Shown here: piece after piece, positions 1 through 64,000 of the stretch
How positions within the stretch are numbered: the stretch's first letter is position 1
How the letters are laid out: each line of letters starts with the position of its first letter
Origin: an uncultured Gemmatimonadaceae bacterium
GTDB taxonomy: Bacteria; Gemmatimonadota; Gemmatimonadetes; Gemmatimonadales; Gemmatimonadaceae
Assembly: GCA_963817955.1 (NCBI GenBank)
Contig: CAWFQK010000004.1
Coordinates: 1,184,001 to 1,248,000, forward strand
Length of the DNA stretch: 64,000 nucleotides
Reading direction: 5' to 3'
Made by a program: the position numbers and the translations under genes
Notes under the pieces: model-generated
Told to the model about the DNA's origin: nothing
The model's input: only the letters and a program-made list of their open reading frames with translations
The model's database searches: none

Positions 1-1
1 T

Positions 2-2311
2 CTCGTCGCGTTCCAGCTCGCCGCGAGCGCGCCGTCGCCGTCGCCGTCGGCGTCGGCGTCGGCGTCCCCCGTCTACAACGGCCGCGCCGGACAGATCACG
101 CTGGCACCGCCAAAGATCCAGGCCGACGTCACTATCGACGGACGACTCGACGAGCCCGTGTGGCAGCAAGCGGCGCTGCTCACGGGGTTTTCGCTGTACC
201 ACCCGGCCGACGGCCGCCCGGCGCCCGACTCTACAGAGGTGCGCGTCTGGTATTCGGCAGATGCGATCTATTTCGGCGTTCGCGCCTTTCAATCCAAAGG
301 CAGCGTGTCGGCCACGCTTGCCGATCGCGACCGGGTGAGCGCCGATGACAACGTCGAGATTCATCTCGACACGTTCGATGAGCGCAATCGCGCGCTGGTA
401 TTCATCGTCAACCCGCTGGGCGTGCAGGCCGACGGCACAAAGAGCGAAGCGGGCGGATTCATTCCCGGCTCGAACGTCGAGCCAGGGCAGAACGATCTGA
501 GCGCCGACTTTGTCTGGCAATCCAAGGGACACGTCGAGGACTGGGGATACGAGGTGGAGATCCGCATTCCGTTCAACAGTCTGCGCTATCGGTCCGCCGC
601 GGTGCAGCGCTGGGGTATCCAGATCGATCGCCATGTCCAGCACAGTGGATACGAAGAGACATGGACACCGGCCATACGCGCGTCAGCATCGTTCATCTCG
701 CAAGCGGGGCGGCTCACGGATCTCCACGGTCTGCAGCACGGCCAGCTCGTCGAGCTGAATCCGGAGGTGACGAACACGGTGAACGGGAGTCCCTGCTGCG
801 CCACGACACCAGGATGGACCTATAAGGCGGATCCGCAGGTCGGTGGTAATCTGCGTTGGACGATGGGAAGTAACGCGGTGCTGAACGGCACGGTGCGTCC
901 CGACTTCTCGCAAGTGGAGGCAGACGCAACGCAGATCGCGGCGGATGAGCGGTTCGCGCTGTTCTACCCGGAGAAGCGCCCATTCTTCGTCGAGGCGCTC
1001 GACCAGTTCAACGTGCCAAACACACTCGTCTACACGCGCACCATCGTGCGTCCCGACGCCGCGCTCAAGCTCACCGGCAAGGTCGGACGCGCCGACGTCG
1101 CGCTGCTGTCGGCACTCGACGAAGCACCGTCGGCCAACGGATCTGGTAAGCCGATGGCGGACATCGTCCGGCTGGCTCAGAACTTTGGCGAACAGTCGTT
1201 GGCAGGTCTGTTGTACAGCGACCGCGTCAGCAACGGGCGGACAAACCGGCTCCTTGGCGGCGACACGCACATCGTGTTCGGCGGAAAGTATTTCGCGCAG
1301 TTCCAGCTCGCCGAATCGATGACAGATACCAACGGCGCGACACAACGCGGACCAATGTGGGAAGCCGTGCTCGATGGAACGGGACGCAGCTTTGGCTTCC
1401 ATTACAACGTGATCGGCATCGACAAGGACTTCCGCGCCGACAACGGCTTCGTTCCGCGCACCGGGTTCGTAGAGCCGAACGCCTCCAATCGCTACACATG
1501 GTACGGGCAGCCGGGCGCAGTCGTCGAGCGGTTCAACGTGTTCGGCACGGTAACCGGCCTGTGGAACTACGGTGATTTCTTCAGCGCTCGCAGTCTGCTC
1601 GAGGACAAGGCATCGGCGGCAATGGAGCTCACGGTACGCGGCGGCTGGAGCGTGGGCGTTACGCCGAAAATTTCCACATACGCGTTCGATCCAAGCGCGT
1701 ACACCTTCACGCCCAACAACCGCGTAGAAACGCTCACGAGCCAGTTCAGCATCTCGACACCGCAGTTCCAGAAGTTCGCCGCGTCGGCAGAAGCGACGAC
1801 GGGCAACGACGTGGATTTCATCGAGACCTCGCGCGTGCGGCGGATGGACTACAGCGCGTCCCTCGACCTGCGTCCGAGCTCACGCCTCCGCGTGAGCGCG
1901 ACGTACGTGAGTAGCGCGCTGACGCGCCGGATCGACGGCGAGCTGTCCACGTTCACGCGGATCCCACGGCTCAAGATAGAGTACCAGCTCGCCCGCCCGG
2001 TGTTCGTGCGGGTCGTGTCCCAGTACACCGCCACCAACCGGGAACCGCTGCGGGATCCGCATACGGGACAGATCCTCCTGCTGGGGCCATCCCAGACGCC
2101 GTCGACGCAGAGCTCGAGCAACATCCTGCGCACGGATTGGCTGTTCTCGTACCGGCCGGCGCCGGGCACGGTGTTCTTCCTCGGCTACGGCGGCAGTCTC
2201 GACGAACCGGATCCCTTGGCGTTTCAACGACTGCGCCGGACGAGCGATTCGTTCTTCGTGAAAGCATCCTACGTCTTTCGGATGCCTATTCCGGCAGGCG
2301 GAGCGGAGTAG
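2..2311 (+). CDS. DUF5916 / CBM9-like sugar-binding domain outer-membrane protein (5' partial)
   Basis: The frame is open from the window edge (LVAFQLAAS...VTIDGRLDEPVW). IDGxLDE, TEVRVWY, LNGTVRPDFSQVEAD and FYPEKRPFF are typical of DUF5916/CBM9-like proteins. Beta-barrel-like C-terminus (FFVKASYVF). Confidence 0.8.
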   Translation, partial: LVAFQLAASAPSPSPSASASASPVYNGRAGQITLAPPKIQADVTIDGRLDEPVWQQAALLTGFSLYHPADGRPAPDSTEVRVWYSADAIYFGVRAFQSKGSVSATLADRDRVSADDNVEIHLDTFDERNRALVFIVNPLGVQADGTKSEAGGFIPGSNVEPGQNDLSADFVWQSKGHVEDWGYEVEIRIPFNSLRYRSAAVQRWGIQIDRHVQHSGYEETWTPAIRASASFISQAGRLTDLHGLQHGQLVELNPEVTNTVNGSPCCATTPGWTYKADPQVGGNLRWTMGSNAVLNGTVRPDFSQVEADATQIAADERFALFYPEKRPFFVEALDQFNVPNTLVYTRTIVRPDAALKLTGKVGRADVALLSALDEAPSANGSGKPMADIVRLAQNFGEQSLAGLLYSDRVSNGRTNRLLGGDTHIVFGGKYFAQFQLAESMTDTNGATQRGPMWEAVLDGTGRSFGFHYNVIGIDKDFRADNGFVPRTGFVEPNASNRYTWYGQPGAVVERFNVFGTVTGLWNYGDFFSARSLLEDKASAAMELTVRGGWSVGVTPKISTYAFDPSAYTFTPNNRVETLTSQFSISTPQFQKFAASAEATTGNDVDFIETSRVRRMDYSASLDLRPSSRLRVSATYVSSALTRRIDGELSTFTRIPRLKIEYQLARPVFVRVVSQYTATNREPLRDPHTGQILLLGPSQTPSTQSSSNILRTDWLFSYRPAPGTVFFLGYGGSLDEPDPLAFQRLRRTSDSFFVKASYVFRMPIPAGGAE

Positions 2312-2345
2312 AGAACGGCTCCAGTCCAATGCACGGAGGCGTCGG

Positions 2346-2954
2346 TTACATGTACTTCCAGTTTCGCGGCTTCCCTTCGGACATCCATTCGATGGCCTGT
2401 GCGAGTCGGCGCGCGCGCGTGTCCTCGCCTTTGGCGCTGGCGATCCATTCAACGTACTCACGCTTTTGGCTCGGAGGGAAGCTCTCAAAGGTGGCGTGAG
2501 CCTTCTTGTTCTTGCTGAGCGCCGAAAGGAAATACGCCGGAATCTCGGTCGGCTTCTTCGCCCGCTTCGCCTGGTTCGTCCGTTTCGCTGGGACCGCAAC
2601 GGTGCCGCCGACCTCGTTGAGCGCCATCAGCTGCTTCACCCAGCCGGTAAACACTTTCTTTGATGGAAGATCGGATACCGTCGTCAGGCGGCCGAGCTGC
2701 CCCATCGCCTCGTTGTTCGCCGCATCGCCCACCACGCGACTTCCTTTCCAGAACGTTACCGTTGCGTGATGCTTGAAGCCGGCCATCATGCAGAGAATGC
2801 CGTGATACATGAACGCCGGCATGCCCCACTTGACCGTTTCCTCACAATCGGGACAGGCCAGGTGTACGCGCGCGCGAACTTCCAGGAGGATCGGCTTGGC
2901 GAAGTCGGCGGAGGTGGCGATGTACGCGTCGATGCGCTTATCGGTCTTCGGCAT
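2346..2954 (-). CDS. YdeI/OmpD-associated family protein (DUF1801 + OmdA-like domain)
   Basis: N-terminal IDAYIA...ETVKWGMP (DUF1801-like) and C-terminal F..FPPSQKREYVEWIASAK..TRARRL. Confidence 0.85.
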   Translation of the reverse strand: MPKTDKRIDAYIATSADFAKPILLEVRARVHLACPDCEETVKWGMPAFMYHGILCMMAGFKHHATVTFWKGSRVVGDAANNEAMGQLGRLTTVSDLPSKKVFTGWVKQLMALNEVGGTVAVPAKRTNQAKRAKKPTEIPAYFLSALSKNKKAHATFESFPPSQKREYVEWIASAKGEDTRARRLAQAIEWMSEGKPRNWKYM

Positions 2955-2960
2955 GTCCGC

Positions 2961-5024
2961 TCACCAGATGCGCGGTGTGACCGAGGCGGGCCGTACCATC
3001 GGATCTCCAGCCTTGCAGCCGAAGGCGGCGGCAAATGCCGGGATGTTCGACAGCGGGCCGTTCACGCGCCAGCGCTCCGGCGCGTGTGGATCGACGGTGA
3101 CACGGTTCTTCATCGCCTCGGGCCGCGTGTGGCTGCGCCAGCTCTGCGCGTAGGAGACGAAGAAGCGTTGTTCGGGCGTGAGCCCGTCGATCGCGCCAGG
3201 CCGGCCGTTGCGTTTGAGCGCGAGCTGCAGCGCATCGTACGCCGTGAGCAATCCGCCGTAGTCGGCAATGTTCTCACCGAGCGTGAGTTTGCCGTTCACG
3301 TGGAAGGTGTCGATCTGCACGTACCCGTTGAACTGATCCACCACTTTCTGCGCTTCCTGAGTGAAGTGAACGGAATCGCTCGACGTCCACCAGTCGCGCA
3401 GGTTGCCCTTGGCGTCGAAGTGCCGACCCTCGTCGTCGAAACCATGCGTCAGCTCGTGCCCCGCCCAGCTTCCGCCGAGCGAACCGTAGTTGGCCGCATC
3501 GTCGGCTTTGGGGTCGAACGTCTGCGGCGCGAGTGCGCCGGCAGGAAAGACCATCTCATTCTTGGTCGGGTCGTAGTATGCGTTCACCGTGGGCACGGTC
3601 ATGTCCCATTCCGTCAGATCGACCTTCGCGCCCGGCCGGTTGATCGTGCGCTTCCACTCGAATGCACTGGCGCGCGCCACGTTGAGGACGAACGGTCCTT
3701 CAACCGACTCGAGCTTGGAGTAATCCCGCCAGGTGTCGGGGTACCCAACCTTCTCGTGCATCAGCGACAGCTTCGTGAGCGCCTGCTTCTTGGTCGTGTC
3801 CGACATCCAGTCGAGTTTGCGAACACGTTGCCCGAACGCGGTGCGGATGTCGTCGATCAACGCCTTGGCACGCGCCCGCGCCGCGGGCGGAAAGGTCTTG
3901 GCAACGTACGCCTGGCCAAGCGCTTCACCGATCATATTGTCGGTGGTCTGGAGACAGCGCTTCCATCGCGGCAGCAGCATTTTTGCGCCGGTAAAGCGTG
4001 ACGAGAACGAGAAGTTTTCGTTGACGAACGGACTGCTCAACCAGGGCGATGCGTCGGAGATGGCGTGATAGCGCAGGTACGATTTCCAGTCGTCGATCGG
4101 CGTCTGCGTCACCAGAGCGTCGAGCCGCTTGAAGAAGTCAGGTTCGGCGACGTTGACCTTCTTCACCGGCACGGAGAGCCCGACGTCGTGGAAGTACGCG
4201 ACCCAATCGACGTTCGGCGTCATTGCGTGAAACTGCGCGAGCGCCATCGGGTGGTCCGCGGCGGAAGGGTCGCGGCGAGCGACGCGCTCCATCGATGCCT
4301 TGGCGAGCTCGGTCTCGAGCGCGAGAATGCGTCCAGCCTGCGCACGCGCTCGCGCCGCATCGGCGCCGGCCAGTGTCAGCAAACGCGTGATGTGCTCCAC
4401 GTAGGCGGTGCGCATGGAGTCGGACGCCGGGTCGGTCTTGAGGTAGTAGTCGCGATCGGGCATGCCCAATCCCCCGCGGTCGAAGCCGCCGAGGTAGTGC
4501 GCAGCGTCATGGATATCGACGCCGGCGCCGTAGGAGAATGCGACGTCCGCCCCCTCCATCTGGAGAACAGCGATCTCGTGCAATAGCGAGGCGCGAGAGT
4601 CGATGGCGTCAATCGCGCCGAGCGTCGGCGTGAGCGGCGTGATGCCCGCCTGCTCGGCGGCCGTCGAATCCATGCACGAACCGTAGAACGTGCCGAGCTT
4701 GCGCTCTGTACTCTGCGCCGGAAGCGACCTGCGCTTTGCCATCGCCTCGTCGAGCACCGAGCGCACGACGAGCTGATTGCGGTCGCTCATGTCGCGCCCA
4801 ACACCCGACGATGCATACGCGGCTGGGATGGTGTCGCGCGCAAGCCAGGTGCCGTCGGCGAAATCAAAAAAGTCCGTGCAGGCATTGGCCGACCGATTCA
4901 TGTACTGCGGATCGATGACCTTGAGCGGCAGTAGGGGCGGCGCCGCTGCCGGGGCACGCTGGGCGCGGGCTATCACGGGGACGGCGAGCAGGGTCAGAAG
5001 AAGTGCCAGAGTCGAGCGGCGCAT
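2961..5024 (-). CDS. M13 family metallopeptidase (neprilysin/PepO-like), secreted
   Basis: VNAYY, HELTH zinc motif, GENIAD, DPHAP..WRVNG. Start moved to the ATG at 5024, which begins a signal peptide (MRRSTLALLL...). Confidence 0.93.
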   Translation of the reverse strand: MRRSTLALLLTLLAVPVIARAQRAPAAAPPLLPLKVIDPQYMNRSANACTDFFDFADGTWLARDTIPAAYASSGVGRDMSDRNQLVVRSVLDEAMAKRRSLPAQSTERKLGTFYGSCMDSTAAEQAGITPLTPTLGAIDAIDSRASLLHEIAVLQMEGADVAFSYGAGVDIHDAAHYLGGFDRGGLGMPDRDYYLKTDPASDSMRTAYVEHITRLLTLAGADAARARAQAGRILALETELAKASMERVARRDPSAADHPMALAQFHAMTPNVDWVAYFHDVGLSVPVKKVNVAEPDFFKRLDALVTQTPIDDWKSYLRYHAISDASPWLSSPFVNENFSFSSRFTGAKMLLPRWKRCLQTTDNMIGEALGQAYVAKTFPPAARARAKALIDDIRTAFGQRVRKLDWMSDTTKKQALTKLSLMHEKVGYPDTWRDYSKLESVEGPFVLNVARASAFEWKRTINRPGAKVDLTEWDMTVPTVNAYYDPTKNEMVFPAGALAPQTFDPKADDAANYGSLGGSWAGHELTHGFDDEGRHFDAKGNLRDWWTSSDSVHFTQEAQKVVDQFNGYVQIDTFHVNGKLTLGENIADYGGLLTAYDALQLALKRNGRPGAIDGLTPEQRFFVSYAQSWRSHTRPEAMKNRVTVDPHAPERWRVNGPLSNIPAFAAAFGCKAGDPMVRPASVTPRIW

Positions 5025-5176
5025 GGGCGAGGCGGAATGGGGATTTTGAGCGTGCACCTTCAATATGGTGCCGGGCGGCGCGGTGCGGGGAGATCCGAGC
5101 TCGCGGACCCTGGTCCTGGTGCGAATTCGTACCCTATCGATAGGTTCAGACTGCTGTCACTCGCACCCGAACGATC

Positions 5177-6823
5177 ATGACGATCCGCACCATCCTCGCA
5201 ACGCTGATCTGGATCCCGGCCCTCGTCCTCGGTCAGGATTCGGCCAAGAAGACCTTCACCCATGCCGACACGCTGCGTGGGAGCAACGGTCCCGGACGCG
5301 TGTGGTGGGACGCGTCGTTCTATGACTTGCATGTCACGGTCATACCGGCCGACAGCAGCATTCGCGGGCATAACGCCATTCGATATCGCGTGCTCAAACC
5401 GGCGAAAGAGATGCAGATCGATCTCCAGGTGCCGCTCGAGGTAGATAGCGTAGTGCAGGACGGGCGCCAGCTCGTGTATCGTCGCGACGGCAATGCCTTC
5501 TTCGTCTCGCTCACCGCACCACAGCCCAAGGGCGCGTACAAGACGCTCGCCGTCTACTACCATGGCAAGCCACGCGCAGCCAAACGGCCGCCGTGGGATG
5601 GTGGCTTCATCTGGCAACACGATAGTTTGGGCAACCGCTGGATCGCGACGGCGAACGAAGGACTTGGCGCAAGCGTCTGGTGGCCCACCAAGGACTATCT
5701 CGCCGACGAGCCGGACAGCCAACGCGTGGCGATCACCGTGCCGGACTCCATGATCGACGTATCGAATGGGCGACTGCGTGCCACGACGCACAACGCGGAC
5801 GGCACGACGACGTTCGAGTGGTTCGTCGCCGATCCGATCAACACCTACGATGTCGAGGTGAACGCCGGGCAATACGCGCATTTCGGCGACGTCTACAACG
5901 GCGAAAAGGGCAAGCTGACGATGGATTTCTGGCCGCTCGCGTATCACGTCGATACGGCGCGCAAGCAGTTCGCGCAGGCGGTGCCAATGATGAAGTGCTT
6001 CGAGCATTGGTTTGGCCCGTATCCGTGGTACGCGGACGGCTACAAGCTGATCGAGGCGCCGCATCTCGGCATGGAGCATCAGAGCGGCGTGGCGTACGGC
6101 AACCGGTACAAGAATGGCTACATGGGGCGCGATCTCTCCGGCACAGGTTGGGGAATGAAGTGGGACTTCATCATCGTGCACGAGAGCGCGCACGAGTGGT
6201 GGGGGAACAGCATCACGGTGAAGGACCCGGCGGACATGTGGGTGCACGAGAGCTTCGCGAACTACGCCGAGGGACTGTACACCGAGTGCCAGGATGGCAA
6301 ACAAGCGGGCGCCGAGTACATCATCGGGAGCCGACGCAACATCAGGAACGACGCGCCCATCATTGGCCATTACGGGGTGAATTCCGAGGGCTCGGGTGAC
6401 ATGTACTACAAGGGCGGCAGCATGCTCCACCTCATCCGCCAGCTCATCGGCAACGACGAGAAGTGGCGGGCCATCCTGCGCGGACTGCAGTCGACGTTCG
6501 GGCACCAGACGGTGACCGGCGCCCAGGTGGAGGCGTACATCAGCACCCGCTCAGGACTGCCCCTGCGCCTGGTCTTCGATCAATACCTGCGGACGACGAT
6601 GATACCTGTTCTTGAATACCGTCGTGCTGATGGCCGCCTGGCATACCGTTGGAGCAACGTCGTGCCGGGGTTTGCGATGCCCGTACAGGTGGCGATTGGC
6701 TCGCGCGCCGCCTGGCTCAAGCCAACGACCACGTGGAAGACGTACCCGCAGCCGGTGGCCGCGGAGGATTCGATCGTAGTGAGTCGAGATTTTCTCGTGC
6801 AGGAAAAGCAGATCACGCCCTGA
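5177..6823 (+). CDS. M1 family aminopeptidase, secreted
   Basis: GMEH exopeptidase motif, HESAHEWWGN(x18)E zinc motif, YYKG, signal peptide. Confidence 0.92.
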   Translation: MTIRTILATLIWIPALVLGQDSAKKTFTHADTLRGSNGPGRVWWDASFYDLHVTVIPADSSIRGHNAIRYRVLKPAKEMQIDLQVPLEVDSVVQDGRQLVYRRDGNAFFVSLTAPQPKGAYKTLAVYYHGKPRAAKRPPWDGGFIWQHDSLGNRWIATANEGLGASVWWPTKDYLADEPDSQRVAITVPDSMIDVSNGRLRATTHNADGTTTFEWFVADPINTYDVEVNAGQYAHFGDVYNGEKGKLTMDFWPLAYHVDTARKQFAQAVPMMKCFEHWFGPYPWYADGYKLIEAPHLGMEHQSGVAYGNRYKNGYMGRDLSGTGWGMKWDFIIVHESAHEWWGNSITVKDPADMWVHESFANYAEGLYTECQDGKQAGAEYIIGSRRNIRNDAPIIGHYGVNSEGSGDMYYKGGSMLHLIRQLIGNDEKWRAILRGLQSTFGHQTVTGAQVEAYISTRSGLPLRLVFDQYLRTTMIPVLEYRRADGRLAYRWSNVVPGFAMPVQVAIGSRAAWLKPTTTWKTYPQPVAAEDSIVVSRDFLVQEKQITP

Positions 6824-6826
6824 TCC

Positions 6827-7870
6827 ATGTCTGCCACTCGCCGACTACTCGGACTCGCGTTGCTCCTGGCGGCGGAGCCCCGCCCCGCTGCTGGCCAGAA
6901 GCTGGAGGCGCTATGGTACTCGACCGACGGCGAAGGGAGCACGCAGAGCTTCCTCGCGCACGCCGATCAGATCTCGATCGTGTCGCCACAGGTGTTTTCC
7001 ATCGATAGCCTCGGCGTCATCTGGGGCAAGGTTGATCCGCGCGTGGTGGCAAGGGCGCGAGAGAAAGGCGTTCAGGTCGTGCCGCTGGTGATGAACCCGG
7101 GGTTTGATCAGCCCACCATTCATCGCATTCTCACCGTCGCCGACGCCCGGCATCGGGCGATCGAGAACCTCGTCGCGCTCTGCCGCGACAATCATTTCGA
7201 CGGCATTCAGTTCGACATCGAGAATGTCAACGTCGCCGATCGGGATGCCTTGACGAGCTTCATGCGCGCATCTGCCGAGGCGCTGCACCGGGTGAATTGT
7301 TCGGTGTCGGCGGCGGTGGTGCCGCGCAGCGGCGAGTTTCCCGGTTCGACGAGCTACCATCGCTGGATCTACGAGAACTGGCGCGGGGCGTACGATTACA
7401 AGGCGTTGGCCGACGCGCTGGACTTCATCTCCTTCATGACGTACGCGCAGCACACCGGCGGAACGCCGCCTGGGCCAGTGGCGGCGTATCCATGGATGGA
7501 GGACGCGCTCAAGTACGTGCTCGCACTTGGCGTCGCACCATCGAAAATCTCGCTCGGCCTGGCCGCCTACTCTGACTGGTGGTATCCGGTCTTCGAGCCG
7601 GCCACCGGCCCACGCATGCGCGGGAGCGACATCTCGTACGCCGTCGCGACGGGACTACTCGCCAAGCATGGCGTGCAGCCGATCTGGGACGATCGCGACA
7701 AGTCGCCATACGCCTTCTGGAGTGAGGACGGCGTGAACGAGTTTCTATGGATGGAGGACGCGCGCGCCTTCGCCGCGAAGCTGGCGCTGGTGCGCACCTA
7801 CAAGCTGCGCGGGTATTCCGTATGGGTCCTCGGACTCGAGGACCCGGCGGTGTGGACGTTGCGGAAGTGA
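6827..7870 (+). CDS. Glycoside hydrolase family 18 protein (YaaH/YdhD-like)
   Basis: FDGIQFDIE catalytic motif, FMTY, KISLGL, and C-terminal LRGYSVWVLGLED. Starts 3 nt after the M1 gene, so probably an operon. Confidence 0.88.
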   Translation: MSATRRLLGLALLLAAEPRPAAGQKLEALWYSTDGEGSTQSFLAHADQISIVSPQVFSIDSLGVIWGKVDPRVVARAREKGVQVVPLVMNPGFDQPTIHRILTVADARHRAIENLVALCRDNHFDGIQFDIENVNVADRDALTSFMRASAEALHRVNCSVSAAVVPRSGEFPGSTSYHRWIYENWRGAYDYKALADALDFISFMTYAQHTGGTPPGPVAAYPWMEDALKYVLALGVAPSKISLGLAAYSDWWYPVFEPATGPRMRGSDISYAVATGLLAKHGVQPIWDDRDKSPYAFWSEDGVNEFLWMEDARAFAAKLALVRTYKLRGYSVWVLGLEDPAVWTLRK

Positions 7871-7905
7871 ATGGAGAGGGGGATTCCAACCGAGCCCCCC
7901 CGTGT

Positions 7906-8358
7906 TCACTCTGACACGGTGTAGCGCACCTGCACATCAGCGGTCGCGACCGCGACCGTGCCGAAGAGGGGTCACCGCCGCTTGAAACCTTCGATGAGCG
8001 CGGCGGCTCGCGAGGCGTCCGTGCCGAACAGCGTGAACTCGACCTGCACGCTGTTGAATGTCGTGAAGTCGGTGCGCACTTGCTTCGCGCGATCGACCCC
8101 GCCGCGAATCTGCACCGCAACGCCGCGTAACGGCACGCCCTGTTCGCGCGCGAGCACCGGCACCAGCTCGGCACCGCAGGCGGCAACGGCGGAGAGGAAG
8201 ACTTCGGTCGGCGTGACTTCCTCGCCGGGGCAGCCGTTCTGCTCCGGGCCATCGATAATGAAGTGGTGGTTACGCGCGCCGCACAGCACCCGTCCAAACA
8301 CGTCAGTGGACCGGGCGGTGGCGGTGTACTCGCGAAGCGTGGGTGTCGGAGTCGTCAT
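7906..8358 (-). CDS. OsmC/Ohr-like redox protein, probable selenoprotein (UGA at 7974-7972 read as Sec; 150 aa)
   Basis: OsmC motif PTEVFLSAVAACG. The frame continues past TGA as GFKRR*PLFGTVAVATADVQVRYTVSE to a TGA at 7908-7906. The UGA occupies the second conserved C-P position. Confidence 0.8.
7941..7958 (-). promoter_or_regulatory. Candidate bacterial SECIS element
   Basis: Perfect 7-bp stem CGGUCGC/GCGACCG with a GGUC loop. The stem begins 13 nt and the loop 20 nt 3' of the in-frame UGA. Confidence 0.7.
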
Positions 8359-8534
8359 GGCGGGAGGACGTTTGCACAGTTCAGGGCAGCCTGCCTCATA
8401 ATACGTAAGTGGCGCCCGGGCTTTCGGCTATGCCCCACTGGTCGATAGCCGAACGGCAGCCGATAGTCCGCCCCCAGCGAATGCCTCTCCCAAACCGTAG
8501 GTTTAGTAGCTCTTCCTCTCCCCTACTCCATAAT

Positions 8535-11500
8535 ATGCGTCGAATCACCCCGATCCTCGCCGCGGCGCTCGCGCTGGGATTCGCCCAGTTCGCGGCCGGC
8601 CAGCTGCCCCTCCCTGCCGACTCCGTTCTCGTTCGCTCCCTGGCATTTCGTTCGATTGGACCCGCTGTCATGTCGGGCCGCATCGTCGATGTGGCCGTGA
8701 CGGATTCCAAGATTGCCCGCGGCCACATTGGTAACGTCATCTACGCCGCGGCGGCAACGGGTGGCGTCTGGAAGTCCACCAATGCCGGCGTGTCGTGGAC
8801 ACCCGTGTTCGACTCGGTGCGCACCGGTTCCATTGGCGCGGTGGCCGTGGCCCCATCGAATCCTGACATCGTATGGGTTGGCACCGGCGAATCGAACAAC
8901 ATGCGCAGCTCCTCGTGGGGCACCGGCGTCTACAAGTCGATCGATGGCGGACGCACCTGGTCGAGCGCCATGCTCCCCAAGTCGCAGCACGTTGGCCGTA
9001 TCGTCATCGATCCGCGCGACCCGAACGTGGTGTACGTCGCGGCGCTTGGTCCGCTCTGGACGTCCGGGGGTGAGCGTGGTCTGTACAAGACCACCGACGG
9101 GGGAAAGACGTGGACGAACACGAAAGAGATCAGCAAGTACACGGGATTTGCCGAGATCGTGATGGATCCGTCGAACCCCGACGTGCTCTATGCGGCGGCG
9201 CAGGAGCGTGAACGGAAAGAGTACGGCTTTCTGCCCGCGGGCCCGGAGAGCGGCATCTACAAGACGATCGACGCGGGGAAGACGTGGACGCATCTCACGC
9301 AGGGCCTGCCAACCGGCGACATCGGCCGTATTGGCATGAGTGTTTGCACATCGCGCCCGAATGTGGTGTACGCCATGATGCACGCCAATGCGCCGATGAA
9401 CGGTCTCTATCGCAGCGATGACGCCGGAAGCAGTTGGCGCCTGGTGAACGACCAGAACGGCACGGCATGGTACTACAGCCAGGTGCGCTGCGACCCGACG
9501 GACCCCGATCACGTGGTCACGCTCAACGCGGCGTCGCGTGAATCGCACGACGGCGGCAAGACGATGCAGCCCTTTGCCGCGGGCGGTGTGCATAGCGATC
9601 ATCACGTGCTCTGGTTCAACGACGACAACCCACAGCACATGATCCTGGGCGGCGACGGCGGCCTGTACATGACGTGGGACGCCGGGCGCACCTGGGATCA
9701 CGTCGAGAGCATTGTCGCCGGCCAGTTCTACACCGTGGCCGTGGACGATGCGCAGCCGTTCTACAACGTGTATGGCGGCCTGCAGGACAATCAGTCGTGG
9801 GGAGGGCCGAGCCGGACGCGCAATGCGTTCGGGCCGACGAATGCCGACTGGTTCCGTATGGCCGGCGGCGATGGCTTCTATGCCGTGCCGGATCCGCGCG
9901 ACTTCAATTACGTCTACGCCGAATCGCAGACCGGGGGCGTCGTGCGCTACGATGCGCGCACCGGGCAGCAGAAGAACATCAAGCCCGTGCCAAAGGCGGG
10001 TGAGAGACTGCGCTACAACTGGAGCGCGCCAATCCTGCCGTCGCGTCTCGACGCCAAGACGGTGTACATGGCGGCGAACGTGCTCTTCCGCTCGCCCGAT
10101 CGCGGCGACACGTGGGAAGCGATCAGCCCCGATCTCACGCGCAATATCGACCGCAACATTCTGCCGATCCGCGGCGCGAGGCCTGATTCCACGGCGCTCG
10201 GCCGGAACGAAGGGACGGCGGAGTTCAGCAACATCACGACGATCGATGAGTCGCCGTTCCGCGCGACCCTGCTCGCGGTCGGCACCGACGACGGCCTGAT
10301 CCAGGTGACGCGCGACGGCGGCAAGACGTGGACGAGGTCTGACAAGTTCCCCGGCGTGCCAGACACCACGTACGTCAGCCGAGTGTCGTGGTCCAAGGCG
10401 AACGAGGGTACGCTGTACGCGACACTCGACGGCCATCGAAGCAATGACTTCAAACCGTACGTGCTGAAGAGTGCCGATTACGGCAAGACGTGGACGTCGA
10501 TCGCGAGCAATCTCCCCGACGGCGGTTCCGTGCAGGTGATTCGCGAGGATCCGCGGCAGGGCAACCTGCTGTTCGCCGGCACCGAGTTCGGTGTGTACTT
10601 CTCCATCGACGCGGGCGCGAAGTGGACGCAGCTCAAGAGCGGGCTGCCGGGCGTTCCGGTGGACGACATCCAGATCCAGGCGCGAGCGAACGATCTGGTA
10701 CTCGGCACGCACGGACGCGGCATCTACATTCTGGACGACATCACGCCACTCGAGCAGCTCGCGAAGGCGAAGGAATCGACGGTCGCGTTTGTCTATCCCG
10801 TTCAGGACGCGCTGCTCTTCCAGCCAAACGGGAGCCGCACCTCCGGAATGGGTACGCGTGGCTTCGCCGGACAGAACCCTGATCCGGGCGCGCGCATTTC
10901 ATATTTGCTCAAGGACGTGGCGCCTGGCGCGAAGGTGTCGCTGTCGATCCTCGATGCCAGAGGCACAGTCGTACGCGAGCTCCCAGCGAGCAAGACGGCG
11001 GGACTCTATCGCACGATGTGGGACATGCGTGTCGGCCCGCCGCTCACTGGACCGGTGGACACGCTCGCGTTGCAGAACGGTGGTCGCGCGGGTGGTCGCG
11101 GTGCCGCTGGTGGTGGTGGTGGTGGTGGTGGTGGTGGTGGATTTGGTGGCGGCCGGGGCGGCGCCGGTGATCCGACGTTCCAGACGATTCCTGGCCGTTA
11201 CGTCGCGCGCCTCACGATCGCACCGACGACGGGTACGCCGACGGTGCTCGAGCAGTCGTTCAACCTGACGAAGGATCCAATGGTCGTGCTGAGCGAGACG
11301 GAGCTCAAGCAGCTCTACGCGTTCCGTCTCGACGTCGTCAGCGCTCAGCGTTCGTTACGCGAGAAGCAGGCACAGCTCGACACGGCGCAGCGTCTCTATG
11401 CGGCCGCGAAGCGCGCCGCCGATACATCGGGCGCAAAGGTGACGCCCGCGATCAAGGCGCAGCTCACCGCCGTTGAGAAGGAGCTGGCGGACATCACGCA

Positions 11501-11921
11501 CGAAATTGGCGCAGCACAGGGCGCGGGACGCGGCGGACGTGGCGGCCCCCCGGCCGGCGGTGCTCCTGCCACCAACGCCAGCGCACCTGCCGGCCGCGGT
11601 CGCGGCGCCAGCGCAGTCCAGGCGGGCGCGCCAGCCGCCGGGCGTGCTACAGGCGCGGGAGCCGGAGCCGGAGGCGTGACTGACGAAGAGCAGAATCCCA
11701 CCGCACCAGCCGCGCCGCAGAACATACAGGCGAGACTCGGCACAACGACGGAAATGCTCAACGTACCATTCAACCCGAGTCCCGCGCAGAAGAAGACGCT
11801 ACAGACCGTACCCGCCGAGCTGGCGAAGCAGAGCGAACGTGTGAAGAAAGTGACGAGCGATCAGCTCCCAGCTCTCATCAAGGCGTTGAAGGACGCGGGG
11901 GTTGAGGTCAAGCAACTGTAG
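8535..11921 (+). CDS. VPS10/sortilin-like BNR (Asp-box) repeat protein, putative secreted glycosyl hydrolase
   Basis: RSIGPAVMSGRI start motif, many SxDGGKTW Asp-boxes, GGLQDN, GTHGRG, coiled-coil and Gly-rich tail. Start moved to the ATG at 8535 (signal peptide). Confidence 0.88.
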   Translation: MRRITPILAAALALGFAQFAAGQLPLPADSVLVRSLAFRSIGPAVMSGRIVDVAVTDSKIARGHIGNVIYAAAATGGVWKSTNAGVSWTPVFDSVRTGSIGAVAVAPSNPDIVWVGTGESNNMRSSSWGTGVYKSIDGGRTWSSAMLPKSQHVGRIVIDPRDPNVVYVAALGPLWTSGGERGLYKTTDGGKTWTNTKEISKYTGFAEIVMDPSNPDVLYAAAQERERKEYGFLPAGPESGIYKTIDAGKTWTHLTQGLPTGDIGRIGMSVCTSRPNVVYAMMHANAPMNGLYRSDDAGSSWRLVNDQNGTAWYYSQVRCDPTDPDHVVTLNAASRESHDGGKTMQPFAAGGVHSDHHVLWFNDDNPQHMILGGDGGLYMTWDAGRTWDHVESIVAGQFYTVAVDDAQPFYNVYGGLQDNQSWGGPSRTRNAFGPTNADWFRMAGGDGFYAVPDPRDFNYVYAESQTGGVVRYDARTGQQKNIKPVPKAGERLRYNWSAPILPSRLDAKTVYMAANVLFRSPDRGDTWEAISPDLTRNIDRNILPIRGARPDSTALGRNEGTAEFSNITTIDESPFRATLLAVGTDDGLIQVTRDGGKTWTRSDKFPGVPDTTYVSRVSWSKANEGTLYATLDGHRSNDFKPYVLKSADYGKTWTSIASNLPDGGSVQVIREDPRQGNLLFAGTEFGVYFSIDAGAKWTQLKSGLPGVPVDDIQIQARANDLVLGTHGRGIYILDDITPLEQLAKAKESTVAFVYPVQDALLFQPNGSRTSGMGTRGFAGQNPDPGARISYLLKDVAPGAKVSLSILDARGTVVRELPASKTAGLYRTMWDMRVGPPLTGPVDTLALQNGGRAGGRGAAGGGGGGGGGGGFGGGRGGAGDPTFQTIPGRYVARLTIAPTTGTPTVLEQSFNLTKDPMVVLSETELKQLYAFRLDVVSAQRSLREKQAQLDTAQRLYAAAKRAADTSGAKVTPAIKAQLTAVEKELADITHEIGAAQGAGRGGRGGPPAGGAPATNASAPAGRGRGASAVQAGAPAAGRATGAGAGAGGVTDEEQNPTAPAAPQNIQARLGTTTEMLNVPFNPSPAQKKTLQTVPAELAKQSERVKKVTSDQLPALIKALKDAGVEVKQL

Positions 11922-11922
11922 T

Positions 11923-12327
11923 GGGACACGGGACACGGGACACTGAAACTCACAACTCACGACTCACAACTGGACACCCGAACCTCGCCGACCGGCGATA
12001 GTGGCCTGCGAGCCAGGCGCCCTGGTGCGCATGACCCGTATACTCACAACTCACAACTGACAACTGACAACTGACAACTGGTCACTGGTCACTGTACCCG
12101 CGATGGCTGTCATCTTGAGCGAAGGACCTGGGAGATCGGATTGGCTCCGTGTTTTGACCGGCGGGATGTCGCTGGCTGTCCCGTAGCGGTCGGCCCGCCG
12201 GTCGGCGAGTTCCGAGTTTCCAGTTGTGAGTTGTGCGTTGTGAGTTTCCCGTGTCCCGTGTCCCGTGTCCCGTGTCCCGTGTCCCGTGTCCCGTGTCCCG
12301 TGTCCCGTGTCCCGTGTCCCGTGTCCC
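11923..12327. repeat. ~400-bp composite element with long inverted heptamer-repeat arms (copy 1)
   Basis: The left arm (GGGACAC)3..ACTCACA..CTCGCCGACCGGCG is mirrored by a right arm CGCCGGTCGGCGAG..TGTGAG..(GTGTCCC)11 at 12251-12327. It fills the gap between convergent genes. Confidence 0.85.
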
Positions 12328-12341
12328 GTTACGCGGTCCCG

Positions 12342-13202
12342 CTATGCGTCTAACTCGATTCCCGCCGCACGTACGTTTTCTTCCAGGTGCTTCACCTGTG
12401 ATGTGCCGGGAATGACGAGCATGGCGGGTGAATGGGCGAGGAGCCAGGCGAGGGCGACTTGGAGGGTGCTCACGCCTTTTCGCTTCGCAATCTCCTGAAC
12501 CCATGACGGTGCGCCTCCCTCGAGCGAGCCGGCGGCGAGCGGAAACCAGGGGATGAAGGCCATGTCGTGCTCCTCGCAGTAGATGACGACATCTTCCCAC
12601 TGCCGCTCTGCGACGTTGTACTTGTTCTGCACAGAGGCGATGGGCACCACCTTGCGCGCCGCCTCGATCTCGTCAACACCGACCTCGGACAGACCAACGT
12701 GCCGCACCTTGCCTTCGCGCACGAACTCGGCGAGCGCACCGAATTGCTCGTCGGCCGGCACCTTCGAGTCTATCCGGTGGAGCTGCCATAGATCGATCCG
12801 GTCGAGCTTGAGGCGGCGCAGGCTTCCGTCGAGCGCCTTGCGCAGATACTTGGGATCGCCGTTCGGGGTCCATTTGTTCGGACCGGGCCGCTCGAGGCCG
12901 CCCTTCGTCGCGATGACGAGCCCCGCTGGGTAAGGACGCAGCGCCTCAGCGATGAGATCTTCGGAGACGTACGGTCCGTACGAGTCTGCAGTGTCGATGA
13001 AGTCGACGCCAAGTTCTGTGGCACGCCGCAGGACGCGGATCGCTTCGTCGCGATTTGCGGGCTGCCCCATGATCCCATGTCCGGTGATGCGCATGGCGCC
13101 ATACCCCATGCGATTCACCACAAGGTCGCCGCCGATGGTGATCGTTCCCGCCTGAGCGGCTGGCGTCTTTGCGCGGTCGTTGGTTGCGTCCTGTGTTTGC
13201 AT
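12342..13202 (-). CDS. Aldo/keto reductase
   Basis: [43 protein letters not shown]...HLEEN. AAGGAG RBS precedes the ATG at 13202. Confidence 0.92.
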
Positions 13203-13336
13203 CACGAATGCTCCTTGCGTGCTGACGTGTGGGCGCCAAGGTGCACGAAACGATCCTTCGCCGTAAGGGAAGCGGTAACGAATTCCCAACAAGAACCCGA
13301 TAGCGGCCCGATCGCCGTCCTCTCCACCTTCCGCGC

Positions 13337-14158
13337 ATGACTTCAACACGCGATCGCGATTACGTGCTCGGCACGCATGACGAAGAGGTGATGCGCCTGG
13401 GCCTGCAGCACAACGTCTGGCGGCCACGCGCGCTGGCAGCGTGGTATCGCGCGGGCTTCAACGTTGGACAGACCATTCTCGACGTCGGCAGCGGACCGGG
13501 GTATGCAACCCTCGATCTCGCGGAGCTCGTAGGACCAACCGGACGTGTCATAGCGGTCGATCGGTCGCGCCGATTTCTCGACGCGCTGGAGGAGCGCCGC
13601 GATGCCCGTGGACTCGAGCATGTCCGCGTGATCGAAGCCGACCTCGACGACGTGTCCTTCGACGCGGCGAGCGCGGACGGGGCGTGGTGTCGCTGGGTGC
13701 TCGCCTTTGTGCCGCGCCCACGCGACCTGCTGGCGCGCGTCGCACGTGCGCTCAAACCAGGTGCCACGTTTGCAATCCATGAATACTTCGACTACGCCGC
13801 GTGGCATGTCATCCCACGCTCGCCGCTGTTCGAGGAATTCGTCAGCGCGACGATCGACAACTGGCGGCGCAGCGGAGGCGAACCGGACATCGGACTCGAG
13901 CTGCCGCGCTGGCTCGAGGAACTCGGTTTCGAGATCACAGTCATCCGGCCGATCATCGACGTGATCTCCGCCCGCGATTATGCCTGGCAATGGCCGACAA
14001 CCTTCATGCAGATCGGCTTGCAGCGGCTCGCCGAAACGGGCGCGATTCCACAAGATCGCGCCGCATCGATCGGCGCCGAGCTACGTCAGATTTCCGACTC
14101 GACAACGGCACGAATGATTACGCCTGGAGTGCTCGAGGTGGTGGCGCGGAAACGGTGA
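13337..14158 (+). CDS. Class I SAM-dependent methyltransferase
   Basis: Motif [19 protein letters not shown]. The 3' end overlaps the convergent hom gene by 41 nt. Confidence 0.9.
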
Positions 14159-15275
14159 GCGGCGTTGGCCCGCGCTCGGCAATGAGGCGCAGCAGGTCGT
14201 TGTACACGCCGGCGGCGGTAACCGCCGGCCCGGCTCCTGGCCCGGTGATGACGAGTGGCTGCGCCTTGTAGCGCCTCGTGGTGAAGGAGAATTGGTTGTC
14301 GGTCCCATGCAGCAGGCTGAGCGGATCAGTCGCCGGTACTTCGGCCAGTCCCACGCGGACACTGCGACGGGTGGCGCGAGCGCGATAACGCAACACCGCA
14401 CCGCGCGAACGCGCCGCCTCCACTCGCGCCGCCCAAACAGCGTCGAGCTCAGGCATGCGTGCCAGGAATTCGTCGATCGCTACGTCCTGCAACGACCGCG
14501 GAACGAGGGATTCGACGCGCACCGCCTCGAGGTCGCCGCGGAACCCGATGATGCGTCCGAGAATCAGCGCCTTGCGCGCAACGTCGAGTCCAGACAGATC
14601 GACGCGCGGATCAGGCTCGGTGTATCCGGCCGCAATCGCATCACGCAGCGCCGTGGAGAAGCTGGTGCCTCGTCCGAGTTGGCCGAAGACGAAACCGAGC
14701 GTGCCCGACGGACAACCCTCGATGGCACTCACACGATCGCCGGCGTCGATCAGTTTGCGCAGTGTGTCGATGACCGGTAGTCCGGCGCCGACGGTGGCTT
14801 CGTGCAGAATTTCAGCACCGCCCGCCCGCGCGATTTCATGAAGCTGGTCGACACGCGCTTGCGCGCCGGCGATCGGCACCTTGTTCGCCAGGATGACGTC
14901 CCACCCACGTTCGAGCACGATCTCGAGGATGTGCTGCGTATCAGCGGCCGTTGCGTCGACGATCACCGGGCGTCCCGCAAGTCTCGCCGACATGAACGCG
15001 ACGGCGTCGGCGGGACTGGCGCGCAGACCGAGCGCGGAGGCATGCAGTGGCTGCCCGCTCTTCTTGTGCGCACAGAGCGCGATCAACGAGCGACGCGACA
15101 GGCCTTGGGGGTCGATCACATAGCCGGTTCGGTCCACCAGTCCGCATACCCGAAGGCGCGACGAAATGCCGTTCTTCGTGGAGGTGAGCTGGCCGAGCAG
15201 CTCTCGGCCGATCGACCCGACGCCCAACAGCACGACGTCGGTACTTCGGAATTCGTATCTGGATAGGTCGCTCAT
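14118..15275 (-). CDS. hom: Homoserine dehydrogenase (monofunctional, similar to the HSD domain of ThrA/MetL)
   Basis: GVGSIG Rossmann motif, ILANK, EATVGAGLPVI, SGTLGF, GYTEPDPRVDLSGLDVARK, GPGAGPAVTAAGV. GAGGAG RBS at 15287-15282 supports the start at 15275. Confidence 0.9.
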   Translation of the reverse strand: MSDLSRYEFRSTDVVLLGVGSIGRELLGQLTSTKNGISSRLRVCGLVDRTGYVIDPQGLSRRSLIALCAHKKSGQPLHASALGLRASPADAVAFMSARLAGRPVIVDATAADTQHILEIVLERGWDVILANKVPIAGAQARVDQLHEIARAGGAEILHEATVGAGLPVIDTLRKLIDAGDRVSAIEGCPSGTLGFVFGQLGRGTSFSTALRDAIAAGYTEPDPRVDLSGLDVARKALILGRIIGFRGDLEAVRVESLVPRSLQDVAIDEFLARMPELDAVWAARVEAARSRGAVLRYRARATRRSVRVGLAEVPATDPLSLLHGTDNQFSFTTRRYKAQPLVITGPGAGPAVTAAGVYNDLLRLIAERGPTPLTVSAPPPRALQA

Positions 15276-15301
15276 GTCGTTCTCCTCGATCGTTGGCGCA
15301 C

Positions 15302-15338
15302 AAAGAAAAACCCCCGATTCTCGCGCGAGAATCGGGGG
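15302..15338 (-). terminator. Intrinsic terminator / attenuator hairpin in the hom leader
   Basis: Palindrome CCCCCGATTCTCGCGCGAGAATCGGGGG (15311-15338) followed on the minus strand by TTTTTCTTT, about 27 nt upstream of the hom ATG. Confidence 0.88.
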
Positions 15339-15367
15339 GGGTGAACAGCGGATGCGTGCTCGATGAG

Positions 15368-15460
15368 CTATGTGCGCATGCGTCGTCGTCCGTCCGTTCC
15401 TCTCGCGAGGCAAGCGGCCGCCATGGACATTCGCATCTGCATTTGACACATCGAGATCAT
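15368..15460 (-). CDS. Putative Met-rich attenuator leader peptide (30 aa: MISMCQMQMRMSMAAACLARGTDGRRRMRT)
   Basis: Read directly: ATG ATC TCG ATG TGT CAA ATG CAG ATG CGA ATG TCC ATG ... TAG. Six Met among the first 13 codons, 7 in total. The stop lies about 30 nt before the terminator. The RBS is weak. Confidence 0.72.
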   Translation of the reverse strand: MISMCQMQMRMSMAAACLARGTDGRRRMRT

Positions 15461-15483
15461 CGATCGTCTTTGTTGATTGCATG

Positions 15484-15522
15484 AAAACAGAAAAGCCCGG
15501 ACGAGTGACAGCCGCCGGGCTT
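15484..15522 (-). terminator. Terminator-like hairpin directly 3' of the SAM-II-like aptamer
   Basis: Stem AAGCCCGG/CCGGGCTT (15522-15515 / 15500-15493) followed by TTCTGTTTT on the minus strand. Confidence 0.7.
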
Positions 15523-15527
15523 GTCGC

Positions 15528-15578
15528 GTTTTAGCACTTTGTTTTACGTGGCGGCAATGGGCGGCAAATCACCACGAG
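15528..15578 (-). ncRNA. SAM-II (SAM_alpha-type) riboswitch aptamer
   Basis: Minus strand: CGUGGUGAUUUG-ccgccca-UUGC-c-GCCACG-UAAAACAAA-gu-GCUAAAA. P1 CGUGGU/GCCACG, GAUUU, UUGC, A-rich linker and GCUAAA match the SAM-II consensus as I recall it. It lies upstream of a Met-pathway gene. Confidence 0.8.
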
Positions 15579-15595
15579 CATTCAGTTGTCCGGAG

Positions 15596-15624
15596 ACATT
15601 AACCCAATTCCAACGATCGGTCAA
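15596..15624 (-). promoter_or_regulatory. Putative sigma70 promoter for the hom leader
   Basis: TTGACC (15624-15619), 17-nt spacer, TAATGT (15601-15596). The predicted start site falls about 13 nt before the aptamer P1. Confidence 0.6.
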
Positions 15625-17270
15625 GAGTGCACTGGCGCTGTACGCCCGCCGGTGGTGTCGGATGGCTGCGTATTGGCGCGTAGCATCTGCTCCAACTCTC
15701 TCACACGAGATGGCGACCAGTCAGCGAGGCACTGCGCCCGGACACGCGCGTACACCGGGCCATCCCCTACGTCGCGGCACGCGGCCTCGCGGTCGTTCAT
15801 CCACTTCCGTTGCTCGACACGCAGTTGCTCAACGGATGGCGGGTCGGGGTCGCCGGGCTGCGCATTTGCTCGACGTCGCAACGCCGAGATCAGCCGCTGG
15901 TAGACCGCGTTGAGCGGCCCATCGTTGCGCTCGATCGCCGCGGACAGACAGGCGCGCTGGTCCGCCGCGTCCGGCGCGTCGCACGCGGCGTCCGTGATCG
16001 CGGGCTTGGTCACGAGCGTGTCGAGCGAGACCGGCGGTGTGGGCGCCGGCATGCGGACTATCGGCGGGGTAATGCCGGGCTCGTGACGCCGCGTCGTGGG
16101 CGGCGCGATCGGATTTATCGGATACAGCGGAATGACGGTCGGCGGAATGCTCGCTGGCGGCGCGACCTGCTGCGGCAATGGTGCCATTGGTTGCGTCTCC
16201 GGCGTTGGGATTGGTGAGACGATCACCGGTTGCTGCGGCATGGGTGCGGGTGGCGAGTCGACGATCGCCGTGTCGCCCGGATGCAGCGCAATGTCGCCCG
16301 ACGCGAGGCTGCTGGTGTCGTTCAGCGTGCTACCGATCTCGTCGGAAGACGAGCGTTGGCGCAACAGCACCCCCAGCACACCGAGGATCGCGATCACCGC
16401 CACCGCCGTCGCGACGCGTGCGCCGAATCCGTACGGCCGCTTCACGATGATCACTGCGGGTTCGTCGGACGGCCCCGCCGGCATGGTGGATGCCGCAGCG
16501 GCCGGCATCGCCACCTCGACCGCAGCGCCAAGTGGGGCGAGCGACGCGATGTACGCCGCGACATTGCGCGGCGGAGCGCCGCGGTCGCAACGGATCAACG
16601 CGTCGGTTTCCTCTATGACGTGCGCCGGCAGGCCGGGACGCACGTCGGCGAGTGCCGGCGCCCGAGGTTCATTGCGGCGATGCCCGCTGAGCATCTCGTA
16701 CGCCAACCGCCCGATCGTTGCCGCGTCGTCGCAGGCGTCGGGGAGCGCGCCGGCGCGCAGCGGAACGGGATCGAGCGCCAGCAGCACCCGACCGCTTCCC
16801 TGCTGGAACACGAGCGCGTCCTCCGACACGTAGCGATGCACCACGTTATTGGTGCGCGCCCACTCGAGCACCGATTGCACCTGCTCGAGCGTCGTCGCCA
16901 CACGAGGCAAGGGCATAGGACCGGCGGTATTCACGAGCTGTCCGAGCGTGGAGCCTCGCACGCGCGCGCGCACGATCGCGAATGCGCCGTCGTCCAACCA
17001 CCGCCCCTCGATGACCGGAATCAGATTCGGATGGCGCAGCACGGTCAGCGCGCGCGCGTCCGCTGCGAAATGCGTGAGGCTGTTGTGGTCCCCGGTGCTG
17101 CCTGAACCGCTGGGCGGGCGCACCATCGTGATCGTGACGTCGCGGTTGAGCGCGAGATGCCGCGCGAGATACGTCCGCGAGTCGCCTGATCGGTGGAGCT
17201 CGGTCAGGATCTGATAATCATTCTCGAGCGTGCCCCACGCGGGAAACCGATCGTCCGTCGGGCTCTGCAT
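15621..17270 (-). CDS. Membrane pseudokinase: degenerate Ser/Thr kinase fold + TM + Pro-rich linker + LprI/DUF1311-like domain
   Basis: Kinase-like YLARHLALNRDV, LRHPNLIPV, VVHRY, IGRLAYEMLSG. TM helix VATAVAVIAILGVLGVLL. C-terminal C..QRACL..LNAVYQRL..EQRKW..R..AC..CL. Start uncertain (17270/17276/17285). Confidence 0.75.
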   Translation of the reverse strand: MQSPTDDRFPAWGTLENDYQILTELHRSGDSRTYLARHLALNRDVTITMVRPPSGSGSTGDHNSLTHFAADARALTVLRHPNLIPVIEGRWLDDGAFAIVRARVRGSTLGQLVNTAGPMPLPRVATTLEQVQSVLEWARTNNVVHRYVSEDALVFQQGSGRVLLALDPVPLRAGALPDACDDAATIGRLAYEMLSGHRRNEPRAPALADVRPGLPAHVIEETDALIRCDRGAPPRNVAAYIASLAPLGAAVEVAMPAAAASTMPAGPSDEPAVIIVKRPYGFGARVATAVAVIAILGVLGVLLRQRSSSDEIGSTLNDTSSLASGDIALHPGDTAIVDSPPAPMPQQPVIVSPIPTPETQPMAPLPQQVAPPASIPPTVIPLYPINPIAPPTTRRHEPGITPPIVRMPAPTPPVSLDTLVTKPAITDAACDAPDAADQRACLSAAIERNDGPLNAVYQRLISALRRRANAQPGDPDPPSVEQLRVEQRKWMNDREAACRDVGDGPVYARVRAQCLADWSPSRVRELEQMLRANTQPSDTTGGRTAPVHS

Positions 17271-17283
17271 GTGCATCCTGCGC

Positions 17284-17322
17284 AAAAAAAACCAGTGGCG
17301 CCCGTCCTTCGGACGCCACTGG
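17284..17322 (-). terminator. Intrinsic terminator of ilvE
   Basis: Stem CCAGTGGCG/CGCCACTGG followed by T8 on the minus strand, 35 nt after the ilvE stop. Confidence 0.85.
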
Positions 17323-17357
17323 CAGAGTCATGCGGAAACCGTGCCCGCTCTTCTCAA

Positions 17358-18311
17358 TTACGCGGAAGCTTTGGCGGCGCGCTCGGCGCGAACATTGGTC
17401 AGCCAGCCGTACGGGTCTTCCGTCGCCCCGCGGACGAGGTCGAGGAAGTGCTGCTGAATCTGTGTCGTGATGGGCCCGCGGCGGCCCGCGCCGACCTGAA
17501 TGCGGTCGACGCTGCGCACGGGCGTGACTTCCGACGCCGTGCCAGTGAGGAAGATCTCGTCCGCCGTGTACAGGAACTCGCGCGGCAACTCCTGCTCGCG
17601 CACCGGAATGCCCATGTCCTGCGCGAGCGCGATGACCGTGTTGCGTGTGATGCCGTGCAGCAGCGTGCCGTTGATGGTTGGCGTGTACAGCGTGCCCTTG
17701 TGGACGAAGAACACATTCTGTCCGGAGCCTTCGCTGATCATGCCGCCTGGCGTCAGGGCGATGCCCTCGGCGTAGCCATTGCGCAACGCCTCCATCTTGA
17801 CGAGCTGGCCGCTCAGATAGTTGCCGGCCACCTTCGCCATGGTGGGAATGGTGTTCGGCGCCATGCGCGCCCACGTCGAGACGCAGGCATCGACGCCGTT
17901 CTCCAGCGCGCCCTCGCCGAGGTACGCGCCCCACGGCCAGCACGGGATGTAGACCTCCACCGGGCTGTCACCCGGGACCATGCCAGACGCGCCATAGCCG
18001 CACAGCACCATGGGGCGGATGTAGCACGAATCAACGTTGTTGCGTTCGACAACCTCGCACGCCGCGGCGACGAGCTCGTCGATCGAGTACTTCACGTCCA
18101 TCCGGTAGATCTTGCAGGTGTCGAGTAGCCGCTGGAGGTGATCTTCGAGACGGAAGATCGCTGGACCACGCGGGGTGCTATAGCATCGAATGCCTTCAAA
18201 TGCGGCGGAACCGAACTGCATCGAATGCGCGAGCACGTGGACGGTTGCATCTTGCCAGCGGATGAACTCGCCGTCGCGCCAGATCCACTCGGTCTCGTTG
18301 AGCTTGGCCAT
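17358..18311 (-). CDS. ilvE: Branched-chain amino acid aminotransferase
   Basis: FEGIRCY, IFRL.DH..RL, YIRP, AKVAGNY (PLP Lys), EGSGQN, LHGITR, DEIFLTGTASEVTPV. Confidence 0.95.
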   Translation of the reverse strand: MAKLNETEWIWRDGEFIRWQDATVHVLAHSMQFGSAAFEGIRCYSTPRGPAIFRLEDHLQRLLDTCKIYRMDVKYSIDELVAAACEVVERNNVDSCYIRPMVLCGYGASGMVPGDSPVEVYIPCWPWGAYLGEGALENGVDACVSTWARMAPNTIPTMAKVAGNYLSGQLVKMEALRNGYAEGIALTPGGMISEGSGQNVFFVHKGTLYTPTINGTLLHGITRNTVIALAQDMGIPVREQELPREFLYTADEIFLTGTASEVTPVRSVDRIQVGAGRRGPITTQIQQHFLDLVRGATEDPYGWLTNVRAERAAKASA

Positions 18312-18406
18312 GAAATCCTCGGAGTAGGCGTCCCTGCCCAGTTCGGGCGGGCGGTCTGAGAAATATGGCGAAATACCGGACAGAGCGCGAACTGCGTGTG
18401 TCCCGC

Positions 18407-18805
18407 TTACACTCCGTCCGGGCGCTCAGTGCGACGACCAGCAAGCCACTCGATAGCCGCCAAGAGCCGCGGGATGGGAATGGGCTTCTGGAACACGAGC
18501 CAGCGCCCCGGTGCCCCGGAGAGGTCCCAGAACTCGTCGGTCCAGCCACTCACGTACAACGTAGGGCGGTCACCGATGCGCGCACCGATCTCTCGGGCGA
18601 GCTCGGCGCCGTCGGCGTCGGGAAGCGCAATGTCGAGCACCAGCACATCAATGGCGCCCTCGAGCCGGTCGAGCACGGCAAGGGCAGCCGCGCGGCTGCT
18701 TGCAGTCTCCACGTCGAAACCGTGGCCGCGAAGAATCTCGTCATACGCCGAGCAGATTTCCGGGTCATCGTCGACAACCAGAACGCGTACTTGCGGCTCA
18801 GTCAC
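18407..18805 (-). CDS. Single-domain response regulator (receiver)
   Basis: VLVVDDD, VLDIALPD (phospho-Asp), YVSG, QKP. Confidence 0.85.
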   Translation of the reverse strand: MTEPQVRVLVVDDDPEICSAYDEILRGHGFDVETASSRAAALAVLDRLEGAIDVLVLDIALPDADGAELAREIGARIGDRPTLYVSGWTDEFWDLSGAPGRWLVFQKPIPIPRLLAAIEWLAGRRTERPDGV

Positions 18806-18973
18806 TCAGCGAAAGGCAGGAGATTAGGCATGATCTAGAACACAGCGTGACACGCACAGCAAAGTCTAGTGAGGAGCGACCGAATCGTGCCACCTCTGAA
18901 TCGTACTGGCGCTGAACGTTCGCCCAGGAATTGACGTATACAGTGTGAAGCCCTACGACAATTCGGAGCGCAC

Positions 18974-20011
18974 GTGTTTCCCAAGAGACTGCATACATCG
19001 CACGCTATTCGTGGCGTGTTTCTCCTCGCGGCCGCGGCGGGGTTCGGCGGCCTCACTGCTGCCGCTCGTCCAGTATCACGCTTTGCCCCTGGACTGTCGT
19101 TTCGCATCAACGCCTCCACGCGTATCTATCCCGGCGACATACCGCGCGGCACCGAAGACGAAGTGATGCGCGGTCGCGGGATCGCGGCCGACCGCCGCGC
19201 ACGGATCGAGTTCCTCGCCTTCACGCCGGCGCCGCAGGGCGTTACGACCGACGACTACCTCATTGCGGCCGATTCCGGTAAGGCGTTCGTACAGCACCCG
19301 AGCGGCAGCAGCTTCACGCCGGCGAACGACAGGTTCGGCGGACCGGCGGTCATTGCGCTGTCCAGGATTCTCGGCGGCGGACGTGGCGGTGGCGGCGGGG
19401 CGGGTCGTTCGGACTCGACGGGCGGCGGAGCTCGGGCCGGTGGCGCTGGGCGGGGTGGTTTCGGGGGCCGTGGCGGCGGTGGCGGCCCGCCAGGAGGTGC
19501 TCGCGGTGGCCGTGGGCGTGGACGAGGTAGCCTTGGGGACTTCCTGAGCCAGATCCAGTTGCTCGACGTCAGCTTCAAGATCGAGAAGCTCGGCGGCGGC
19601 GACATGGTGGACGGCCGGCCGACGCAGCACTATCGCGTCACGAGCGACTACCGCGTGGTCTGGGGCGACCAAGGATTCCCGGCACACGCCGTGACCGAGA
19701 TCTGGACGTCGCAGTTGCCAACGCCCATCCCCAATCCGTTCGAGCCACTCATTGTGGCCGAGCAGTCCACCGATGGACCGCTGATCGAATACGCGCTCAA
19801 GCTGCGCGCCGTGCGTTCGCAGGTGGAGGGCACGCCGGTGAAGGTTGTCACGACCACAACGCTCGGGAATGTCCGCGATATCATCGGCTTCCAGAGTCTT
19901 CTCGGAAGCGATCCCACCGTGGACAAGCTCACGGTGGTGCAACAGACGCAGATCACGAACATCCAACCAGCGGAAGTGGATCTCAAACTGTTGACAGTGC
20001 CGGAGGCGTAG
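18974..20011 (+). CDS. Hypothetical secreted protein with an internal Gly/Arg-rich insert (possibly DUF4412/LolA-like fold)
   Basis: Signal-peptide-like N-terminus, GRPTQHYRV and EIWTS motifs, host-like codon usage. Confidence 0.6.
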   Translation: MFPKRLHTSHAIRGVFLLAAAAGFGGLTAAARPVSRFAPGLSFRINASTRIYPGDIPRGTEDEVMRGRGIAADRRARIEFLAFTPAPQGVTTDDYLIAADSGKAFVQHPSGSSFTPANDRFGGPAVIALSRILGGGRGGGGGAGRSDSTGGGARAGGAGRGGFGGRGGGGGPPGGARGGRGRGRGSLGDFLSQIQLLDVSFKIEKLGGGDMVDGRPTQHYRVTSDYRVVWGDQGFPAHAVTEIWTSQLPTPIPNPFEPLIVAEQSTDGPLIEYALKLRAVRSQVEGTPVKVVTTTTLGNVRDIIGFQSLLGSDPTVDKLTVVQQTQITNIQPAEVDLKLLTVPEA

Positions 20012-20395
20012 AGGGAACCGGGGCGCTGGACCGCGGCGGATGCTCTTCACCGAGATCAGGTGACATTGAGTCGTCGGACTCTGGTCGCTCGTCGTATTAG
20101 CTACGGGTGATGGGGAGGCCGGGGGATGATGACCGGCGATGGCGTCGTCGCGGTCGTAGACCCGCTCTTGATGTCTGACCAGCGCTCGTGGCGCCGCGAC
20201 GCCTCGGCCATCGCGGCCGCCGTCCGGCATCCGCCTGCGTCGCTGCGGCGGAGCGTTTCCAAGGTGCTGTCTTCGCGGTATTTCGTATGGCCTTCAGGTG
20301 GCCATGAGGACGCTGAAAAAGAACTGCACCACGGCGAGCGCCGGACGCGCCGGAGTAGAAAGCGAGCAACCGGCGTGAGACGTGTCGCAATTTCC

Positions 20396-21680
20396 GTCGG
20401 ACGCGACGGAATGGTCGTCGGACGCGACGGAAACGTCGTCGGGAATGACGGAATGGTCGTCGGGAATGACGGAATGGTCGTCGGAACCGACAGACTCGCG
20501 TTCGGAAGAATCGGAGCCTCGTTCAGACCGGTCGGTGTTTGCGTGAGAAGCGATGGTCTTGCGTGTCACGCGAGGGGTCCGTCCTCGACGCGAGCGCCTG
20601 CGCGCTTCACGATCGGGCGTGGGGCCTGCACAAGAGACGATTCCATCGGCTAGGTCAGCCATCCCTGCTGTTACGTCAGCCATCCCTGCTGAACGCGAGC
20701 GACTGGGTCCTGAACGCCGAGCCATTGCCTGTGGACGCGGACCCATTCCAGGTTGACCAGGATCTATTCCACGTCGACACGGGTCTATTCCACGTCGACG
20801 CGGGTGAGTCCCTCGTGGCATCGCGCGAGAGAGGCCTCAACGGCCGAGAGTCTGACGTTGACGGCGACGACTCCTCACGTGACGCCGGTCGATCCCTCCG
20901 GCACGGCGCGCAGTTGGTGGTGAGCACGCGGGCATCCGAGCTGAACGAGCCGGAAAGCCTCCTGGACGGCCGCGAGTCCGATGTTGACTGCGAGGAGTTC
21001 GTGCTTGCACGCGAGCCGTTCGTGCTTGACCGCGAGGGGTTCGTGCTTGACCGCGAGGGGTTCGTGCTTGACCGCGCGCCGTGCCATCTCACCACGGGCG
21101 AGTCACCCCTCGACGCGCGTGGGTTCCCCTCGACCGGAAGGACTCCGCCCTGACCGAGACGCACTCTCAGGTGGACGTCATGGCATCCCAGCGAACGGAG
21201 CGAGGATTGTGGGTGGACGCGCGGGAGAGGGGTGTTGACGAGAGACGGTCCGATGTGGGGCGAGCGGCATTCGGGCTCGACACCGGGGTGTTCCCTCTTG
21301 ACCGGAGTGACTCCGCCCTGAACAGCGGCTGGTGCGAGCTGGACACGCCGGAGTCCCTGCTCGACCGGCGCTCATTCCGTCTCGAGACAGCGAGGACTTC
21401 CACCTGCACACGCGTGAATTCGGTCGAGACAGCGAGGACTTCCACCTGCACACGCGTGAATTCGGTCGAGACAGCGAGGGATTCCCTATGAGCTGGCGTG
21501 GATCCCACCTGAACACGCGGGCATCCCCTCTGCGCGCCGACCGATTCCCTCTCGGCACGGTCGCATCCCCTGTGGGTACCGATCGATTCCCTCTCGACAC
21601 GCTCGCATCCCGTCGGAGTAGCGATCGATTCCCTCTCTACGTGCTCGCATCCGCTCGGGGCGCCAATCGATTCCTTGTCG
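20396..21680. repeat. Degenerate 21/42-bp periodic tandem-repeat tract
   Basis: Successive unit families: GTCGGGAATGACGGAATGGTC-type (x4 or more), TCAGCCATCCCTGCTG.. x2, TCTATTCCACGTCGAC.. x2, TTCGTGCTTGACCGCGAGGGG-type x4, 42-mer TCGAGACAGCGAGGAC.. x2.3, 42-mer GCATCCC..CGATTCCCTCTC x4. Confidence 0.8.
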
Positions 21681-21942
21681 CCGCCCGCTCGTCCCGCGAT
21701 GATCGTAGTCCTATATATTAGTTTCGAAAACGAGGGCTCAGCGCAAGTGCCAATGTGACCGATTGACCAAAACCGACATCTCGTGAGCGTTTCAGCGTTA
21801 GGACTTAGTGGAGAGGGACGTCAGGCCCGCGTCCCCGAACCCGCGAGAAGGTCATTGAGGCGCTTACGCAAGAACTGCAAAGGTCACCAGCATCAGGGCG
21901 TCTGGCTCGCAAACCGGTAAAGCGGCGACCGGTACAGCGCGT

Positions 21943-22172
21943 GGATTGGGCTCCGGATGCTGACCGGCTGGATGTCGCTGGCTGCTCCGTAGCGGCGGTA
22001 GTGGACAGCGAACCAGGCACCCTGGTGCGCATGACCCGTATACTCACAACTCACCACTGATCACTGACCACTGTCACCCGTCTTCCCGATCGCTTGATCC
22101 TGCCTGGCCACGACCAGCCATCCCGTCGGCCGCCCATCACAGAGATCCTTCGCTTCGCTCAGGATGACAGCC
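21943..22172. repeat. Rearranged partial copy of the composite element plus a REP-like unit
   Basis: Contains GGATGTCGCTGGCTG..CCGTAGCGG, then CCCTGGTGCGCATGACCCGTATACTCACAACTCAC, then GAGATCCTTCGCTTCGCTCAGGATGACAG. Confidence 0.75.
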
Positions 22173-22229
22173 ATTGCTCAGGAAGCCAGGCCTCCCATAT
22201 CTCGTGTCTCCGAACCTTCGCGAAGATTA

Positions 22230-23690
22230 CTAATACCACCCGATCGGCTGCTCGTTGAGATTGATGTGCACCTGCTTGACGTGCAGGTACTCCTCGACGC
22301 CCCATTTGCCTAGTTCGCGGCCAATGCCGCTCTGTTTGTAACCGCCCCAGGGCGCTTCGACGAACGTGGGCTGCATGTGGTTCACCCATACGATGCCGGC
22401 GCGTAGGCGCTTCACCGTTCGCATCGCGCGAAAGATGTCGCGTGTCCAGACGGCGGCAGCCAGTCCGTAATCGCTGTCGTTGGCGATGCGAATTGCATCT
22501 TCCTCGTCGTCGAATGGAATGACGGCCGCCACCGGGCCAAAGATTTCCTCACGGGCGATGCGCGCCGAGTTGTCGACGTCATAGAAGATCGTCGGCTCCA
22601 CGAACAGGCCGGCGTCGAGTCTATCGCCACGGGCACGACCACCGCCAAGCGCGAGCTTCGCTTCGCCACGCCCAATCTGCTGGTACTGGAGCACGCGATC
22701 CAGCTGCTCGCGGCTCACCAGTGGTCCCATCTTCGTCTTGCGGTCTATCCCCGGGCCAAGCCGGATACCGCGCGCCTTCTCTACCATGGCGTCGAGGACG
22801 CGCTTGTAGATTGACCGCTCGACCAAGATACGACTACCCGCCGAGCACACCTCGCCCTGGTTGATGAACAGTCCGAACAACGCCCCGTCGACGCTCGCCT
22901 CGAAATCGGCGTCGGCGAACAAGATGTTGGGCGACTTGCCTCCGAGCTCGAGCGAAATCTTCTTGAGCGTGTCTGCCGCTCCGCGCATGATGCTCTTGCC
23001 AACCTCCGCGCTTCCCGTGAACGCAATCTTGTCGACGTCACGGTGCGTGGTCAGCGCAGCACCCGTGGCGCCGTATCCGGTGACCACGTTGACCACGCCG
23101 GGTGGCAGGCCAACTGACACGAACTGACGCGCCAACTCGAGGATCGTGAGCGGTGTCTGCTCGGCAGGCTTGAGCACGACAGTACACCCCGCGCAGATCG
23201 CCGGAGCAATCTTCCAGGCAGCCATGAGGAGCGGATAATTCCACGGAATGATCTGTCCGCACACGCCGATCGGTTCGCGCAGCGCCAGGCTCAGCGCATT
23301 GTCGGGCACCGGGACGACGTCGCCGTGGATCTTCGTTGCCAGGCCGCCATAGTACTCGAAGCACGTGGCGACGTCGGCAATGTCGAACTCCGACTCGACG
23401 ATCGGCTTGCCGTTGTTGATCGTCTCCAACTCGGCGAGCTCGCGCGCGCTGTCGCGCACCGCCTGCGCGAGGCGGAAGAGAATGCGGCCTCGCTCCTGCG
23501 CCGTTACGTCCTTCCACGGCGACGAATCGAACGCACGCCGCGCGGCGGCCACGGCTCGATCGACGTCGACACCGTCGCCGTCCGGAACGCGGGCGATGAC
23601 ATCCTGCGTCGCAGGGTTGATGACATCGATCAGGACGCGCGAGTGCGGCTCGGCGAACTGCCCGTCGATGTAGTGGCGCAGCGAAGTCAT
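22230..23690 (-). CDS. NAD(P)+-dependent aldehyde dehydrogenase (486 aa)
   Basis: IIPWNYP, KPAEQTP, FTGS, LELGGKSP, GEVCSAGSR (catalytic Cys), EEIFGPV, GGYKQSGIGRE. The true start is 23690 (MTSLRHYIDG). Confidence 0.93.
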   Translation of the reverse strand: MTSLRHYIDGQFAEPHSRVLIDVINPATQDVIARVPDGDGVDVDRAVAAARRAFDSSPWKDVTAQERGRILFRLAQAVRDSARELAELETINNGKPIVESEFDIADVATCFEYYGGLATKIHGDVVPVPDNALSLALREPIGVCGQIIPWNYPLLMAAWKIAPAICAGCTVVLKPAEQTPLTILELARQFVSVGLPPGVVNVVTGYGATGAALTTHRDVDKIAFTGSAEVGKSIMRGAADTLKKISLELGGKSPNILFADADFEASVDGALFGLFINQGEVCSAGSRILVERSIYKRVLDAMVEKARGIRLGPGIDRKTKMGPLVSREQLDRVLQYQQIGRGEAKLALGGGRARGDRLDAGLFVEPTIFYDVDNSARIAREEIFGPVAAVIPFDDEEDAIRIANDSDYGLAAAVWTRDIFRAMRTVKRLRAGIVWVNHMQPTFVEAPWGGYKQSGIGRELGKWGVEEYLHVKQVHINLNEQPIGWY

Positions 23691-23810
23691 TCGGGATAGT
23701 GAAGAAGAAGACGCGACGACGGAATGTTTCAAGGAGTAAGTATTGCGGGATGGGATCCCGAGCGTCAGGTTGGACGCGTCCCGCCCAACCTCTTTTCTCC
23801 GGCCATTCCA

Positions 23811-25325
23811 ATGCGAGCTCGCACCATCCTCTCCGTGGTTCTCGCGACAGCCTCCGCTGCGACCTCTCTGGCCGCGCAGACGCGCCCCGTAAGCGGCGCC
23901 CGGCCTGGACGCCTCATCATCCGGAACGCCATCGTCGTGGACGGCAACGGCACGCCGGCCAAGGGACCGTTCGACATCGTTGTCCAGGGGACCACGATCA
24001 CGCAGATGGTGGCGCTCGACCCGGTGGCGCTCGCGCGCGGGGGCTCGAGCCGCCGTCCGCGCGCGGACGCGAACACTGCCGAGATCGACGCGACCGGCAA
24101 GTACGTGCTCCCGGGGCTGATCAACGTCCACGCGCACATGCAGGACGAGCGCGCCGGCACACCCCAGCCGATCGAGTACGAGTTCAAGATTTGGCTGGCT
24201 TGCGGCATCACGAGCGTGCGCGACGTTGGCAGCGACACGCGGAAGGCGCTCGCCTGGCGCGACTCCAGTTCGAAGGGCACGATAGCCGCGCCGCGAATCT
24301 TCATCTATCCGCAATTCGGCCGCCCGACCAACGCCGACTCGGCTCGCGCCCACGTGCGTGCGCTCAAGGCGATGGGCGTGGATGGCATCAAGCTGCTCGG
24401 CATCGATCGCGACATCATGCAGGCGATGGAAGACGAGGCGCACAAGGAAGGACTTCGCGTCGCCCACCACGTTGGCGTGGAAGAAACGACGGCCTGGGAC
24501 GACATCCATTTTGGCACGACGAGCATCGAGCACTGGTACGGCATTCCCGACGCCGCGATCCCCGACGGCGTGCAGAACTTTCCCTCGTCCTACAACTACA
24601 ACAACGAGACGGATCGTTTCCGCTGGGCGGGACACCTGTGGCGCGAAGCAGATCCGGCGCGCCTCTCGATGGTGCTCGACTCGATGGTGGCGCACCACGT
24701 CGCGTGGGTGCCGACGCTCGATATTTACGAGGCAAGCCGCGACCTGCAGCGCGCACGCACCCAGCCGTGGTTCGCCGACTATCTGCACCCCACGCTCGAG
24801 GACTACTTCCGGCCCGATCCGGCAAACCACGGATCGTACTTCATCGGCTGGACCTCGACGGACGAGACGTTCTGGAAGGAGAACTACCGGATCTGGATGA
24901 ACGCGGTACGTGACTTCGAGCGAAAGGGCGGCCTCGTGGGCGCTGGCGACGACGCAGGCTTCATCTACGAGATGTACGGCTTCGGCCTGCTGCGGGAGCT
25001 CGAGCTGCACCAGGAAGCCGGGTTCAACCCGATCAAGGTCATCCAGCACGCGACGTTCAACAACGCGCGCATCCTCGGCAAGGAGACGGAGCTGGGCCGC
25101 GTGCGCCAGGGATTCCGGGCCGACCTGATCGTGGTGAACGGGAATCCACTAGAGAACTTGAAAGTGCTCTATCCCACGGGCGTGGACGACATGAAGGACG
25201 GCAAGGCCGTGCACACCGGTGGCGTGGAGTGGACGATCAAGGACGGCATTCCCTACCACGGGCCAACGCTGATGAAGGACGTGAAAGAGATGGTCGCCAA
25301 GGCGAGAGCGGAACGGGCCAAGTGA
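23811..25325 (+). CDS. Amidohydrolase family protein, secreted
   Basis: IDATGKYVLPGLINVHAH (HxH), GITSVRDVG, SIEH, GRV..G..ADLIVV.GNPL. Signal peptide from the ATG at 23811. Confidence 0.9.
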   Translation: MRARTILSVVLATASAATSLAAQTRPVSGARPGRLIIRNAIVVDGNGTPAKGPFDIVVQGTTITQMVALDPVALARGGSSRRPRADANTAEIDATGKYVLPGLINVHAHMQDERAGTPQPIEYEFKIWLACGITSVRDVGSDTRKALAWRDSSSKGTIAAPRIFIYPQFGRPTNADSARAHVRALKAMGVDGIKLLGIDRDIMQAMEDEAHKEGLRVAHHVGVEETTAWDDIHFGTTSIEHWYGIPDAAIPDGVQNFPSSYNYNNETDRFRWAGHLWREADPARLSMVLDSMVAHHVAWVPTLDIYEASRDLQRARTQPWFADYLHPTLEDYFRPDPANHGSYFIGWTSTDETFWKENYRIWMNAVRDFERKGGLVGAGDDAGFIYEMYGFGLLRELELHQEAGFNPIKVIQHATFNNARILGKETELGRVRQGFRADLIVVNGNPLENLKVLYPTGVDDMKDGKAVHTGGVEWTIKDGIPYHGPTLMKDVKEMVAKARAERAK

Positions 25326-25338
25326 CGGACAAGTAGCA

Positions 25339-25366
25339 GGCGCGCCGGGCTTTCGCCCGGCGCGCC
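25339..25366. terminator. GC-rich hairpin between convergent genes
   Basis: Perfect 12-bp stem GGCGCGCCGGGC-TTTC-GCCCGGCGCGCC, with no U-tract. Confidence 0.6.
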
Positions 25367-25378
25367 AGGAACGATCCG

Positions 25379-28300
25379 CTACCGATCCTTCATTGGTGCC
25401 AGGACAGAGACATCGCCCGGTGCAACGCGCACCACACGAAGCACCTGTGTCTGTTTCTGACCATTCACGTCGAGCACTACGCGATACTCGCCGGTCTCCA
25501 CGCTCTGGTTGGCGCCTCGGCCAAAGCCGCCCCCACCCCCGCCACCGCCGGCGCCGCGTCCGCCTGCGCCGCCGCGTCCCGCAGCCTCTTCGCGTTCCGG
25601 CGCCGTCGGGCTGCCCGTGGTATCCGCAGCCGCGATAGACTCAGCCGGCCGTGGATTGAATCCCGCAGGGAAGCCGGCCACGTTCACCGGACCCTCGGCC
25701 GCGCCGCGCCCGCCGCCAAACCCGCCCGCACCGCCTCGACCGCCGCCCGCGAATGTTTGATTGCCGGTGGCGACGAGATTCCATGACACGCGGTTCACGC
25801 CGGACACGTTCGTCCCAGTGAGCCGCGCGATGGTATCGCCCGCCGCGTTGACAATCATCACGTGTGGCGCCGAGGCCGCCGGCGCCGCGAGGCGATACTC
25901 GATGTCCGCGCCGCTCGAGCCGCCATCGCCCTTCCACGGCCGCTGCGCACGCGTCTCCGAGCCGGCCAGCATCTGGCCGGACGCGAATGCCACCGTCGGC
26001 GCGAACAGGTGGGCCGGCGCCGACAGCGCAGCCGCGGTCATCTGCTGCAGCGGTGCGACGTCGAGAATCTGCACGGCACGGCCATGCGTCGCGGCAATCA
26101 ACTCGTGATCGCGCGGGTGAATCTTGAGATCGAACACCGGCACCGTCGGTAGATTGCTCTCGAGTGGGAACCAGCTCTGCCCCTTGTTGAGCGACGCGAA
26201 AACACCCGTCTCAGTACCCGCATAGAGCAGATTCGCATTGACAGGATCTTCGCGAATCACATAGACACTGCCCGGCCGGTCGGTGGGCAGATTCGACGCG
26301 ATCGAGTGAAACGTCTTGCCAAAATCGTTCGAGACGAACAGGTAGGGCTTGAAGTCGTTGCGCCGGTGATTGTCGAGCGCGACATACACCGTGCCCAAAT
26401 CAAAGTGCGACGGCTCGACGCCACTGACCTGCGTCATCGACGGCACGCCAGCAAAGCGGTCACTGAGATCCTCCCAGCGGCCGCCATCGTTCCGCGTGAG
26501 CCAGACCTTGCCGTCGTCGGTACCGACGTAGAGCATCCCGGCGCGCATGGGCGATTCAGTCATGACGACGATCGTAGCGTTCTCTTCGGCGCCGGTTGCG
26601 TCTCGCGTGATGCCCCCCGATGCGTCGGAGGCCGCATTGCCCTCGGCATCGAACCCACTCGATACCCGGAGCCACGTGGGGTCGTGCGCCGTGAGGTCGG
26701 GCGAGATGGCAATAGGGTCGCGCCCTTTCTTCACCGATTTGAACACCTTCTCGGCGCCACTGTAGAATACGTTGGCATCGTGCTCGGATAGGAAGAACGG
26801 AGTGTTCCAGTTCCAGCGAAGCGCGACATTGGGATCGGACATATCGCGGTTCATGCGCACGCGAATGTCGGCGATCTGCTTTGATTGTTCCGCGGTGAGC
26901 TGCCCACCGGCCGCCTGCGCCTTGATCGCCGCAATCTGTCCACCGTACGTCGCGATGTTCACCGTGCGCGGACGGATGTTGAGGACTTCGCCGCTCACGA
27001 CGTTTCGGCGGGTGATGTTGCCGCCCTGGGACTCGTAGTACACGAGGTTCGGGTCGATCGGATCCTGCGCCGTATAGAGGCCGTCCGCGGCGTTCACCGC
27101 GAACCAATCCGTCATCTGCAACTGGCCGTTCCGCCGGCGACTCCACCCACACGAGGAGCCGTTGTCCTGCAGACCGCCGCACACGCGATACGGCACCTGG
27201 TAGTCGTAGCTGACGACGTAGAACTGGCCCATGGCCATGTTGTTCATTGAGTCGTACGTGCCGCCGCGATCCCAGGTCTGGAAGATTCCTGCGTCACCGC
27301 CAATGATGTAGTGCTCGGGATCGTTCGGATCGATCCACATGGCGTGATAGTCTTCATGGTTCCCGACCATGCCCGTGCGCCACGAGTACCCGCCATCATC
27401 AGAGAACTGAAAATCCACTGCCATGCGGTAGATGCGATTGGGATTCTTCGGATCCACCCGCACCTGCGAGAAGTAGAACGGCCGGTTGTCCACGGTGCTC
27501 ATCCACTTCCAGGTGCGGCCGGCGTCGTTCGAGCGGTACAGACCACTCAGCAAGCGCTGCGGTTTCGCTCCGCGCGCCGAATCCGCCTCCACCATCACAT
27601 AGACGATGTTCGGATCGCTGTGCGCGATCTGAATGTTCATGCGACCCTTTTCCGTTTCCGGAAAGCCGCCGCCCTTGATCTCGCGCCAGCTCTTCCCGCC
27701 GTCGGTCGTCTTCCAGAGCGCCGACCCCGGTCCCCCGCTCTTCAGAAAGTACGGTCCGCGCGACCGCTCCCAGGACGCGGCATACAGCGTGTTCGGATCC
27801 CGCGGGTCCATGGCCACGTCGATGAAGCCCGCCTTGTCGCTCACGAACTTGCTGAGCTGCCAGGTCTTCCCGCCGTCGACAGTCTTGTAGAGGCCACGCT
27901 CGGCATTCGACGACCATGTGGCGCCGACCGCTGCGACATAGGCAATGTCCGGATTGGTCGGATGAACGATGATGCGCCCGATGTGCTGGGTCTTCTCGAG
28001 CCCCAGCGACTGCCAGGTGATGCCGCCGTCGATGGACTTGTACATGCCCCACCCCGGCGCGACGCTGTTGCGCGAGTTCCCTTCCCCCGTGCCGGCGTAA
28101 ATGATCTTTGGATTGCTCGGCGCAATGGCGATGTCGCCCATCGACGCAATCGGGCCTTTCTCCCAGAGCGGGATGAACGTGGTACCGGCGTTGATCGTCT
28201 TCCAGATGCCGCCGGTGGCGCCAGTGACGTAGAACACTTTCGGGTTCTTGGGATCGCCTTCGACGTCGGTGATTCGCCCAGCCATGTTCACCGGGCCAAT

Positions 28301-28402
28301 GGAGCGCCAGCGCATGGTCGCGAGCGTAGCGGCGTCCGGCGTTTGAGCCGCGAGCTGGGTCGCGGCGGCCGAGAGGAGGAGGAGCGAGGTTATCGGTCGC
28401 AT
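25379..28402 (-). CDS. VPS10/sortilin-like BNR repeat protein (paralog 2)
   Basis: WRSIGPVNMAGRI, multiple Asp-boxes, GGLQDNG, ATHGR. Signal peptide from the ATG at 28402. Confidence 0.88.
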   Translation of the reverse strand: MRPITSLLLLSAAATQLAAQTPDAATLATMRWRSIGPVNMAGRITDVEGDPKNPKVFYVTGATGGIWKTINAGTTFIPLWEKGPIASMGDIAIAPSNPKIIYAGTGEGNSRNSVAPGWGMYKSIDGGITWQSLGLEKTQHIGRIIVHPTNPDIAYVAAVGATWSSNAERGLYKTVDGGKTWQLSKFVSDKAGFIDVAMDPRDPNTLYAASWERSRGPYFLKSGGPGSALWKTTDGGKSWREIKGGGFPETEKGRMNIQIAHSDPNIVYVMVEADSARGAKPQRLLSGLYRSNDAGRTWKWMSTVDNRPFYFSQVRVDPKNPNRIYRMAVDFQFSDDGGYSWRTGMVGNHEDYHAMWIDPNDPEHYIIGGDAGIFQTWDRGGTYDSMNNMAMGQFYVVSYDYQVPYRVCGGLQDNGSSCGWSRRRNGQLQMTDWFAVNAADGLYTAQDPIDPNLVYYESQGGNITRRNVVSGEVLNIRPRTVNIATYGGQIAAIKAQAAGGQLTAEQSKQIADIRVRMNRDMSDPNVALRWNWNTPFFLSEHDANVFYSGAEKVFKSVKKGRDPIAISPDLTAHDPTWLRVSSGFDAEGNAASDASGGITRDATGAEENATIVVMTESPMRAGMLYVGTDDGKVWLTRNDGGRWEDLSDRFAGVPSMTQVSGVEPSHFDLGTVYVALDNHRRNDFKPYLFVSNDFGKTFHSIASNLPTDRPGSVYVIREDPVNANLLYAGTETGVFASLNKGQSWFPLESNLPTVPVFDLKIHPRDHELIAATHGRAVQILDVAPLQQMTAAALSAPAHLFAPTVAFASGQMLAGSETRAQRPWKGDGGSSGADIEYRLAAPAASAPHVMIVNAAGDTIARLTGTNVSGVNRVSWNLVATGNQTFAGGGRGGAGGFGGGRGAAEGPVNVAGFPAGFNPRPAESIAAADTTGSPTAPEREEAAGRGGAGGRGAGGGGGGGGFGRGANQSVETGEYRVVLDVNGQKQTQVLRVVRVAPGDVSVLAPMKDR

Positions 28403-28569
28403 GGAGGATTGAATGTCAGGGGTGCACATACTATTCAACGCGCGATGGACGCTCGGCGCTGTAATACACGCGCATCCTTCTCACGCGAGGTAATTGGCGT
28501 CAGATTCGTTCGCCGCGCAAATCACTCGGCGATCGGTACGCGGAGCAGTGAGCTGTATTAGCTTTACAT

Positions 28570-29982
28570 GTGTCTTTCTCATCTCTCAAGCTCCACCGCG
28601 ATCTGCTACGCGGAATCAAGGAGCTCGGCTTCACCCGCCCCACGCCCATTCAGGACGACGCGATTCCCGCGGCGATCGACGGGCGAGACGTTCTCGCGTG
28701 CGCAGCGACCGGAAGCGGCAAGACCGCTGCGTTCCTGCTGCCCATTGTCCATCAACTGATCGACAAGCGGCGCGGCACCACGCGCGCCCTCGTCGTTACG
28801 CCTACCCGCGAACTCGCCGCACAGATCGTCCAGGAGTTCGAGCAGCTCACGGTGCATACGCCTGTCACGGCGGCCGCGGTATTCGGCGGCGTCGGCATGG
28901 GACCCCAGGAGCATGCCTTCCGTACCGGCGTCGATGTCCTCGTCGCCACACCCGGACGCTTGCTCGACCATCTCAAGCATTCCTACGCCAAGCTCGACGG
29001 TATCGAGCATCTCGTGCTCGATGAAGCCGACCGGATGCTCGACATGGGATTCCTGCCGGATATCAAGCGCCTGCTGAAATATCTACCGGCCAAACGCCAG
29101 ACGCTCTTTTTCAGCGCCACGATGCCGGCGCCGATCCTCGCGCTCACGCGCGACCTGCTCCATAACCCGGCGACGATCAATCTTCAACGCAAGCAGGCGC
29201 CCGCCGCGGGCATCACGCAGGCGATCTACCCAGTGGCGCAGGAGCTCAAGACCTCGCTCCTCCTCGCATTGCTCGAGCGCAATATCATGCAGGAAGCGCT
29301 CGTGTTCACACGCACCAAGCACCGCGCCAACCGCCTGTGGGAGTACCTCAACAAGCGCGGGATCAACGTAGCACGTATCCACGGGAACCGCTCGCAGGCA
29401 CAGCGCACCGAAGCGCTCGATGGGTTCAAGGGCGGACGTTACCGCGTCCTCGTTGCCACCGACATTGCCGCGCGCGGCATTGACGTCGAAGCACTCGGCC
29501 ACGTCGTCAACTTTGACGTGCCTGGGGCGCCGGAAGACTACATCCACCGCGTGGGCCGCACGGCGCGCGCCGAGCTGACTGGCGAGGCGTTCACCTTCGT
29601 GTCACCCGAGGAAATGGACGACCTGCGCTCCATTGAGCGCGCGATTGCCAAGGCGCTGCCGCGTGTGACGCTCCCCGATTTCGACTACTCAGCCAAACCT
29701 GCCGCCAAGCTCGAGGTGCCGATTGCCGAGCGCATCGCGGCCATTCGTGCTCGCAAGGCAGACGAGCGCGCACGCGCCAAAGCGAAAGCGGCGCGTGGAC
29801 CGGCCCCGGCCCGGCCTAGATCGGGAGCCGCCGCAGCCAAGAGTGAGTCGGGTCCTAGCGACGGTGCGCGCAGTAGGTCACGACGTCGCCGCGGTAGCAG
29901 CAGCAGCGGTGGCGGAAATACCGGTGCTGGAGGGGGGCATCGCTCCGGCGGCCGCGATTCACGCGGACCCTACGCGGACTAG
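28570..29982 (+). CDS. rhlE: DEAD-box RNA helicase (RhlE-like)
   Basis: Q motif PTPIQ, ATGSGKT, PTRELA, TPGRL, DEAD, SAT, ARGID, HRVGRTAR, basic C-tail. GTG start. Confidence 0.93.
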   Translation: MSFSSLKLHRDLLRGIKELGFTRPTPIQDDAIPAAIDGRDVLACAATGSGKTAAFLLPIVHQLIDKRRGTTRALVVTPTRELAAQIVQEFEQLTVHTPVTAAAVFGGVGMGPQEHAFRTGVDVLVATPGRLLDHLKHSYAKLDGIEHLVLDEADRMLDMGFLPDIKRLLKYLPAKRQTLFFSATMPAPILALTRDLLHNPATINLQRKQAPAAGITQAIYPVAQELKTSLLLALLERNIMQEALVFTRTKHRANRLWEYLNKRGINVARIHGNRSQAQRTEALDGFKGGRYRVLVATDIAARGIDVEALGHVVNFDVPGAPEDYIHRVGRTARAELTGEAFTFVSPEEMDDLRSIERAIAKALPRVTLPDFDYSAKPAAKLEVPIAERIAAIRARKADERARAKAKAARGPAPARPRSGAAAAKSESGPSDGARSRSRRRRGSSSSGGGNTGAGGGHRSGGRDSRGPYAD

Positions 29983-30284
29983 GGGACGTCGGTCTCGCTG
30001 CGCCGCCGGATCACCGGCGGCACAGCAGACCGCACCTCGAGCGACGGATCGAGCGACGGATCGAGCTCGGCGCCCGCGCGGTCGAGACTTTCACCGCGCG
30101 GGAGGGAACGCCCTCCGCCGCGCAACCAGCGAGACGCAGCCACACCTACGCCCAGCACGCCACCAGCGACGGCGAGCGTAGCGAGCAATGCGAATCCGAC
30201 CATGAGGAGCGCAGCCCCGAGGCCGAGGGCCACGACGCCGAGCCCGGTGGCAGCGGCGCGATTGCGGACGGTGAAGGTGGGCAT
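29979..30284 (-). CDS. Small membrane protein (2 TM), hypothetical
   Basis: Long hydrophobic hairpin, ATG start, 4-nt convergent overlap with the helicase stop. Confidence 0.6.
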   Translation of the reverse strand: MPTFTVRNRAAATGLGVVALGLGAALLMVGFALLATLAVAGGVLGVGVAASRWLRGGGRSLPRGESLDRAGAELDPSLDPSLEVRSAVPPVIRRRSETDVP

Positions 30285-30342
30285 GAAGTCAAAAGAAATA
30301 GGAATGGACGCGAGTCGCTAGCCCGAATTTCTCACATCGCTA

Positions 30343-30372
30343 TTGCTAAACGGCTGCCTGCGGTGGTATAAG
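30343..30372 (+). promoter_or_regulatory. Putative transposase promoter
   Basis: TTGCTA, 18-nt spacer ending in TGG, TATAAG (extended -10-like). Confidence 0.5.
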
Positions 30373-30417
30373 GGCTTTATCTAGAAGACCTTAACATCCA
30401 CTGCGAGGCAGCCGTTT

Positions 30418-31821
30418 ATGCAGACAGAGTGTACGGCGGACACCCTGCAATTTCAAGCGGTCGGCGGGCGGGCGGTACGTGCCCGGTTTGACGGCGGTGC
30501 GCTGACCTCCGATGGGGGGGCGGTGCTCCTGCGCGAGGTGGATCGGGCAACGGGGATCCTTGGACGTTTCGCGGACTGCTTCACCGACCACCGCGATCCG
30601 GCGCGCGTGACGCACTCGGTGGTGGCGCTCGTGCGGCAGCGGGTGTATGGGCTCGCGCTCGGCTACGAGGATCTGAACGACCACGACGCGTTACGGCGCG
30701 ATCCGCTCCTGGCCGTGCTCGCGGAGGCTGACGATCTCACCGCGCCGCTGGCGGGGAAGAGCACGCTCAACCGCCTCGAACTGAGCGCGGCCACGGTGGG
30801 CGGACAGGAACGCTACAAGAAGATCACCGTGGATCATGCGGCGATCGACCGGCACCTGGTCACGCTGTTCCTCGAGGCCCACGCCACGCCGCCCGAGGCG
30901 ATCGTGCTCGATCTCGACGCCACGGACGATCCGGTGCACGGCGAGCAGGAGGGACGTTTCTTTCACGGCTATTACGGCCACTACTGCTACCTGCCGCTCT
31001 ACATCTTCGCTGGCGAGCATCTGCTGTGCGCGCGCTTGCGGTCGGCCAGCATCGACGCGAGTGCGGGGAGTGTGGACGAACTCACGCGGATCGTCGCCCA
31101 GGTCCGGGAGGTGTGGCCGGACGTGCGGATCACGGTGCGGGCCGACAGTGGCTTCTGCCGCGAGACGATCATGGCGTGGTGCGAGCAGCAGGCAGTGGAC
31201 TACGTGCTGGGGCTGGCGAAGAACACGCGCCTCACGGCGCGGATCGCCGACGAGCTGCGCGCGGTCGAGACCGAGAGCGTCGCCACCGGCACGCCGGCGC
31301 GGTGCTTCGCGGAACTGACCTACGAGACCCTCGACAGCTGGAGCCGCGTGCGGCGGGTGGTGGCCAAGGCGGAGTATCTGCCCACGGCAGGCGCCAGTGG
31401 CGAGGGTAAAGCGAACCCGCGCTTCGTCGTGACCTCGCTCCCGATCGCGGCGCTCGACGCCCAGGCGCTCTACGAGGAGCTCTACTGCGCGCGCGGCGAG
31501 ATGGAGAACCGGATCAAGGAGCAGCAGCTCATGCTCTTCGCCGATCGCACGAGTGCGGCCACGATGCGGGCGAACCAGCTCCGGCTCTATTACTCGTCGC
31601 TCGCGTACGTCTTACTGCACGCGCTCCGGCGGCTCGGCCTCGTCGGCACCGATCTCGCGCGGGCGCAGTGCCAGACGATTCGGCTCACGCTTTTGAAGAT
31701 CGGGGCGCGCCTGCGGGTGACGGTGCGCAACGTCTGGCTCGCGCTGGCCACGGGGTGCCCGCACGCGGCGCTCTTTGCGCGTGTACATGCCACCCTGGTC
31801 GCGCTGCCGATGCGCCGCTAA
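30418..31821 (+). CDS. IS1380-family DDE transposase
   Basis: FDGG.LTSDGG, GYEDLND...LR.DP, LDLDATDDPVHG.QEG, VRADSGF, Y..RGEMENRIKE. Confidence 0.95.
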   Translation: MQTECTADTLQFQAVGGRAVRARFDGGALTSDGGAVLLREVDRATGILGRFADCFTDHRDPARVTHSVVALVRQRVYGLALGYEDLNDHDALRRDPLLAVLAEADDLTAPLAGKSTLNRLELSAATVGGQERYKKITVDHAAIDRHLVTLFLEAHATPPEAIVLDLDATDDPVHGEQEGRFFHGYYGHYCYLPLYIFAGEHLLCARLRSASIDASAGSVDELTRIVAQVREVWPDVRITVRADSGFCRETIMAWCEQQAVDYVLGLAKNTRLTARIADELRAVETESVATGTPARCFAELTYETLDSWSRVRRVVAKAEYLPTAGASGEGKANPRFVVTSLPIAALDAQALYEELYCARGEMENRIKEQQLMLFADRTSAATMRANQLRLYYSSLAYVLLHALRRLGLVGTDLARAQCQTIRLTLLKIGARLRVTVRNVWLALATGCPHAALFARVHATLVALPMRR

Positions 31822-32072
31822 CGCATAGGCGCCTCACCGCCCTCGCCGGATCCCTCCCGTCGCACACCGCCGCGGGGGACACTCGTCGTCGCCCGGAGCG
31901 CCGCGCACGCGAGCGATCGCCCCGTCTACGCGAAAAACTGACCCCCTGGAGTTCGCGCCGCGCTCATATTCCACGCGAACACGGCGCGCATCCCGCACCG
32001 CGCCCAGCCAACGCGGCGCCCAGCCGAAAATCACCCGTCAACCAACACGTCGTGAGAAATTCAGGCTAGCTA

Positions 32073-32458
32073 GGGACACCGGCGTGGGACACGAGACACG
32101 AGACACGAGACACGAGACACTCACAACGCATAACTCACCACTGGACACTCGAAACTCGCCGACCGGTGGGCCGACCGCTACGGAGCAGCCAGCGACATCC
32201 AGCCGGCCAATACCCGGAGTCCAATCCGATCTCCCAGGTCCTTCGCTCAGGAGGACAGGCCGTCGCGGGTACAGTGATCAGGGGTGAGTTGTGAGTGGTG
32301 AGTGGTGAGTGGTGAGTTGTGAGTTGTGAGTATACGGGTCATGCGCACCAGGGCGCCTGGCTCGCAGGCCACTATCGCCGGTCGGCGAGGTTCGAGTTTC
32401 CAGTTGTGAGTTGTGCGTTGTGAGTGTCTCGTGTCCCGTGTCTCAGTTCCCGTGTCCC
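32073..32458. repeat. Composite inverted-heptamer element (copy 2, opposite orientation to copy 1)
   Basis: 32315-32394 is the exact reverse complement of 11979-12058 (80 bp). The arms, REP-like unit and second module are also conserved. Confidence 0.88.
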
Positions 32459-32462
32459 CCGT

Positions 32463-33503
32463 TCAGTACGACACCGCACACCCGCCCGATCCCGCATCGA
32501 CCCAATTCCGCTGCACGAGGAAGTTCTTCGCGCCGATCGCCATGTTGGCGGTGCCGCCGGCAGATGTCTTGTACGTCGAACCCCACGTCCACGCGCACTT
32601 GTCGGCGTTTTCATATCCACGGCGATCGTACCACGCGTTGCCCATCATGTCCGTCGTGGTCTCCTCGGTTTCGTGAGCGATCGTGTTGACCTCGTAGTCC
32701 GCGCCTGGATCGGGTGATCCGTTCGCCGGGGCATAGCCACTCGTGCATCCCGACGGATACGCGTAGTCGTAGGGCATCGCGGCGTAGAGCACCGTCTGCG
32801 ACACACCGTTGATCGTCACGGTGCCGTGCGTGTGGTACGCGCAGTACTGCGTGCCGAACCCGCCACCGAGATTCACCTTGCCGGCGGTGAAGATGGCGTA
32901 CAACGTGTTCGGATCGTACACGATCGCGCCCGAGGTGAAACCGCTCTGCAGCATCGAGATCATCTGGGCGTCGGTCACGGTCTGCGTCCCCGTGGGGACG
33001 TTCGTCGTGTTCGTCCAGTAGTGCGTGTAGTTGACGATATTGAGGACATGCGCACCCGAGGCGTTGTAATAGGTGGTGTTGATGTTGAAGTAGTTGGACC
33101 CACCAAGGTTGTTGAGGAAGTAGCCGACGAGCGATCCATCGCTCGAACCGGCACCGGTGCCGCTCGGCTGGCTCTTGTAAATGCCCGCGCCCCAATACAC
33201 GGCGACGACGTTCGTCGCGGCCTGAAGGACCGATCCTCCGTGGTAGTAGATGCCCGTGCCCGACGAGAACCCGAGCTTCAAGGCGTTGTCCGGAGCCTGA
33301 CTGGCAAACCACTGCTTCATGTGGAAGATGTGGCCCTTGCCACTCGGATCGTTGAACTCCGGTGAAAGGCTGAGACTCGGCGCGGTGGGGATGATGCTCC
33401 GGTTCGTGGGAGCGCTTGTCTGCTCCGAACAAGCGGCGAGGATGAGCGCCATGGCCGCACCCAACAAGGCCGTGCGGCGGTACACGAAGAATGAATGGGA
33501 CAT
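32463..33503 (-). CDS. Lipoprotein with a Phi-1/EXORDIUM-like domain
   Basis: Lipobox LAAC. YHGG.VL, YCAYH, IAHETEETTTD, ENADKCAW and FLVQRNW recall the phosphate-induced protein 1 family. GGAGG RBS before 33503. Confidence 0.72.
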   Translation of the reverse strand: MSHSFFVYRRTALLGAAMALILAACSEQTSAPTNRSIIPTAPSLSLSPEFNDPSGKGHIFHMKQWFASQAPDNALKLGFSSGTGIYYHGGSVLQAATNVVAVYWGAGIYKSQPSGTGAGSSDGSLVGYFLNNLGGSNYFNINTTYYNASGAHVLNIVNYTHYWTNTTNVPTGTQTVTDAQMISMLQSGFTSGAIVYDPNTLYAIFTAGKVNLGGGFGTQYCAYHTHGTVTINGVSQTVLYAAMPYDYAYPSGCTSGYAPANGSPDPGADYEVNTIAHETEETTTDMMGNAWYDRRGYENADKCAWTWGSTYKTSAGGTANMAIGAKNFLVQRNWVDAGSGGCAVSY

Positions 33504-33792
33504 CTTCCGACCTCCAACAAAGTGGTCGCGCGCCGACACTAATGGCGGAGCGCACTCGTACACGCCGCATCGTCGCAACGGTCATCCCGCTCAATTGCAC
33601 ACCTGGAAGTATGAAATGAAACAAACGTTCTCAAGGGACATAAAGGATTTCTTTGTGGATCAAATGGCGGTGACGTGCCGCGATTATCGGACTCAGCCGG
33701 GTTGCCTCGCGCCGTAACCGAGCGCCTATTACTAGAGCGCGTGTCCCACCGTTCTTCCATCAGCAGCAACCGAATTACCAGGAGATTCGTCC

Positions 33793-36700
33793 ATGTCCCG
33801 TTCGTTGGTTCGGGTCGGCATATCGATGTGTGTGGCACTGGTCGGCGTCGGTTCGGCGTACAACCTCAGTCGCGGCGCCGAGCGCGAGAGCACCGGCGCG
33901 GTGCCGCCGGTGGATACGACGATCTGGAAGTCCTATCGCTGGCGCAGTGTCGGGCCGGACCGGGGTGGCCGGTCGATCGCCGTGAGCGGCGTGAAGGGCG
34001 AACCGAAGGTTGGGTACTTCGGCGCGACCGGCGGCGGATTATGGAAGACGACCGACGGCGGCACCACGTGGCACCCGGTGACCGACGACCAGATCACGAG
34101 CGCCTCGGTGGGCGCGGTGGCGGTGTCGGAATCCGACCCGAACGTCGTGTTCATTGGAACCGGCGAATCGTGCATCCGCGGCAACATCATGCCCGGCGAC
34201 GGAGTGTACAAGTCGGCCGATGCCGGCAAGACCTGGACGAAGGTTGGCTTCCAGAACTCTGATGCGATCTCGCGGATCCGCATTCATCCGACTGATCCGA
34301 ACATCGTGTTCGTGGCCGACTTCGGCAAATACGGGGTGCCGAGCGAAGAACGCGGAGTATTCAAGAGCACCGATGGCGGCAAGACGTGGCGCAAGGTGCT
34401 CTACCGTGGCCCGGAGACGGGTGCAGCGGACATTTCGATCGATCCGCACAACCCGAACGTGATGTACGCCGCGATGTGGGAGGCGTACCGCAAGGAATGG
34501 CAGATGTCGAGCGGCGGCGCGGGGAGCGGGCTGTTCAAGTCCACCGACGGCGGCGAGACCTGGACGGAGATCACGCGCGCCACAGGTCTGCCGAGTGGAA
34601 TCGACGGCAAGATCGGCGTTGCGGTTTCGCCGGCAGACCCCAATCGGGTCTACGCTCTCATCGAGAACGAGAGCGGCGGCCTGTTCCGCTCGGAAGACGC
34701 TGGTGCGACATGGGCGCAGGTGAACAACGAGCGCCGGTTCCGGCAGCGCGCGTTCTACTACACGCATGTCTTCGCCGACCCCAAGAACAAGGATCTCGTC
34801 TACATCGGCAACGTTGGCACTTTCCGCTCGCTGGATGGCGGCAAGACATTCGCGCAGCAACAATTCGCGGGCGGGGATTCGCACGATCTGTGGATTGACC
34901 CCGACAACACCGACCATGTCCTGCACGCCAGCGACGGCGGCGGCGCAGTCACGTATAACGCATCGAGCGACCAACGCACATGGAGTGCGCGCACGTATGC
35001 AACGGGCCAGTTCTACCATGTCGTGGCCACGTCACACGTGCCGTATTACGTCTGCGGCTCACAGCAGGACGCGAGCGAGGTGTGCGTTTCGAGCGCGCAG
35101 GCGGCGAGCTTCGGTCGCGGTGGTGGTGGTCGCGGCAACGCGGCGGCGGCGAGCTTCAGCCCCGGCGGCTCAGAAGACGGCTTCATTGCGCCCGATCCGC
35201 GCGATCCGGACGTGTTCTACTCGGGCACGAACGCGAACGGTGGCGGCTTCCTGACCAAGCTCAACCGCCGCACGGGTGAAGTGCGCGAGGTGAGCCCATA
35301 TCCGCGCATGTTCTCCGGCGAAGAATCGGCCGTGCTCAAGGAGCGCTGGCAGTGGACATATCCAATCGTCTTCTCACCGGTGGACACGCGGGTGCTGTAC
35401 GCCTCGTCGCAGCATTTGTGGAAGACGACGAACGGCGGGCAGAGCTGGGATCGCATCAGTCCTGATCTCACGCGTCACGATCCAAAGACGATGGGTCCGT
35501 CCGGTGGCCCGCTCACCCGCGACATGAACGGTCCCGAGGTGTACGCGGTGATCTTCGCCATCGCGCCATCCAAGCGCACGACAAACGTCATCTGGACGGG
35601 TTCGGACGACGGCATCATCAGCATGACGAAGGACGGCGGCAAGTCGTGGTCGAACGTCACGCCGAAGGGGATGCCCGATTTCGGCCGCGTGTCGATCATC
35701 GATGCCTCGCCATTCGATTCCGCATCGGCATACGTCGCCGTGAAGCGGCCGTTGCTCGACGACCGCGCGCCCTACATCTATCGCACCCATGACTTTGGCA
35801 AGACGTGGACGAAGATCGTCTCCGGCATTCGCGGTGACGACTACGTGCACGCGGTGCGCGCAGACCCCACGCGGAAGGGACTGCTCTACGCCAGTACGCA
35901 ACATGGCGTGTACATCTCGTATGACGATGGCGATCACTGGGAATCGCTGTCGCGCAACCTGCCGGACATTCCGGTGGCCGACCTGATCGTCACCGATCAC
36001 GATCTGGTGATCGCGACGCATGGCCGCGGATTCTATATCCTGGACAACATTGGACCGCTGCGTCAGTACACGCCGGCGATGGCGTCGGCGAGCGACGTCG
36101 TGCTGTTCAAGCCCTCGACGGCCATTCGCGCTGGTTCGCCGGCAACGATCCAATACTGGCTCAAGAAACCCGCGCAGACCGTTCGCATCGAGATCGTCGA
36201 CGCAAAGGGCCAGGTGGTCCGCACGTATCCCGACACAACGAACTCCGGTGGACGCGGTGGTCGCGGCGCGCCGGCCGACGAAGCTCCGGCGGGTGGCGGC
36301 CGTGGACGTGGCGGTCCGCCAGCGCCAACGAAGACTGTGGGCCTGAACGCGTTCACGTGGGACTTGCGCTACGCGCCGGCGGTGACCTTCCCGGGGATGA
36401 TTCTGTGGGGCGGCAATACCAATGGCCCACAGGCTGCGCCCGGCACCTACACCGTGCGCCTCACCGCCGATACCAAAACGGTGACACAGCCGATCGTCGT
36501 GAGCCGCAACCCGCTGCACGAAGCAACCGACGCCGATCTCCAGGCGCAGCTCACGCTGGCCTTGCAGCTTCGCGACAAGGTGAGCGAAGCGAACGGCGCC
36601 GTCGTACAGATGCGCAGTGTGAAGCAGCAGGTCATCGACCGGTTGGCGAAGTCGCAGGACGGACAGCTCAAGTCGGCCGGCGATCGTCTCACGACCAACC

Positions 36701-36993
36701 TTGGCGCGGTGGAGGAGGAGATCTACCAGGTGAAGAACCAGAGCGGCCAGGACCCGCTCAACTTCCCGATCAAGGTCAATAACCGCCTCGCCTCGCTTCT
36801 CGGCGTGGTTTCCAACCCGGATGCGCGCCCGATCGCGAGCGCGTATCCCATCTTCACCGACCTCAAAGCCGAGCTGAAGGTGCAGACCGACCGCATGCAG
36901 AAAGTGCTGGCGACGGACCTGCCGTTGTTCAATGCCGAAGCCAAGCGCGTAGGGCTCGAGCCAATCATCTTGGCAAAGCCCGTGGTGTTTTGA
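33793..36993 (+). CDS. VPS10/sortilin-like BNR repeat protein (paralog 3)
   Basis: WRSVGPDRGGRS, Asp-boxes, RQRAFYY, ATHGRGF, coiled-coil tail with QDPLNFP. AGGAGA RBS. Confidence 0.9.
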   Translation: MSRSLVRVGISMCVALVGVGSAYNLSRGAERESTGAVPPVDTTIWKSYRWRSVGPDRGGRSIAVSGVKGEPKVGYFGATGGGLWKTTDGGTTWHPVTDDQITSASVGAVAVSESDPNVVFIGTGESCIRGNIMPGDGVYKSADAGKTWTKVGFQNSDAISRIRIHPTDPNIVFVADFGKYGVPSEERGVFKSTDGGKTWRKVLYRGPETGAADISIDPHNPNVMYAAMWEAYRKEWQMSSGGAGSGLFKSTDGGETWTEITRATGLPSGIDGKIGVAVSPADPNRVYALIENESGGLFRSEDAGATWAQVNNERRFRQRAFYYTHVFADPKNKDLVYIGNVGTFRSLDGGKTFAQQQFAGGDSHDLWIDPDNTDHVLHASDGGGAVTYNASSDQRTWSARTYATGQFYHVVATSHVPYYVCGSQQDASEVCVSSAQAASFGRGGGGRGNAAAASFSPGGSEDGFIAPDPRDPDVFYSGTNANGGGFLTKLNRRTGEVREVSPYPRMFSGEESAVLKERWQWTYPIVFSPVDTRVLYASSQHLWKTTNGGQSWDRISPDLTRHDPKTMGPSGGPLTRDMNGPEVYAVIFAIAPSKRTTNVIWTGSDDGIISMTKDGGKSWSNVTPKGMPDFGRVSIIDASPFDSASAYVAVKRPLLDDRAPYIYRTHDFGKTWTKIVSGIRGDDYVHAVRADPTRKGLLYASTQHGVYISYDDGDHWESLSRNLPDIPVADLIVTDHDLVIATHGRGFYILDNIGPLRQYTPAMASASDVVLFKPSTAIRAGSPATIQYWLKKPAQTVRIEIVDAKGQVVRTYPDTTNSGGRGGRGAPADEAPAGGGRGRGGPPAPTKTVGLNAFTWDLRYAPAVTFPGMILWGGNTNGPQAAPGTYTVRLTADTKTVTQPIVVSRNPLHEATDADLQAQLTLALQLRDKVSEANGAVVQMRSVKQQVIDRLAKSQDGQLKSAGDRLTTNLGAVEEEIYQVKNQSGQDPLNFPIKVNNRLASLLGVVSNPDARPIASAYPIFTDLKAELKVQTDRMQKVLATDLPLFNAEAKRVGLEPIILAKPVVF

Positions 36994-37021
36994 GATAAGC
37001 GCCACGCGGCAGAGCGAGTCA

Positions 37022-37055
37022 CAAAAGGGCCCGGGGATAACCCCGGGCCCTTTTG
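37022..37055. terminator. Bidirectional intrinsic terminator
   Basis: CAAAAGGGCCCGGGG-ATAA-CCCCGGGCCCTTTTG between convergent genes. Confidence 0.88.
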
Positions 37056-37084
37056 ACGATCTTCCCGTGTCCCGTGTCCCGTGT

Positions 37085-38224
37085 CTATCTGAACAGGTGC
37101 GGCACGAATCGCGAAGTGTTGCCGGTCACCCAGCCGTCCCCTTCGCGCACACCCATGCCCGCCGCTTCCTGGCCGATGACCCAACTACCGAGCACCGGGC
37201 GTTTGCCGTCGAATTCCGGAATCGGTGCCAACTGCTGAAAGACGTAGCCCTCCGCGCCGTACTCGCCGGTCGACGCCAGATGCTCCTTCATCGTGTGAAC
37301 GGTGACGTTTGCGCCTTCACGCGACAGGAGCGGTTTCTTGACGTACTCGAACATTCCGTTCGGTTCGTTGAGATACGCCGGCAACAGGTTGGGATGCCCA
37401 GGGAACAGGTCCCACAAGATCGCCAGAATCCCTTTGTTGGAGAGAATCATCTTCCACGCCGGCTCGATGAACTGCGCACCGGACGCTTCAATGAATTCGG
37501 CAAAGGGCTCGTTGATCACCCATTCCCACGGATAGAGTTTGAAGAGCGAGTCGATGCGGAGGCTCGACAAGTCGACCAGCTCGCGCGCGCCTGGATCCCA
37601 GCCGATGTCTGAAACGGCGAGGAGTTGCGCACGCAAGCCTGCTTGCACGGCCGTTTCCGCCAGGTACGCAGTCGTGATGCCATCTTCGATGTCGTCCATC
37701 GACGCAAAATGGACGAGCGGCCCAAGCGGCCCCGCGCGCCGAAGGTACGGTGCGACCGAGCGCCACTGCTCCACCAGCCGTTCGTGAATTGAATTGAACT
37801 GATCGGCGCCAGGCTGCGTCGCCTCGAGCCAGTCCCACTGGATGACTGATGCTTCGAGGAGCGACGTGGGCGTGTCGGCGTTGTATTCGAGCATCACGGG
37901 CGGAGACTTCCCGTCGAAGGCCAGATCGAAGCGGCCATACATGGACGGCGGCTCGGCCGACCAGGCGCGCTCGATGAGCGGAACGGCGCGCGACGGAATC
38001 TTCAGCTCGTCATAGCGCCGCTCATCGATAACGTGCTGCACGGCCTCCAGGCAGCGCTCGTGCAGCTCGTTCGTCGCGCGCTCGATGGCGTCGATCTCGT
38101 CACTCGTGAAGCGATAGTATGCGTCCTCGCTCCAATACGCGGTCTCACCGGTATGCCACTTCAGCCCTCGGGCCTCGACTGCCAATTGCCAGTCGGCGCG
38201 CGGTGTCGTGATGATGCGTTCCAT
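37085..38224 (-). CDS. Glutathionylspermidine synthase family ATP-grasp protein (YgiC/YjfC-like)
   Basis: YGRFD, LEYNADTPTSL.E, FKLYPWEW, EPAWK..LSNKG.L..LW..FP.HPNLLP, KKP..SREG, SRFVPH. Confidence 0.92.
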   Translation of the reverse strand: MERIITTPRADWQLAVEARGLKWHTGETAYWSEDAYYRFTSDEIDAIERATNELHERCLEAVQHVIDERRYDELKIPSRAVPLIERAWSAEPPSMYGRFDLAFDGKSPPVMLEYNADTPTSLLEASVIQWDWLEATQPGADQFNSIHERLVEQWRSVAPYLRRAGPLGPLVHFASMDDIEDGITTAYLAETAVQAGLRAQLLAVSDIGWDPGARELVDLSSLRIDSLFKLYPWEWVINEPFAEFIEASGAQFIEPAWKMILSNKGILAILWDLFPGHPNLLPAYLNEPNGMFEYVKKPLLSREGANVTVHTMKEHLASTGEYGAEGYVFQQLAPIPEFDGKRPVLGSWVIGQEAAGMGVREGDGWVTGNTSRFVPHLFR

Positions 38225-38242
38225 GTCTGTGCGGGTTCGAGG

Positions 38243-38626
38243 TCAGCTACCGGACGCGCCGTGACCTTCACCGATGCCGCCGAATCCGCCGCGGACCACG
38301 CCGGCACGCGCCGGCGCAGCGGCCGATGGCGCGTACACCGTGGGCGCCATCGAACGCACCGTTCCTCCCGAGGCGCGATAGCGATTGAACTGGCTCAGGT
38401 AGTAGATGCCGGCGAATGGATAGCTGTGCGGATACCATGCACCGCCGTACCAGTAGCCGCGATGCACGACCGCGGAGTCACAGGCGGCCTGTACATACCA
38501 TCCAGGATCGCATGGATCGTACGAATTGTGCCCGCCGCCGCACGCGACCAGCGCGGCGAAGGCAGGCAGGATGGTGAGTGGCACGCGGCGCGAACGGCGG
38601 CGCTGCTTGTCGGAAGAGGGATGCAT
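38243..38626 (-). CDS. YgiB/DUF1190-like lipoprotein partner of the GSP-synthase-like gene
   Basis: Basic N-terminus, lipobox LVAC, Cys pair and C-terminal VVRGGFG. Lies immediately upstream of the ygiC-like gene. Confidence 0.7.
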   Translation of the reverse strand: MHPSSDKQRRRSRRVPLTILPAFAALVACGGGHNSYDPCDPGWYVQAACDSAVVHRGYWYGGAWYPHSYPFAGIYYLSQFNRYRASGGTVRSMAPTVYAPSAAAPARAGVVRGGFGGIGEGHGASGS

Positions 38627-38934
38627 GTGAGCAGGACGCACGGCGTCCCCAATAGGTCATGGACGAGCCGGCGGCCAGGCACTCGGCGCCGACGTTGATC
38701 ACTACGTGCCTCGAGCTCTGGAAGTTTTGGCGGGGTAAGCTACCTGCCTGACGCGCCACAGGTCACGGTACTGTGCAGGCCGCCCACCATACTTCTATGA
38801 TGACGGCCGGCGCGACTCAGAGGGTTCACATAATCCGAACATCTCCTGATCTCCAACCTTGAATCTTTGGTTCTCGAAGTCGCGTATGGCCTGTCAGAGG
38901 CACACGCCACCCCACGATCTCAGGAGACACCACC

Positions 38935-39336
38935 ATGACACTCGCCACGACGATTCTCGCACTCACGCTCATCGGGCCCACCGCGCCAACGAGCATCAAC
39001 CATACGGCCGCCCGCGCGCCGGCACCACCATGCATTGCACCCGCGCACACCGGTGCCTTCCGTGTCACTACGAGTCGTACTGATGGTACCGATCCACGCC
39101 CGGCGATGCTCGTGCTCGAAAACATCAACGGCTGTCTCGAGGTAAACTTCGTCACCGACGAGACGAGCCCGGCAATCATGGATCAGCTGGCGCTCGACGG
39201 CGACATGTTGAAGGGAGCGATCAATCTGCAGCAGGGCGTGGCCACGGTCTCGCTGCAATTCAACGGCAATAACGTTGCTGGCTCGATCGTCACAGGGCAT
39301 CAGACGTGGCGTCTGGACGGACGCCGCACGACGTGA
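38935..39336 (+). CDS. Hypothetical secreted protein
   Basis: AGGAGA RBS, signal-peptide-like start, beta-rich body with two Cys. Confidence 0.65.
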   Translation: MTLATTILALTLIGPTAPTSINHTAARAPAPPCIAPAHTGAFRVTTSRTDGTDPRPAMLVLENINGCLEVNFVTDETSPAIMDQLALDGDMLKGAINLQQGVATVSLQFNGNNVAGSIVTGHQTWRLDGRRTT

Positions 39337-39380
39337 CACATGTAGGATGTCAGGCGCCAGGCATGGAATTCCTGGCGCCA

Positions 39381-41246
39381 TCACGTAGCAGGGTGCATCA
39401 CCATCGTGTCGGGACGCGCCAGCGTATCGCGTTTTCTCGTTGTGTCGCGCTTCGCAGTCGTATCGCGCTTCACCGCGGTGTCCCGCTTCACTGCTGTGTC
39501 GCGACGCGTTGAGCTGTCGGCACGCGGCACTGAGGTCTCCGGTCTCACGACCGTATCGGGCCGTGGCCGCGCGGCCGCGACGGGTTTCACTCCTCGCTGA
39601 CGATCCGCGCGCCGCGTGGTGGACGGCGGCGGCGTTCGCGGTGTGTTTCCTCGAGTCGGCCCGGCGAACGGATTGGCAATCGCGGCGGCAGCCGTGCTGT
39701 CCGCGGTGCTCGAGCTCTGCCCCGCCGTGGGCATGGAGACGCCGGACGGCGCGAACGGCGGACCGGCACGCGGTGCGAGCGTGCCGCCAGCGGATTGGGT
39801 GAGGAATCCGCCGCGTGGAACAATACCCTGCTCCGCCCCCGGCGCGGTTGGCACAATCGTGGATTTCCCGATCGTGACGACCATCTGATCATTTCGCGCG
39901 GCGCGATGATGTATCACGATCGCCAGCACGATCACGGCAAGGACGAATGCGAGTATACTGATGGGAATGACCCACCCAGGGCGCGACGGGCGAGGCGTCT
40001 GCTGCCGCGCGATCAACTTGTCGAGCGTTGCGAATGCGGCAGGCGACTGCAGGCGTTCGTCCCAGACCACCGGTGCGAACACCCGTGGATCCGGTCGCTC
40101 CTCGAAGAGCGATTCGTCGACCGCCTCGCTCAGCCTCGGCGCCCTTGGCAGCGCCGCTTTCGCCAAACGTCGCTGCTCGGCGATCCGATACGCTTCGAAG
40201 TCCTTCCGGTACGCGTCGAACTTCGCGAGCCGCTGCTCGAGCAGCGCGACTTGGGCCTCGAGCCCGGCGCGGACCGCCGCCATATTCGCTTGCCGTTCGC
40301 CCATGACGCGATCGAAATCGGCGCGTTGTTCCGCGAATTCCATCTCCCGCTCCTGCCGCTGGCGTTCGAACGCGACGCGCTCGTCATCGAGCATCGCCAC
40401 GTGCTTGGCGGCGAGCCGCTCCGCTTTCAGACGCTCATTCTCGCACTGGGCCAGTTCGCGTCGATGCCGCTCGGAATACTCCTCTTGCATCGCCGCCATC
40501 TGAACCTCGGCCTGCTTCAGCACGTCGCCGGACGCGATCATGCTGAGAAACGCCTGAACGTCCGGTGCGTTGCCGTGCTCGTCATAGCGCACCATCTTCT
40601 CGATCGCGTCCACGACGCGCTGCGCGAGGTTTGGGCAGAGCGTGGCAAGCGATACGGAATCGCTCGCTCGATACGGGGCGCCGCTGAGCATGGTCCAGGC
40701 GAGCGCACCTATCGTTCGTGCATCTCCTCGTTCATCAGGGAGTCGATCGAGCGGGAGCGGCGTCACCTCAAAGGAGACGACGACGCGATTCGTCCCCTCC
40801 TCGAACGCGAGCGTGTCCGGCGTGATGCCTCGATGCACCACGCCCTGCGCCCGCGCCCAAGCCAGGATGTTGCTGACCTCGAGGAGCACGGATGCGATCC
40901 GCGGGTTGGCGAACCTCTCATGGCGAGCGAGGAGTTCGGTCAGCGTGGTGCTGCGGACGCGTTCGGTAATCGTGGCGAACGCATCCTTTCCGATCCAGCG
41001 GCCTTCGATTACCTGCCGCACGGCGGCGTGGTGCGCGTTCGCGAGCAGCTGGGCGTCGGCAGCGTAGAGGGGCAACGCGTTGTTGCCACCGGCGGTCGAC
41101 GCATCGACTACCGTCACAAGGACGTCGTCGCCAGTATCGAGGCGCCGAGCGAAGTACCGGCGGGGGCCGCCGCCGCGGAGCTCTCCTAGTAATTCGTACT
41201 TATCGTCGAGCGCCTCGAGGGAAGGCGCATCCTGGACCTGGGGCAT
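39381..41246 (-). CDS. Membrane pseudokinase (paralog) with coiled coil, TM and low-complexity tail
   Basis: YELLGEL, VIEGRW, GVVHRGITPD, IGALAWTMLSG. Long E/R/Q coiled coil, TM WVIPISILAFVLAVIVLAIVI, and 6-aa RDTxxK repeats. Confidence 0.75.
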   Translation of the reverse strand: MPQVQDAPSLEALDDKYELLGELRGGGPRRYFARRLDTGDDVLVTVVDASTAGGNNALPLYAADAQLLANAHHAAVRQVIEGRWIGKDAFATITERVRSTTLTELLARHERFANPRIASVLLEVSNILAWARAQGVVHRGITPDTLAFEEGTNRVVVSFEVTPLPLDRLPDERGDARTIGALAWTMLSGAPYRASDSVSLATLCPNLAQRVVDAIEKMVRYDEHGNAPDVQAFLSMIASGDVLKQAEVQMAAMQEEYSERHRRELAQCENERLKAERLAAKHVAMLDDERVAFERQRQEREMEFAEQRADFDRVMGERQANMAAVRAGLEAQVALLEQRLAKFDAYRKDFEAYRIAEQRRLAKAALPRAPRLSEAVDESLFEERPDPRVFAPVVWDERLQSPAAFATLDKLIARQQTPRPSRPGWVIPISILAFVLAVIVLAIVIHHRAARNDQMVVTIGKSTIVPTAPGAEQGIVPRGGFLTQSAGGTLAPRAGPPFAPSGVSMPTAGQSSSTADSTAAAAIANPFAGPTRGNTPRTPPPSTTRRADRQRGVKPVAAARPRPDTVVRPETSVPRADSSTRRDTAVKRDTAVKRDTTAKRDTTRKRDTLARPDTMVMHPAT

Positions 41247-41345
41247 GGTTGCAGCTCAGTTCACGACACGGGCTCTGGGCTATTCGCCACCAAGAGTGCG
41301 TGATCTGTGCCGCGCCGGATCCGAGGTGAGATCGCACCACGTCCA

Positions 41346-41711
41346 TCAGTCCTCAGTGGAACGCCGAAGCCGCGGTGCTACGCGTACCGCCGTGCCGTAG
41401 CACAGCACTTCGGAGACCCCGGCCATGATCTCCGTCGCATCGTACCGGACGGCGATGAGCGCGTTGCCGCCCAGCGCCCTGGCGTGCTCGACGGCGTTCT
41501 CGAATGCCTCGGCGCGGGTACGCTCGCAGAGATCCGCGAGCAGCGAGATGTTGCCGCCAGCCAACATTTGAAGTTTCGCGCCAAAGGTGCCAAACACCGA
41601 TCGCGAGCGCACGATGATACCGCGCACGATGCCAAAATTTTGCGTGACGTCGTAACCGTCCAGCGCGTTGCTGGTCGTGGTCAGAAAATCCGCCGTCGGG
41701 AATCTGGTCAT
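41346..41711 (-). CDS. YbjQ/UPF0145 family protein
   Basis: TTSN.L.GY, GIVRG..VRSR, A...G.NA.IAVRYD, EVLCYGTAV. Confidence 0.9.
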   Translation of the reverse strand: MTRFPTADFLTTTSNALDGYDVTQNFGIVRGIIVRSRSVFGTFGAKLQMLAGGNISLLADLCERTRAEAFENAVEHARALGGNALIAVRYDATEIMAGVSEVLCYGTAVRVAPRLRRSTED

Positions 41712-41740
41712 GGAAGTCGTCCGTGAGTGGTGAGCCAACG

Positions 41741-42712
41741 TCATGCCAGGCCGAGATCCGCGTCGCTCGGATCAGGCAGGTCGGCATACACAGGATTGGA
41801 GAGATACCGCTCGCCGAAGTCGCAGACAATGGAGACAATGAGCTTTCCCTCGTTCTCCGGGCGCCGTGCAACTTGCACGGCCGCCCAGGTGTTCGAGCCC
41901 GACGAGATGCCGGCGAAGATCCCCTCTTCGCGCGCCAGGCGACGTGCCATGGTTATGGCGTCGTCGTTCATCACACGAATCACTTCGTCGTAGATCGACG
42001 TGTCGAGAACGGACGGGACGAAGCCCGCGCCGAGTCCTTGCTGCTTGTGCGGCGCGGGCTCACCGCCCGAGAGCACTGGGCTCTCTGCCGGTTCCACTGT
42101 AACAATCTGAATGTCCGGATTCTTTTCGCGCAGAAATCGGCCGGCGCCCGTGACGGTACCGCCGGTGCCAACCCCAGCGACAAAGATGTCGACGGTGCCG
42201 TCCGTGTCCGCCCAGATTTCCGGCCCGGTGGTGCGGTAGTGAATGCCCGGATTCGCGGGATTGTCGAACTGGCGCGGAATCCACGCGCGATCGCCAAGCG
42301 ACCCGGCGATCTCCTCCGCTTTCGCGATGGCGCCCTTCATTCCCTTTGGCCCTTCAGTGAGCACAACTCGGCAACCCATGGACTTGAGCAGGTTGCGGCG
42401 CTCGACCGTCATCGTTTCAGGCATCGTGAAGATGCAGCGAAACCCGCGAGCGACTGCGGCAAAGGCGAGACCGATGCCTGTATTCCCGCTGGTTGGCTCG
42501 ACGATCACCCTACCGGGTCGCAGCACGCCGCGCGCGATGGCGTCGTCTATCATGGCAACCCCAATACGGTCTTTCACCGAGTTGAATGGATTGAACCCTT
42601 CGTGTTTCACCACGATCCGCGCCGGTAGGCCCGCCGCGATAGTGTTCAACTGAATGAGCGGCGTTGCGCCGATCGTTTCGGTGATGTCGCGAAAGATTCC
42701 CTGGCGCCGCAT
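41741..42712 (-). CDS. cysK: Cysteine synthase A
   Basis: NP..SVKDRI (PLP Lys), [47 protein letters not shown]. Confidence 0.95.
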
Positions 42713-42983
42713 GACGCGTCCCTCCGGTTGACATTGAGTTCAGGCTCCGGTACGTACCCGCGAATCGGCATGATGCCCTGCAAGGCCCTGGCCGCCGCCT
42801 CGCTCGACCGCGCCGACAGTAACGGAACGAGCTCCACCGTATTCCAACTCGTCCCATTCCAACCCATTCTCGGTTCACGGCGTCTAAGCGAGGAGCGTGT
42901 ACGGGCAATCGGCCCCGGAGTGTAACCTTTGCGTGGCGACGTCCGTAGATCCTCGGGCGCACTCACCCCCTGATGGACGAGCA

Positions 42984-45479
42984 ATGACAAATCTGAAGCT
43001 CGCGTTTCGCACCCTGGTTCGAACGCCGTTCGTGACCCTGGTGGCGGTGCTCTCGCTCGGTCTCGGCATTGGCGCGAACGCGGCGATCTACTCGGTCCTC
43101 GATGAAATGCTCCTCCGGCCGTTGCCGGTGTCGCACCCGGAGCAATTGGTCAACCTATCGGCACCAGGCCCGATGGCCGGATCCACATCGTGCAACCAGG
43201 CGGGCGACTGCACCTCGATCTTCAGCTACGCCATGTTCCGCGACCTCGCAAAGGCGCCGAGTGGATTCAGTGGCATAGCCGCCCACCGGCTGTTCAGTGC
43301 AAACGTCGCGTTCAAGAATCAGACGCTGAACGGCGAGGGCATGCTCGTATCCGGCTCGTATTTCCCCGTGCTCGGGATCACGCCTGCACTCGGACGGTTG
43401 TTCTCACCCAGCGATGATCAGACGATCGGCGGTCATTTCGTGGCGGTGCTGAGCTACGCCTACTGGGAAACGCGGCTCGGCGCGAACCCGAATGTCCTCA
43501 ATGACAGAATCATCATCAATGGCCAAACGCTGACGATCATTGGCGTCGCGCCCAAAGGCTTTGATGGCACGACGCTCGGCGCGCCACCCAATGTCTACGT
43601 GCCCATCACCATGCGAGGCGTGATGAGCCCGGGATGGAAGGGGTTCGACAATCGGCAGAGCTACTGGGTGTATCTGTTCGGCCGGCTCAAGCCGGGCGTG
43701 ACGCTGGCGCAGGCGCAGGCTTCGATCAACGCCACGTTCAAGCCGATCATCAACGATATCGAGGCCCCACAGCAGAAGGGCATGAGCGCGCAGACGATGA
43801 CGAAATTCCGCGCCCGCACCGTGCAACTCGACGATGGCCGTCACGGCCAGAGCTCGGTTCATGGTAGCGCCAAGGCGCCCCTCACCTTGCTGTTCGGCAT
43901 CACCGGCATCGTGCTGCTCATCGCCTGCGCAAACATCGCCAATCTGCTCATGGCGCGGGCCGCGAATCGCACCACGGAAATGGCGGTGCGGCTGTCGCTT
44001 GGCGCAACACGCATGCAGCTTCTCGCGCAGCTGCTCATGGAATCATGCATGCTCGCGCTGCTCGGCGGCATGGTCAGCCTGCTCTTTGCCCATTGGACGC
44101 TGGGCGCGCTGATGGCGATCTTGCCGCCCGACGAGGCGACGGCGTTGCACTTCGAGTTGCGCATGCCGGTGGTATGGTTCGCGACCGCGCTGTCGCTTGG
44201 CACCGGCCTGCTATTCGGACTGTTTCCGGCGCTGCAGAGCACGACGCCCGACTTGGTGACGACCCTCCGCGCCGGCTCCGGCAAACTCGCCGGTGTGCGC
44301 GCGGCGGCGCGTTTCCGCAACTCCCTCGTCACGGCACAGATCGCGTTATCAATGGCGCTCCTCATCTCCGCGGGATTGTTCGTCAAGAGTCTGCTCAACG
44401 TGACCAGGGTCGATCTCGGCGTGAAGATCGAGCATGTCGTGACGTTCGGCATCTCGCCATCGCTCAATGGATACGACAACGCACGCTCGGCTCAGTTCTT
44501 CCAACGCGTCGAGCAGGAACTCGGAGCGTTGCCGGGCGTGAACGGCGTCGCTGGCGCCCTCGTGCCGCTCCTCGCGGGCGACAACTGGGGCAGCGACGTC
44601 AACGTGCAAGGTTTCAAGAAGGGGCCCGATACCGACGCGAACGCGCGGTTCAACGAGGTCGGCCCAGGGTATTTCCGTACGATGGGCGTTCCAATGCTGT
44701 CCGGACGCGAGTTCACCGCGTCGGACGTCATGGGTGCGCCGAGGGTGGCGATCGTGAACGAAGCGTTCGCCAAGAAATTCAACCTCGGCCGCGACGCGGT
44801 GGGCAAGTTCATCGGGACCGGCCGCGGCGATTCGCTGAACATCCAGATCGTAGGACTGGTGAAGGACGCCAACTACAGCCAGGTCAAACAGGTACCGCCC
44901 CCGGTCTTCGTGCAGCCCTATCGCCAGGATAGTACCGTCGGCTCGATGAACTTCTACGTGAAGACCGCGGGCGATCCCATGCAGCTCCTGCGGGCCATTC
45001 CCGGCGTGATCTCCAAGCTCGATGCCAATCTCCCGGTCGAGAACCTCAAGACGATGCCGCAGCAGGTGAAGGAGAACGTCTTCATGGACCGCATGATCAG
45101 CATGCTGTCGGCGGCATTCGCCGCGCTGGCAACGCTACTCGCCGCCGTCGGTTTGTACGGCGTGCTCGCGTACTCGGTCACGCAACGGACGCGGGAGATC
45201 GGCGTCCGCATGGCGCTCGGGGCGAACGCCGGCGCGGTGCGCGGAATGGTCATGCGCCAAGTGGCCATCATGACGGTGATCGGCAGCGTCATTGGCGTGG
45301 CCGGAGCGCTGGCGATCGGCCGCGGGGCCAAGTCCTTGCTCTATCAACTTCAGGGGAACGATCCCATGGTGATCGCGGCGGCGGCCGTGGTGCTCGCGGT
45401 GGTCGCGCTGGGGGCCGGCTACATCCCGGCGCTCAGAGCGTCGCGGGTCGATCCCATGCAGGCGCTACGCTACGAGTAG
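42984..45479 (+). CDS. Duplicated MacB/FtsX-type ABC permease (ADOP-like orphan permease)
   Basis: LGLGIGANAAI, two periplasmic+FtsX halves, LLIACANIANLL.AR, QRTREIGVRMALGA, RVDPMQALRYE. Confidence 0.92.
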   Translation: MTNLKLAFRTLVRTPFVTLVAVLSLGLGIGANAAIYSVLDEMLLRPLPVSHPEQLVNLSAPGPMAGSTSCNQAGDCTSIFSYAMFRDLAKAPSGFSGIAAHRLFSANVAFKNQTLNGEGMLVSGSYFPVLGITPALGRLFSPSDDQTIGGHFVAVLSYAYWETRLGANPNVLNDRIIINGQTLTIIGVAPKGFDGTTLGAPPNVYVPITMRGVMSPGWKGFDNRQSYWVYLFGRLKPGVTLAQAQASINATFKPIINDIEAPQQKGMSAQTMTKFRARTVQLDDGRHGQSSVHGSAKAPLTLLFGITGIVLLIACANIANLLMARAANRTTEMAVRLSLGATRMQLLAQLLMESCMLALLGGMVSLLFAHWTLGALMAILPPDEATALHFELRMPVVWFATALSLGTGLLFGLFPALQSTTPDLVTTLRAGSGKLAGVRAAARFRNSLVTAQIALSMALLISAGLFVKSLLNVTRVDLGVKIEHVVTFGISPSLNGYDNARSAQFFQRVEQELGALPGVNGVAGALVPLLAGDNWGSDVNVQGFKKGPDTDANARFNEVGPGYFRTMGVPMLSGREFTASDVMGAPRVAIVNEAFAKKFNLGRDAVGKFIGTGRGDSLNIQIVGLVKDANYSQVKQVPPPVFVQPYRQDSTVGSMNFYVKTAGDPMQLLRAIPGVISKLDANLPVENLKTMPQQVKENVFMDRMISMLSAAFAALATLLAAVGLYGVLAYSVTQRTREIGVRMALGANAGAVRGMVMRQVAIMTVIGSVIGVAGALAIGRGAKSLLYQLQGNDPMVIAAAAVVLAVVALGAGYIPALRASRVDPMQALRYE

Positions 45480-45502
45480 AAACGAGTGATCTGCAACGTA
45501 CT

Positions 45503-45997
45503 TCATTCTTGCGATGAGTGTTCGTCTTGCGGCGCGAGGTTGTTCACGCGGATCGGCACCAGCGCATTCAGCGCGCCCGCCACGATACTGCGGTGACAGC
45601 GCGACGGATCCGCCTCGAAGCACAGCAGACAGACACGGCGGCCCGATCGCACGATATCGGCGAGTGCATGAAGCTCGGCTTGGGCGGCCGGCGTTGCTAG
45701 ATGCGCCAGGAATATGCGTCGCATCTCGTCCTGATGGCCGGCACGGGCCGCGGCGCGACCGTCGGCCGGCGTCCCAAGGCCGCGCAGGTGCAGATACTCG
45801 ACCCCGATGCCACGAACATTCGCCGTGAGCGCCGTTTTGGCGAATCCGGGTCTCCGTGAGCTCGCGACTGCCCGCACATCGACCAGTAGCTCGACGTCCG
45901 CGTTTTCCACCGTCTCGAGGAAGGCAGACACGGTGGTTCCCTCGTAGCCTATGGTGGCGACAACATACGGCTTCACCTGCGCTCGCAGCTTCGTCAT
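45503..45997 (-). CDS. DUF488 family protein
   Basis: TIGYEG, LVDVR...SRRPGF, Y.HL..LG, LLCFEADP..CHRS. Start uncertain (45997/46027). Confidence 0.88.
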   Translation of the reverse strand: MTKLRAQVKPYVVATIGYEGTTVSAFLETVENADVELLVDVRAVASSRRPGFAKTALTANVRGIGVEYLHLRGLGTPADGRAAARAGHQDEMRRIFLAHLATPAAQAELHALADIVRSGRRVCLLCFEADPSRCHRSIVAGALNALVPIRVNNLAPQDEHSSQE

Positions 45998-46113
45998 AGA
46001 GTGACTACTCCGTTGGCCTTCGATCAAACCTGATTGTAGCGGCCCGACGTAACAATACAGCCGGATCGTCCCGGCTGAATGATGATCTTCTCAGCGGGTC
46101 CGATACTAGAGAC

Positions 46114-46350
46114 GTGAGCATACACCCAGACGATCGGCTGCGTACGCACCTCCGAATGCGGGCGCCTCAATTTCTTCCGGCAGCGTGGCCAACGGCGATC
46201 GCCGAACCGCTCGATGTCGATGCGCCCGGTCTCGCGCTCAAGCTGGTCGAGAGTGGCATACCGATGGACCACATCATGATCCTGTTTCGACTGGCGAGCC
46301 GGCGGATTCGTCAGCGCTGGCGGCTCGGGACGATTGCCGACTCGAATTGA
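46114..46350 (+). CDS. Small hypothetical protein
   Basis: 78-aa ORF filling the gap between DUF488 and the kinase. No recognised motif. Confidence 0.35.
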   Translation: MSIHPDDRLRTHLRMRAPQFLPAAWPTAIAEPLDVDAPGLALKLVESGIPMDHIMILFRLASRRIRQRWRLGTIADSN

Positions 46351-48333
46351 TCAGGCCATGGGACGCGAGTGTGTTGCACCGGACAACGCTGCGCGAACGG
46401 CATGCGCGAGCTGTTCGGGTGTGAACGGTTTCTCCAGGAATGGCGTGTCGGAGCGCATCAGGCCGCGCCGTAGGATCTCATCGTCGGCATAGCCAGACAT
46501 GAACAGGAATTTCAGTCCGGGAGAGCGAAGGGCGAGTTGCTCGGCGAGCGCGCGCCCGTTCAGTTCTGGCATGATGACGTCGGTGAGCACGAGCCCAATG
46601 CGATCGCCTTCAGCATCCACTATGCGCCGCGCTTCTGCGGCGCTCGACGCATCGCGCACCGTGTAGCCCTGCCGCTCGAGCATCTGCCGCACAACCATAC
46701 GCACGTGCGGCTCATCCTCCACGAGAAGGATCATCTCGCTGCCGCGCGGTGCTATCCGCTCCGGTGGGAGCACGGTCGGGGTGTCCTCTTTATCGCTGAC
46801 CGGCAACAGCACGGTGAACCGGCTTCCCTCACCCGGCGTACTCTCGACGAACACGTGGCCCCCGCTCTGGTGCACGATCCCGTGGACCGTCGCTAATCCA
46901 AGACCAGTGCCCGCACCCATTGCCTTCGTGGTGTAGAACGGCTCGAAGATATGCGGCAGAATCGCGGAATCGATGCCCGCACCCGTATCCTCGATGGTGA
47001 GCGATACATACTTCCCGATCGCGAGACCCGGCCGTGCACGCGCCGCGAGCCAGTCCACTTCGACGTTGGCCGTGCGCAACGTGATCGTGCCGCCGTCCGC
47101 CATTGCATCGCGCGCGTTGACCGCGAGGTTCATCAACACCTGCTCGAGCTGGCCCGGGTCGGCATGTACGGGCCAGAGGGACCCCGCGAGGGCCATCTCG
47201 AGCATGATGTCCTCGGCAATGACGCGCCGGAGCATGGCGGTCACTCCGGTGACGGTCTCGTTCAGGTCAGTGCGCTGCGGCCGTAGCATCTGCTTCCGCC
47301 CGAAGGCAAGGAGCTGCCGAGTCAGATCCGCCGCTCGCAACGACGCCGACAACACCTCGTCGATGTCGGACCGTAGCTCGCTGTCACTGGGTAATTTGGC
47401 CGCTACGAGGCGACTGTAGTTCTGAATGACGGTGAGCAGATTGTTGAAGTCGTGCGCCACGCCCGCGGCCAGGCGCCCCACCGCTTCCATCTTCTGCGAC
47501 TGGCGGAGCTGCGTAGCGAGCGCCTGCTCTTCGGTCACGTCGCGCGAATTCACCACGATCCCACGCATTGCGGGGTCGTGCAGGAGGTTCGTGCCCGTCG
47601 ACGAGATCGCGCGCCAGCTGCCATCTGCGTGACGGTGACGCAGGCGGACGATCGCGCGTCCGCCCGGCTGCTCCAGGAGACGAGCGAACTCGGCGAGCAC
47701 CTCGCCGATGTCATCGGCGTGCACGAACTCGAACGCGGTCCTGCCTAGCAGCTCGCCGGGGGCGTACCCGAGATAGCGCTCATGCGCCGGACTCACGTAC
47801 AGGTGCACGCCCTTTTCATCGAGCAGAGTCGTCATGTCCGACGAGTTCTCGATGAGGGCGCGATAGCGGTGCTCGCTTCGGGTCAGCTCTTCCTCGGCTC
47901 GGCGCTGCTCTGTTCGATCGCTCACCAGCGCTACGACGCCGGCGAAAGACCCGTCGGCGGCGAAGATGGGACTGGATGACACCCGCACCCAGCACTGGGT
48001 ACCGTCGGGACGGAGCACCGTGCCCTGGTAGGTCCCCGCCTCGCCGGTTTGCCGCCGCGCGAAGCGCGCCATCGCGATCGTCGCATCTGGCGCGCCGACC
48101 AGCTCGGGGATTGTGCGGCCAATCGCGTCTTCTGGTGTTCGGCCAAGAATCTCCGCCATGCGCGCGTTGATATACGTAGCGCGGGCATTGGCATCGAGCT
48201 CCCATACGCCTTCGTGCGCCGAGTCCACCAACCGGCGGAACCGTTCTTCATCCGACTGCAGACCGGGCGCGGCGGCGGACCCGGGCCCGGGCCCGGCGGC
48301 TACGTTGAGCGGCGAATTAGACGTGTGAGACAT
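46351..48333 (-). CDS. Hybrid sensor histidine kinase PAS-PAS-HisKA-HATPase-REC (CckA-like), cytoplasmic
   Basis: Two PAS/PAC domains, QKMEAVGRLAAGVAHDFNNLL, QVLMNLAVNARDAM, FEPFYTTK..G.GTGLGL, receiver with TDVIMP and KPF. Confidence 0.93.
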   Translation of the reverse strand: MSHTSNSPLNVAAGPGPGSAAAPGLQSDEERFRRLVDSAHEGVWELDANARATYINARMAEILGRTPEDAIGRTIPELVGAPDATIAMARFARRQTGEAGTYQGTVLRPDGTQCWVRVSSSPIFAADGSFAGVVALVSDRTEQRRAEEELTRSEHRYRALIENSSDMTTLLDEKGVHLYVSPAHERYLGYAPGELLGRTAFEFVHADDIGEVLAEFARLLEQPGGRAIVRLRHRHADGSWRAISSTGTNLLHDPAMRGIVVNSRDVTEEQALATQLRQSQKMEAVGRLAAGVAHDFNNLLTVIQNYSRLVAAKLPSDSELRSDIDEVLSASLRAADLTRQLLAFGRKQMLRPQRTDLNETVTGVTAMLRRVIAEDIMLEMALAGSLWPVHADPGQLEQVLMNLAVNARDAMADGGTITLRTANVEVDWLAARARPGLAIGKYVSLTIEDTGAGIDSAILPHIFEPFYTTKAMGAGTGLGLATVHGIVHQSGGHVFVESTPGEGSRFTVLLPVSDKEDTPTVLPPERIAPRGSEMILLVEDEPHVRMVVRQMLERQGYTVRDASSAAEARRIVDAEGDRIGLVLTDVIMPELNGRALAEQLALRSPGLKFLFMSGYADDEILRRGLMRSDTPFLEKPFTPEQLAHAVRAALSGATHSRPMA

Positions 48334-48502
48334 CGCCGAGGCTGACGAGCACCGTCCGCTCGGCGCAACTGGATCCACGCATATGGATCGCGGCTCGCCC
48401 GATCACTGCACTACGACAATCTCCTTCGCCATGCCATACGCCGTGTGAGGTTAGCCGTCCGTCACGTCGGGAACGAAGCAGAGCAGCACGTAAGCGACGT
48501 GA

Positions 48503-48967
48503 TCAGGCTTTGGGTCCGCCCGCCAGTTGCCGTACGAGTTGATCCAGGAACGCCAGTCCGTCGTAGTACGACTTGACGCGCAGTTTCTCGTCGCGGCCGT
48601 GGGCGTTGCTCTCTCCCCCAGCGCTGAAGATGCCGCTGACACCGTACGTCGGAATACCGACAATGCGCAGGAAACGGCCATCCGTCGCGCCGGTAGACAT
48701 CGTCGGCACCACGGGAATTTCGCCCCACATGCGTTTGGTCAGCACTGTCGCTGCCGCGAGTAGCTCCGGCTCGACCGGACTCGGCGCGGCGCCGAACTTC
48801 TCGGTGTTCGGCACGGTGTACGTGACCTTGATGCCCGTGTCGTTCACGACGTGCGTCAGCTGATTGGCGATCAGCCACTCGACGCCATTCGCATCACCGC
48901 CCTCTTCGTCCGCCGTCAGCGCAAGGATGATATCGCGATCGGGAACAAAACCTTCCTTCTTATAAGA
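48503..48967 (-). pseudogene. Collapsed M20/M25/M40 peptidase remnant
   Basis: Reads SYKKEGFVPDRDIILALTADEEGGDANGVEWLIAN|QLTHVVNDTGIKV...MSTGATDGRFLR...AHGRDE. The N-terminus and the dimerisation domain are absent. Confidence 0.75.
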
Positions 48968-51900
48968 TCATCGCGGCGCCCTCGCCCGGCCGGCCGCTGC
49001 AGTTGGTGTGGTGGCGGCCGCCGCGGCTGGTTCATCGTTCCAGTTCAGGATCGAGTTGAACACCATGTTGAACTCTCCGTGGTTCTGCCAACGATAGATC
49101 GGATTGTTCGCGAACATGATGACACGACCGTTCCCGTTGTGCGCCTGCGGAATGTCCATGGCAAATGCACGTCCCTTGATGTTGTCGGCGCCCGTCATCA
49201 AACCGCTCAACACCGATGCGTCGCCGCCGACATACTGCGCAAGCACGTTGCCCTGATCGGCGATGCCGACGCGGAACAGCTGAGAGCCCTGGCCGAACTT
49301 GACCGGAAAGATCTTGTTCTCATAGCCGTAGAACACCGGGCTGTTCGTCTTCACGATCTCGGCCTGAATGAGCGGCTTTTGTGCATTCACGCCCGTCGGA
49401 TTTTCCGTGTCCACCGTGTGCGATAAGCCGAATTCGATCGGGAATCGAACCGCCTGCAGTGCGGTGATCAGCGTGCCGCCCTGATCGAGGAACTTGTCGA
49501 TCGCGTCGACGCCCGGCTGACCAAAGCCGCCGCTCATGTCGGGGGACTCGCCGTACATGCCGAGGAACTTGTACTTGTCGCTCTTCACGTACGGCTGCGG
49601 ACGGGCCGCCTTTGGTGCGAACACGGCCGCGCGATTGATGTTCTGCGCCGCCATGATGATGACGTCGTAGTCCTTTTTCAGATCGCCCTTCGCCACGCGT
49701 TCCTTGTAGATCAGATCGAACGGAACACCGAACTGGTCCAGGGTGAATCGATACCAACCCAACTCCTGCGTGCTGCTCCACTGTGAGTAGATCGCAACAC
49801 GCGGCACGTCGCCGTCGTGGGTCGCCACCGTCGGAAGTGCCGACAGCGCCGCAGCCGTGAGCCCGAGCGATTCCGCCGCGCTCTTTGCCGCGGCAAGGTC
49901 GCTCGCCGAACCCGTCACGATGAACGAGCCCGCCGGGAACGTGACGCCGTTCGACGTGAACGATTGCTCGGCGATCTTCATTGGCACGTTCTTCAGGCGA
50001 TAACGGAACGTGATCATGTTGTTCGAGCCATAGTGCGCCACCGCGAGACCAGCCGAGCCCGTACCGCTCACCTTTCCCTTCACCTCTGCCGTCTTGACCA
50101 GGGTCGCTGGCGCGGCGAGGATCGTCTTATCGTTGATCTCTTTCACGTCGACGTCGAACGCATAGCCCATCGACCAGCCGCTGTCGTCGTACGTCGTGAG
50201 GGCGGGATCCGGGTAGTCCTGGCGCTCGAGCAGATTCTTCGCCAGCCGGCCATAGGGCTGATCGAGCTTGATGACGTACGAGCCCGCCGGATACTTGGCG
50301 GTGCCGATGGTCACGTCGGCGTTGAGCGTTCCAATCTCGATGCCTTGCGCCCGGAGCACATTCACCAGGGCTGCGACTTTCGTCATGTCTCGCTGCACCG
50401 GAAACACGTACCCGTACGGCGCCGCTGTGCTCCCGGCTTCGAGCGAGTGCTTCGTCTTCACGTAGAAGTTTTCCATGATGAGATTTGGAAACATCGACGT
50501 GAGCTGGAGCGCGGACAGGACGCCCGTCTCCATATAGTTGGCATTGTTGCGCCGCGTGAAGTTCTGCGCCGCGTTGGGCGGAATGGGAATGCCGCGATAC
50601 CATTCGCGCGGTTGTCCACCGCCGCGTCCCGTTGGGATCGGCGACGCGCGCCCGCCGCCGAATGGCGCCGCTCCACCCGGCGCTGCCGCAGCCGGCCCGG
50701 CCGCTCCTCCGCGCCCACCGCCGCCGCCGCCACGACCTCCTCGTCCACCACCACCACCCGGCGCCGCTGCCGCTCCGGCTGCCGTGCTATCTCCCCGAGC
50801 GCCTCGTCCACCACCTCCCGCGGCGGGCGTACCCGGCGTCTGCTCACGTCCGGATTGCGTCTCGTACATGCGCATCATGCCATTGTGGTTGTAGGCCACT
50901 GAACCGAGATAGCCCGGCGACCACCCGTCCATGAACGCATGCGTGTACACGCCCGGCATTCCCCACTTCGTCATCTGCGCCAGTTCCCAGTTCGAGAAGA
51001 ACGGCAGCTCGGCAAAGAGAATCGGATCGAGATTCGGGTTCTGTGGCGGACCGCCGCTGTACGTGTACATCAGCGGCTGCGCTTCGTGCAGATCGTGGAT
51101 GATCGGCGGATGCGCCGTGTAGTACCAGTCGGTGATCGCACGCATCGACATCTGCGAGAGGTTGATGTCGCGATTGTTGTCGTGGAAGACGTACTTGCCC
51201 CAGTACGGAAGCGATCCGCCTGCCTGCGCGCCGAACGGTGCACCATTCGCCGCCCCCGCGACGGGCGCACCCGGCGCTCGGCCCGCGGTATCCGTCGCCG
51301 GCGACGGCGCCGGCGTAGGCGAGGCAGCCTGAACCTCGAGGCCGTGGTAGAACCAATCCACGTTCCGATCGCGCCCATCCGGCTCGGCGGCCGGCGTGAT
51401 CGACACGATGACGTTGTTGCGGATCTGCGTCACGAGCGGCGACGTTTCCGTCGCCAGACGGTACGCGAGTTCCATCAGCATTTCGGACGGACCGGTTTCA
51501 CCGCTGTGCAGCCCGCCAATGAGATGGTAGTTCGGCTTCGTCGTCGCGATCAGATTGCGAATCTCCGCGTCGGACCGGCCGCGCGGATCGGCAATCTTCG
51601 CCGTGTTGTCACGGTTCCGCTGAAGGTTGCGGATGTTCTCCTCCGACGACACCCACACCACCACGAGCTCGCGTCCTTCGTCGGATGTGCCGATCGTCTC
51701 CACCTTCACGCGCGGCGTCGCCTTGGCGAGCGCACGGTAGTACTTCAGGATGTCGGCGTAGTACGTGAGCTTGGCCGGCGCCCCGATGTAGTAGCCGAGG
51801 ACGTCCTTGGGCGTCGGAATTCCTCGCACTTTCGGCAGGTGATCGACCAGCGGACTACCGTAGTTCGGCTCGCTCGTCCACTGCGCGTATGCCTTGGCGA

Positions 51901-52042
51901 AATCATCGTATTGCGCCTGCTTGGGATCGCGCGTTTCGTTGACGGCTTGCTGCGCCTGTGCGGTACGGGCAGCGGAAAGAACGAGTGCCGAGGCCAGTAG
52001 CGCCCGGAGCAGGCGGCGTGGGCTCATGCGTCTGGCGTTCAT
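48968..52042 (-). CDS. M14 family zinc carboxypeptidase-like secreted protein
   Basis: IG.S.EGREL, HSGE (HxxE), DNNRD, DLHE, C-terminal glutamine-amidotransferase-like domain. AGGAG RBS before the ATG at 52042. Confidence 0.88.
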   Translation of the reverse strand: MNARRMSPRRLLRALLASALVLSAARTAQAQQAVNETRDPKQAQYDDFAKAYAQWTSEPNYGSPLVDHLPKVRGIPTPKDVLGYYIGAPAKLTYYADILKYYRALAKATPRVKVETIGTSDEGRELVVVWVSSEENIRNLQRNRDNTAKIADPRGRSDAEIRNLIATTKPNYHLIGGLHSGETGPSEMLMELAYRLATETSPLVTQIRNNVIVSITPAAEPDGRDRNVDWFYHGLEVQAASPTPAPSPATDTAGRAPGAPVAGAANGAPFGAQAGGSLPYWGKYVFHDNNRDINLSQMSMRAITDWYYTAHPPIIHDLHEAQPLMYTYSGGPPQNPNLDPILFAELPFFSNWELAQMTKWGMPGVYTHAFMDGWSPGYLGSVAYNHNGMMRMYETQSGREQTPGTPAAGGGGRGARGDSTAAGAAAAPGGGGGRGGRGGGGGGRGGAAGPAAAAPGGAAPFGGGRASPIPTGRGGGQPREWYRGIPIPPNAAQNFTRRNNANYMETGVLSALQLTSMFPNLIMENFYVKTKHSLEAGSTAAPYGYVFPVQRDMTKVAALVNVLRAQGIEIGTLNADVTIGTAKYPAGSYVIKLDQPYGRLAKNLLERQDYPDPALTTYDDSGWSMGYAFDVDVKEINDKTILAAPATLVKTAEVKGKVSGTGSAGLAVAHYGSNNMITFRYRLKNVPMKIAEQSFTSNGVTFPAGSFIVTGSASDLAAAKSAAESLGLTAAALSALPTVATHDGDVPRVAIYSQWSSTQELGWYRFTLDQFGVPFDLIYKERVAKGDLKKDYDVIIMAAQNINRAAVFAPKAARPQPYVKSDKYKFLGMYGESPDMSGGFGQPGVDAIDKFLDQGGTLITALQAVRFPIEFGLSHTVDTENPTGVNAQKPLIQAEIVKTNSPVFYGYENKIFPVKFGQGSQLFRVGIADQGNVLAQYVGGDASVLSGLMTGADNIKGRAFAMDIPQAHNGNGRVIMFANNPIYRWQNHGEFNMVFNSILNWNDEPAAAAATTPTAAAGRARAPR

Positions 52043-52162
52043 GTACGTGACTCCTGGACAGATGGCGCGGAGGACGGGGGAGAGACTGGGGAAGCTACGG
52101 AAGGCACGCCGAAGGGGCCAGAGGATGCGGCGGCGCGACACAGTGAAAGCACGCCATGCTCG

Positions 52163-52945
52163 CTACGCCGAGGTAAGCGGCGGCAGGCCCATTGACGATC
52201 GGAGACGCTCGTACTCGGTGGCCGGCATCTGCACGATGATCGGCCGCTTCGTTCGGTCGAGCCAGAGCATCAGATCCCGCAGCTGATCGGCGTCCATCGC
52301 GGTGCAACCGGCGGTGACCGAGGTCGGTCCCGCCCAGATGTGCAAGAAGATGCACGATCCGCCGCCCTTCCGCGGCGGCGCCGCGTTGTACCCCACGATG
52401 ACGCCAATCCGGTATTGATCGATCTTCCGCATGTGTTCAGCACTCGACCAATCGACGCGCGGCACCGTTGCGCGATCGACGACCGTGTTGTAGTGCACCG
52501 AGGTCGTGTCGTCGACACAATCGCTGGTTGGAGAAAGCTGCACGTAGGGAAGGTGGAGCTCGGGGAAACTCGAGGCGAATCCAAACGCGGTGTCGAGCGG
52601 AAACACTCCCGCCGGCGAGCGCCCATCGCCTTCATGCTTCACCGGCGCAGAAGGTGACGCACCTACTCGCGACGCGAACGCCGCGTCCCAGGCCAAGCCC
52701 GTGCGTCCAACCACGATAGGGATGGGGTCAGCCTCCAGCCGCCAAGTGCCGCCCGCGCGGGTGAACCGCCAGAGTCGACCCGACGTCGAATCCCAGGCGG
52801 GAGTGGTCACGACGACGAGTTGCTGTGCTTCCATCACGACACTCGTGGCCGGCACGGGTACGCTCGTCGCTGCCTGGCGACAGGATGCGCCGGAAGTGGC
52901 GGCCACGGCGAGCAGCACGCGGGCCAAGTTCGGTTTGACATGCAT
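52163..52945 (-). CDS. L,D-transpeptidase (YkuD-like) family protein
   Basis: K.EGDGRSPAG.F, GSCIFLHIW.....TAGC catalytic His/Cys, lipoprotein-like signal. Confidence 0.85.
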   Translation of the reverse strand: MHVKPNLARVLLAVAATSGASCRQAATSVPVPATSVVMEAQQLVVVTTPAWDSTSGRLWRFTRAGGTWRLEADPIPIVVGRTGLAWDAAFASRVGASPSAPVKHEGDGRSPAGVFPLDTAFGFASSFPELHLPYVQLSPTSDCVDDTTSVHYNTVVDRATVPRVDWSSAEHMRKIDQYRIGVIVGYNAAPPRKGGGSCIFLHIWAGPTSVTAGCTAMDADQLRDLMLWLDRTKRPIIVQMPATEYERLRSSMGLPPLTSA

Positions 52946-53092
52946 GATGGCACGCTACGTCGTGGCAGCCCAGGCGGCAAGCGACGATGCGCCACCCTCC
53001 CACCGCGGGTTGCCCGCGAGGCGTCGGCGCAGACATACTCCAGTACGTTCTCGCCGCCCGTCATCCTAATCGTGCCAACCCAAGAGCTCCTC

Positions 53093-54826
53093 GTGACCCG
53101 TAGATACACTCCCCTGCTTCTCGCGCTCGTGGCGTCGGCCGCCTGCGGCATTGCGCCGAGTACTTCCGCCACGCCGGTCGCCACACGGACCGTTTGGCCC
53201 GACGAAGGTCCCGCCAAGTGGGCGCCGCGTGCCACTGAGACAGCCATCCTGCCCAACGATCTTCGGACCCGCCTCTATCAATTCGCTGACGATTCGATGG
53301 CCGGCCGGCGCATTGGCGAGCTTGGAAACTTCAAGGGAACGGCGTACATCGCAGGTGAGTTCAAGCGGCTCGGCCTGAAGCCGGCCGGAGAGAACGGCAC
53401 CTACTTTCAGGTGTTACCGTACGGCGCCGCAGCGGTGGACAGCCTGCGCGCGCGACTGATCGCCAACGGCACCACGATCTCGCTGAAGACGGGCTGGATT
53501 CCCGTGGCCGCGAACGCGGCAAATGGAATCGTCGAGAGCGCGAGCGTGCAGAGCGTGCCCGCTGTCTTCGCCGGTCGTTGGGGCGACACCGCGACGGCGC
53601 TCGACGCGAGCGCGCTGCGCGGGAAGGTCGCGGTGTTCACGGCGCCCGTGATGCCCACCACGACTCGCGGGCGCGGCGGCAACTTCACGGCAGTGCGCGA
53701 CCTGCGCGCATCGCGCGCTGGCGCGGCACTCATCCTCGTCGCGTCACTCGACTCCATGCCACGTACGGCGGTCAATGGCGCGTTCAACTCACGCCCCGGC
53801 ATGCGGCCCGAGCCGTCGACCGGACTTGGCGCCGCCGCGATCAGTTTCGATGCGGCACAACGCATTTTCGGCCGCCCGCTCGATCAGCTGACAGCTGGCA
53901 CGGTTGGACAGAGCGTGACGGCAAGCTGGAGCTCCGAATGGAAACCGGCTCCCTACGACGCACGGAACGTCATCGCGATCCTGCCGGGTTCCGACCCGCG
54001 CCGCGCGGGCGAGTTCGTGCTCGTCGGTGCGCACAACGACCATATGGGCCTCAACCCCTTCGGCGTCGATCATGATTCGGTGCGCGCCTTCAATCGCGTC
54101 ATTCGGCCGCAAGGAGCGAACGACCCGGTGCGCAAGCCCACCGCCGCCGAGCAGCTGCGGATCGATTCGCTCATCGCCCACGCGCGGTCGATCCGTCCGC
54201 CGCGCCGCGACTCGATCATGAACGGCGCCGACGATGATGGCTCCGGCACCGTGATCATGCTCGAGATCGCTGAGAAATTCGCAAGCGAACATCCTGCGCG
54301 CTCGATCGTGTTCATTTCGCACCAGGGAGAAGAAGCGGGATTGCTCGGCTCCAAGTGGTTCACCGATCACCCGACCATTTCGCTGGACTCGATCGTCGCG
54401 GCGCACAATATGGACATGGACGGCCGCGGGCGCGTGACCGACGTGAAGTTCGGTGGACCGAACTCTATCCAGACCCTCGGCTCACGTCGTCTATCGCGTG
54501 AATTCGGCGACATCATCGATTCGGTGAATGCGACGATTCAGCAACCGATGGCGATCGACCGCAGTTGGGACGTGCCGGCGAACCCGCTCAACCGTTTCTG
54601 CCGCAGCGATCAGGTCAACTACGTGCACCACGACGTACCGGTCACCTATTTCTCCACCGGCTACACGATCGATTATCACCAGCCGACCGACGAACCCGAG
54701 TACATCGACTACGATCACGCGGCGCGCGTTGGCAATTTCATTCACGACATCATGTACGCCATCGCGATGCGGGCCGACAAGCCGAAGATCGCGGGGGCAG
54801 ATCCGGCGTATCCGACATGCAGATGA
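53093..54826 (+). CDS. M28 family metallopeptidase (lipoprotein, PA-like insert)
   Basis: NVIAILPG, GAHNDH, NGADDDGSG, GEEAGLLGS, NMDM, RSD, DYH..TDE. GTG start at 53093 with lipobox SAAC. Confidence 0.9.
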   Translation: MTRRYTPLLLALVASAACGIAPSTSATPVATRTVWPDEGPAKWAPRATETAILPNDLRTRLYQFADDSMAGRRIGELGNFKGTAYIAGEFKRLGLKPAGENGTYFQVLPYGAAAVDSLRARLIANGTTISLKTGWIPVAANAANGIVESASVQSVPAVFAGRWGDTATALDASALRGKVAVFTAPVMPTTTRGRGGNFTAVRDLRASRAGAALILVASLDSMPRTAVNGAFNSRPGMRPEPSTGLGAAAISFDAAQRIFGRPLDQLTAGTVGQSVTASWSSEWKPAPYDARNVIAILPGSDPRRAGEFVLVGAHNDHMGLNPFGVDHDSVRAFNRVIRPQGANDPVRKPTAAEQLRIDSLIAHARSIRPPRRDSIMNGADDDGSGTVIMLEIAEKFASEHPARSIVFISHQGEEAGLLGSKWFTDHPTISLDSIVAAHNMDMDGRGRVTDVKFGGPNSIQTLGSRRLSREFGDIIDSVNATIQQPMAIDRSWDVPANPLNRFCRSDQVNYVHHDVPVTYFSTGYTIDYHQPTDEPEYIDYDHAARVGNFIHDIMYAIAMRADKPKIAGADPAYPTCR

Positions 54827-55635
54827 CGGGCACGGCCTCGGGCCTTCTCATCCTCGCCACTTCGTTCCTTTGCACCGCTCACGCCGTGGCTCAGAATCCT
54901 CCTTCCACCGGCAAGGCTGTTGCGCCAAAACCGGCGGACACCGAAGTGTGGGAGCCGGTTCCGCCGGTCGTGACGCCAGGGCGCACGAACGCCGACGCGC
55001 CCTCGGACGCCGTCGTGCTATTCGACGGTCGAACCCTCGACCAATGGGTGTCGGCGCGCGACGAGTCGCCGGCGCGCTGGACGGTGGCCGACGGCGTGCT
55101 CACCGTGAACAAGCAAGCGGGTGACATCCGCACGCGCCGCACCTTTGGCAATTACCAACTCCACGTCGAGTGGCGTATTCCCACGAACGTCACCGGGAGC
55201 GGCCAGGAGCGCGGCAACAGCGGCGTGTACCTCGCGTGGCTTGGCAACGGTGGCTACGAGCTGCAAGTGCTCGATTCCTACGAGAACAAGACCTACGTGA
55301 ACGGCCAGGCGGCGAGCATCTACAAACAGTATCCGCCGCTCGTCAACGCCGCCCGGAAACCCGGGGAATGGCAGAGCTACGATGTCGTGTGGACGGCACC
55401 AACGTTCAATGCGGACGGTTCACTCGCCACGCCGGCATACGTCACCGCCTTCCACAACGGCGTGCTGGTGCAGAACCATGTCGCGCTGCGCGGCCAGACC
55501 GAGTACATCGGAACGCCTGCGTACCACGCGCATGGCGCCGCGCCCATCCTGTTGCAAGCACACGGTGATCCGAGTCCTCCAATCAGTTTTCGCAACATCT
55601 GGGTGCGCGAGCTGCCGCCGCGCATCACGAAGTAA
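54823..55635 (+). CDS. DUF1080 / 3-keto-disaccharide hydrolase family protein
   Basis: PSDAVVLFDG, LHVEW, GNSGV, YELQVLDS, GEWQSYD, LQ.HG...FRNIWVREL. ATGA overlap with the M28 stop. Confidence 0.9.
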   Translation: MTGTASGLLILATSFLCTAHAVAQNPPSTGKAVAPKPADTEVWEPVPPVVTPGRTNADAPSDAVVLFDGRTLDQWVSARDESPARWTVADGVLTVNKQAGDIRTRRTFGNYQLHVEWRIPTNVTGSGQERGNSGVYLAWLGNGGYELQVLDSYENKTYVNGQAASIYKQYPPLVNAARKPGEWQSYDVVWTAPTFNADGSLATPAYVTAFHNGVLVQNHVALRGQTEYIGTPAYHAHGAAPILLQAHGDPSPPISFRNIWVRELPPRITK

Positions 55636-55683
55636 CGGACTATCTTTCTACAGGAGCAACTTCGGCCTCACACTCGGCGAACG

Positions 55684-56100
55684 ATGAAACCACTTCTGAT
55701 CCTGGCGACAATTCTATGTGCCACCGCATGCGTGGAAGGCACGACCGCGCCTGGACAGGCGGCGATTGCCGGCTCGTTCGCACTGGACTCCGTCGGGAGC
55801 CAGCGGTTGCCCGCATTCCTGTCGGGCTCGAATGGCATGTCGACCTATCTCGTATCGGTCACGCTGAGCCTGGACAGCAGCACCGCCAGCTACATCGGCA
55901 CCGAAAGGGATAGCGTCGTGGGCGCATTCCCACGCGACTACGCTACGAGCAGCACGCTCAGCGGTGGCTATTTGACGCAGGCGGATGTCAGCGCCCAGAC
56001 CACGATCACGCTCAGCGGTATCGGAAGCGGACACGTCTTGACCAACGGTTTTACGATTGAGGGCGGCACGGGCGGCACGTTGTACTTCAGTCGGCGGTAG
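55684..56100 (+). CDS. Hypothetical lipoprotein (lipocalin-like beta strands)
   Basis: Lipobox ATAC, IAGSFAL.SV....LP pattern, terminal LYFSRR. Confidence 0.6.
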   Translation: MKPLLILATILCATACVEGTTAPGQAAIAGSFALDSVGSQRLPAFLSGSNGMSTYLVSVTLSLDSSTASYIGTERDSVVGAFPRDYATSSTLSGGYLTQADVSAQTTITLSGIGSGHVLTNGFTIEGGTGGTLYFSRR

Positions 56101-56119
56101 CGGCTGCCCGGCGAGCCCG

Positions 56120-57583
56120 TTACCGCTCTCGCACGTCTGCCATCTCCTGCTGCTTCGCAAAGTCGTATAGCGTGACACGTCGCACGTGGTAGTACGACGT
56201 CCAGTAGTTCCGCAGCGCCTGCACGTAGGAGATGAGCGCCGCGTCCTTCTCGTTCTGGGACGTGTACAGGTCGAGGTTGCCGATCTTGCCAATGAGGTAG
56301 CGGTTCTTTGCTACGTCAAAGCGCTTGGTGGCAACGGTGTCCGCCTTCGCTGAGATGATCACGTTCCGCTGCGCCTGCTCAAGCTGGAGCACGGAGAATC
56401 GCGCGTCCTCCACCAGCGCGTCACGCCGCGACTTGTTGCTCGCCACGGTGCGCTGGTCGTCGGCCTGCGCGGCTTCGAGGTCGGCGTGCCCTGCGCCCCA
56501 CTGCACCATCGGCATGTTGAGACCTACCTGCAGCGTCTGCTTGCCGAGCGGACTCTGATAGGATTGGCCGAACACCGAGGCCGTCTGATTGAATCCGACG
56601 CTCGCGCCGATCGTGGCGCTGAACCGGTTGTTCAACTTTGCCTCGGTGATCCGTCGCTGACTCTGCACCAGTTCCAACGCCGACTCCTCCATGACGCTGG
56701 AGTTCTTGAGCGCCATGCGCACCGCGACCTCCTCGTCCGCCTGTACAACCGGAATGGAGTCCGGCGTCACGATGGCAAAGGCCTGACCTTCCGGGTAATC
56801 GATCGTACGGCGCAGGACTGCTTCGGCACGGTCGCGCGCCAGCTTGGCGTCATCCACCGATGCCCGCGACTTGAGCAGTTGCAGCTCGCTCTGCAGCAAC
56901 TCGTTCTCGCCGATCTTACCGACCTCGTACCGTCCCTTGTTCAGGGTGAACAACGTATCGTTCACTGCCGCGTTGGCCGTGGCATTACGCAGACTCACCT
57001 GCGCCGCGTACAGATCGAAGAACGCGGCCGCCGTGCTGCCCGCCACATCCTCGCGCGCTTCCAGGTATTGACGCTCGGCGACGCTGGCACCGAGTGATTG
57101 CACCTTCTCGTCCCACACGAGCGCACGCGGCTTGAAGAGATCCTGCTGCAGGCTGATCAGCACCGGCGTGGTCTGGTAGTACTTGTTGTTCTGGTCGCCG
57201 AACAGGTCGATACGGCTCACCGCCGAACCGATCGACAGCGTGCCCCCGGTCAGCGGGATCTTCTGCGACACGGCCAGACCCAACGTGGACTGGTTCTGTG
57301 CCTGTGACACGAACTGCGTCGAGCCATCGGGCGCCGTGATCGGGTTGATGCCGCGATTCAGGTTGGCCGCGTTGCCGGACAGCGCCACCTGCGGCAGCAG
57401 CCGCGCGTTGAAGGCGTGATCGCGGTAGCGGGCCGCGTCGCGCGTGCTCCTCGCCATCTGGGCGGCAGGGCCACGCTGCTGAGCCATGCTGATGGCATCC
57501 TGCAGCGTGAGTGCCTGCGATCGCTGCGCCTGCAGCGCGGCCGGCAGTGCGAGCGCGACGAGACAATATCGTATGCGTATCAT
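56120..57583 (-). CDS. TolC-family outer membrane efflux protein
   Basis: LTLQDAI..A, two OEP-like repeats (RYEVGKI..ELLQ; RYLIGKI..LDL). Confidence 0.9.
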   Translation of the reverse strand: MIRIRYCLVALALPAALQAQRSQALTLQDAISMAQQRGPAAQMARSTRDAARYRDHAFNARLLPQVALSGNAANLNRGINPITAPDGSTQFVSQAQNQSTLGLAVSQKIPLTGGTLSIGSAVSRIDLFGDQNNKYYQTTPVLISLQQDLFKPRALVWDEKVQSLGASVAERQYLEAREDVAGSTAAAFFDLYAAQVSLRNATANAAVNDTLFTLNKGRYEVGKIGENELLQSELQLLKSRASVDDAKLARDRAEAVLRRTIDYPEGQAFAIVTPDSIPVVQADEEVAVRMALKNSSVMEESALELVQSQRRITEAKLNNRFSATIGASVGFNQTASVFGQSYQSPLGKQTLQVGLNMPMVQWGAGHADLEAAQADDQRTVASNKSRRDALVEDARFSVLQLEQAQRNVIISAKADTVATKRFDVAKNRYLIGKIGNLDLYTSQNEKDAALISYVQALRNYWTSYYHVRRVTLYDFAKQQEMADVRER

Positions 57584-58932
57584 TACTCGTAACGGAGACA
57601 GACAATCGGATCCTGCTTCGCGGCGCGCGAGGCAGGCATGATACCGAACACGAGCCCCACGGCCACCGAGACGCCGAAGGCCACGATCACCGACATCGGC
57701 GACACGAGCGTGTGAATTTTTGCCGCACGTTCGATCACCACCGCCAGCACGACGCCTATGATGATCCCGGCGATGCCGCCGGCAAGACTGATCATCACCG
57801 CCTCACTGAGGAACTGCGCACGGATATCGGTCTGCGTCGCACCCACGGCGCGCCGGACACCGATCTCTTTGATGCGCTCCAGGATCGACGCGAGCATGAT
57901 GTTCATGATGCCGATGCCGCCGACCACCAGCGAAATGGAGGCGATGGCACCGAGCACGATATTGAAGATCGTCTTCGTGCGCTGCTCCTGCTTGAGCAGC
58001 AATTCCGGCACGGTGATCTCGAAATCCGTCACGTCGTTATGTCGCCGCTGCAGCATGCGCCGCACGACGGCGGCCACCGCCGGCACCGCCGCCGATTTGT
58101 CCACCTGTACGATCACCTTGTCGAGCTGGTGATAATTGCGCTTCTCGGCGCGCTGATCGTCAGTCTGCGACGAATCCGTGGAATTGCCATCGCGCGCCGC
58201 GAGCTCCATCTCCTGCTGCGTCACTTCGCCACGGTTGCGGTACCGCAGCAACATGGTCGGCAGTGGGACGTAGACGTCCATGTTCGCGTCACGAATGCCG
58301 AGCCGCTGCGCCGTTTCCGTGGATACTTTCCGATCCTCCAGCACGCCGACCACCGTGAGCCACTCGTTGCCCACCTTGACCATGTGCCCGATCGGGTCCT
58401 CCGTGGTGAAGAAACGCGACTTCACACCCAATCCAATCACGGCAACCGGACTGGCGTCGGCGAACTGTCGCGCCACGAACGCTGCACCCTGGGCCATGCG
58501 CAGGTTCATGAGATCGAAGTAGCCGGAGTCGATTCCCACCAGCTTCCCCGAGCGGTGGTGTCCCTCGCGCGTGATGACGCTGTTGATCACCACCTCGCTG
58601 CTCGTGCGCGTGACCTCTGGAATCGTCGCCCTGATACTCAGCGCGTCGAGGTAGTTGAGCCCCGGCGTGAACTTCTTCGATTGCTTCTTGCCGTCGTCCT
58701 TGTCCACCTTGCCCTCGGTCTGCTCCACGAGTGGCGTGATGACGATGTTGTTCGCGCCGAGGAGGCGCATCTGCGCCAGAATCTCCTGCTCGGCGCCATT
58801 CCCTATCGCCAGCATCGCGATGACCGATGCGACGCCGAACAAGATGCCCAACGAGGTGAGGCCGGCGCGCAATTTGTTGTGCGCCACCGCCTCCGCGGCC
58901 GTGCGGCCGCTGAACATGATCTGTGCGAGCAC
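57583..58932 (-). CDS. MacB-like ABC transporter permease (no NBD)
   Basis: R..LT.LGI.FGVASVIAM.AIG.G, VGGIGIMNIML.S..ER.KEIG.RRA.GA, PA.RAA..DPI..LRYE. Confidence 0.92.
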   Translation of the reverse strand: MLAQIMFSGRTAAEAVAHNKLRAGLTSLGILFGVASVIAMLAIGNGAEQEILAQMRLLGANNIVITPLVEQTEGKVDKDDGKKQSKKFTPGLNYLDALSIRATIPEVTRTSSEVVINSVITREGHHRSGKLVGIDSGYFDLMNLRMAQGAAFVARQFADASPVAVIGLGVKSRFFTTEDPIGHMVKVGNEWLTVVGVLEDRKVSTETAQRLGIRDANMDVYVPLPTMLLRYRNRGEVTQQEMELAARDGNSTDSSQTDDQRAEKRNYHQLDKVIVQVDKSAAVPAVAAVVRRMLQRRHNDVTDFEITVPELLLKQEQRTKTIFNIVLGAIASISLVVGGIGIMNIMLASILERIKEIGVRRAVGATQTDIRAQFLSEAVMISLAGGIAGIIIGVVLAVVIERAAKIHTLVSPMSVIVAFGVSVAVGLVFGIMPASRAAKQDPIVCLRYE

Positions 58933-58934
58933 GC

Positions 58935-60299
58935 TCAGCCTTTGCGCTTCGCGCTCACCGGCGGCTTGCCTGCCGGCAGCGTGACGCTCTTGGCCGTATC
59001 CGCGCCTGACGTTGGCGCGGTCACCGGCTTGGCGCCGGGAAGCGTTACCGTCTTGATGCCCGTCTTGTCGGTGGGGATCGTCAGCAGCACGTGGTCGTCA
59101 GCCTTGAGTCCGCGTTTCACGATGACCTCGTTGTCGTTCATCGCGCCCGTCTCGATCTGCTGCTTCACCACGTGGCTACCGTCCTTCTTGTACGCGTAGG
59201 AGTAGCCGCCCTCGCTGACCAGGGCCTCGAGTGGAATCGACAGCACGTTGTCCACCGATGCGATCTCGATCGCATTCGCCGTCGTCATGCCTGGGCGCAG
59301 GGTGGTGTCCGCCTTTGTGATGTCGATCTTCACCTCGAAGACTTTGGAGTCCTGGTTCGGCCGCTGCTCCCCAACGTTCGCGACCTGGGTCACGACGCCG
59401 TCGAGCTTCTTCGTGGCGTCAGCATCGAGCGTGATCTGCACCTTCTGGCCGACCGCCACCTTCCGCACGTCCACTTCGTTCACGTACGTGTCCGATTCCA
59501 TCTGCGACAGATCAGGGAGTGTTGCGACCGTTGGATCCCACGGGCCCCACTGCGAACCGACACCCTTCTTCTTGCCACTCCATTCGCGAACGTAAATGAC
59601 CATTCCCGGTGCCGGCGCCTTGACGGTGAAGGCGGCCATTACGTCCTGAATGCCTTTGAGCAGAATCTGTTGGCGGCCGAGGTCCGCGCCAACCGATGAC
59701 ATCTTAGCCACGGCCTGTTTGGTCTTGGTATCGAGATTGCGCTTCGCCTGGTCCAGACCCCGTTGCGCCTTCTCGTAGTCGATCTCCGCTTGACGCTGGA
59801 TGCTCGGCGCCTCGTACTGCGCCTGCTCCTTGGCGATCTTCTTTTCCTCGAGCGTGTACTCGGCGGTCCGCACGTCCTCGCGAGACTGCGCGAGATTGAG
59901 CGCCGAGTCGAGTTGCGCGGTTGTGTATTCGGCTTGCGCCTTTTGCAGATTGAGCGTGACGTCCGAGAGCCTCGTCGCGACCGGTCCGCGGTCGAGCTCG
60001 GCGATGACGTCGCCCTCTTTCACCACCGAGCCCTCGGGCACGATCGATGAAATTTTCGTCTGGTAGACATTCACCGACTGCGCTTGGGCAGGGCCCGTGA
60101 CCTGCACGAACTTGCGCGCGCGCAACTCGCCCGTGGTCGTGACGGTCACCTTGAACTTGCCCTGTTTGACCGGCGCCAGGAGCGCGGCTTCAGCGGCCGA
60201 TGCGGTCGCCGGCCACTTGTACCAGGCGATGGGACCGCCAATAGCTAGCACGACGAGAACCAGCGGAATCCAGCGTTTGCGAAGCCGTTGCATCTCCAA
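58935..60299 (-). CDS. Efflux periplasmic adaptor (MFP/MacA-like)
   Basis: N-terminal TM, lipoyl-like EG..VK.GD.IAELD, coiled coil, V.AP..G.V, LRPGMT. Confidence 0.9.
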   Translation of the reverse strand: MEMQRLRKRWIPLVLVVLAIGGPIAWYKWPATASAAEAALLAPVKQGKFKVTVTTTGELRARKFVQVTGPAQAQSVNVYQTKISSIVPEGSVVKEGDVIAELDRGPVATRLSDVTLNLQKAQAEYTTAQLDSALNLAQSREDVRTAEYTLEEKKIAKEQAQYEAPSIQRQAEIDYEKAQRGLDQAKRNLDTKTKQAVAKMSSVGADLGRQQILLKGIQDVMAAFTVKAPAPGMVIYVREWSGKKKGVGSQWGPWDPTVATLPDLSQMESDTYVNEVDVRKVAVGQKVQITLDADATKKLDGVVTQVANVGEQRPNQDSKVFEVKIDITKADTTLRPGMTTANAIEIASVDNVLSIPLEALVSEGGYSYAYKKDGSHVVKQQIETGAMNDNEVIVKRGLKADDHVLLTIPTDKTGIKTVTLPGAKPVTAPTSGADTAKSVTLPAGKPPVSAKRKG

Positions 60300-60497
60300 T
60301 CTCTCTTGTTGGAAGCGCGAAGAACCGTGATCCAGGCCGTTCGAGTTAGCTTATGGGACCTGTATACAAACAGCAATGAACGCTCAATTAGGAATTGATG
60401 AGGATATGGGACGCCGGAACGCTGGCGTCCGCGGCGTCCACCACGTTGGACACCGCTGGCCGTCAAAGCGTTGCCGAATCAGCCCTACGGCTTGCAT

Positions 60498-60770
60498 CAG
60501 TCACAGCTTGTCGAATCCGTGGGTTCGATCGCCACCTTCAAGCGATTCAGCCTCGAGCGCTTCGCCGACGGCCGACCGGTGAGTTGATGTCGTGCTACGC
60601 GCTCATGGGCTATCTTACCGGTCCAATCGCCGCGCTCATCGGCATGAATCGGACGGTGCAGGATGCACGGCGTTTCGTTGTCGGACGGACAGCGCCAACG
60701 CATTGCGATCGCGCGTGCGCTCTATCGTGAACCGCAGGTGCTCATCCTCGATGAGGCGACATCGGCGCTG
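60498..60770 (+). pseudogene. Collapsed remnant of a peptidase-domain (bacteriocin/T1SS-type) ABC exporter
   Basis: Three abutting fragments in different frames: [86 protein letters not shown]. Confidence 0.72.
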
Positions 60771-60889
60771 GTGGAGGATACAATGCAGGACCTGACACTG
60801 CGACGCGCGGCACTGCGGCCGGAACGGCCGGTGCCAACGGCAGCGCTCCCAGGTGGGACCAGGCACCTGCGCTGGCGGGTACGGAGTAA

Positions 60890-62200
60890 GTGGGGCTCGT
60901 GACCGGAGAGCGGTGTGCCCCACTCGTGCGCCCTCCGCAGTGGGCGCATACCGCAGCCGCCGCGCACGCGCGTACGCCCTCCGCTCGCGCGCGGTCGTCG
61001 CTGAACGCACTCTTCGGCGCGCTCATTGCCATCGTCGGTGCCACCGGCGTTGCCGTCGTGCTCGGCCATCCAATCGGCGAACTTGCGGTCCACTTGTCCG
61101 CCGTACGATCTGCCTCCCTCGGAACCGTGATGTCGGCGTTCCTCTCGCTGGTTTGGACGGTGCCAATCGGCGTGCTCGTCGTGGTGGCGCACGAATGTGG
61201 TCACGTCGCCGGAGGTCTATTGGTCGGGTGGTCGTTTCGCTTGTTGTTCATCGGGCCGGTTCGAATCGTTCGTGTGCGTGGCCGATTGCGTGCGGAGTGG
61301 CACCGTTTGTCCTATCTGCACGGGGGAGCGGCACTCGTGACACCACGACGGTGGGAAACAGCCCGTCAGTTCCGTCGTCACCGTTGCTGGGTCGTGGTCG
61401 GAGGTCCGTTGGCCAGCTTGCTCCTGGCATGCTTGGCGGCGTTGTCGGTCCGCGCGCGGTCGTCGCCTGGCGTCGACATCCCGCATGCCTCGCTGTCCGT
61501 TCAATTCCAGGCATTCACCGCGTTTCTCTCACTCATGATCGGCGTCGGTACACTTCTACCGTTTCGTATGGGGCACGGAATGCGGAGTGACGGACTCCAG
61601 CTGGTGCGCCTCCTTCGCGTCCCAACGAGCGCTACGGGCCGAGCAGAGCTGGATGCAGAAGACCATCGACTACAGGCGTTGCTGACTGCCTTGTATCTTC
61701 GACCGCGTGAATGGCCCGACGAACTGGTTGCGCAACTGTCCACCCTGCGCGGCAGTGAAGGGCTGGTCATGCAGTACTATCGTGCCCTCGATCAAGCCCA
61801 GCTGGGAATTGCGCGTGACCTGCTGCAGCGGGCACTCGATGCGACCGCCCTGGAAGCAGGGGCGGACGCCGAGCGAGATCGGGTGTACCTCGCGCTGGAG
61901 GCCGCCACGTTCGAAGCACTCTGGCGCTCCGATGTTGCGGCTGCCGTGGCATGGCGTTCCTGGCTCGCGTCGACCGCGCTGGCGGATCCGTCGGCACGTG
62001 CGCTCGTCGATGCCGCCATCAGCTGTGCCGACGGTGATGCCGCGGCGCCTCGCCTCGTGCGTTCGGCGGAGCGCACGGTTCGTCACCGTAGCATGCTCGG
62101 TGTCGATCTCCTCCACAGTGTTTCACTTGAACGCCTCAGCGAAATGATGATCGGGGTGTCCGAACGCGTCGGCGTGCCGTTCACATCGCACAATGCCTGA
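60890..62200 (+). CDS. M50 family (site-2 protease-like) membrane metallopeptidase
   Basis: HECGH in a TM helix, [10 protein letters not shown]...SDG. Start uncertain. Confidence 0.8.
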
Positions 62201-63368
62201 CCCGACTCCCCCCACCTCACTCGCCATACCAACGAGCTGGCAGGCTCCGTCGGATGGACTGCGCAAGGAGGGTGCGCCTCGTTTCTTGCTTCATGGCCTT
62301 GTGACCGTTTCGGTTGGCGGAGCCTTGATAGCGATGGCCGTCGCGCTGGGACTCGACGTGACCGGCGCGTCAAAGCTCACGTCAACTCTCAAAGATGTCG
62401 CGGACATCGGCAATGTTTTGCTACTCGTTTCGTTGGTCGTTCTGATCCATGAAACGGGGCACGCGGTAGCCGGCAAGCTGGCGGGATGGCGGTTCCAGAG
62501 TCTGCTAGTGGGCCCATTTCGACTGGTCGTGCGTGCTGGACGGCCGCGAATCGCGCTGCACCGGATATACGCACTCTATGCGGGCTTCGCGCAGCTATGT
62601 CCACCGACATGGCAGGAGGAGCGTGCGTACCGACGCAGTCTACAGGCACTGGTGTGCGGTGGTCCGCTCGCGAATGTGGTGGTGGGCGTTGCCGCGTGGT
62701 TGCTGTTGCTGACAGGACATGCCGCCTGGCGCGATCACCAGCTCCTTACGGTATTCAGTGGCATGTCGCTGGCGTGCGGGGCGGCAAATCTGATTCCATT
62801 TCGGCAGGGCGCCTTTCTGAGCGACGGCATGCAACTCATGGCATTGCGGTCAGAGGTCGGCGCTTGGCGCTCGGACCTATCGAGGATGCTGCACTCGCTG
62901 GCAGCGCTGCATCGCCCCAGGGAGTGGGACTGTAATCATGTCGCACAGTTGGTTGGACTGCCGGAAATAGACCACCTCTATTTCGAATACTTTCGCTCGC
63001 TCGACGTGGCCGATGTGGACGGCGCACATGCGTGTCTTCAGCGCGCCATCACTCGTGTTTCACCGGATAGTCGAGGAAGTCGCTGGAGAGATGGCGGCGT
63101 ACTGGCCCTCGACATCGCGGCCTTTGAGGGCGCCTGGCGCGGTGATACGGTTGCTGGGCGTGCGTGGTTGTCGCATGGAGCACGCACCAGGGATTCGCAC
63201 GCTTGGTCGCTCGCGACCGCCGCCATTGCCGCGGCCTCCGGCAACGGGCGTGGCGCGCGGAAGGCCCTCGCCGCCGCCGAGCGCTCCGCGCTCCATGACA
63301 CGGTGATGCGGCCGGATCTTCTGCGCATGCCGATCATCGAACGTATCGAATCGATGATCGGCCGATGA
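62193..63368 (+). CDS. M50 family membrane metallopeptidase (tandem paralog)
   Basis: HETGH, GGPLAN, NLIPF...SDG, RPREW shared with the upstream paralog. 8-nt overlap with it. Confidence 0.85.
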   Translation: MPDPTPPTSLAIPTSWQAPSDGLRKEGAPRFLLHGLVTVSVGGALIAMAVALGLDVTGASKLTSTLKDVADIGNVLLLVSLVVLIHETGHAVAGKLAGWRFQSLLVGPFRLVVRAGRPRIALHRIYALYAGFAQLCPPTWQEERAYRRSLQALVCGGPLANVVVGVAAWLLLLTGHAAWRDHQLLTVFSGMSLACGAANLIPFRQGAFLSDGMQLMALRSEVGAWRSDLSRMLHSLAALHRPREWDCNHVAQLVGLPEIDHLYFEYFRSLDVADVDGAHACLQRAITRVSPDSRGSRWRDGGVLALDIAAFEGAWRGDTVAGRAWLSHGARTRDSHAWSLATAAIAAASGNGRGARKALAAAERSALHDTVMRPDLLRMPIIERIESMIGR

Positions 63369-63510
63369 ACTGCGCCAAGTCGGATCCTTCTCACATGCGG
63401 ACCGCGACGTGAGCGCCGCCGCGCGGAACTCTCCCCTTCGTTTGTCGCCTCACCCTCTCGACGATCCGTCCATACCTTGAAGCGGACAGCCATCCAGAAG
63501 GGCGTCATTC

Positions 63511-63752
63511 CAAGAGAACTGCAATAGAACTGCAAAGAAAACTGCAAGCGTACGGAAGAGGGAAGCGGGTATAGGTGGACTGAACCGTGAATGCCGAGTC
63601 CACAAGCATTCCGCCATATCGTTATGATCCCGACCTGGGCGATACCATCGGAGCATCACGACGGCATCAGCCAAGCCATCCAGGCGAGACAATCCTTCAC
63701 GGTCCTCTGCAGTTCTCTGCGTTCTCTTGCAGTTCTCTGCGACCTCTGCGTT
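63511..63752. repeat. Inverted pair of 9-11-bp tandem arrays
   Basis: AGAACTGCAA-type x3 at 63514-63547 faces GTTCTCTGC-type x5 at 63702-63750. GAGAACTGCAA and TTGCAGTTCTC are reverse complements. Confidence 0.65.
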
Positions 63753-63773
63753 AAAAGCGGTTCTATCGGTCAC

Positions 63774-63863
63774 AGAGATCCTTCGCTGCGCTCAGGATGA
63801 CAGGGATTCGCTCAGGATGACAGGCATGGCTCAAGATGACAGGCTTCGCTCAGGATGACAGGC
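63774..63863. repeat. Tandem cluster of REP-like GCTCAGGATGACAGG units
   Basis: Four GCTCA(G/A)GATGACAGG units, the first preceded by GAGATCCTTCGCTGC. The same motif occurs near 12110, 22150 and 32240. Confidence 0.8.
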
Positions 63864-63900
63864 CACGATCTTCGCAGCCGGGTAACCGATTGCTAGCGAT

Positions 63901-63999
63901 TCACTCGTAAGTCAACGGTCTGTCAAGCCCCGCCATCAGCCGCAGCAGCCCGCGTTGCGTCGCGCTGCCGCCGGCCACCTCGCCAACGAGATCCCCGGA
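63901..63999 (-). CDS. C-terminus of a probable sugar ABC transporter ATP-binding protein (partial)
   Basis: SGDLVGEVAGGSATQRGLLRLMAGLDRPLTYE* resembles RbsA-type C-termini (GE.....AT...LL.LM.G). Only 32 codons are visible. Confidence 0.5.
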   Translation of the reverse strand, partial: SGDLVGEVAGGSATQRGLLRLMAGLDRPLTYE

Positions 64000-64000
64000 T

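Follow-up and report, generated by a model that had tools for sequence, protein, structure and literature searches.

Gene organization at the OsmC-type locus

The stretch of DNA analysed here (the window, 64,000 nucleotides from an uncultured Gemmatimonadaceae bacterium) carries on its reverse strand an OsmC-type gene that lies alone amid unrelated neighbours, a GH18 gene and a gene for a BNR/sortilin-like protein. As called, the open reading frame comprises 128 codons (7972–8358, −) and ends with ...GFKRR at the TGA at 7974–7972. Beyond this triplet, the same frame remains open for 21 sense codons, PLFGTVAVATADVQVRYTVSE, until a TGA at 7908–7906, and read-through shrinks the spacing to the convergent GH18 gene to 35 bp (7871–7905). 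The earlier note on this DNA had described both the open frame and the 35-bp gap, and its coordinates and translation agree with those obtained here. Orthologues of the gene terminate near the position equivalent to 7906–7908, at a TGA or at a non-TGA stop (TAA or TAG, which the scripts did not distinguish). The features of the locus are collected in Table 1, in which the assignment of selenocysteine (Sec, U) to codon 129 is a prediction.

Table 1. Features of the predicted selenoprotein gene and its surroundings (positions in the window).
Feature	Position	Strand	Description
Full gene of the predicted selenoprotein	7906..8358	−	150 codons + stop; ATG 8358–8356, predicted Sec-UGA = codon 129, stop TGA 7908–7906
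First conserved Cys of the OsmC fold, kept as Cys	8176..8178	−	codon 61, TGC, AACGAE
Predicted selenocysteine codon	7972..7974	−	codon 129, TGA; second conserved Cys column, R-[U/C]-P-L-[F/Y]-G
SECIS-like hairpin	7941..7958	−	7-bp stem: 5' arm 7958–7952, 3' arm 7947–7941; GGUC loop 7951–7948
Conserved 6-bp core of the hairpin	7957–7952 / 7947–7942	−	pairing across 81 Sec-form genes
21 codons past the predicted Sec codon, PLFGTVAVATADVQVRYTVSE	7909..7971	−	last helix + last beta-strand of the modelled fold
Predicted true stop, TGA	7906..7908	−	separated by 35 bp from the convergent GH18 gene
Convergent GH18 gene	6827–7870	+	Pfam PF00704, 97.5 bits

Codon 129 in homologous proteins and genomes

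A search of 5.8 billion proteins returned 2925 matches, of which the best 120 were examined. Among these best 120 of 2925, the column corresponding to codon 129 is Cys in 73 full-length proteins (R-C-P-[LI]-[FY]-G) and Trp in one, and 46 proteins end at ...RR. The 46 short homologues are gene calls of 126–155 residues that stop one residue ahead of column 129; database proteins of this kind are labelled as Sec forms from their end point and not from DNA. The homologues are named ‘OsmC family protein’ in the database and come from Gemmatimonadaceae and related metagenome-assembled genomes (MAGs).

The codon itself was followed in whole-genome searches in which stops were read through and counted. 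Among 41 relatives, a close orthologue was found in 15 genomes, including the window's own, 12 of them with one in-frame TGA and 3 without. In a 401-genome sample of the phylum, orthologues (E ≤ 1e-20) are present in 10 genomes, all of the window's own family, and in a 401-genome sample of the Gemmatimonadaceae, an orthologue at the same threshold is present in 82 genomes, covering 24 of the 77 genera. The codon at column 129 was read from DNA for all 82 family orthologues except one fragment (G438), which stops before the column; it is TGA in 73 and TGC or TGT in 8. In each of the 73 genome orthologues carrying TGA, the frame continues past it. Of the public reads, four runs were listed, each with a small share and none of RNA, and no contig from them extends over 7889–8077, the region that includes the TGA of the window gene. 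A related-locus search of genome contigs yielded 8 loci and was less productive than the whole-genome searches.

The 46 short homologues with the ...RR ending are truncated gene calls, as the earlier note had expected of standard annotation for a 150-residue protein of this kind. Homologues ending at KRR, which that note had set against its own reading, are such truncated calls. In the genome orthologues with a TGA, the DNA is open past it in 73/73 cases, and the homologues that the note had predicted, with Cys or TGA at residue 129 and conserved residues downstream, were found.

Loci of the Cys form occur within the same genus as the window. Some keep a GH18 neighbour as in the window (L025 and L037) and some a BNR/sortilin-like neighbour (L027 and L037), and because these neighbours are kept, the same-genus Cys-form loci are considered positional orthologues. 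Outside the family, two MAGs have predicted Sec forms, one of Candidatus Angelobacter (L051) and one of Betaproteobacteria (L054), and selA is present in both of these other-phylum genomes. In a search of 50%-identity clusters (438 matches, E ≤ 0.001), 26 of the 150 listed representatives ended exactly before the column, with identities down to 34%; these short representatives suggest that the Sec form may reach well beyond the Gemmatimonadaceae clade.

A tree was built solely from the 128 columns that precede the site. It groups 45 of the 46 truncated rows with the single Trp row in one clade (SH-aLRT 95) that lies among Cys forms, and the remaining truncated row, P0112, lies apart from that clade, also among Cys forms; the tree is midpoint-rooted only, so the direction of the Sec/Cys change is not fixed by it. 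A reading of TGA as Trp, as in genetic code 4, was considered and rejected, as the gene's own stop is TGA and the sole Trp row in the database nests in the Sec clade. That row apparently reflects gene calling with a different genetic code.

The downstream residues, the fold, and the active site

The part of the protein encoded beyond the TGA contributes to its recognition as a member of the OsmC family. The truncated protein matches the Pfam OsmC profile (PF02566) with 29.1 bits over residues 45–122 (profile 3–78 of 100), and the read-through protein matches with 38.9 bits over residues 45–135 (profile 3–91), the gathering cut-off being 27.5 bits. As the match grows to profile positions 3–91 on read-through, the profile spans the TGA. 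Synonymous and nonsynonymous differences, counted by the Nei–Gojobori method with our own script among Sec forms (n = 81) and Cys forms (n = 9), give pN 0.058 and pS 0.49 for the four codons after the UGA in the 81 Sec-form genes (pN/pS about 0.12), and pN 0.444 and pS 0.668 for codons 11–20 of the tail (pN/pS about 0.66). These ratios indicate that the codons beyond the UGA are translated and subject to purifying selection.

The full-length protein was modelled with AlphaFold2 from a 57-sequence alignment (mean pLDDT 85.4, pTM 0.75); the sequence used as query and for the model, P0001, is one residue too long at its C-terminus, as the true stop was read through. In the model, the tail forms a helix (residues 130–138) and a strand (residues 141–149), with block pLDDT values of 94–95. 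Foldseek matches to the PDB span 141–150 columns and are led by 2onf (TMq 0.78) and 1lql (TMq 0.80), followed by Ohr and OsmC structures; nearly all of the top 30 listed are named OsmC, Ohr, or OsmC-like, and a few have generic titles (2egt, 1ml8, and 2ql8). The nearest solved structure by sequence is 2pn2, an uncharacterised protein (E = 0.0015). With a profile score above the cut-off, an OsmC fold, and two Cys columns, the protein belongs to the OsmC/Ohr superfamily (PF02566).

The two Cys columns are the only ones conserved across diverged members. Cys61 is invariant in all 57 rows of the alignment (A4) and in all 42 diverged cluster representatives, and column 129 is Cys in all 22 diverged representatives that are full length, the others having Sec or being truncated. 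Further residues that are near-invariant in the diverged representatives are Arg23 (40/42), Glu52 (40/42), and Glu46 (38/42), together with Asp36, and Arg29 (36/42) is conserved as well. Cys43, within the motif NGCPGEE, is invariant in close homologues and was considered as a part of the active site; it was rejected, as it is Cys in only 13 of the 42 diverged members and Gly in many.

By alignment to the OsmC fold, position 129 corresponds to the predicted ‘second catalytic Cys’. The equal conservation of the two Cys columns does not, in itself, indicate which residue would be peroxidatic. In Ohr and OsmC, the Cys on the helix is peroxidatic and the Cys in the C-P motif is resolving; if this division of roles holds for Cys61 and position 129, it follows that selenium would reside at the resolving site. 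The conserved Arg and Glu residues and the two Cys columns recall the OsmC/Ohr catalytic set, and we assume that they map onto its catalytic triad.

The hairpin downstream of the UGA

A perfect hairpin, CGGUCGC-GGUC-GCGACCG, follows the UGA. Its 7-bp stem starts 13 nt past the UGA, as the earlier note had observed, its 6-bp core at 14 nt, and its loop at 20 nt. Folded alone, the hairpin has an energy of −13.1 kcal/mol (z −2.62), and 5 of 200 shuffled sequences fold as well; when it is folded within its 86-nt context, the energy does not stand out (z −0.19). Taken from the window sequence alone, the hairpin is only weakly above chance.

Comparison with relatives was made on a gap-free alignment of 72-nt segments from 81 Sec-form genes, 79 of them distinct. 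In the 6-bp stem (columns 27–32 with 37–42), standard pairs are present in 474 of 474 cells, and compensatory changes occur in three of the six pairs, in 22 cells (G-C to A-U or C-G, and C-G to U-A). None of 500 column shuffles matched the stem in covariation score, percentage paired, number of pairs with two-sided changes, or cells containing them, and 32 of 500 matched it in the count of further pair types, but these counts are not probabilities, as the relatives are kin and shuffle tests overstate their independence. In slid registers, pairing falls to 20–63% of cells. RNAalifold, run on the first 35 genes without a supplied structure, returned the same 6-bp stem. In 6 of 34 distinct rows, the seventh, outer pair of the window hairpin is disrupted, which leaves a conserved core of 6 bp. 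The apical loop is GGUC in 80 of the 81 Sec forms and AGUU in one. Comparison with relatives thus indicates that the hairpin is not a product of chance.

The clearest test of an RNA element is provided by synonymous differences. In the six hairpin codons, pS is 0.039 among Sec forms and 0.525 among Cys forms, whereas the corresponding values are 0.49 and 0.61 in the four codons before the hairpin and 0.668 and 0.666 in the ten codons after it, indicating that synonymous positions of the hairpin codons are frozen specifically in the TGA forms. At some of the compensated pairs, the encoded residue changes in both arms (Val to Ile in one, Thr to Val or Ile in the other), so the RNA constrains the protein. 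The residues flanking the loop are A-V-A in 81 of 81 Sec forms and in 4 of 73 Cys-form proteins, the latter using 15 different triplets. In the nine Cys-form orthologues, between two and six of the six stem pairs are still formed and the GGUC loop is found in two; one Cys form (L138) has a perfect stem with a GACC loop. Some of the stem is thus accounted for by the use of Val-Ala-x-Ala-Thr codons in a G+C-rich genome or by descent from a Sec-form ancestor.

The published model of the bacterial SECIS element (bSECIS), as given in the legend to Fig. 2 of PMC13188914, comprises a loop of 3–9 nt with a G in the first two loop positions and a stem of 4–16 bp, located 16–37 nt from the UGA, with a minimum free energy (MFE) of at most −7.5 kcal/mol. 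The window hairpin lies within all of the constraints in that legend (4-nt GGUC loop, 6–7 bp, 20 nt, −13.1 kcal/mol). A search of the whole window against Rfam at gathering thresholds gave no SECIS-type match. The sole Rfam match in the window is SAM_alpha, at 15514–15585.

The hairpin resembles the SECIS element of E. coli fdhF, a bacterial Sec insertion element defined by experiment, which likewise lies immediately 3' of the UGA inside the coding region and has a GGUC apical loop. The fdhF loop sequence had been given in the earlier note and is reproduced by the MFE fold of the K-12 sequence, which places it 18 nt past the UGA, compared with 20 nt in the window gene. The two elements differ in that the upper stem of fdhF has a bulged U, whereas the window stem is a short, perfect helix of 6–7 bp. 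By analogy with such elements, the window hairpin may be bound by SelB.

Selenocysteine machinery of the genome

The assembly comprises 4.53 Mb in 9 contigs, with a completeness of 94%. It holds selA (545 bits), selB (312 bits, plus a C-terminal stretch of 32 bits in the same frame), and selD (376 bits), together with a gene for tRNA-Sec (73.8 bits) that adjoins selD and is called by ARAGORN as tRNA-SeC with anticodon TCA. All four of the genes that the earlier note had required of the organism (selA, selB, selC, and selD) are thus present above their curated cut-offs.

Further in-frame TGA codons in this genome lie in genes with a Sec/Cys pair of their own. The selD gene contains a TGA (...FARCAGUAAKLGPG) at what we take to be the usual Sec/Cys site of SelD. 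Elsewhere on contig C4, a gene for a BCP-type peroxiredoxin contains a TGA within ...NTFGUTIEAC; this is a TxxU motif, which Table 3 of PMC1088965 assigns to Sec-peroxiredoxins. Among the 41 relatives, selA is present above the cut-off in 37, Cys-form genomes included, and a correlation between the Sec form and selA is, for that reason, uninformative.

Proposed function and alternative explanations

The region 7906–8358 (−) most probably represents one intact gene encoding a Sec-recoded OsmC-fold selenoprotein of 150 residues, with a probability of about 0.9 that covers the recoded gene and not its enzymology. The Sec/Cys column, the SECIS-like hairpin, the conserved tail, and the Sec genes were all found, and the hidden selenoprotein proposed in the earlier note is upheld. 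As the ribosome reaches UGA-129, SelB carrying Sec-tRNA(Sec) would bind the hairpin just downstream, selenocysteine would be inserted at position 129, and translation would run for 21 more codons to the real stop. Insertion of selenium at UGA-129 is predicted here from the conservation of the column, the tail, and the hairpin. In the folded protein, Sec129 in the C-P motif would face Cys61 on the long helix, and the two would constitute a redox pair. The protein might then act as a thiol/selenol-dependent hydroperoxide reductase of the OsmC/Ohr type, in which a Cys61–Sec129 selenenylsulfide would be reduced by a cellular dithiol; such a peroxidase activity is suggested by the fold.

How the two residues would share the chemistry is less certain. 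There is about an even chance that Cys61 is peroxidatic and Sec129 resolving, the latter as the Cys of the C-P motif is in Ohr and OsmC. An arrangement in which the roles of Cys61 and Sec129 are swapped in this subfamily is considered a less probable yet serious option, and the small share that is left falls to some other redox chemistry of the pair. A tentative proposal, held at slightly under even odds, is that selenium occupies the Ohr/OsmC resolving position while the Cys at the peroxidatic position is kept, with Sec acting either as a resolving residue whose selenenylsulfide is easily made and reduced or, with the roles swapped, as the attacking one. We know of no selenoprotein peroxidase in which Sec is the resolving partner.

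Among the alternatives, the one that survives best accepts the insertion of Sec and assigns the protein a function other than that of a peroxidase, such as disulfide or persulfide reduction, other handling of selenium or sulfur, or the binding of metals or metalloids. The subfamily is far from characterised enzymes, with an uncharacterised protein as its best sequence match in the PDB, scores below the cut-off for Ohr and no match for the OsmC subfamily (see below), and its unrelated neighbours give no functional hint. However, the fold matches those of Ohr and OsmC peroxidases over the whole length, and the two Cys columns with conserved Arg (Arg23 and Arg29) and Glu (Glu52 and Glu46) residues resemble the OsmC/Ohr catalytic set; a non-peroxidase function is judged improbable.

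It is far less probable still that the UGA is read by a near-cognate tRNA (for Trp, Cys, or Arg) and that the hairpin slows the ribosome or is a by-product of coding. UGA followed by C is a weak termination context in bacteria, the UGA is followed by CC in 81 of 81 Sec-form genes, and part of the stem is kept in Cys-form orthologues, as such leaky reading might predict. Against it stand the complete Sec machinery of the genome and the two further Sec/Cys-pair genes (selD and the BCP-type peroxiredoxin), the Cys found in 73 of the 74 database homologues long enough to include the column (the other being Trp), which is a signature of Sec, the agreement of the GGUC loop and its spacing with E. 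coli fdhF and with the bSECIS model as set out in its legend, and the synonymous freezing that marks the hairpin in TGA forms specifically.

The least credible alternative is that the TGA is a real stop, leaving a nonsense pseudogene or a 128-residue OsmC-like protein with a downstream frame open by chance: public gene calls do end there (46 of the best 120 homologues), TGA also serves as this gene's own terminator, and the truncated frame passes the Pfam cut-off (29.1 versus 27.5 bits), but the TGA recurs at the same column in 73 of 82 orthologues, with the gene held by 24 of the 77 sampled genera, the codons past it are under purifying selection (pN/pS about 0.12), a truncated protein would lack its final strand, a helix, and the second conserved Cys, and a covarying hairpin is not expected in a pseudogene.

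The reading as a Sec-recoded gene has consequences for annotation. All of the database proteins of this clade that were examined end at residue 128 and so lack an active-site residue, a helix, and a strand. Gene calling in the Gemmatimonadaceae is affected, as the gene is present in 82 of the 401 genomes sampled, with Sec predicted in 73 of these 82, and the problem is probably relevant beyond the family, in view of the Sec forms in the Betaproteobacteria and Candidatus Angelobacter MAGs and the short cluster representatives with identities down to 34%. The occurrence of Sec and Cys forms at one genomic locus within one genus provides a natural series with which the contribution of selenium to the second position of a two-Cys peroxidase could be explored. 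The very small, invariant SECIS candidate (6 bp and GGUC) could serve as a compact element for recoding studies.

Comparison with known OsmC-type proteins

A 2005 study of the Sargasso Sea predicted OsmC-like selenoproteins, with the motif UxxT (Zhang, Fomenko and Gladyshev, PMC1088965). The relevant sections of later lists give one form, ‘OsmC-like protein, UxxT’ (PMC2398784, PMC9312934, and PMC13188914 of May 2026), and the representative in the deep-Sep supplement (PMC12013277, file 3, row 45) contains ...GFULLTN... and ...KKGCFAES. In the accessible portions of the literature on OsmC-type selenoproteins, on OsmC together with selenocysteine, and on Gemmatimonad selenoproteins, no Sec at the second site is described, and in the parts of the catalogues that were searched, Sec stands only at the first OsmC site. 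The examined part of the BSepDB supplement has no ‘OsmC’ entry, and the full database could list a second-site form.

The closest comparison among characterised enzymes is with Ohr and OsmC (1n2f, 1qwi, and 6ebg), which the model matches with a Foldseek probability of 1.00 and TMq values of 0.63–0.69. Both have one Cys on a long helix and a second site in a C-P motif that lies some 20 residues before the C-terminus; they differ in sequence (15–20% identity) and in the second Cys, which is predicted to be Sec in the window protein. Against the NCBIfam Ohr model (TIGR03561), the window protein scores 18.8 bits, below the cut-off of 88.85, and the OsmC subfamily model (TIGR03562) gives no match at E ≤ 0.1.

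A second OsmC-like Sec form occurs in related genomes, at two loci (L040 and L041) with the motif GSUMSMT, which score 48–59 bits against NF041052, the NCBIfam model of the UxxT family (‘OsmC-related (seleno)protein’), below its cut-off of 95 bits. These proteins share with the window protein the order of bacteria, the OsmC fold, and an in-frame TGA, but in them Sec occupies the first Cys column and the second site is Cys (RCPVH), and they are 25–28% identical to it.

The window protein itself scores 30.7 bits against NF041052, below the cut-off, and the sole NCBI model for OsmC-type selenoproteins thus misses its clade. In the phylum to which the Betaproteobacteria MAG belongs, four of 401 genomes have an NF041052 protein above the cut-off, one of them with two copies that carry one TGA each. 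A translated member (154 bits) reads ...IGFULLTQ... at the first site and has Cys at the second (...AGCFAEG). When this member is aligned with the window protein (16% identity), the Sec of the UxxT family falls on Cys61, and the predicted Sec129 falls on the second Cys of the UxxT family. The earlier note had placed any novelty in the lineage or subfamily; OsmC-like selenoproteins are indeed a known class, but the difference extends beyond lineage, to the position of Sec at the second Cys and a score of 30.7 versus 95 bits. On these comparisons, the window protein represents a distinct subfamily of a known superfamily, with selenium predicted at the other active-site position.

The UxxT family and the window protein are alike in belonging to the PF02566 superfamily, with its fold and two Cys columns, in a UGA predicted to encode Sec with a SECIS element downstream, and in having Cys homologues. 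They differ in the residue that carries selenium: the UxxT family has Sec at the first Cys (GFULLT), whereas the window protein has Cys there (AACGAE), lacks the UxxT motif at that site, and has its predicted Sec at the second. Whether Sec129 is the resolving residue or the roles are swapped, selenium would have entered the OsmC active site twice, independently, with the two OsmC-fold Sec families using opposite halves of it.

Candidate Selenoprotein Genes and Sec Machinery of the Host Genome

The genome from which the window derives carries, outside the window, a gene that encodes a peroxiredoxin of the AhpC-TSA/BCP type and contains a single in-frame TGA (...FYPKDNTFGUTIEAC). This codon falls within a TxxU motif, at the position of the peroxidatic cysteine, which makes the protein, as read from its sequence, probably a further selenoprotein of the same genome. 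The selD gene also contains an in-frame TGA (...FARCAGUAAKLGPG) and is followed immediately downstream by a tRNA-Sec whose anticodon is TCA. A match to the Rfam SAM_alpha riboswitch was recorded at window positions 15514-15585 on the minus strand, with a score of 37.1 bits that barely exceeds the gathering score of 36; this riboswitch family is described for Alphaproteobacteria, and the host of the window belongs to the Gemmatimonadaceae.

Features outside the gene under study
Feature	Locus	Genome coordinates	Strand	Remarks
AhpC-TSA/BCP-type peroxiredoxin	L086:1501-1881	C4:1294792-1295172	minus	138.7 bits; outside window
selD	L010 / L015	C4:449343-450454	minus	outside window
OsmC-family paralogue		C7:119141-119425		no internal stops
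OsmC-family paralogue		C1:101005-101283		no internal stops
OsmC-family paralogue		C2:250581-250862		no internal stops
OsmC-like gene, TGA at first Cys	L040:1432-1866			sister family
OsmC-like gene, TGA at first Cys	L041:1435-1881			sister family; second genome

Orthologues with Altered Sec Features

In another genome, G019, selA is represented by two overlapping matches, one of which contains two TGA codons, and the reading frame of the Sec-form OsmC gene (L028) shifts in its tail past ...VAVATPE (UPLYGTVAVATPEALGRSSVGG...). The split selA and the frame-changed tail may indicate that Sec use is being lost in this lineage, or may instead stem from assembly errors. A Cys-form orthologue with TGC at the codon-129 column (L138:61-132, genome G437) retains a perfect 6-bp stem at the position of the SECIS-like element, with the loop GACC, and this stem may be left over from a recent change of Sec to Cys.

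Other OsmC-Family Proteins and the Curated Model

The host genome has three more OsmC-family paralogues, none of them with an internal stop. Two long database proteins match the domain of the OsmC subfamily of the window gene repeatedly: P0125 (714 aa) in four separate stretches and P0143 (2157 aa) in 25. Judging by these matches, both have a multi-domain architecture of a tandem or repetitive kind. In a sister family of bacteria, two genomes have another OsmC-like gene, whose TGA falls at the first Cys column (LGSUMSMT) and whose second column is Cys (RCPVH). The two proteins score 59 (L040) and 48 bits (L041) against the cut-off of 95 bits of NF041052, the NCBIfam model of the published OsmC-like selenoprotein family with Sec at the first Cys, and this Sec form is therefore missed by the curated model too.

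What the first reader, a model, noticed from the sequence alone, without database searches (positions are those of the whole stretch)
15275..15624. Tandem two-input leader: SAM-II riboswitch/terminator in series with a methionine leader-peptide attenuator upstream of homoserine dehydrogenase
Seen, in transcription order on the minus strand: TTGACC-N17-TAATGT promoter (15624-15596) -> SAM-II-like aptamer (15578-15528) -> hairpin+U tract (15522-15484) -> 30-codon ORF with 6 Met in 13 codons (15460-15368) -> perfect GC hairpin + U tract (15338-15302) -> GAGGAG -> hom ATG (15275). The 345-bp intergenic region is almost fully explained by these parts. Known: homoserine dehydrogenase supplies Met/SAM synthesis. 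SAM-II riboswitches and ribosome-mediated attenuators (trp, his, thr, leu) are each established, and tandem riboswitches act as logic gates. Inference: hom is transcribed only when both SAM and charged Met-tRNA are low (NOR gate). I am not aware of a described SAM-II + Met-leader tandem. This is the best candidate for an undescribed system in the window.
Basis: partly seen in the sequence, partly recalled or inferred. Interest (0 to 1): 0.93.

Follow-up and report, generated by a model that had tools for sequence, protein, structure and literature searches.

The report
SAM riboswitch plus methionine leader-peptide attenuator
The leader of this soil bacterium's homoserine dehydrogenase gene holds two stop-or-go switches in a row, a known SAM-sensing RNA and a short methionine-rich reading frame, so the gene is probably made only when both SAM and methionine run low.

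Summary
Rfam finds one family in the 64-kb window: a SAM-II (RF00521) aptamer at 15585-15514(-), 37.1 bits against a cut-off of 36. It is followed by a hairpin with a U tract, a 30-codon ORF with Met at codons 1, 4, 7, 9, 11, 13 and 28, a second perfect terminator, a ribosome-binding site and hom.

The layout is conserved. I saw 23 such tandems in 22 Gemmatimonadota genomes. They stand before metX(-metB-hom), hom, metY, aspartate kinase and two other gene types. None of 50 SAM-II leaders before metH has the second module.

The ORF folds into a long hairpin next to the terminator, with compensatory changes. The stretch before each terminator pairs best with its own terminator arm.

Relatives carry equivalent leaders rich in Asn, His, Thr, Phe, Leu or Cys before the matching pathway genes. 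The second module is therefore most likely a ribosome-mediated, Met-sensing attenuator.

My literature searches found no described Met leader peptide and no riboswitch/leader-peptide tandem.

Nothing has been tested experimentally.

The parts
15596..15624 (-). Promoter-like site: -35-like hexamer 15624-15619, 17-nt spacer, -10-like hexamer 15601-15596. The -35 overlaps the stop codon of the upstream gene.
   Evidence: Read. A -35-like hexamer stands at the same distance before the aptamer in 13 of 13 leaders printed. Not reported by the consensus scan, because the -10 matches only 3 of 6.
15514..15585 (-). SAM-II (SAM_alpha, RF00521) aptamer. P1 strands at 15576-15571 and 15552-15547; conserved 3' tail around 15535-15529.
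   Evidence: 37.1 bits, gathering score 36, model positions 1-79 of 79. E 7.4e-07 on the 501-nt stretch. Coordinates.
15483..15521 (-). Terminator 1, the expression platform of the riboswitch: stem 15521-15494, then a U-rich tract to 15483.
   Evidence: -18.1 kcal/mol. An alternative fold pairs the aptamer's 5' half with the terminator's 5' arm and loop. It has -33.5 kcal/mol against -32.5 for P1 plus terminator.
15368..15460 (-). Leader ORF, 30 codons plus stop. Met codons at 15460, 15451, 15442, 15436, 15430, 15424 and 15379 (first base of each).
   Evidence: All 7 ATG triplets in the stretch are in one frame.
15408..15455 (-). Region 1: the 5' half of the long ORF hairpin. It carries the Met codons.
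   Evidence: RNAalifold on 8 leaders. Pair counts on 16 leaders.
15359..15403 (-). Region 2: the 3' half of the ORF hairpin. Its 5' part (about 15404-15389) can instead pair with the 5' arm of terminator 2 to form the antiterminator. The stop codon (15370-15368) lies inside region 2.
15302..15338 (-). Terminator 2 (regions 3 and 4): perfect 12-bp stem 15338-15311, then a T tract 15310-15302.
   Evidence: 12 pairs, 8 G-C, loop 4. (-23.8 kcal/mol). Six of its pairs show compensatory changes among 16 leaders.
15282..15287 (-). Ribosome-binding site of hom.
   Evidence: Aligns with the site before hom in four relatives.
14118..15275 (-). hom, homoserine dehydrogenase, 385 aa. It appears monocistronic, because the next gene (13337-14158) is on the other strand.
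   Evidence: Pfam Homoserine_dh 154.4 bits and NAD_binding_3 35.1 bits. ORF table.

Best explanation
This is a two-stage transcription attenuator in one 5' leader. Transcription starts a few bases before the aptamer.

Stage 1 is a SAM-II riboswitch acting as an OFF switch. With SAM bound, P1 and the pseudoknot hold the aptamer together and hairpin 1 terminates transcription near 15485. Without SAM, the aptamer's 5' half can pair with the 5' arm of hairpin 1, and the polymerase reads on.

Stage 2 is a classical ribosome-mediated attenuator whose sensing codons are Met codons.

- Met-tRNA plentiful: the ribosome runs through the ORF. The long hairpin formed by the two halves of the ORF (regions 1 and 2) re-forms behind it. 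Terminator 2 (regions 3 and 4) then stops transcription near 15303.
- Charged elongator Met-tRNA scarce: the ribosome stalls on the clustered Met codons in region 1. Region 2 is freed and pairs with the 5' arm of terminator 2. The polymerase then reaches hom.

The terminators are in series, so hom mRNA is made only when SAM is low and Met-tRNA charging is low. That is NOR logic on SAM and methionine.

Shown here: the aptamer match, both terminators, the conserved ORF with in-frame Met codons, the 1:2 and 3:4 pairings with compensatory changes, the terminator-specific 2:3 complementarity, and the gene association.

Inferred: SAM binding, translation of the ORF, stalling, and the logic.
For: 1. 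Aptamer.
- RF00521 passes its gathering score in the window.
- It is found in 53 of 61 genomes of the order and in 0 of 14 control genomes.

2. A second copy of the whole layout in the same genome.
- It stands before an O-acetylhomoserine sulfhydrylase gene, with TIGR01326 at 610.7 bits against a cut-off of 495.1.
- A third SAM-II, before metH, has no ORF module.

3. Census of the 84 SAM_alpha matches.
- One weak match inside a gene was dropped.
- The ORF-plus-second-terminator module follows 17 of 83. Fifteen were found by an automatic rule. L035 and L152 were added on their R1 scores of 197 and 76.8 bits.
- By downstream gene: 12 of 16 metX-like, 1 of 1 hom, 1 of 1 metY-like, 1 of 1 aspartate kinase, 2 of 4 ATP-grasp, 0 of 50 metH-like, 0 of 1 metF, 0 of 3 panB, 0 of 6 threonine-synthase-like.
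- Six more tandems came from model searches in other genera and families.

4. Met richness is the conserved feature.
- The leaders carry 3 to 16 Met codons.
- ATG triplets inside the 17 ORFs fall 112 in frame, 1 and 1 out of frame.
- Indels are multiples of three.
- One relative has expanded the Met-containing repeat to 16 Met in 46 codons.

5. Structure.
- On 16 leaders, the 1:2 hairpin plus terminator has 87.6% of cells paired, against 35-47% when partners are slid.
- Thirteen pairs have changes on both sides, and 0 of 500 shuffles reach any of the five measures.

6. Antiterminator.
- 88.9% of cells are paired, against 52-68% when slid.
- Over 21 leaders, the 75 nt before each terminator pair better with their own terminator arm (-22.0 kcal/mol) than with other leaders' arms (-18.7). 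None of 20000 permutations reaches this.
- A control segment further upstream gives -10.6 against -10.6, reached by 11466 of 20000 permutations.

7. Same kind of leader for other amino acids in relatives.
- Asn run before asnB.
- His-rich before hisG.
- Thr run before aspartate kinase.
- Phe-rich before prephenate dehydratase.
- Leu/Val-rich before leuA.
- Cys-rich before an ATP-grasp/SfnG-like operon.

8. Modularity. Orthologous genes carry SAM-II alone, the Cys/Met leader alone, or both.

9. Riboswitch switch geometry. The antiterminator and P1-plus-terminator folds are nearly isoenergetic, -33.5 against -32.5 kcal/mol.
Against: - No experiment and no RNA data bear on this. No RNA run is listed for this stretch.
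- The aptamer score is only 1.1 bits over the cut-off, and the pseudoknot is not scored by the model.
- The window's leader ORF has no Shine-Dalgarno-like run before its start codon, and neither do most relatives. L152, L161 and L199 do have one.
- Substitutions in the ORF show no codon periodicity: 13, 13 and 13 variable columns at positions 1, 2 and 3. Translation is therefore supported only by frame, start, stop and Met codons.
- The antiterminator columns are almost invariant and show no column-wise covariation. 285 of 500 shuffles reach the observed percentage paired.
- In free-RNA folds the 2:3 pairing often wins thermodynamically even without a stalled ribosome. The model therefore leans on folding kinetics.
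- Four of 16 metX leaders lack the module. One relative, L058, keeps both hairpins but has no Met-rich ORF.
- The leaders compared are related, so shuffle and permutation figures overstate independence.
- Methionine shortage would also slow initiation of the leader ORF itself. How that affects the switch is unknown.
Confidence: 0.75

Rival explanations
1. Module 2 is a ribosome-mediated attenuator, but it reads general translation capacity or the sulfur amino-acid pool (Cys and Met together, or initiation with formyl-Met) rather than elongator Met-tRNA charging specifically.
For: Five of the 23 tandems and all stand-alone versions have mixed Cys/Met leaders. The window ORF also has 2 Cys codons. 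No codon periodicity points to a selected peptide.
Against: In 18 of 23 tandems Met dominates, with 3-16 Met against 0-2 Cys. Eleven of the 12 leaders of the same genus other than the window's have no Cys at all, and the twelfth (L047) also has none. Leaders for Asn, His, Thr, Phe and Leu in relatives each match the product of the gene they precede. This argues for amino-acid-specific sensing.
Confidence: 0.1
2. The spaced AUG triplets are the binding site of a trans-acting factor, such as a TRAP-like RNA-binding protein or a small RNA. That factor controls the hairpin choice, and the ORF is incidental.
For: The AUG triplets are regularly spaced, mostly 6 nt apart, and sit in the strand that competes for region 2. 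No Shine-Dalgarno-like run precedes the ORF. No codon periodicity is seen.
Against: Start codon, reading frame and stop position are kept through 3-nt indels and a 16-Met expansion. Divergent leaders keep Met or Cys codons but not the sequence. Equivalent leaders with other amino-acid runs stand before the matching genes. No candidate factor gene was looked for.
Confidence: 0.05
3. Only the SAM-II riboswitch regulates. The second hairpin is a constitutive partial terminator or an RNA-stability element, and the Met-rich ORF is chance or a relic.
For: Four of 16 metX leaders and all 50 metH leaders work with SAM-II alone. L058 keeps the hairpins without a Met-rich ORF.
Against: The Met cluster has P = 3.8e-6 per ORF. 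It recurs in 23 leaders across several families with the frame kept. The 1:2 hairpin shows compensatory changes. The upstream strand tracks its own terminator. The module is restricted to particular genes.
Confidence: 0.06
4. Hairpin 1 is just the terminator of the upstream gene, and hom is transcribed from a promoter between 15484 and 15460. The aptamer would then not be in the hom mRNA.
For: Hairpin 1 lies 100-140 nt after the upstream stop codon. The -10 hexamer of the proposed promoter is weak.
Against: Only about 22 nt separate the U tract from the leader ATG, and no promoter-like site is found there. The aptamer-hairpin unit occurs in 83 leaders with unrelated upstream DNA, each behind a conserved -35-like hexamer. 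The order aptamer, hairpin, ORF, hairpin is kept in 23 leaders.
Confidence: 0.03

Closest known systems
Tandem SAM-I riboswitch / Met T-box leaders of Firmicutes (Sherlock et al. 2022, PMC9481103; passages and Table 2 read)
   Same: Same two inputs (SAM and the charging state of tRNA-Met). Same gene targets (metX and metY are named there). Two sensors in series in one 5' UTR, each with its own terminator. Expression is predicted only at low SAM and poor charging.
   Different: Both parts differ: SAM-II instead of SAM-I, and a translated Met-codon ORF instead of a tRNA-binding T-box RNA. The phylum is different. That review does not use the words 'leader peptide' or 'uORF' anywhere (0 occurrences).
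SAM-II riboswitch (metA element, RF00521; Corbino et al. 2005, PMC1273637, passages read; S. meliloti metZ/metA, PMC9373788, abstract read)
   Same: The aptamer passes the family model. A promoter sits a few bases before P1. An intrinsic terminator after the pseudoknot gives a predicted OFF switch. It precedes methionine genes.
   Different: Described mainly in alpha-proteobacteria, with a few other proteobacteria and Bacteroides. Here it is in Gemmatimonadota. No paper in the searched library holds both 'Gemmatimon' and 'SAM-II'. Here it is followed by a second, translation-dependent attenuator.
Classical leader-peptide attenuators (trp, his, leu, thr, phe operons of proteobacteria; recalled from textbooks; distribution statement read in PMC2965389)
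   Same: A short ORF with clustered codons for the pathway's product. Four regions form mutually exclusive 1:2, 2:3 and 3:4 hairpins. An intrinsic terminator stands just before the first structural gene.
   Different: The sensing codons are Met codons, for which my searches found no described example. The whole 1:2 hairpin lies inside the ORF, with the stop codon at its 3' base. Mostly no Shine-Dalgarno site. It is placed behind a riboswitch.
Polycysteine short-ORF attenuators of mycobacteria (bioRxiv 10.1101/834739; listing and start of abstract only)
   Same: Short upstream ORFs rich in a sulfur amino acid control downstream operons according to that amino acid's supply. They resemble the Cys/Met-mixed leaders seen in relatives.
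   Different: Those are leaderless ORFs rich in Cys. The window's leader is Met-rich, sits behind a riboswitch and uses an intrinsic terminator.
mgtA leader of Salmonella: Mg2+-sensing RNA with the proline-codon ORF mgtL (recalled; PMC6460261 seen as listing and abstract only). Also B12 riboswitch/uORF interplay in M. tuberculosis metE (PMC11260477, abstract read)
   Same: One leader combines a ligand-sensing RNA with a translated short ORF, so two signals act on one gene.
   Different: There the ORF is embedded in or overlaps the sensing RNA, and the two share one expression platform. Here the two modules are separate, each with its own terminator, and each is also found alone.
SAM-I / AdoCbl tandem riboswitch of Bacillus clausii metE, a NOR gate (described in PMC9481103, passages read)
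   Same: Two OFF switches in series with separate terminators before a methionine gene, giving NOR logic.
   Different: Both sensors there are metabolite aptamers. The second input is coenzyme B12, not amino-acid charging.

Membership tests
SAM-II riboswitch (Rfam RF00521, SAM_alpha) | Scores at or above the family's gathering score over the full model | tested here: met
   37.1 bits against 36, model positions 1-79 of 79. The margin is narrow. Same-type aptamers in relatives score 36.7-48.4 bits.
SAM-II riboswitch (Rfam RF00521, SAM_alpha) | P1 stem closing a loop with the conserved U-rich segment, and a conserved A-rich 3' tail | tested here: met
   The cmscan alignment shows six P1 pairs with none flagged as non-standard, and matches the conserved loop and tail letters. 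Coordinates.
SAM-II riboswitch (Rfam RF00521, SAM_alpha) | Pseudoknot and triple helix between loop and 3' tail that encloses SAM | tested here: inconclusive
   The covariance model does not score the pseudoknot. I only saw by eye that the loop and tail motifs co-occur in all printed leaders. No pair count was made.
SAM-II riboswitch (Rfam RF00521, SAM_alpha) | Sits in the 5' leader of methionine/SAM genes, with a promoter just before P1 and often an intrinsic terminator after it (Corbino 2005) | tested here: met
   Of the 83 leaders, 50 precede metH-like genes, 16 metX-like, and others hom, metY, metF and aspartate kinase. Passages of PMC1273637 read.
SAM-II riboswitch (Rfam RF00521, SAM_alpha) | Binds SAM and changes structure | not testable with these tools
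   Needs in-line probing or calorimetry.
Ribosome-mediated (leader-peptide) transcription attenuator | Short ORF with a cluster of codons for the pathway's end product | tested here: met
   Six Met in the first 13 codons. P = 3.8e-6 given a Met fraction of 0.022. Conserved in 23 leaders.
Ribosome-mediated (leader-peptide) transcription attenuator | Intrinsic terminator between the ORF and the first structural gene | tested here: met
   12-bp G+C-rich stem and T tract at 15338-15302. Six of its pairs show compensatory changes.
Ribosome-mediated (leader-peptide) transcription attenuator | Region 1, holding the sensing codons, pairs with region 2 | tested here: met
   helices 1-3 have 76.5-89.2% of cells paired, with 7 pairs changed on both sides. 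Slid controls give 35-47%.
Ribosome-mediated (leader-peptide) transcription attenuator | Region 2 can alternatively pair with the terminator's 5' arm (antiterminator) | tested here: inconclusive
   The pairing potential is present and specific to the cognate terminator (0 of 20000 permutations reach it). There is no column-wise covariation, because the columns hardly vary.
Ribosome-mediated (leader-peptide) transcription attenuator | Ribosome-binding site before the leader ORF, and translation of the ORF | tested here: not met
   No Shine-Dalgarno-like run lies in the 15 nt before 15460. Such a run is present in L152, L161 and L199 only. Translation itself cannot be tested here. This lowers confidence in membership but not in the structural switch.
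Ribosome-mediated (leader-peptide) transcription attenuator | Read-through rises when the cognate aminoacyl-tRNA is scarce | not testable with these tools
   Needs coupled transcription-translation or reporters.
Tandem two-input RNA logic gates (tandem riboswitches sensu Sherlock et al. 2022) | Two sensors in one 5' UTR, each with its own expression platform, with no promoter or gene between them | tested here: met
   Two terminators in series. About 22 nt separate the first U tract from the leader ATG. No promoter-like site is found there.
Tandem two-input RNA logic gates (tandem riboswitches sensu Sherlock et al. 2022) | Each sensor also exists on its own, so the modules are independent | tested here: met
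   SAM-II alone occurs in 66 of 83 leaders. Cys/Met leaders without SAM-II occur in L060, L155, L159, L200, L203, L208, L213, L219 and L223. Pure Met-rich leaders were seen only behind SAM-II.
Tandem two-input RNA logic gates (tandem riboswitches sensu Sherlock et al. 2022) | Both sensors are ligand- or tRNA-binding RNA domains | tested here: not met
   The second sensor is a translated ORF. No Rfam family matches it. It works like such a gate but is not a tandem riboswitch in the strict sense.

The most novel reading that the evidence does not exclude
Gemmatimonadota use a modular code of leader-peptide attenuators. This includes a Met-codon attenuator, a specificity not found in my literature searches. 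They bolt it behind SAM-II riboswitches only on genes that make homocysteine de novo (aspartate kinase, hom, metX-metB, metY, a threonine-synthase-family gene). Genes of the methyl cycle (metH, metF) listen to SAM alone. The cell would thus tell 'too little methionine for protein synthesis' from 'too little SAM for methylation' at the RNA level. [quoted passage not shown]
Probability: 0.6. Interest if true: 0.8.

Novelty: new variant of a known kind. Interest (0 to 1): 0.72.

Why it matters
Leader-peptide attenuation is a textbook mechanism, yet my searches of the held library found no methionine-sensing example. Such a switch is odd in principle, because the sensing codon is also the start codon. 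A natural one would show how that is solved.

It would also be the first riboswitch placed in series with a leader-peptide attenuator as two separable modules. That adds a new kind of part to the catalogue of natural RNA logic gates.

The gene-by-gene distribution gives a clear, testable physiological rule. Both inputs act on de novo homocysteine synthesis, and SAM alone acts on metH and metF.

It also extends leader-peptide control (Met, Cys, Asn, His, Thr, Phe, Leu) to Gemmatimonadota, a widespread and little-studied soil phylum.

For annotation there is a practical point. The hom frame is open up to 15482, so gene callers may swallow the leader.

Tried and rejected
- RNA evidence. The look-up of sequencing runs listed 3 soil-metagenome DNA runs of one study and no RNA holder.
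- Column-wise covariation of the antiterminator gave nothing, because the columns are invariant.
- Codon-position periodicity of substitutions gave nothing (13/13/13).
- Looking for the leader through hom relatives failed. None of 80 hom loci has a SAM-II core or a Met-rich short ORF within 700 nt upstream. In close relatives the leader lies two genes further up.
- Sub-threshold Rfam hits on the stretch (NsiR1, asX2, BcKCsr7, anti-hemB, SAM-II long-loop) are all far below their cut-offs. They look like terminator or partial matches.
- Many R1/R2 hits were plain terminators or coding sequence and were set aside: L051-L053, L055-L057; L205, L207, L209-L211, L214, L216, L220; L224, L229.
- L202, L206, L212, L225-L228, L230 and L231 were not read.
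- L218 comes from an unpublished genome (G231).
- Alignment A2 was polluted by reverse-strand matches of the palindromic hairpins and was not used.
- The constrained folds mostly returned the unconstrained fold, because my constraint did not bite. Only its unconstrained folds are cited.
- Scripts stopped with errors after partial output.
- 'Pseudokinase' for the upstream gene: Pfam shows only LprI.
- The first search of earlier findings by place returned nothing.
Full report
WHAT IS THERE

On the minus strand, between the stop of the upstream gene (15621) and the hom start (15275), the sequence reads as follows.

- Promoter-like hexamers at 15624-15619 and 15601-15596, with a 17-nt spacer.
- A SAM-II aptamer.
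- A hairpin (stem 15521-15494) with a U-rich tract to 15483.
- A 30-codon ORF at 15460-15368.
- A perfect 12-bp G+C-rich hairpin at 15338-15311 with a T tract to 15302.
- A purine-rich ribosome-binding site at 15287-15282.
- hom at 15275-14118.

Rfam at gathering thresholds finds exactly one family in the whole 64-kb window. It is SAM_alpha (RF00521) at 15585-15514(-), 37.1 bits against a cut-off of 36, over the full model.

The consensus scan finds the second hairpin as a terminator. It misses the first, whose loop is longer than the scan allows. It reports no sigma-70 promoter, because the -10 matches only 3 of 6.

Pfam confirms hom, with Homoserine_dh at 154.4 bits. The upstream gene shows only an LprI domain and no kinase domain.

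The ORF has Met at codons 1, 4, 7, 9, 11, 13 and 28. The genome's Met fraction is 0.022, so five or more Met in 12 codons has P = 3.8e-6.

A scan of the whole genome found 75 ORFs with four closely spaced Met codons, 24 of them 70 codons or shorter. Only two of those have a T run about 56 nt after the stop, and both lie just 3' of a SAM-II hit.

THE ORGANISM AND ITS OTHER SAM-II LEADERS

The closest hom relatives in public genomes are titled Gemmatimonadaceae or Gemmatimonadales MAGs. The window therefore most likely comes from that family of Gemmatimonadota.

The window's own genome has three SAM_alpha matches.

- One stands before a metH-like gene. The aptamer and terminator are followed directly by the gene.
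- One is the window's.
- One (33.1 bits, below the cut-off) stands before an O-acetylhomoserine sulfhydrylase gene.

The third has the same full layout as the window. It has a strong promoter-like site, aptamer, hairpin with T run, a 33-codon ORF with 5 Met and 3 Cys, a second terminator and a ribosome-binding site.

CENSUS ACROSS RELATIVES

SAM_alpha matches occur in 53 of 61 genomes of the order, 52 of them over the cut-off, and in none of 14 control genomes.

I fetched all 84 matches (and loci). I dropped one weak match that lies inside a gene and lacks the aptamer core. I named the downstream gene of the other 83 with Pfam.

| Downstream gene | SAM-II leaders | With second module |
|---|---|---|
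| metH-like | 50 | 0 |
| metX-like | 16 | 12 |
| threonine-synthase-like | 6 | 0 |
| ATP-grasp | 4 | 2 |
| panB | 3 | 0 |
| metF | 1 | 0 |
| hom (the window) | 1 | 1 |
| metY-like | 1 | 1 |
| aspartate kinase | 1 | 1 |

A Met/Cys-rich short ORF followed by a second terminator was found by an automatic rule in 15. Two more (L035, L152) failed the rule's T-run or Met-count thresholds but match my model R1 at 197 and 76.8 bits. That makes 17 of 83.

Model searches in more genomes added six tandems.

- Two stand before hom of another type.
- Two stand before metX.
- One stands before aspartate kinase.
- One stands before a threonine-synthase-family gene in another family of the class.

The aptamers were checked with Rfam. 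Five of these six pass the cut-off. L201 does not pass and rests on my motif match only.

In all I saw 23 tandems in 22 genomes. Eighteen are Met-dominated (3-16 Met, 0-2 Cys) and five are mixed Cys/Met.

IS THE ORF MODULE A LEADER-PEPTIDE ATTENUATOR?

Evidence for:

1. RNAalifold folds the ORF into one long imperfect hairpin. The Met-codon half pairs with the other half, and the stop codon sits at the hairpin's 3' base. The terminator follows.
2. On 16 leaders, 87.6% of cells are paired, against 35-47% with slid partners. Thirteen pairs change on both sides. None of 500 shuffles reaches any measure.
3. The 5' part of the second half resembles the terminator's 3' arm and can pair with its 5' arm. 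88.9% of cells are paired there, against 52-68% when slid.
4. That pairing has no column covariation, because the columns hardly vary. I therefore tested whether it tracks the terminator across lineages. Over 21 leaders, the 75 nt before each terminator pair with their own arm at -22.0 kcal/mol and with other leaders' arms at -18.7. None of 20000 permutations reaches this. A control segment further upstream gives -10.6 against -10.6.
5. The frame is kept. ATG triplets inside the 17 ORFs fall 112 in frame and 2 out of frame. The frame was chosen for most Met, so this is biased, but all-in-one-frame holds in each lineage.
6. Indels are multiples of three.
7. One relative has expanded a Met-containing repeat to 16 Met in 46 codons.
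8. The same architecture, with other amino-acid runs, precedes the matching genes in relatives:
   - Asn before asnB.
   - His before hisG.
   - Thr before aspartate kinase.
   - Phe before prephenate dehydratase.
   - Leu/Val before leuA.
   - Cys before an ATP-grasp/SfnG-like operon.

Evidence against:

- No Shine-Dalgarno-like run stands before the window's leader ATG, and most relatives lack one too.
- Substitutions show no codon periodicity (13/13/13).
- Free-RNA folds often prefer the antiterminator even without a ribosome.
- One relative keeps both hairpins without a Met-rich ORF (L058).
- There are no RNA data.

MECHANISM (INFERRED)

Stage 1. In the window the fold that pairs the aptamer's 5' half with hairpin 1's 5' arm and loop (-33.5 kcal/mol) is nearly isoenergetic with P1 plus terminator (-32.5). 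SAM binding could therefore tip the balance to termination. In relatives either fold is the minimum. This matches the OFF-switch layout described for the family (PMC1273637, passages; PMC9373788, abstract).

Stage 2. A ribosome stalled on the last Met codons (15430-15422) would cover region 1 down to about 15408. That frees 15404-15389 to pair with 15338-15327, so the terminator cannot form. A ribosome that runs to the stop at 15370 leaves regions 1 and 2 free to re-pair behind it, and the terminator forms.

With two terminators in series, hom needs low SAM and poor Met-tRNA charging.

OPERON CONTEXT

In four of six relatives fetched, the same leader is followed by metX (succinyl type, NF006449 over its cut-off), metB and then hom. 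These are colinear, and that hom is 74-80% identical to the window's.

The window genome lacks that metX-metB pair. The best tblastn matches are 31% and 40% identical and lie elsewhere. The genome is 94% complete.

The window's hom start region aligns with the metB-hom junction of the relatives. The leader here is therefore most simply a remnant of that operon, now fused directly to hom.

COMPARISON WITH WHAT IS KNOWN

Both modules belong to known kinds. The combination and the Met specificity were not found in print by my searches.

- No relevant paper turned up for Met leader peptides or attenuators.
- None for Gemmatimonadetes with riboswitch or leader peptide.
- None for 'Gemmatimon' with 'SAM-II' (0 papers).
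- The 2022 catalogue of tandem riboswitches does not mention leader peptides or uORFs (0 occurrences).
- That catalogue does list nine SAM-I/T-box(Met) tandems before metX and metY. They sense the same two inputs with different parts. This is the closest functional analogue.

The held library lacks most subscription journals, so an earlier description cannot be excluded.

My L232 is of that kind. Such notes are not independent evidence.

VERDICT

I rate it a new variant of known kinds. It is of clear interest to RNA-regulation specialists and is directly testable.

Noticed in passing
L049, L054 (Asn); L154 (His); L204 (Thr); L215 (Phe); L217 (Leu/Val); L155, L159, L060, L213, L219 (Cys-rich), each about 1500-1700 in locus coordinates: Relatives in Gemmatimonadales carry leader ORFs with runs of one amino acid plus a terminator before the matching genes: asnB, hisG, aspartate kinase with ACT domains, prephenate dehydratase, leuA, and an ATP-grasp/SfnG-like operon. 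Leader-peptide attenuation seems to be a general device of this phylum.
   Followed up: partly
L168, L169, L174 (panB); L028, L162-L165, L167 (threonine-synthase-family genes with a Cys-rich N-terminal extension): SAM-II plus terminator also precedes ketopantoate hydroxymethyltransferase genes (3 leaders) and threonine-synthase-family genes (6 leaders). Earlier notes of this scan suggest the latter are MetM-type homocysteine-synthesis genes. I did not test that.
   Followed up: no
window 15275-15310; L233-L236 about 500-3800: In four relatives the same leader controls metX-metB-hom. The window genome has the leader fused directly to hom and lacks that metX-metB pair (best matches 31% and 40% identical, elsewhere). 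This points to a deletion of about 2.1 kb. The window's Hom N-terminus is also about 11 codons shorter in the alignment.
   Followed up: partly
window 15275-15482 (-): The hom reading frame stays open upstream to an ATG at 15482, giving a 454-aa ORF that swallows terminator 2 and the leader ORF region. Automatic gene callers could mis-start hom there.
   Followed up: no
L058 (G079), about 765-913: One relative keeps SAM-II, both hairpins and the antiterminator-like segment before metX but has no Met-rich ORF. It may be a decayed copy, or it may work in another way.
   Followed up: no
window 15621-17285 (-): The 554-aa upstream gene shows only a C-terminal LprI (lysozyme-inhibitor-like) domain in Pfam.
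   Followed up: partly
window 15428-15436 and the same place in relatives: The codon between the central Met codons is almost always the same Arg codon, which I recall to be rare in G+C-rich genomes. The predicted pairing with region 2 explains its conservation, but it might also slow the ribosome.
   Followed up: no

Follow-up and report, generated by a model that had tools for sequence, protein, structure and literature searches.

How might a bacterium of the Gemmatimonadaceae control its homoserine dehydrogenase gene (hom), whose leader contains a short ORF unusually rich in Met codons ahead of an intrinsic terminator? Textbook methionine control relies on repressors (MetJ/MetR), SAM riboswitches, or T-boxes, and a leader-peptide attenuator for methionine would be a surprise, given that AUG doubles as the start codon. 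A sequence-only reading of the window, that is, of the whole 64,000-nt stretch of DNA analyzed here, had proposed that a ribosome translating these Met codons gates the terminator through mutually exclusive RNA pairings.

Organization of the hom leader

All the features of the leader, and hom itself, lie on the minus strand of the window, in a 4.53-Mb genome with a G+C content of 64%. In the direction of transcription, a gene encoding an LprI-domain protein is followed by a promoter-like box, a SAM-II riboswitch, a first terminator (T1), the Met-rich ORF, a small hairpin, a second terminator (T2), a Shine-Dalgarno sequence, and hom. The features are as follows.

15596..15624, minus strand: promoter-like box, TTGACC - 17 nt - TAATGT, read by eye
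15514..15585, minus strand: SAM-II (SAM_alpha, RF00521) aptamer; cmscan 37.1 bits against a gathering score of 36, E 7.4e-6, full model 1-79
15483..15522, minus strand: intrinsic terminator T1, AAGCCCGG ... CCGGGCTT plus TTTTCTGTTTTC, the riboswitch expression platform; hairpin of -15.9 kcal/mol
15368..15460, minus strand: leader ORF of 30 codons plus TAG, MISMCQMQMRMSMAAACLARGTDGRRRMRT; homologous ORFs in 45 leaders
15422..15460, minus strand: Met-codon run, 6 ATG in 13 codons; proposed sensing codons and left arm of the putative 1:2 structure
15359..15455, minus strand: outer stem P0, CUCGAUG (15455-15449, ORF codons 2-4) with CAUCGAG (15365-15359, right after the stop)
15378..15436, minus strand: long-range stem P1, AUGCG (15436-15432, within the Met run) with CGCAU (15382-15378), from the RNAalifold consensus
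15389..15420, minus strand: hairpin H and G-rich tract; 5' arm 15420-15408 (region 1) with 15403-15391
15343..15361, minus strand: small hairpin between the stop codon and T2, from MFE folds
15302..15338, minus strand: intrinsic terminator T2 (regions 3:4), CCCCCGATTCTC-GCGC-GAGAATCGGGGG plus TTTTTCTTT; 12 pairs, 8 of them G-C, -22.8 kcal/mol
15282..15287, minus strand: Shine-Dalgarno GAGGAG of hom; anti-SD duplex of -8.9 kcal/mol
14118..15275, minus strand: hom, homoserine dehydrogenase, 385 aa; Pfam Homoserine_dh (3.4e-45) and NAD_binding_3, NCBIfam homoserine dehydrogenase models
13337..14158, plus strand: convergent methyltransferase gene, overlapping the 3' end of hom

The best matches of hom in named records come from Gemmatimonadaceae MAGs (80, 77, and 74% identity). 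The sequencing runs listed for this organism comprise four soil DNA runs, in which it makes up small shares, and no RNA run. Because the convergent methyltransferase gene overlaps its 3' end, hom is monocistronic and the sole gene served at this locus. At the other end of the leader, the -35 element of the promoter-like box overlaps the stop codon (15623-15621) of the LprI-domain gene, which ends at 15621, and a TTGAC box is found at an equal distance ahead of the riboswitch in relatives; a stricter consensus scan found no promoter at the locus. The ORF finder fuses the leader region in frame with hom into a 454-aa ORF, which matters for annotation.

The sequence-only reading implied that methionine control at this locus does without a riboswitch. 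This is not the case, since a SAM-II aptamer with its own terminator lies just upstream, outside the coordinates that reading covered. T1 directly follows the aptamer, its arm GCCCGGCGGC is kept in all aligned loci, and only 22 bases separate it from the Met-rich ORF. Within the genus, 28 of 31 genomes have SAM-II (44 matches, scoring 31.8-46.3 bits in relatives), as do all 151 sampled genomes of the family, and copies precede hom, metX, metY, metH, and other genes. When positions 13000-18000 were scanned with cmscan at E values up to 10, Rfam families other than SAM_alpha gave only weak chance matches, and none of the curated Rfam amino-acid leader models (Trp, His, Leu, Thr, and others) matched at the locus.

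As for the Met-rich ORF, both the minus-strand frame and the peptide quoted in the sequence-only reading were reproduced exactly at 15460..15368. Its seven in-frame Met codons start at 15460, 15451, 15442, 15436, 15430, 15424, and 15379, and the ORF also contains two Cys codons. That such a run is unlikely to arise by chance, as had been claimed, is borne out by a count over the whole genome: among about 7.24 million stop-free stretches of 13 codons in six frames, at least six ATGs occur in 10, which fall at only four places including the leader. We compiled a set of 45 such leaders, 39 of them non-redundant, in which ATG reaches 183 per 1,000 codons as compared to 18.6 in the long ORFs of the genome. 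The ORF frame accounts for 227 of the 229 ATG triplets counted in the non-redundant set. The Met run lengthens and shortens by whole codons, the number of Met codons per leader ranges from 2 to 16 (the leader L013 has 16 in 46 codons), and the codons separating the ATGs vary freely. The stop codon differs in type (TAG in 23, TGA in 13, TAA in 3) and always stands 21-34 nt ahead of the T2 stem. A second frame is open across the span of the ORF in 30 of the 39 leaders, and openness alone therefore proves little.

How translation of the ORF would begin is a separate matter. None of the 28 leaders scored has a Shine-Dalgarno sequence, the median anti-SD duplex being +0.85 kcal/mol, versus -8.9 for hom and -2.5 for the background of the window, which agrees with the earlier remark that the leader lacks a strong one. 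In all leaders, the first AUG is preceded by a G-poor, unstructured stretch, and every in-frame AUG is a possible start site. Methionine starvation is expected to impair the leader's own initiation as well.

Distribution of the leader and the genes it serves

A Met-rich ORF followed by a terminator, which the sequence-only reading had suggested looking for in relatives, recurs in the genus, in metagenomes, in other genera of the family, and in a second family. A query combining riboswitch and leader found matches in 32 of 61 related genomes, 10 of which were full length with 70-85% identity. Within the genus, 13 of 31 genomes carry the leader, 12 found by a DNA search with the leader alone and one, the diverged L015, through its riboswitch. 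Among the 51 distinct riboswitch loci that were parsed, 16 have a short ORF rich in Met or Met and Cys codons and then a second terminator. In the parsed loci of the genus, riboswitches ahead of metH are never accompanied by a leader, and those ahead of metX have one in 11 cases and none in three (L011, L016, and L018).

In metagenomes, a pattern of 21 specified bases taken from the Met run matched 27 contigs. The riboswitch motif is present in all 25 contigs having upstream DNA, T2 in all 25 with at least 200 nt downstream (in 23 by regular expression, in L100 and L110 by eye), and the MetX signature LGGIS[AT] in all 24 with 400 nt downstream.

Farther afield, a covariance model built from 29 leaders (R1) matched 21 of 151 genomes of the family at E values up to 0.01. 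Inspection of 16 new loci revealed 10 real leaders in other genera (L155, L157, L158, L159, L162, L163, L165, L167, L169, and L176), five spurious matches, and one locus (L160) in which hairpin and terminator are kept in the absence of the Met-rich ORF; four partial matches lay outside this inspection. Three of the real leaders (L163, L165, and L176) have a promoter upstream and no riboswitch. In a phylum-wide sample, R1 matched 9 of 151 genomes, and among five new loci two (L260 and L261, both from a second family) are real, the other three being ordinary gene-end terminators. Distant members of the set have only two to three Met codons, inside a longer ORF. The 25 best-scoring parsable SAM-II loci of the family show no Met/Cys-rich ORF, the leaders being found behind lower-scoring aptamers. 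BLAST matches of the leader outside the genus, sought in 401 genomes of the family, were short and were rejected as spurious, the 11 loci inspected all lying in coding DNA.

The genes found behind these leaders are hom, metX of both types, metY, and genes for aspartate kinase, an SsuE-like FMN reductase, and a RimK/LysX-like ATP-grasp protein, all of which belong to the Met/Cys branch. The codon mix differs between them. Leaders of hom, succinyl-type metX, and aspartate kinase use Met codons almost exclusively, the hom leader in the window including its two Cys codons, and those of metY, acetyl-type metX, the SsuE-like reductase, and the ATP-grasp gene combine Met with Cys codons, both TGC and TGT. 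In one relative (G014), the genes behind the leader are metX (succinyl type), metB, and hom, which overlap and form an operon. The genome of the window itself has a further example on another contig, where a metY-metX (acetyl-type) pair lies behind its own SAM-II, T1, Met/Cys leader MRLTPLAMPMCMCLMCVPPYGRDGRVPRTRAGD, and second terminator.

RNA folds and the candidate antiterminator

To describe the folds, we used an alignment (A2) of 29 of the 31 distinct close leaders, from which L115 and L120 were left out as near-copies of L108. T2 is paired in 97.2% of cells, with changes on both sides in 6 of 11 pairs. Hairpin H (columns 62-74 with 79-91) is paired in 95.6% of cells and covaries as well, pair 74:79 being CG in 20 leaders, UA in seven, and GC and UG in one each; the local hairpin that had been noticed at 15410-15399 is real and appears in the MFE fold. 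P1 is 97.2% paired and near-invariant, and also appears in the MFE fold. P0, likewise in the MFE fold, is paired in 87.4% of cells, as compared to 19-42% in slid controls, with one pair changed on both sides, and a UCGAGCG...CGCUCGA stem equivalent to the small hairpin after the stop codon is paired in 77.8%. Taken together as the terminated state, P1, H, the post-stop hairpin, and T2 are 92.7% paired with eight pairs changed on both sides, a level that none of 500 shuffles reached. The fold of the 173-nt leader in the window has an energy of -67.7 kcal/mol (z -2.72), and only 1 of 200 shuffles was as good. An alignment produced with the covariance model (A3) was polluted by antisense matches of the hairpin; it was filtered by hand and kept for viewing only.

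The 3' half of the ORF, after the short hairpin, contains the motif CGGRCBGG. The ORF reads it in phase 1 in 34 leaders but in phase 2 in three others, and eight leaders lack its exact form. With two phases in use, this half of the ORF is kept as RNA and not as peptide.

The strand proposed to act as antiterminator (region 2) consists of the G-rich bases 15404-15389. Three complementarities had been put forward as an antiterminator in the window, and all three are real: CGCGAGA (15407-15401) with UCUCGCG (15330-24), GAACGG (15399-94) with CUGUUC (15348-43), and CGGA (15392-89) with UCCG (15352-49). Only the first matches a pairing conserved in relatives, whereas the other two use the post-stop hairpin of this particular genome and are not kept. 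In A2, the pairing of the G-rich strand with the 5' arm of T2 holds in 92.5% of cells versus 49-68% in slid controls, and shows no changes on both sides in the 29 sequences and nothing above column shuffles. The duplex averages -21.7 kcal/mol for cognate and -19.8 for non-cognate partners, which is a small difference. Against composition-preserving shuffles its mean z is -1.6, only 18 of the 39 leaders outperform the shuffles at a level of 0.05 or less, and in the window z is only -0.61.

We modeled the effect of a ribosome by masking the bases it would cover and computing the energy gained when the 5' arm of T2 pairs before its 3' arm exists. Averaged over the 39 leaders, this gain is -5.0 kcal/mol without a ribosome, -9.3 with one stalled at the last Met or Cys codon, and -6.2 with one at the stop codon, and the stalled ribosome improves pairing of the T2 5' arm in 34 of them. 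In the window the gains are -2.3 (free), -6.8 (stalled), and -6.6 kcal/mol (at the stop); here, a ribosome that has reached the stop codon would release the strand to the same extent as one halted in the Met run. Constrained folding with ribosomes placed on the Met codons or the stop had been proposed as a check. When truncated transcripts were folded to equilibrium under such masks, the three states (stalled, at the stop, and free) could not be told apart, the antiterminator forming even without a ribosome. The switch must therefore be kinetic, and default termination would have to rest on the rod forming first.

A proposed two-stage model, its rivals, and known systems

We consider it likely that the leader works by classical ribosome-mediated attenuation, with Met as the codon sensed, in series with a SAM riboswitch. 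We infer the dynamic parts of this model, namely, the response to SAM, translation of the ORF, stalling, and the antiterminator pairing, from the arrangement described above. In the first stage, SAM-II would act with T1, transcription ending at ~15483 when SAM is high. The second stage would act on transcripts that pass T1 and carry the 30-codon ORF. If the ORF is untranslated or translated fast, the leader would fold on itself (P0, P1, and H) and hide 15404-15389, so that T2 would form and hom would be off. If charged Met-tRNA is scarce, a ribosome would stall in the Met run and occupy the left arm of the fold. With its A site at 15424, the last Met codon of the run, it would cover ~15439-15412, and the G-rich strand would therefore lose its partners, which would leave it free to act as an antiterminator by pairing with the emerging, C-rich 5' arm of T2, and RNA polymerase would enter hom. 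The geometry would be of the trp type, in which the left arm of a long, imperfect rod contains the Met codons and the right arm the antiterminator strand, followed by T2. Since the two stages are in series, hom would need low SAM and poor charging of Met-tRNA together, as in an AND gate, and is thus probably on only when SAM and charged methionine tRNA are both low. The original idea of a Met-codon-gated terminator is strongly supported by the recurrence of the ORF, the in-frame Met run, the hairpin, and T2 in relatives, and from sister leaders with Cys codons, but its antiterminator is without covariation.

These features could have other causes. Were the leader an untranslated structured RNA, which might be one more element responding to a ligand or protein or might simply stabilize T2, with its AUGs kept for pairing (AUGCG with CGCAU), the missing Shine-Dalgarno and the conservation of the 3' half at the RNA level would be expected, as would the use of the Met-run AUGCG in P1 and the folding of the entire leader as one rod. 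We regard this as rather unlikely, however, because P1 involves only one of the six to seven ATGs, nearly every ATG (227 of 229) keeps to one frame in a run that changes length by whole codons, and every leader has a start codon and, at a constant distance from T2, a stop codon whose type varies; furthermore, the codons between the ATGs vary freely, and SAM-II is the sole Rfam family matched. Translation might also matter in a less specific way, the ORF gating T2 as a general sensor of translation capacity and the AUGs being alternative starts, a landing pad that needs no Shine-Dalgarno. The absence of that sequence and the G-poor, unstructured stretch ahead of the first AUG in all leaders fit such a sensor, for which any in-frame AUG could be the start. 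It is nevertheless quite improbable in view of the sister leaders, which swap AUG for non-initiating Cys codons ahead of sulfur-assimilation genes, of the distant members, which keep just two to three Met codons within a longer ORF, and of the genes served, which are all in the Met/Cys pathway.

The regular placement of the AUGs, spaced mostly by 6 nt, resembles the sites of TRAP, whose targets in the trp leader of Bacillus are (G/U)AG repeats, and one could imagine a TRAP-like protein that recognizes AUG or UGY triplets recurring every 3-6 nt and steers the choice of hairpin. This is very unlikely: no gene for TrpBP (PF02081) was found in the 94%-complete genome with a search for which the B. 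subtilis control was positive, and codons account for the spacings of 3, 6, and 9 nt and for the mixture of AUG, UGC, and UGU better than a single binding motif does. Moreover, a protein on the left arm would set the antiterminator free, so that low Met would have to be the condition under which it binds, which counts against it. Finally, the peptide is conserved within the genus, as it would be if the ORF encoded a functional small Met-rich product (e.g., for metal binding or oxidant scavenging) next to an incidental terminator. This is hardly credible for a peptide whose conserved 3' half is read in two frames across leaders, whose Met count goes from 2 to 16, and whose position is constant, from the riboswitch terminator to the second terminator ahead of Met genes. 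Three observations argue against all four explanations: the Met/Cys runs stay in frame, their codon mix suits the gene served, and the RNA motif is read in two phases.

Beyond this locus, we lean toward the view that Gemmatimonadaceae and a sister family possess an undescribed class of attenuators, in which the ribosome reads Met or Met and Cys codons as a gauge of charged tRNA. Its members would share a chassis composed of H, the GACGGACGGG tract, and the CCGGUCCUCUC terminator arm, with a codon mix tuned to the gene, and each would lie behind a transcriptional SAM-II riboswitch, giving the logic "low SAM AND low Met-tRNA(/Cys-tRNA)." No Met-codon leader-peptide attenuator was found in the literature searched, which was full text and largely outside the coverage of subscription journals. 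If the model is correct, methionine and, through the sister leaders, cysteine join the amino acids sensed by ribosome stalling, and classical attenuation extends to the Gemmatimonadota in a form that apparently needs no Shine-Dalgarno.

The classical attenuators are the trpL, hisL, leuL, thrL, pheL, and ilv leaders of enterobacteria. Like these, the leaders described here have a short ORF rich in codons for the end product, a 1:2 hairpin over the regulatory codons, a candidate 2:3 antiterminator, and a 3:4 intrinsic terminator directly ahead of a biosynthetic gene. Unlike them, they would sense AUG or AUG plus UGY, have no Shine-Dalgarno, carry a riboswitch upstream on the same leader, belong to the phylum Gemmatimonadota, and match no leader family in Rfam.

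As far as the relevant part of the 2010 survey by Naville and Gautheret goes, Proteobacteria and Actinobacteria had until then been the sole phyla with known leader-peptide systems, new ones were reported in Firmicutes, and a Met leader is not listed there (PMC2965389). Another related system is that of the Cys-codon leader peptides that Seliverstov et al. (2005) described before cys/cbs operons of Actinobacteria; in the portion of that paper drawn upon here, no conserved RNA element is reported ahead of methionine operons (PMC1262725). Both sets consist of short ORFs with runs of codons for sulfur amino acids ahead of matching genes, and both were predicted by genome comparison. As presented in that same portion, however, the runs in the actinobacterial leaders consist of Cys codons alone, a terminator hairpin is not conserved, and Rho was proposed to act on them, whereas the leaders here have Met or Met/Cys codons, a strong intrinsic terminator, and a riboswitch upstream (PMC1262725). 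The first stage has a counterpart in Sinorhizobium meliloti, where Scheuer et al. (2022) found SAM-II with a Rho-independent terminator at metZ and metA, that is, the same succession of aptamer and intrinsic terminator ahead of Met genes (PMC9373788). The translation start of S. meliloti metA lies far downstream of the aptamer, and the sections of that report used here describe neither a Met-codon leader ORF nor a second terminator at metZ or metA (PMC9373788).

If the two stages work as proposed, the hom leader is a naturally occurring gate with two inputs, in which a riboswitch is combined with a switch read by the ribosome and both a free cofactor pool and tRNA charging are sensed. A related combination occurs in the Salmonella mgtA leader, which comprises a Mg2+ riboswitch and the proline-codon-rich ORF mgtL. 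There, too, one leader joins an RNA that senses a metabolite or ion with a short ORF whose translation speed reports on an amino acid, but the ORF is inside the riboswitch and a single decision is made, in contrast to the separate devices in series found here, each with its own intrinsic terminator. Tandem riboswitches, such as SAM-II with SAM-V or two different aptamers in series, offer the other parallel, since they too place two terminator-based switches one after the other for AND-type control; unlike in these, the second switch of the hom leader would be read by the ribosome and not by a ligand-binding aptamer.

Tandem and stand-alone leaders

The genome that contains the window (G000) encodes a second tandem device, which lies upstream of metY, itself followed by an acetyl-type metX:

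G000, contig C2, 374462-374754 (locus L031/L175), minus strand: promoter, SAM-II riboswitch, first terminator (T1), Met/Cys leader (MRLTPLAMPMCMCLMCVPPYGRDGRVPRTRAGD) and second terminator (T2)

At three loci, L163, L165 (genus g25) and L176, a leader and its terminator lie directly downstream of a promoter, with no SAM-II aptamer, and the proposed ribosome-read switch can therefore stand alone. L160 (G079:C290:761-913) retains the hairpin and second terminator behind a riboswitch, with no Met-rich ORF; it may be a decayed leader or one that works differently.

Codon content of the leaders

At L013 (1600-1823), tandem copies of ATGCGAATGACC-like units have expanded the leader ORF, and 16 of its 46 codons encode Met. 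Since these repeats are in frame, slippage between them would be the way in which the count of proposed sensing codons changes over evolution. The leaders are also rich in the Arg codon CGA, which accounts for 45% of the Arg codons across 39 non-redundant leaders vs. 12% in the long ORFs of the genome. In the window, it is found at the following positions:

15431-15433, minus strand: CGA in the leader
15383-15388, minus strand: CGA in the leader

CGA may slow decoding, or its excess may merely reflect RNA pairing of AUGCG with CGCAU.

Genes served and the start of hom

In a relative (L265, G014:C110:1600-6200), the same leader precedes a metX (succinyl type)-metB-hom operon whose stop and start codons overlap, while the window's genome has kept leader and hom alone, an arrangement that looks like a loss of metX-metB from this operon. 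The start of hom is ATG 15275, behind GAGGAG. A mechanical ORF list fuses ATG 15482 in frame with hom, giving a 454-aa product (14118-15482, minus strand) that runs across leader and T2, and a gene caller could mis-annotate the hom start.

Other genes lie behind these elements as well. A RimK/LysX-like ATP-grasp gene (N terminus ..YHEHPDWFRPLF..) recurs downstream of a SAM-II riboswitch or of a leader rich in Cys codons (for example MRCCSNLMCCMCPCPCC and MTRAQTMCCCCMCLMC) at L017, L159 and L176, and behind SAM-II with no leader at L019 and L021; its product is probably an enzyme of sulfur amino-acid metabolism. At L020, L022, L023 and L027, SAM-II precedes a ThrC-like gene that encodes an extra CxxC...CxxC segment at the N terminus.

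A candidate antiterminator for the SAM-II switch

The 5' arm and loop of T1 (CCGGCGGC; 15511-15522) are conserved in all loci and complement the GCCGCC repeats that lie within the loop of the aptamer (15551-15565). This pairing is a likely antiterminator of the SAM-free state. The SAM-II aptamer is carried by all of the sampled genomes of the family (151/151) and, if this antiterminator is real, the family's SAM-II switches would be transcriptional throughout.
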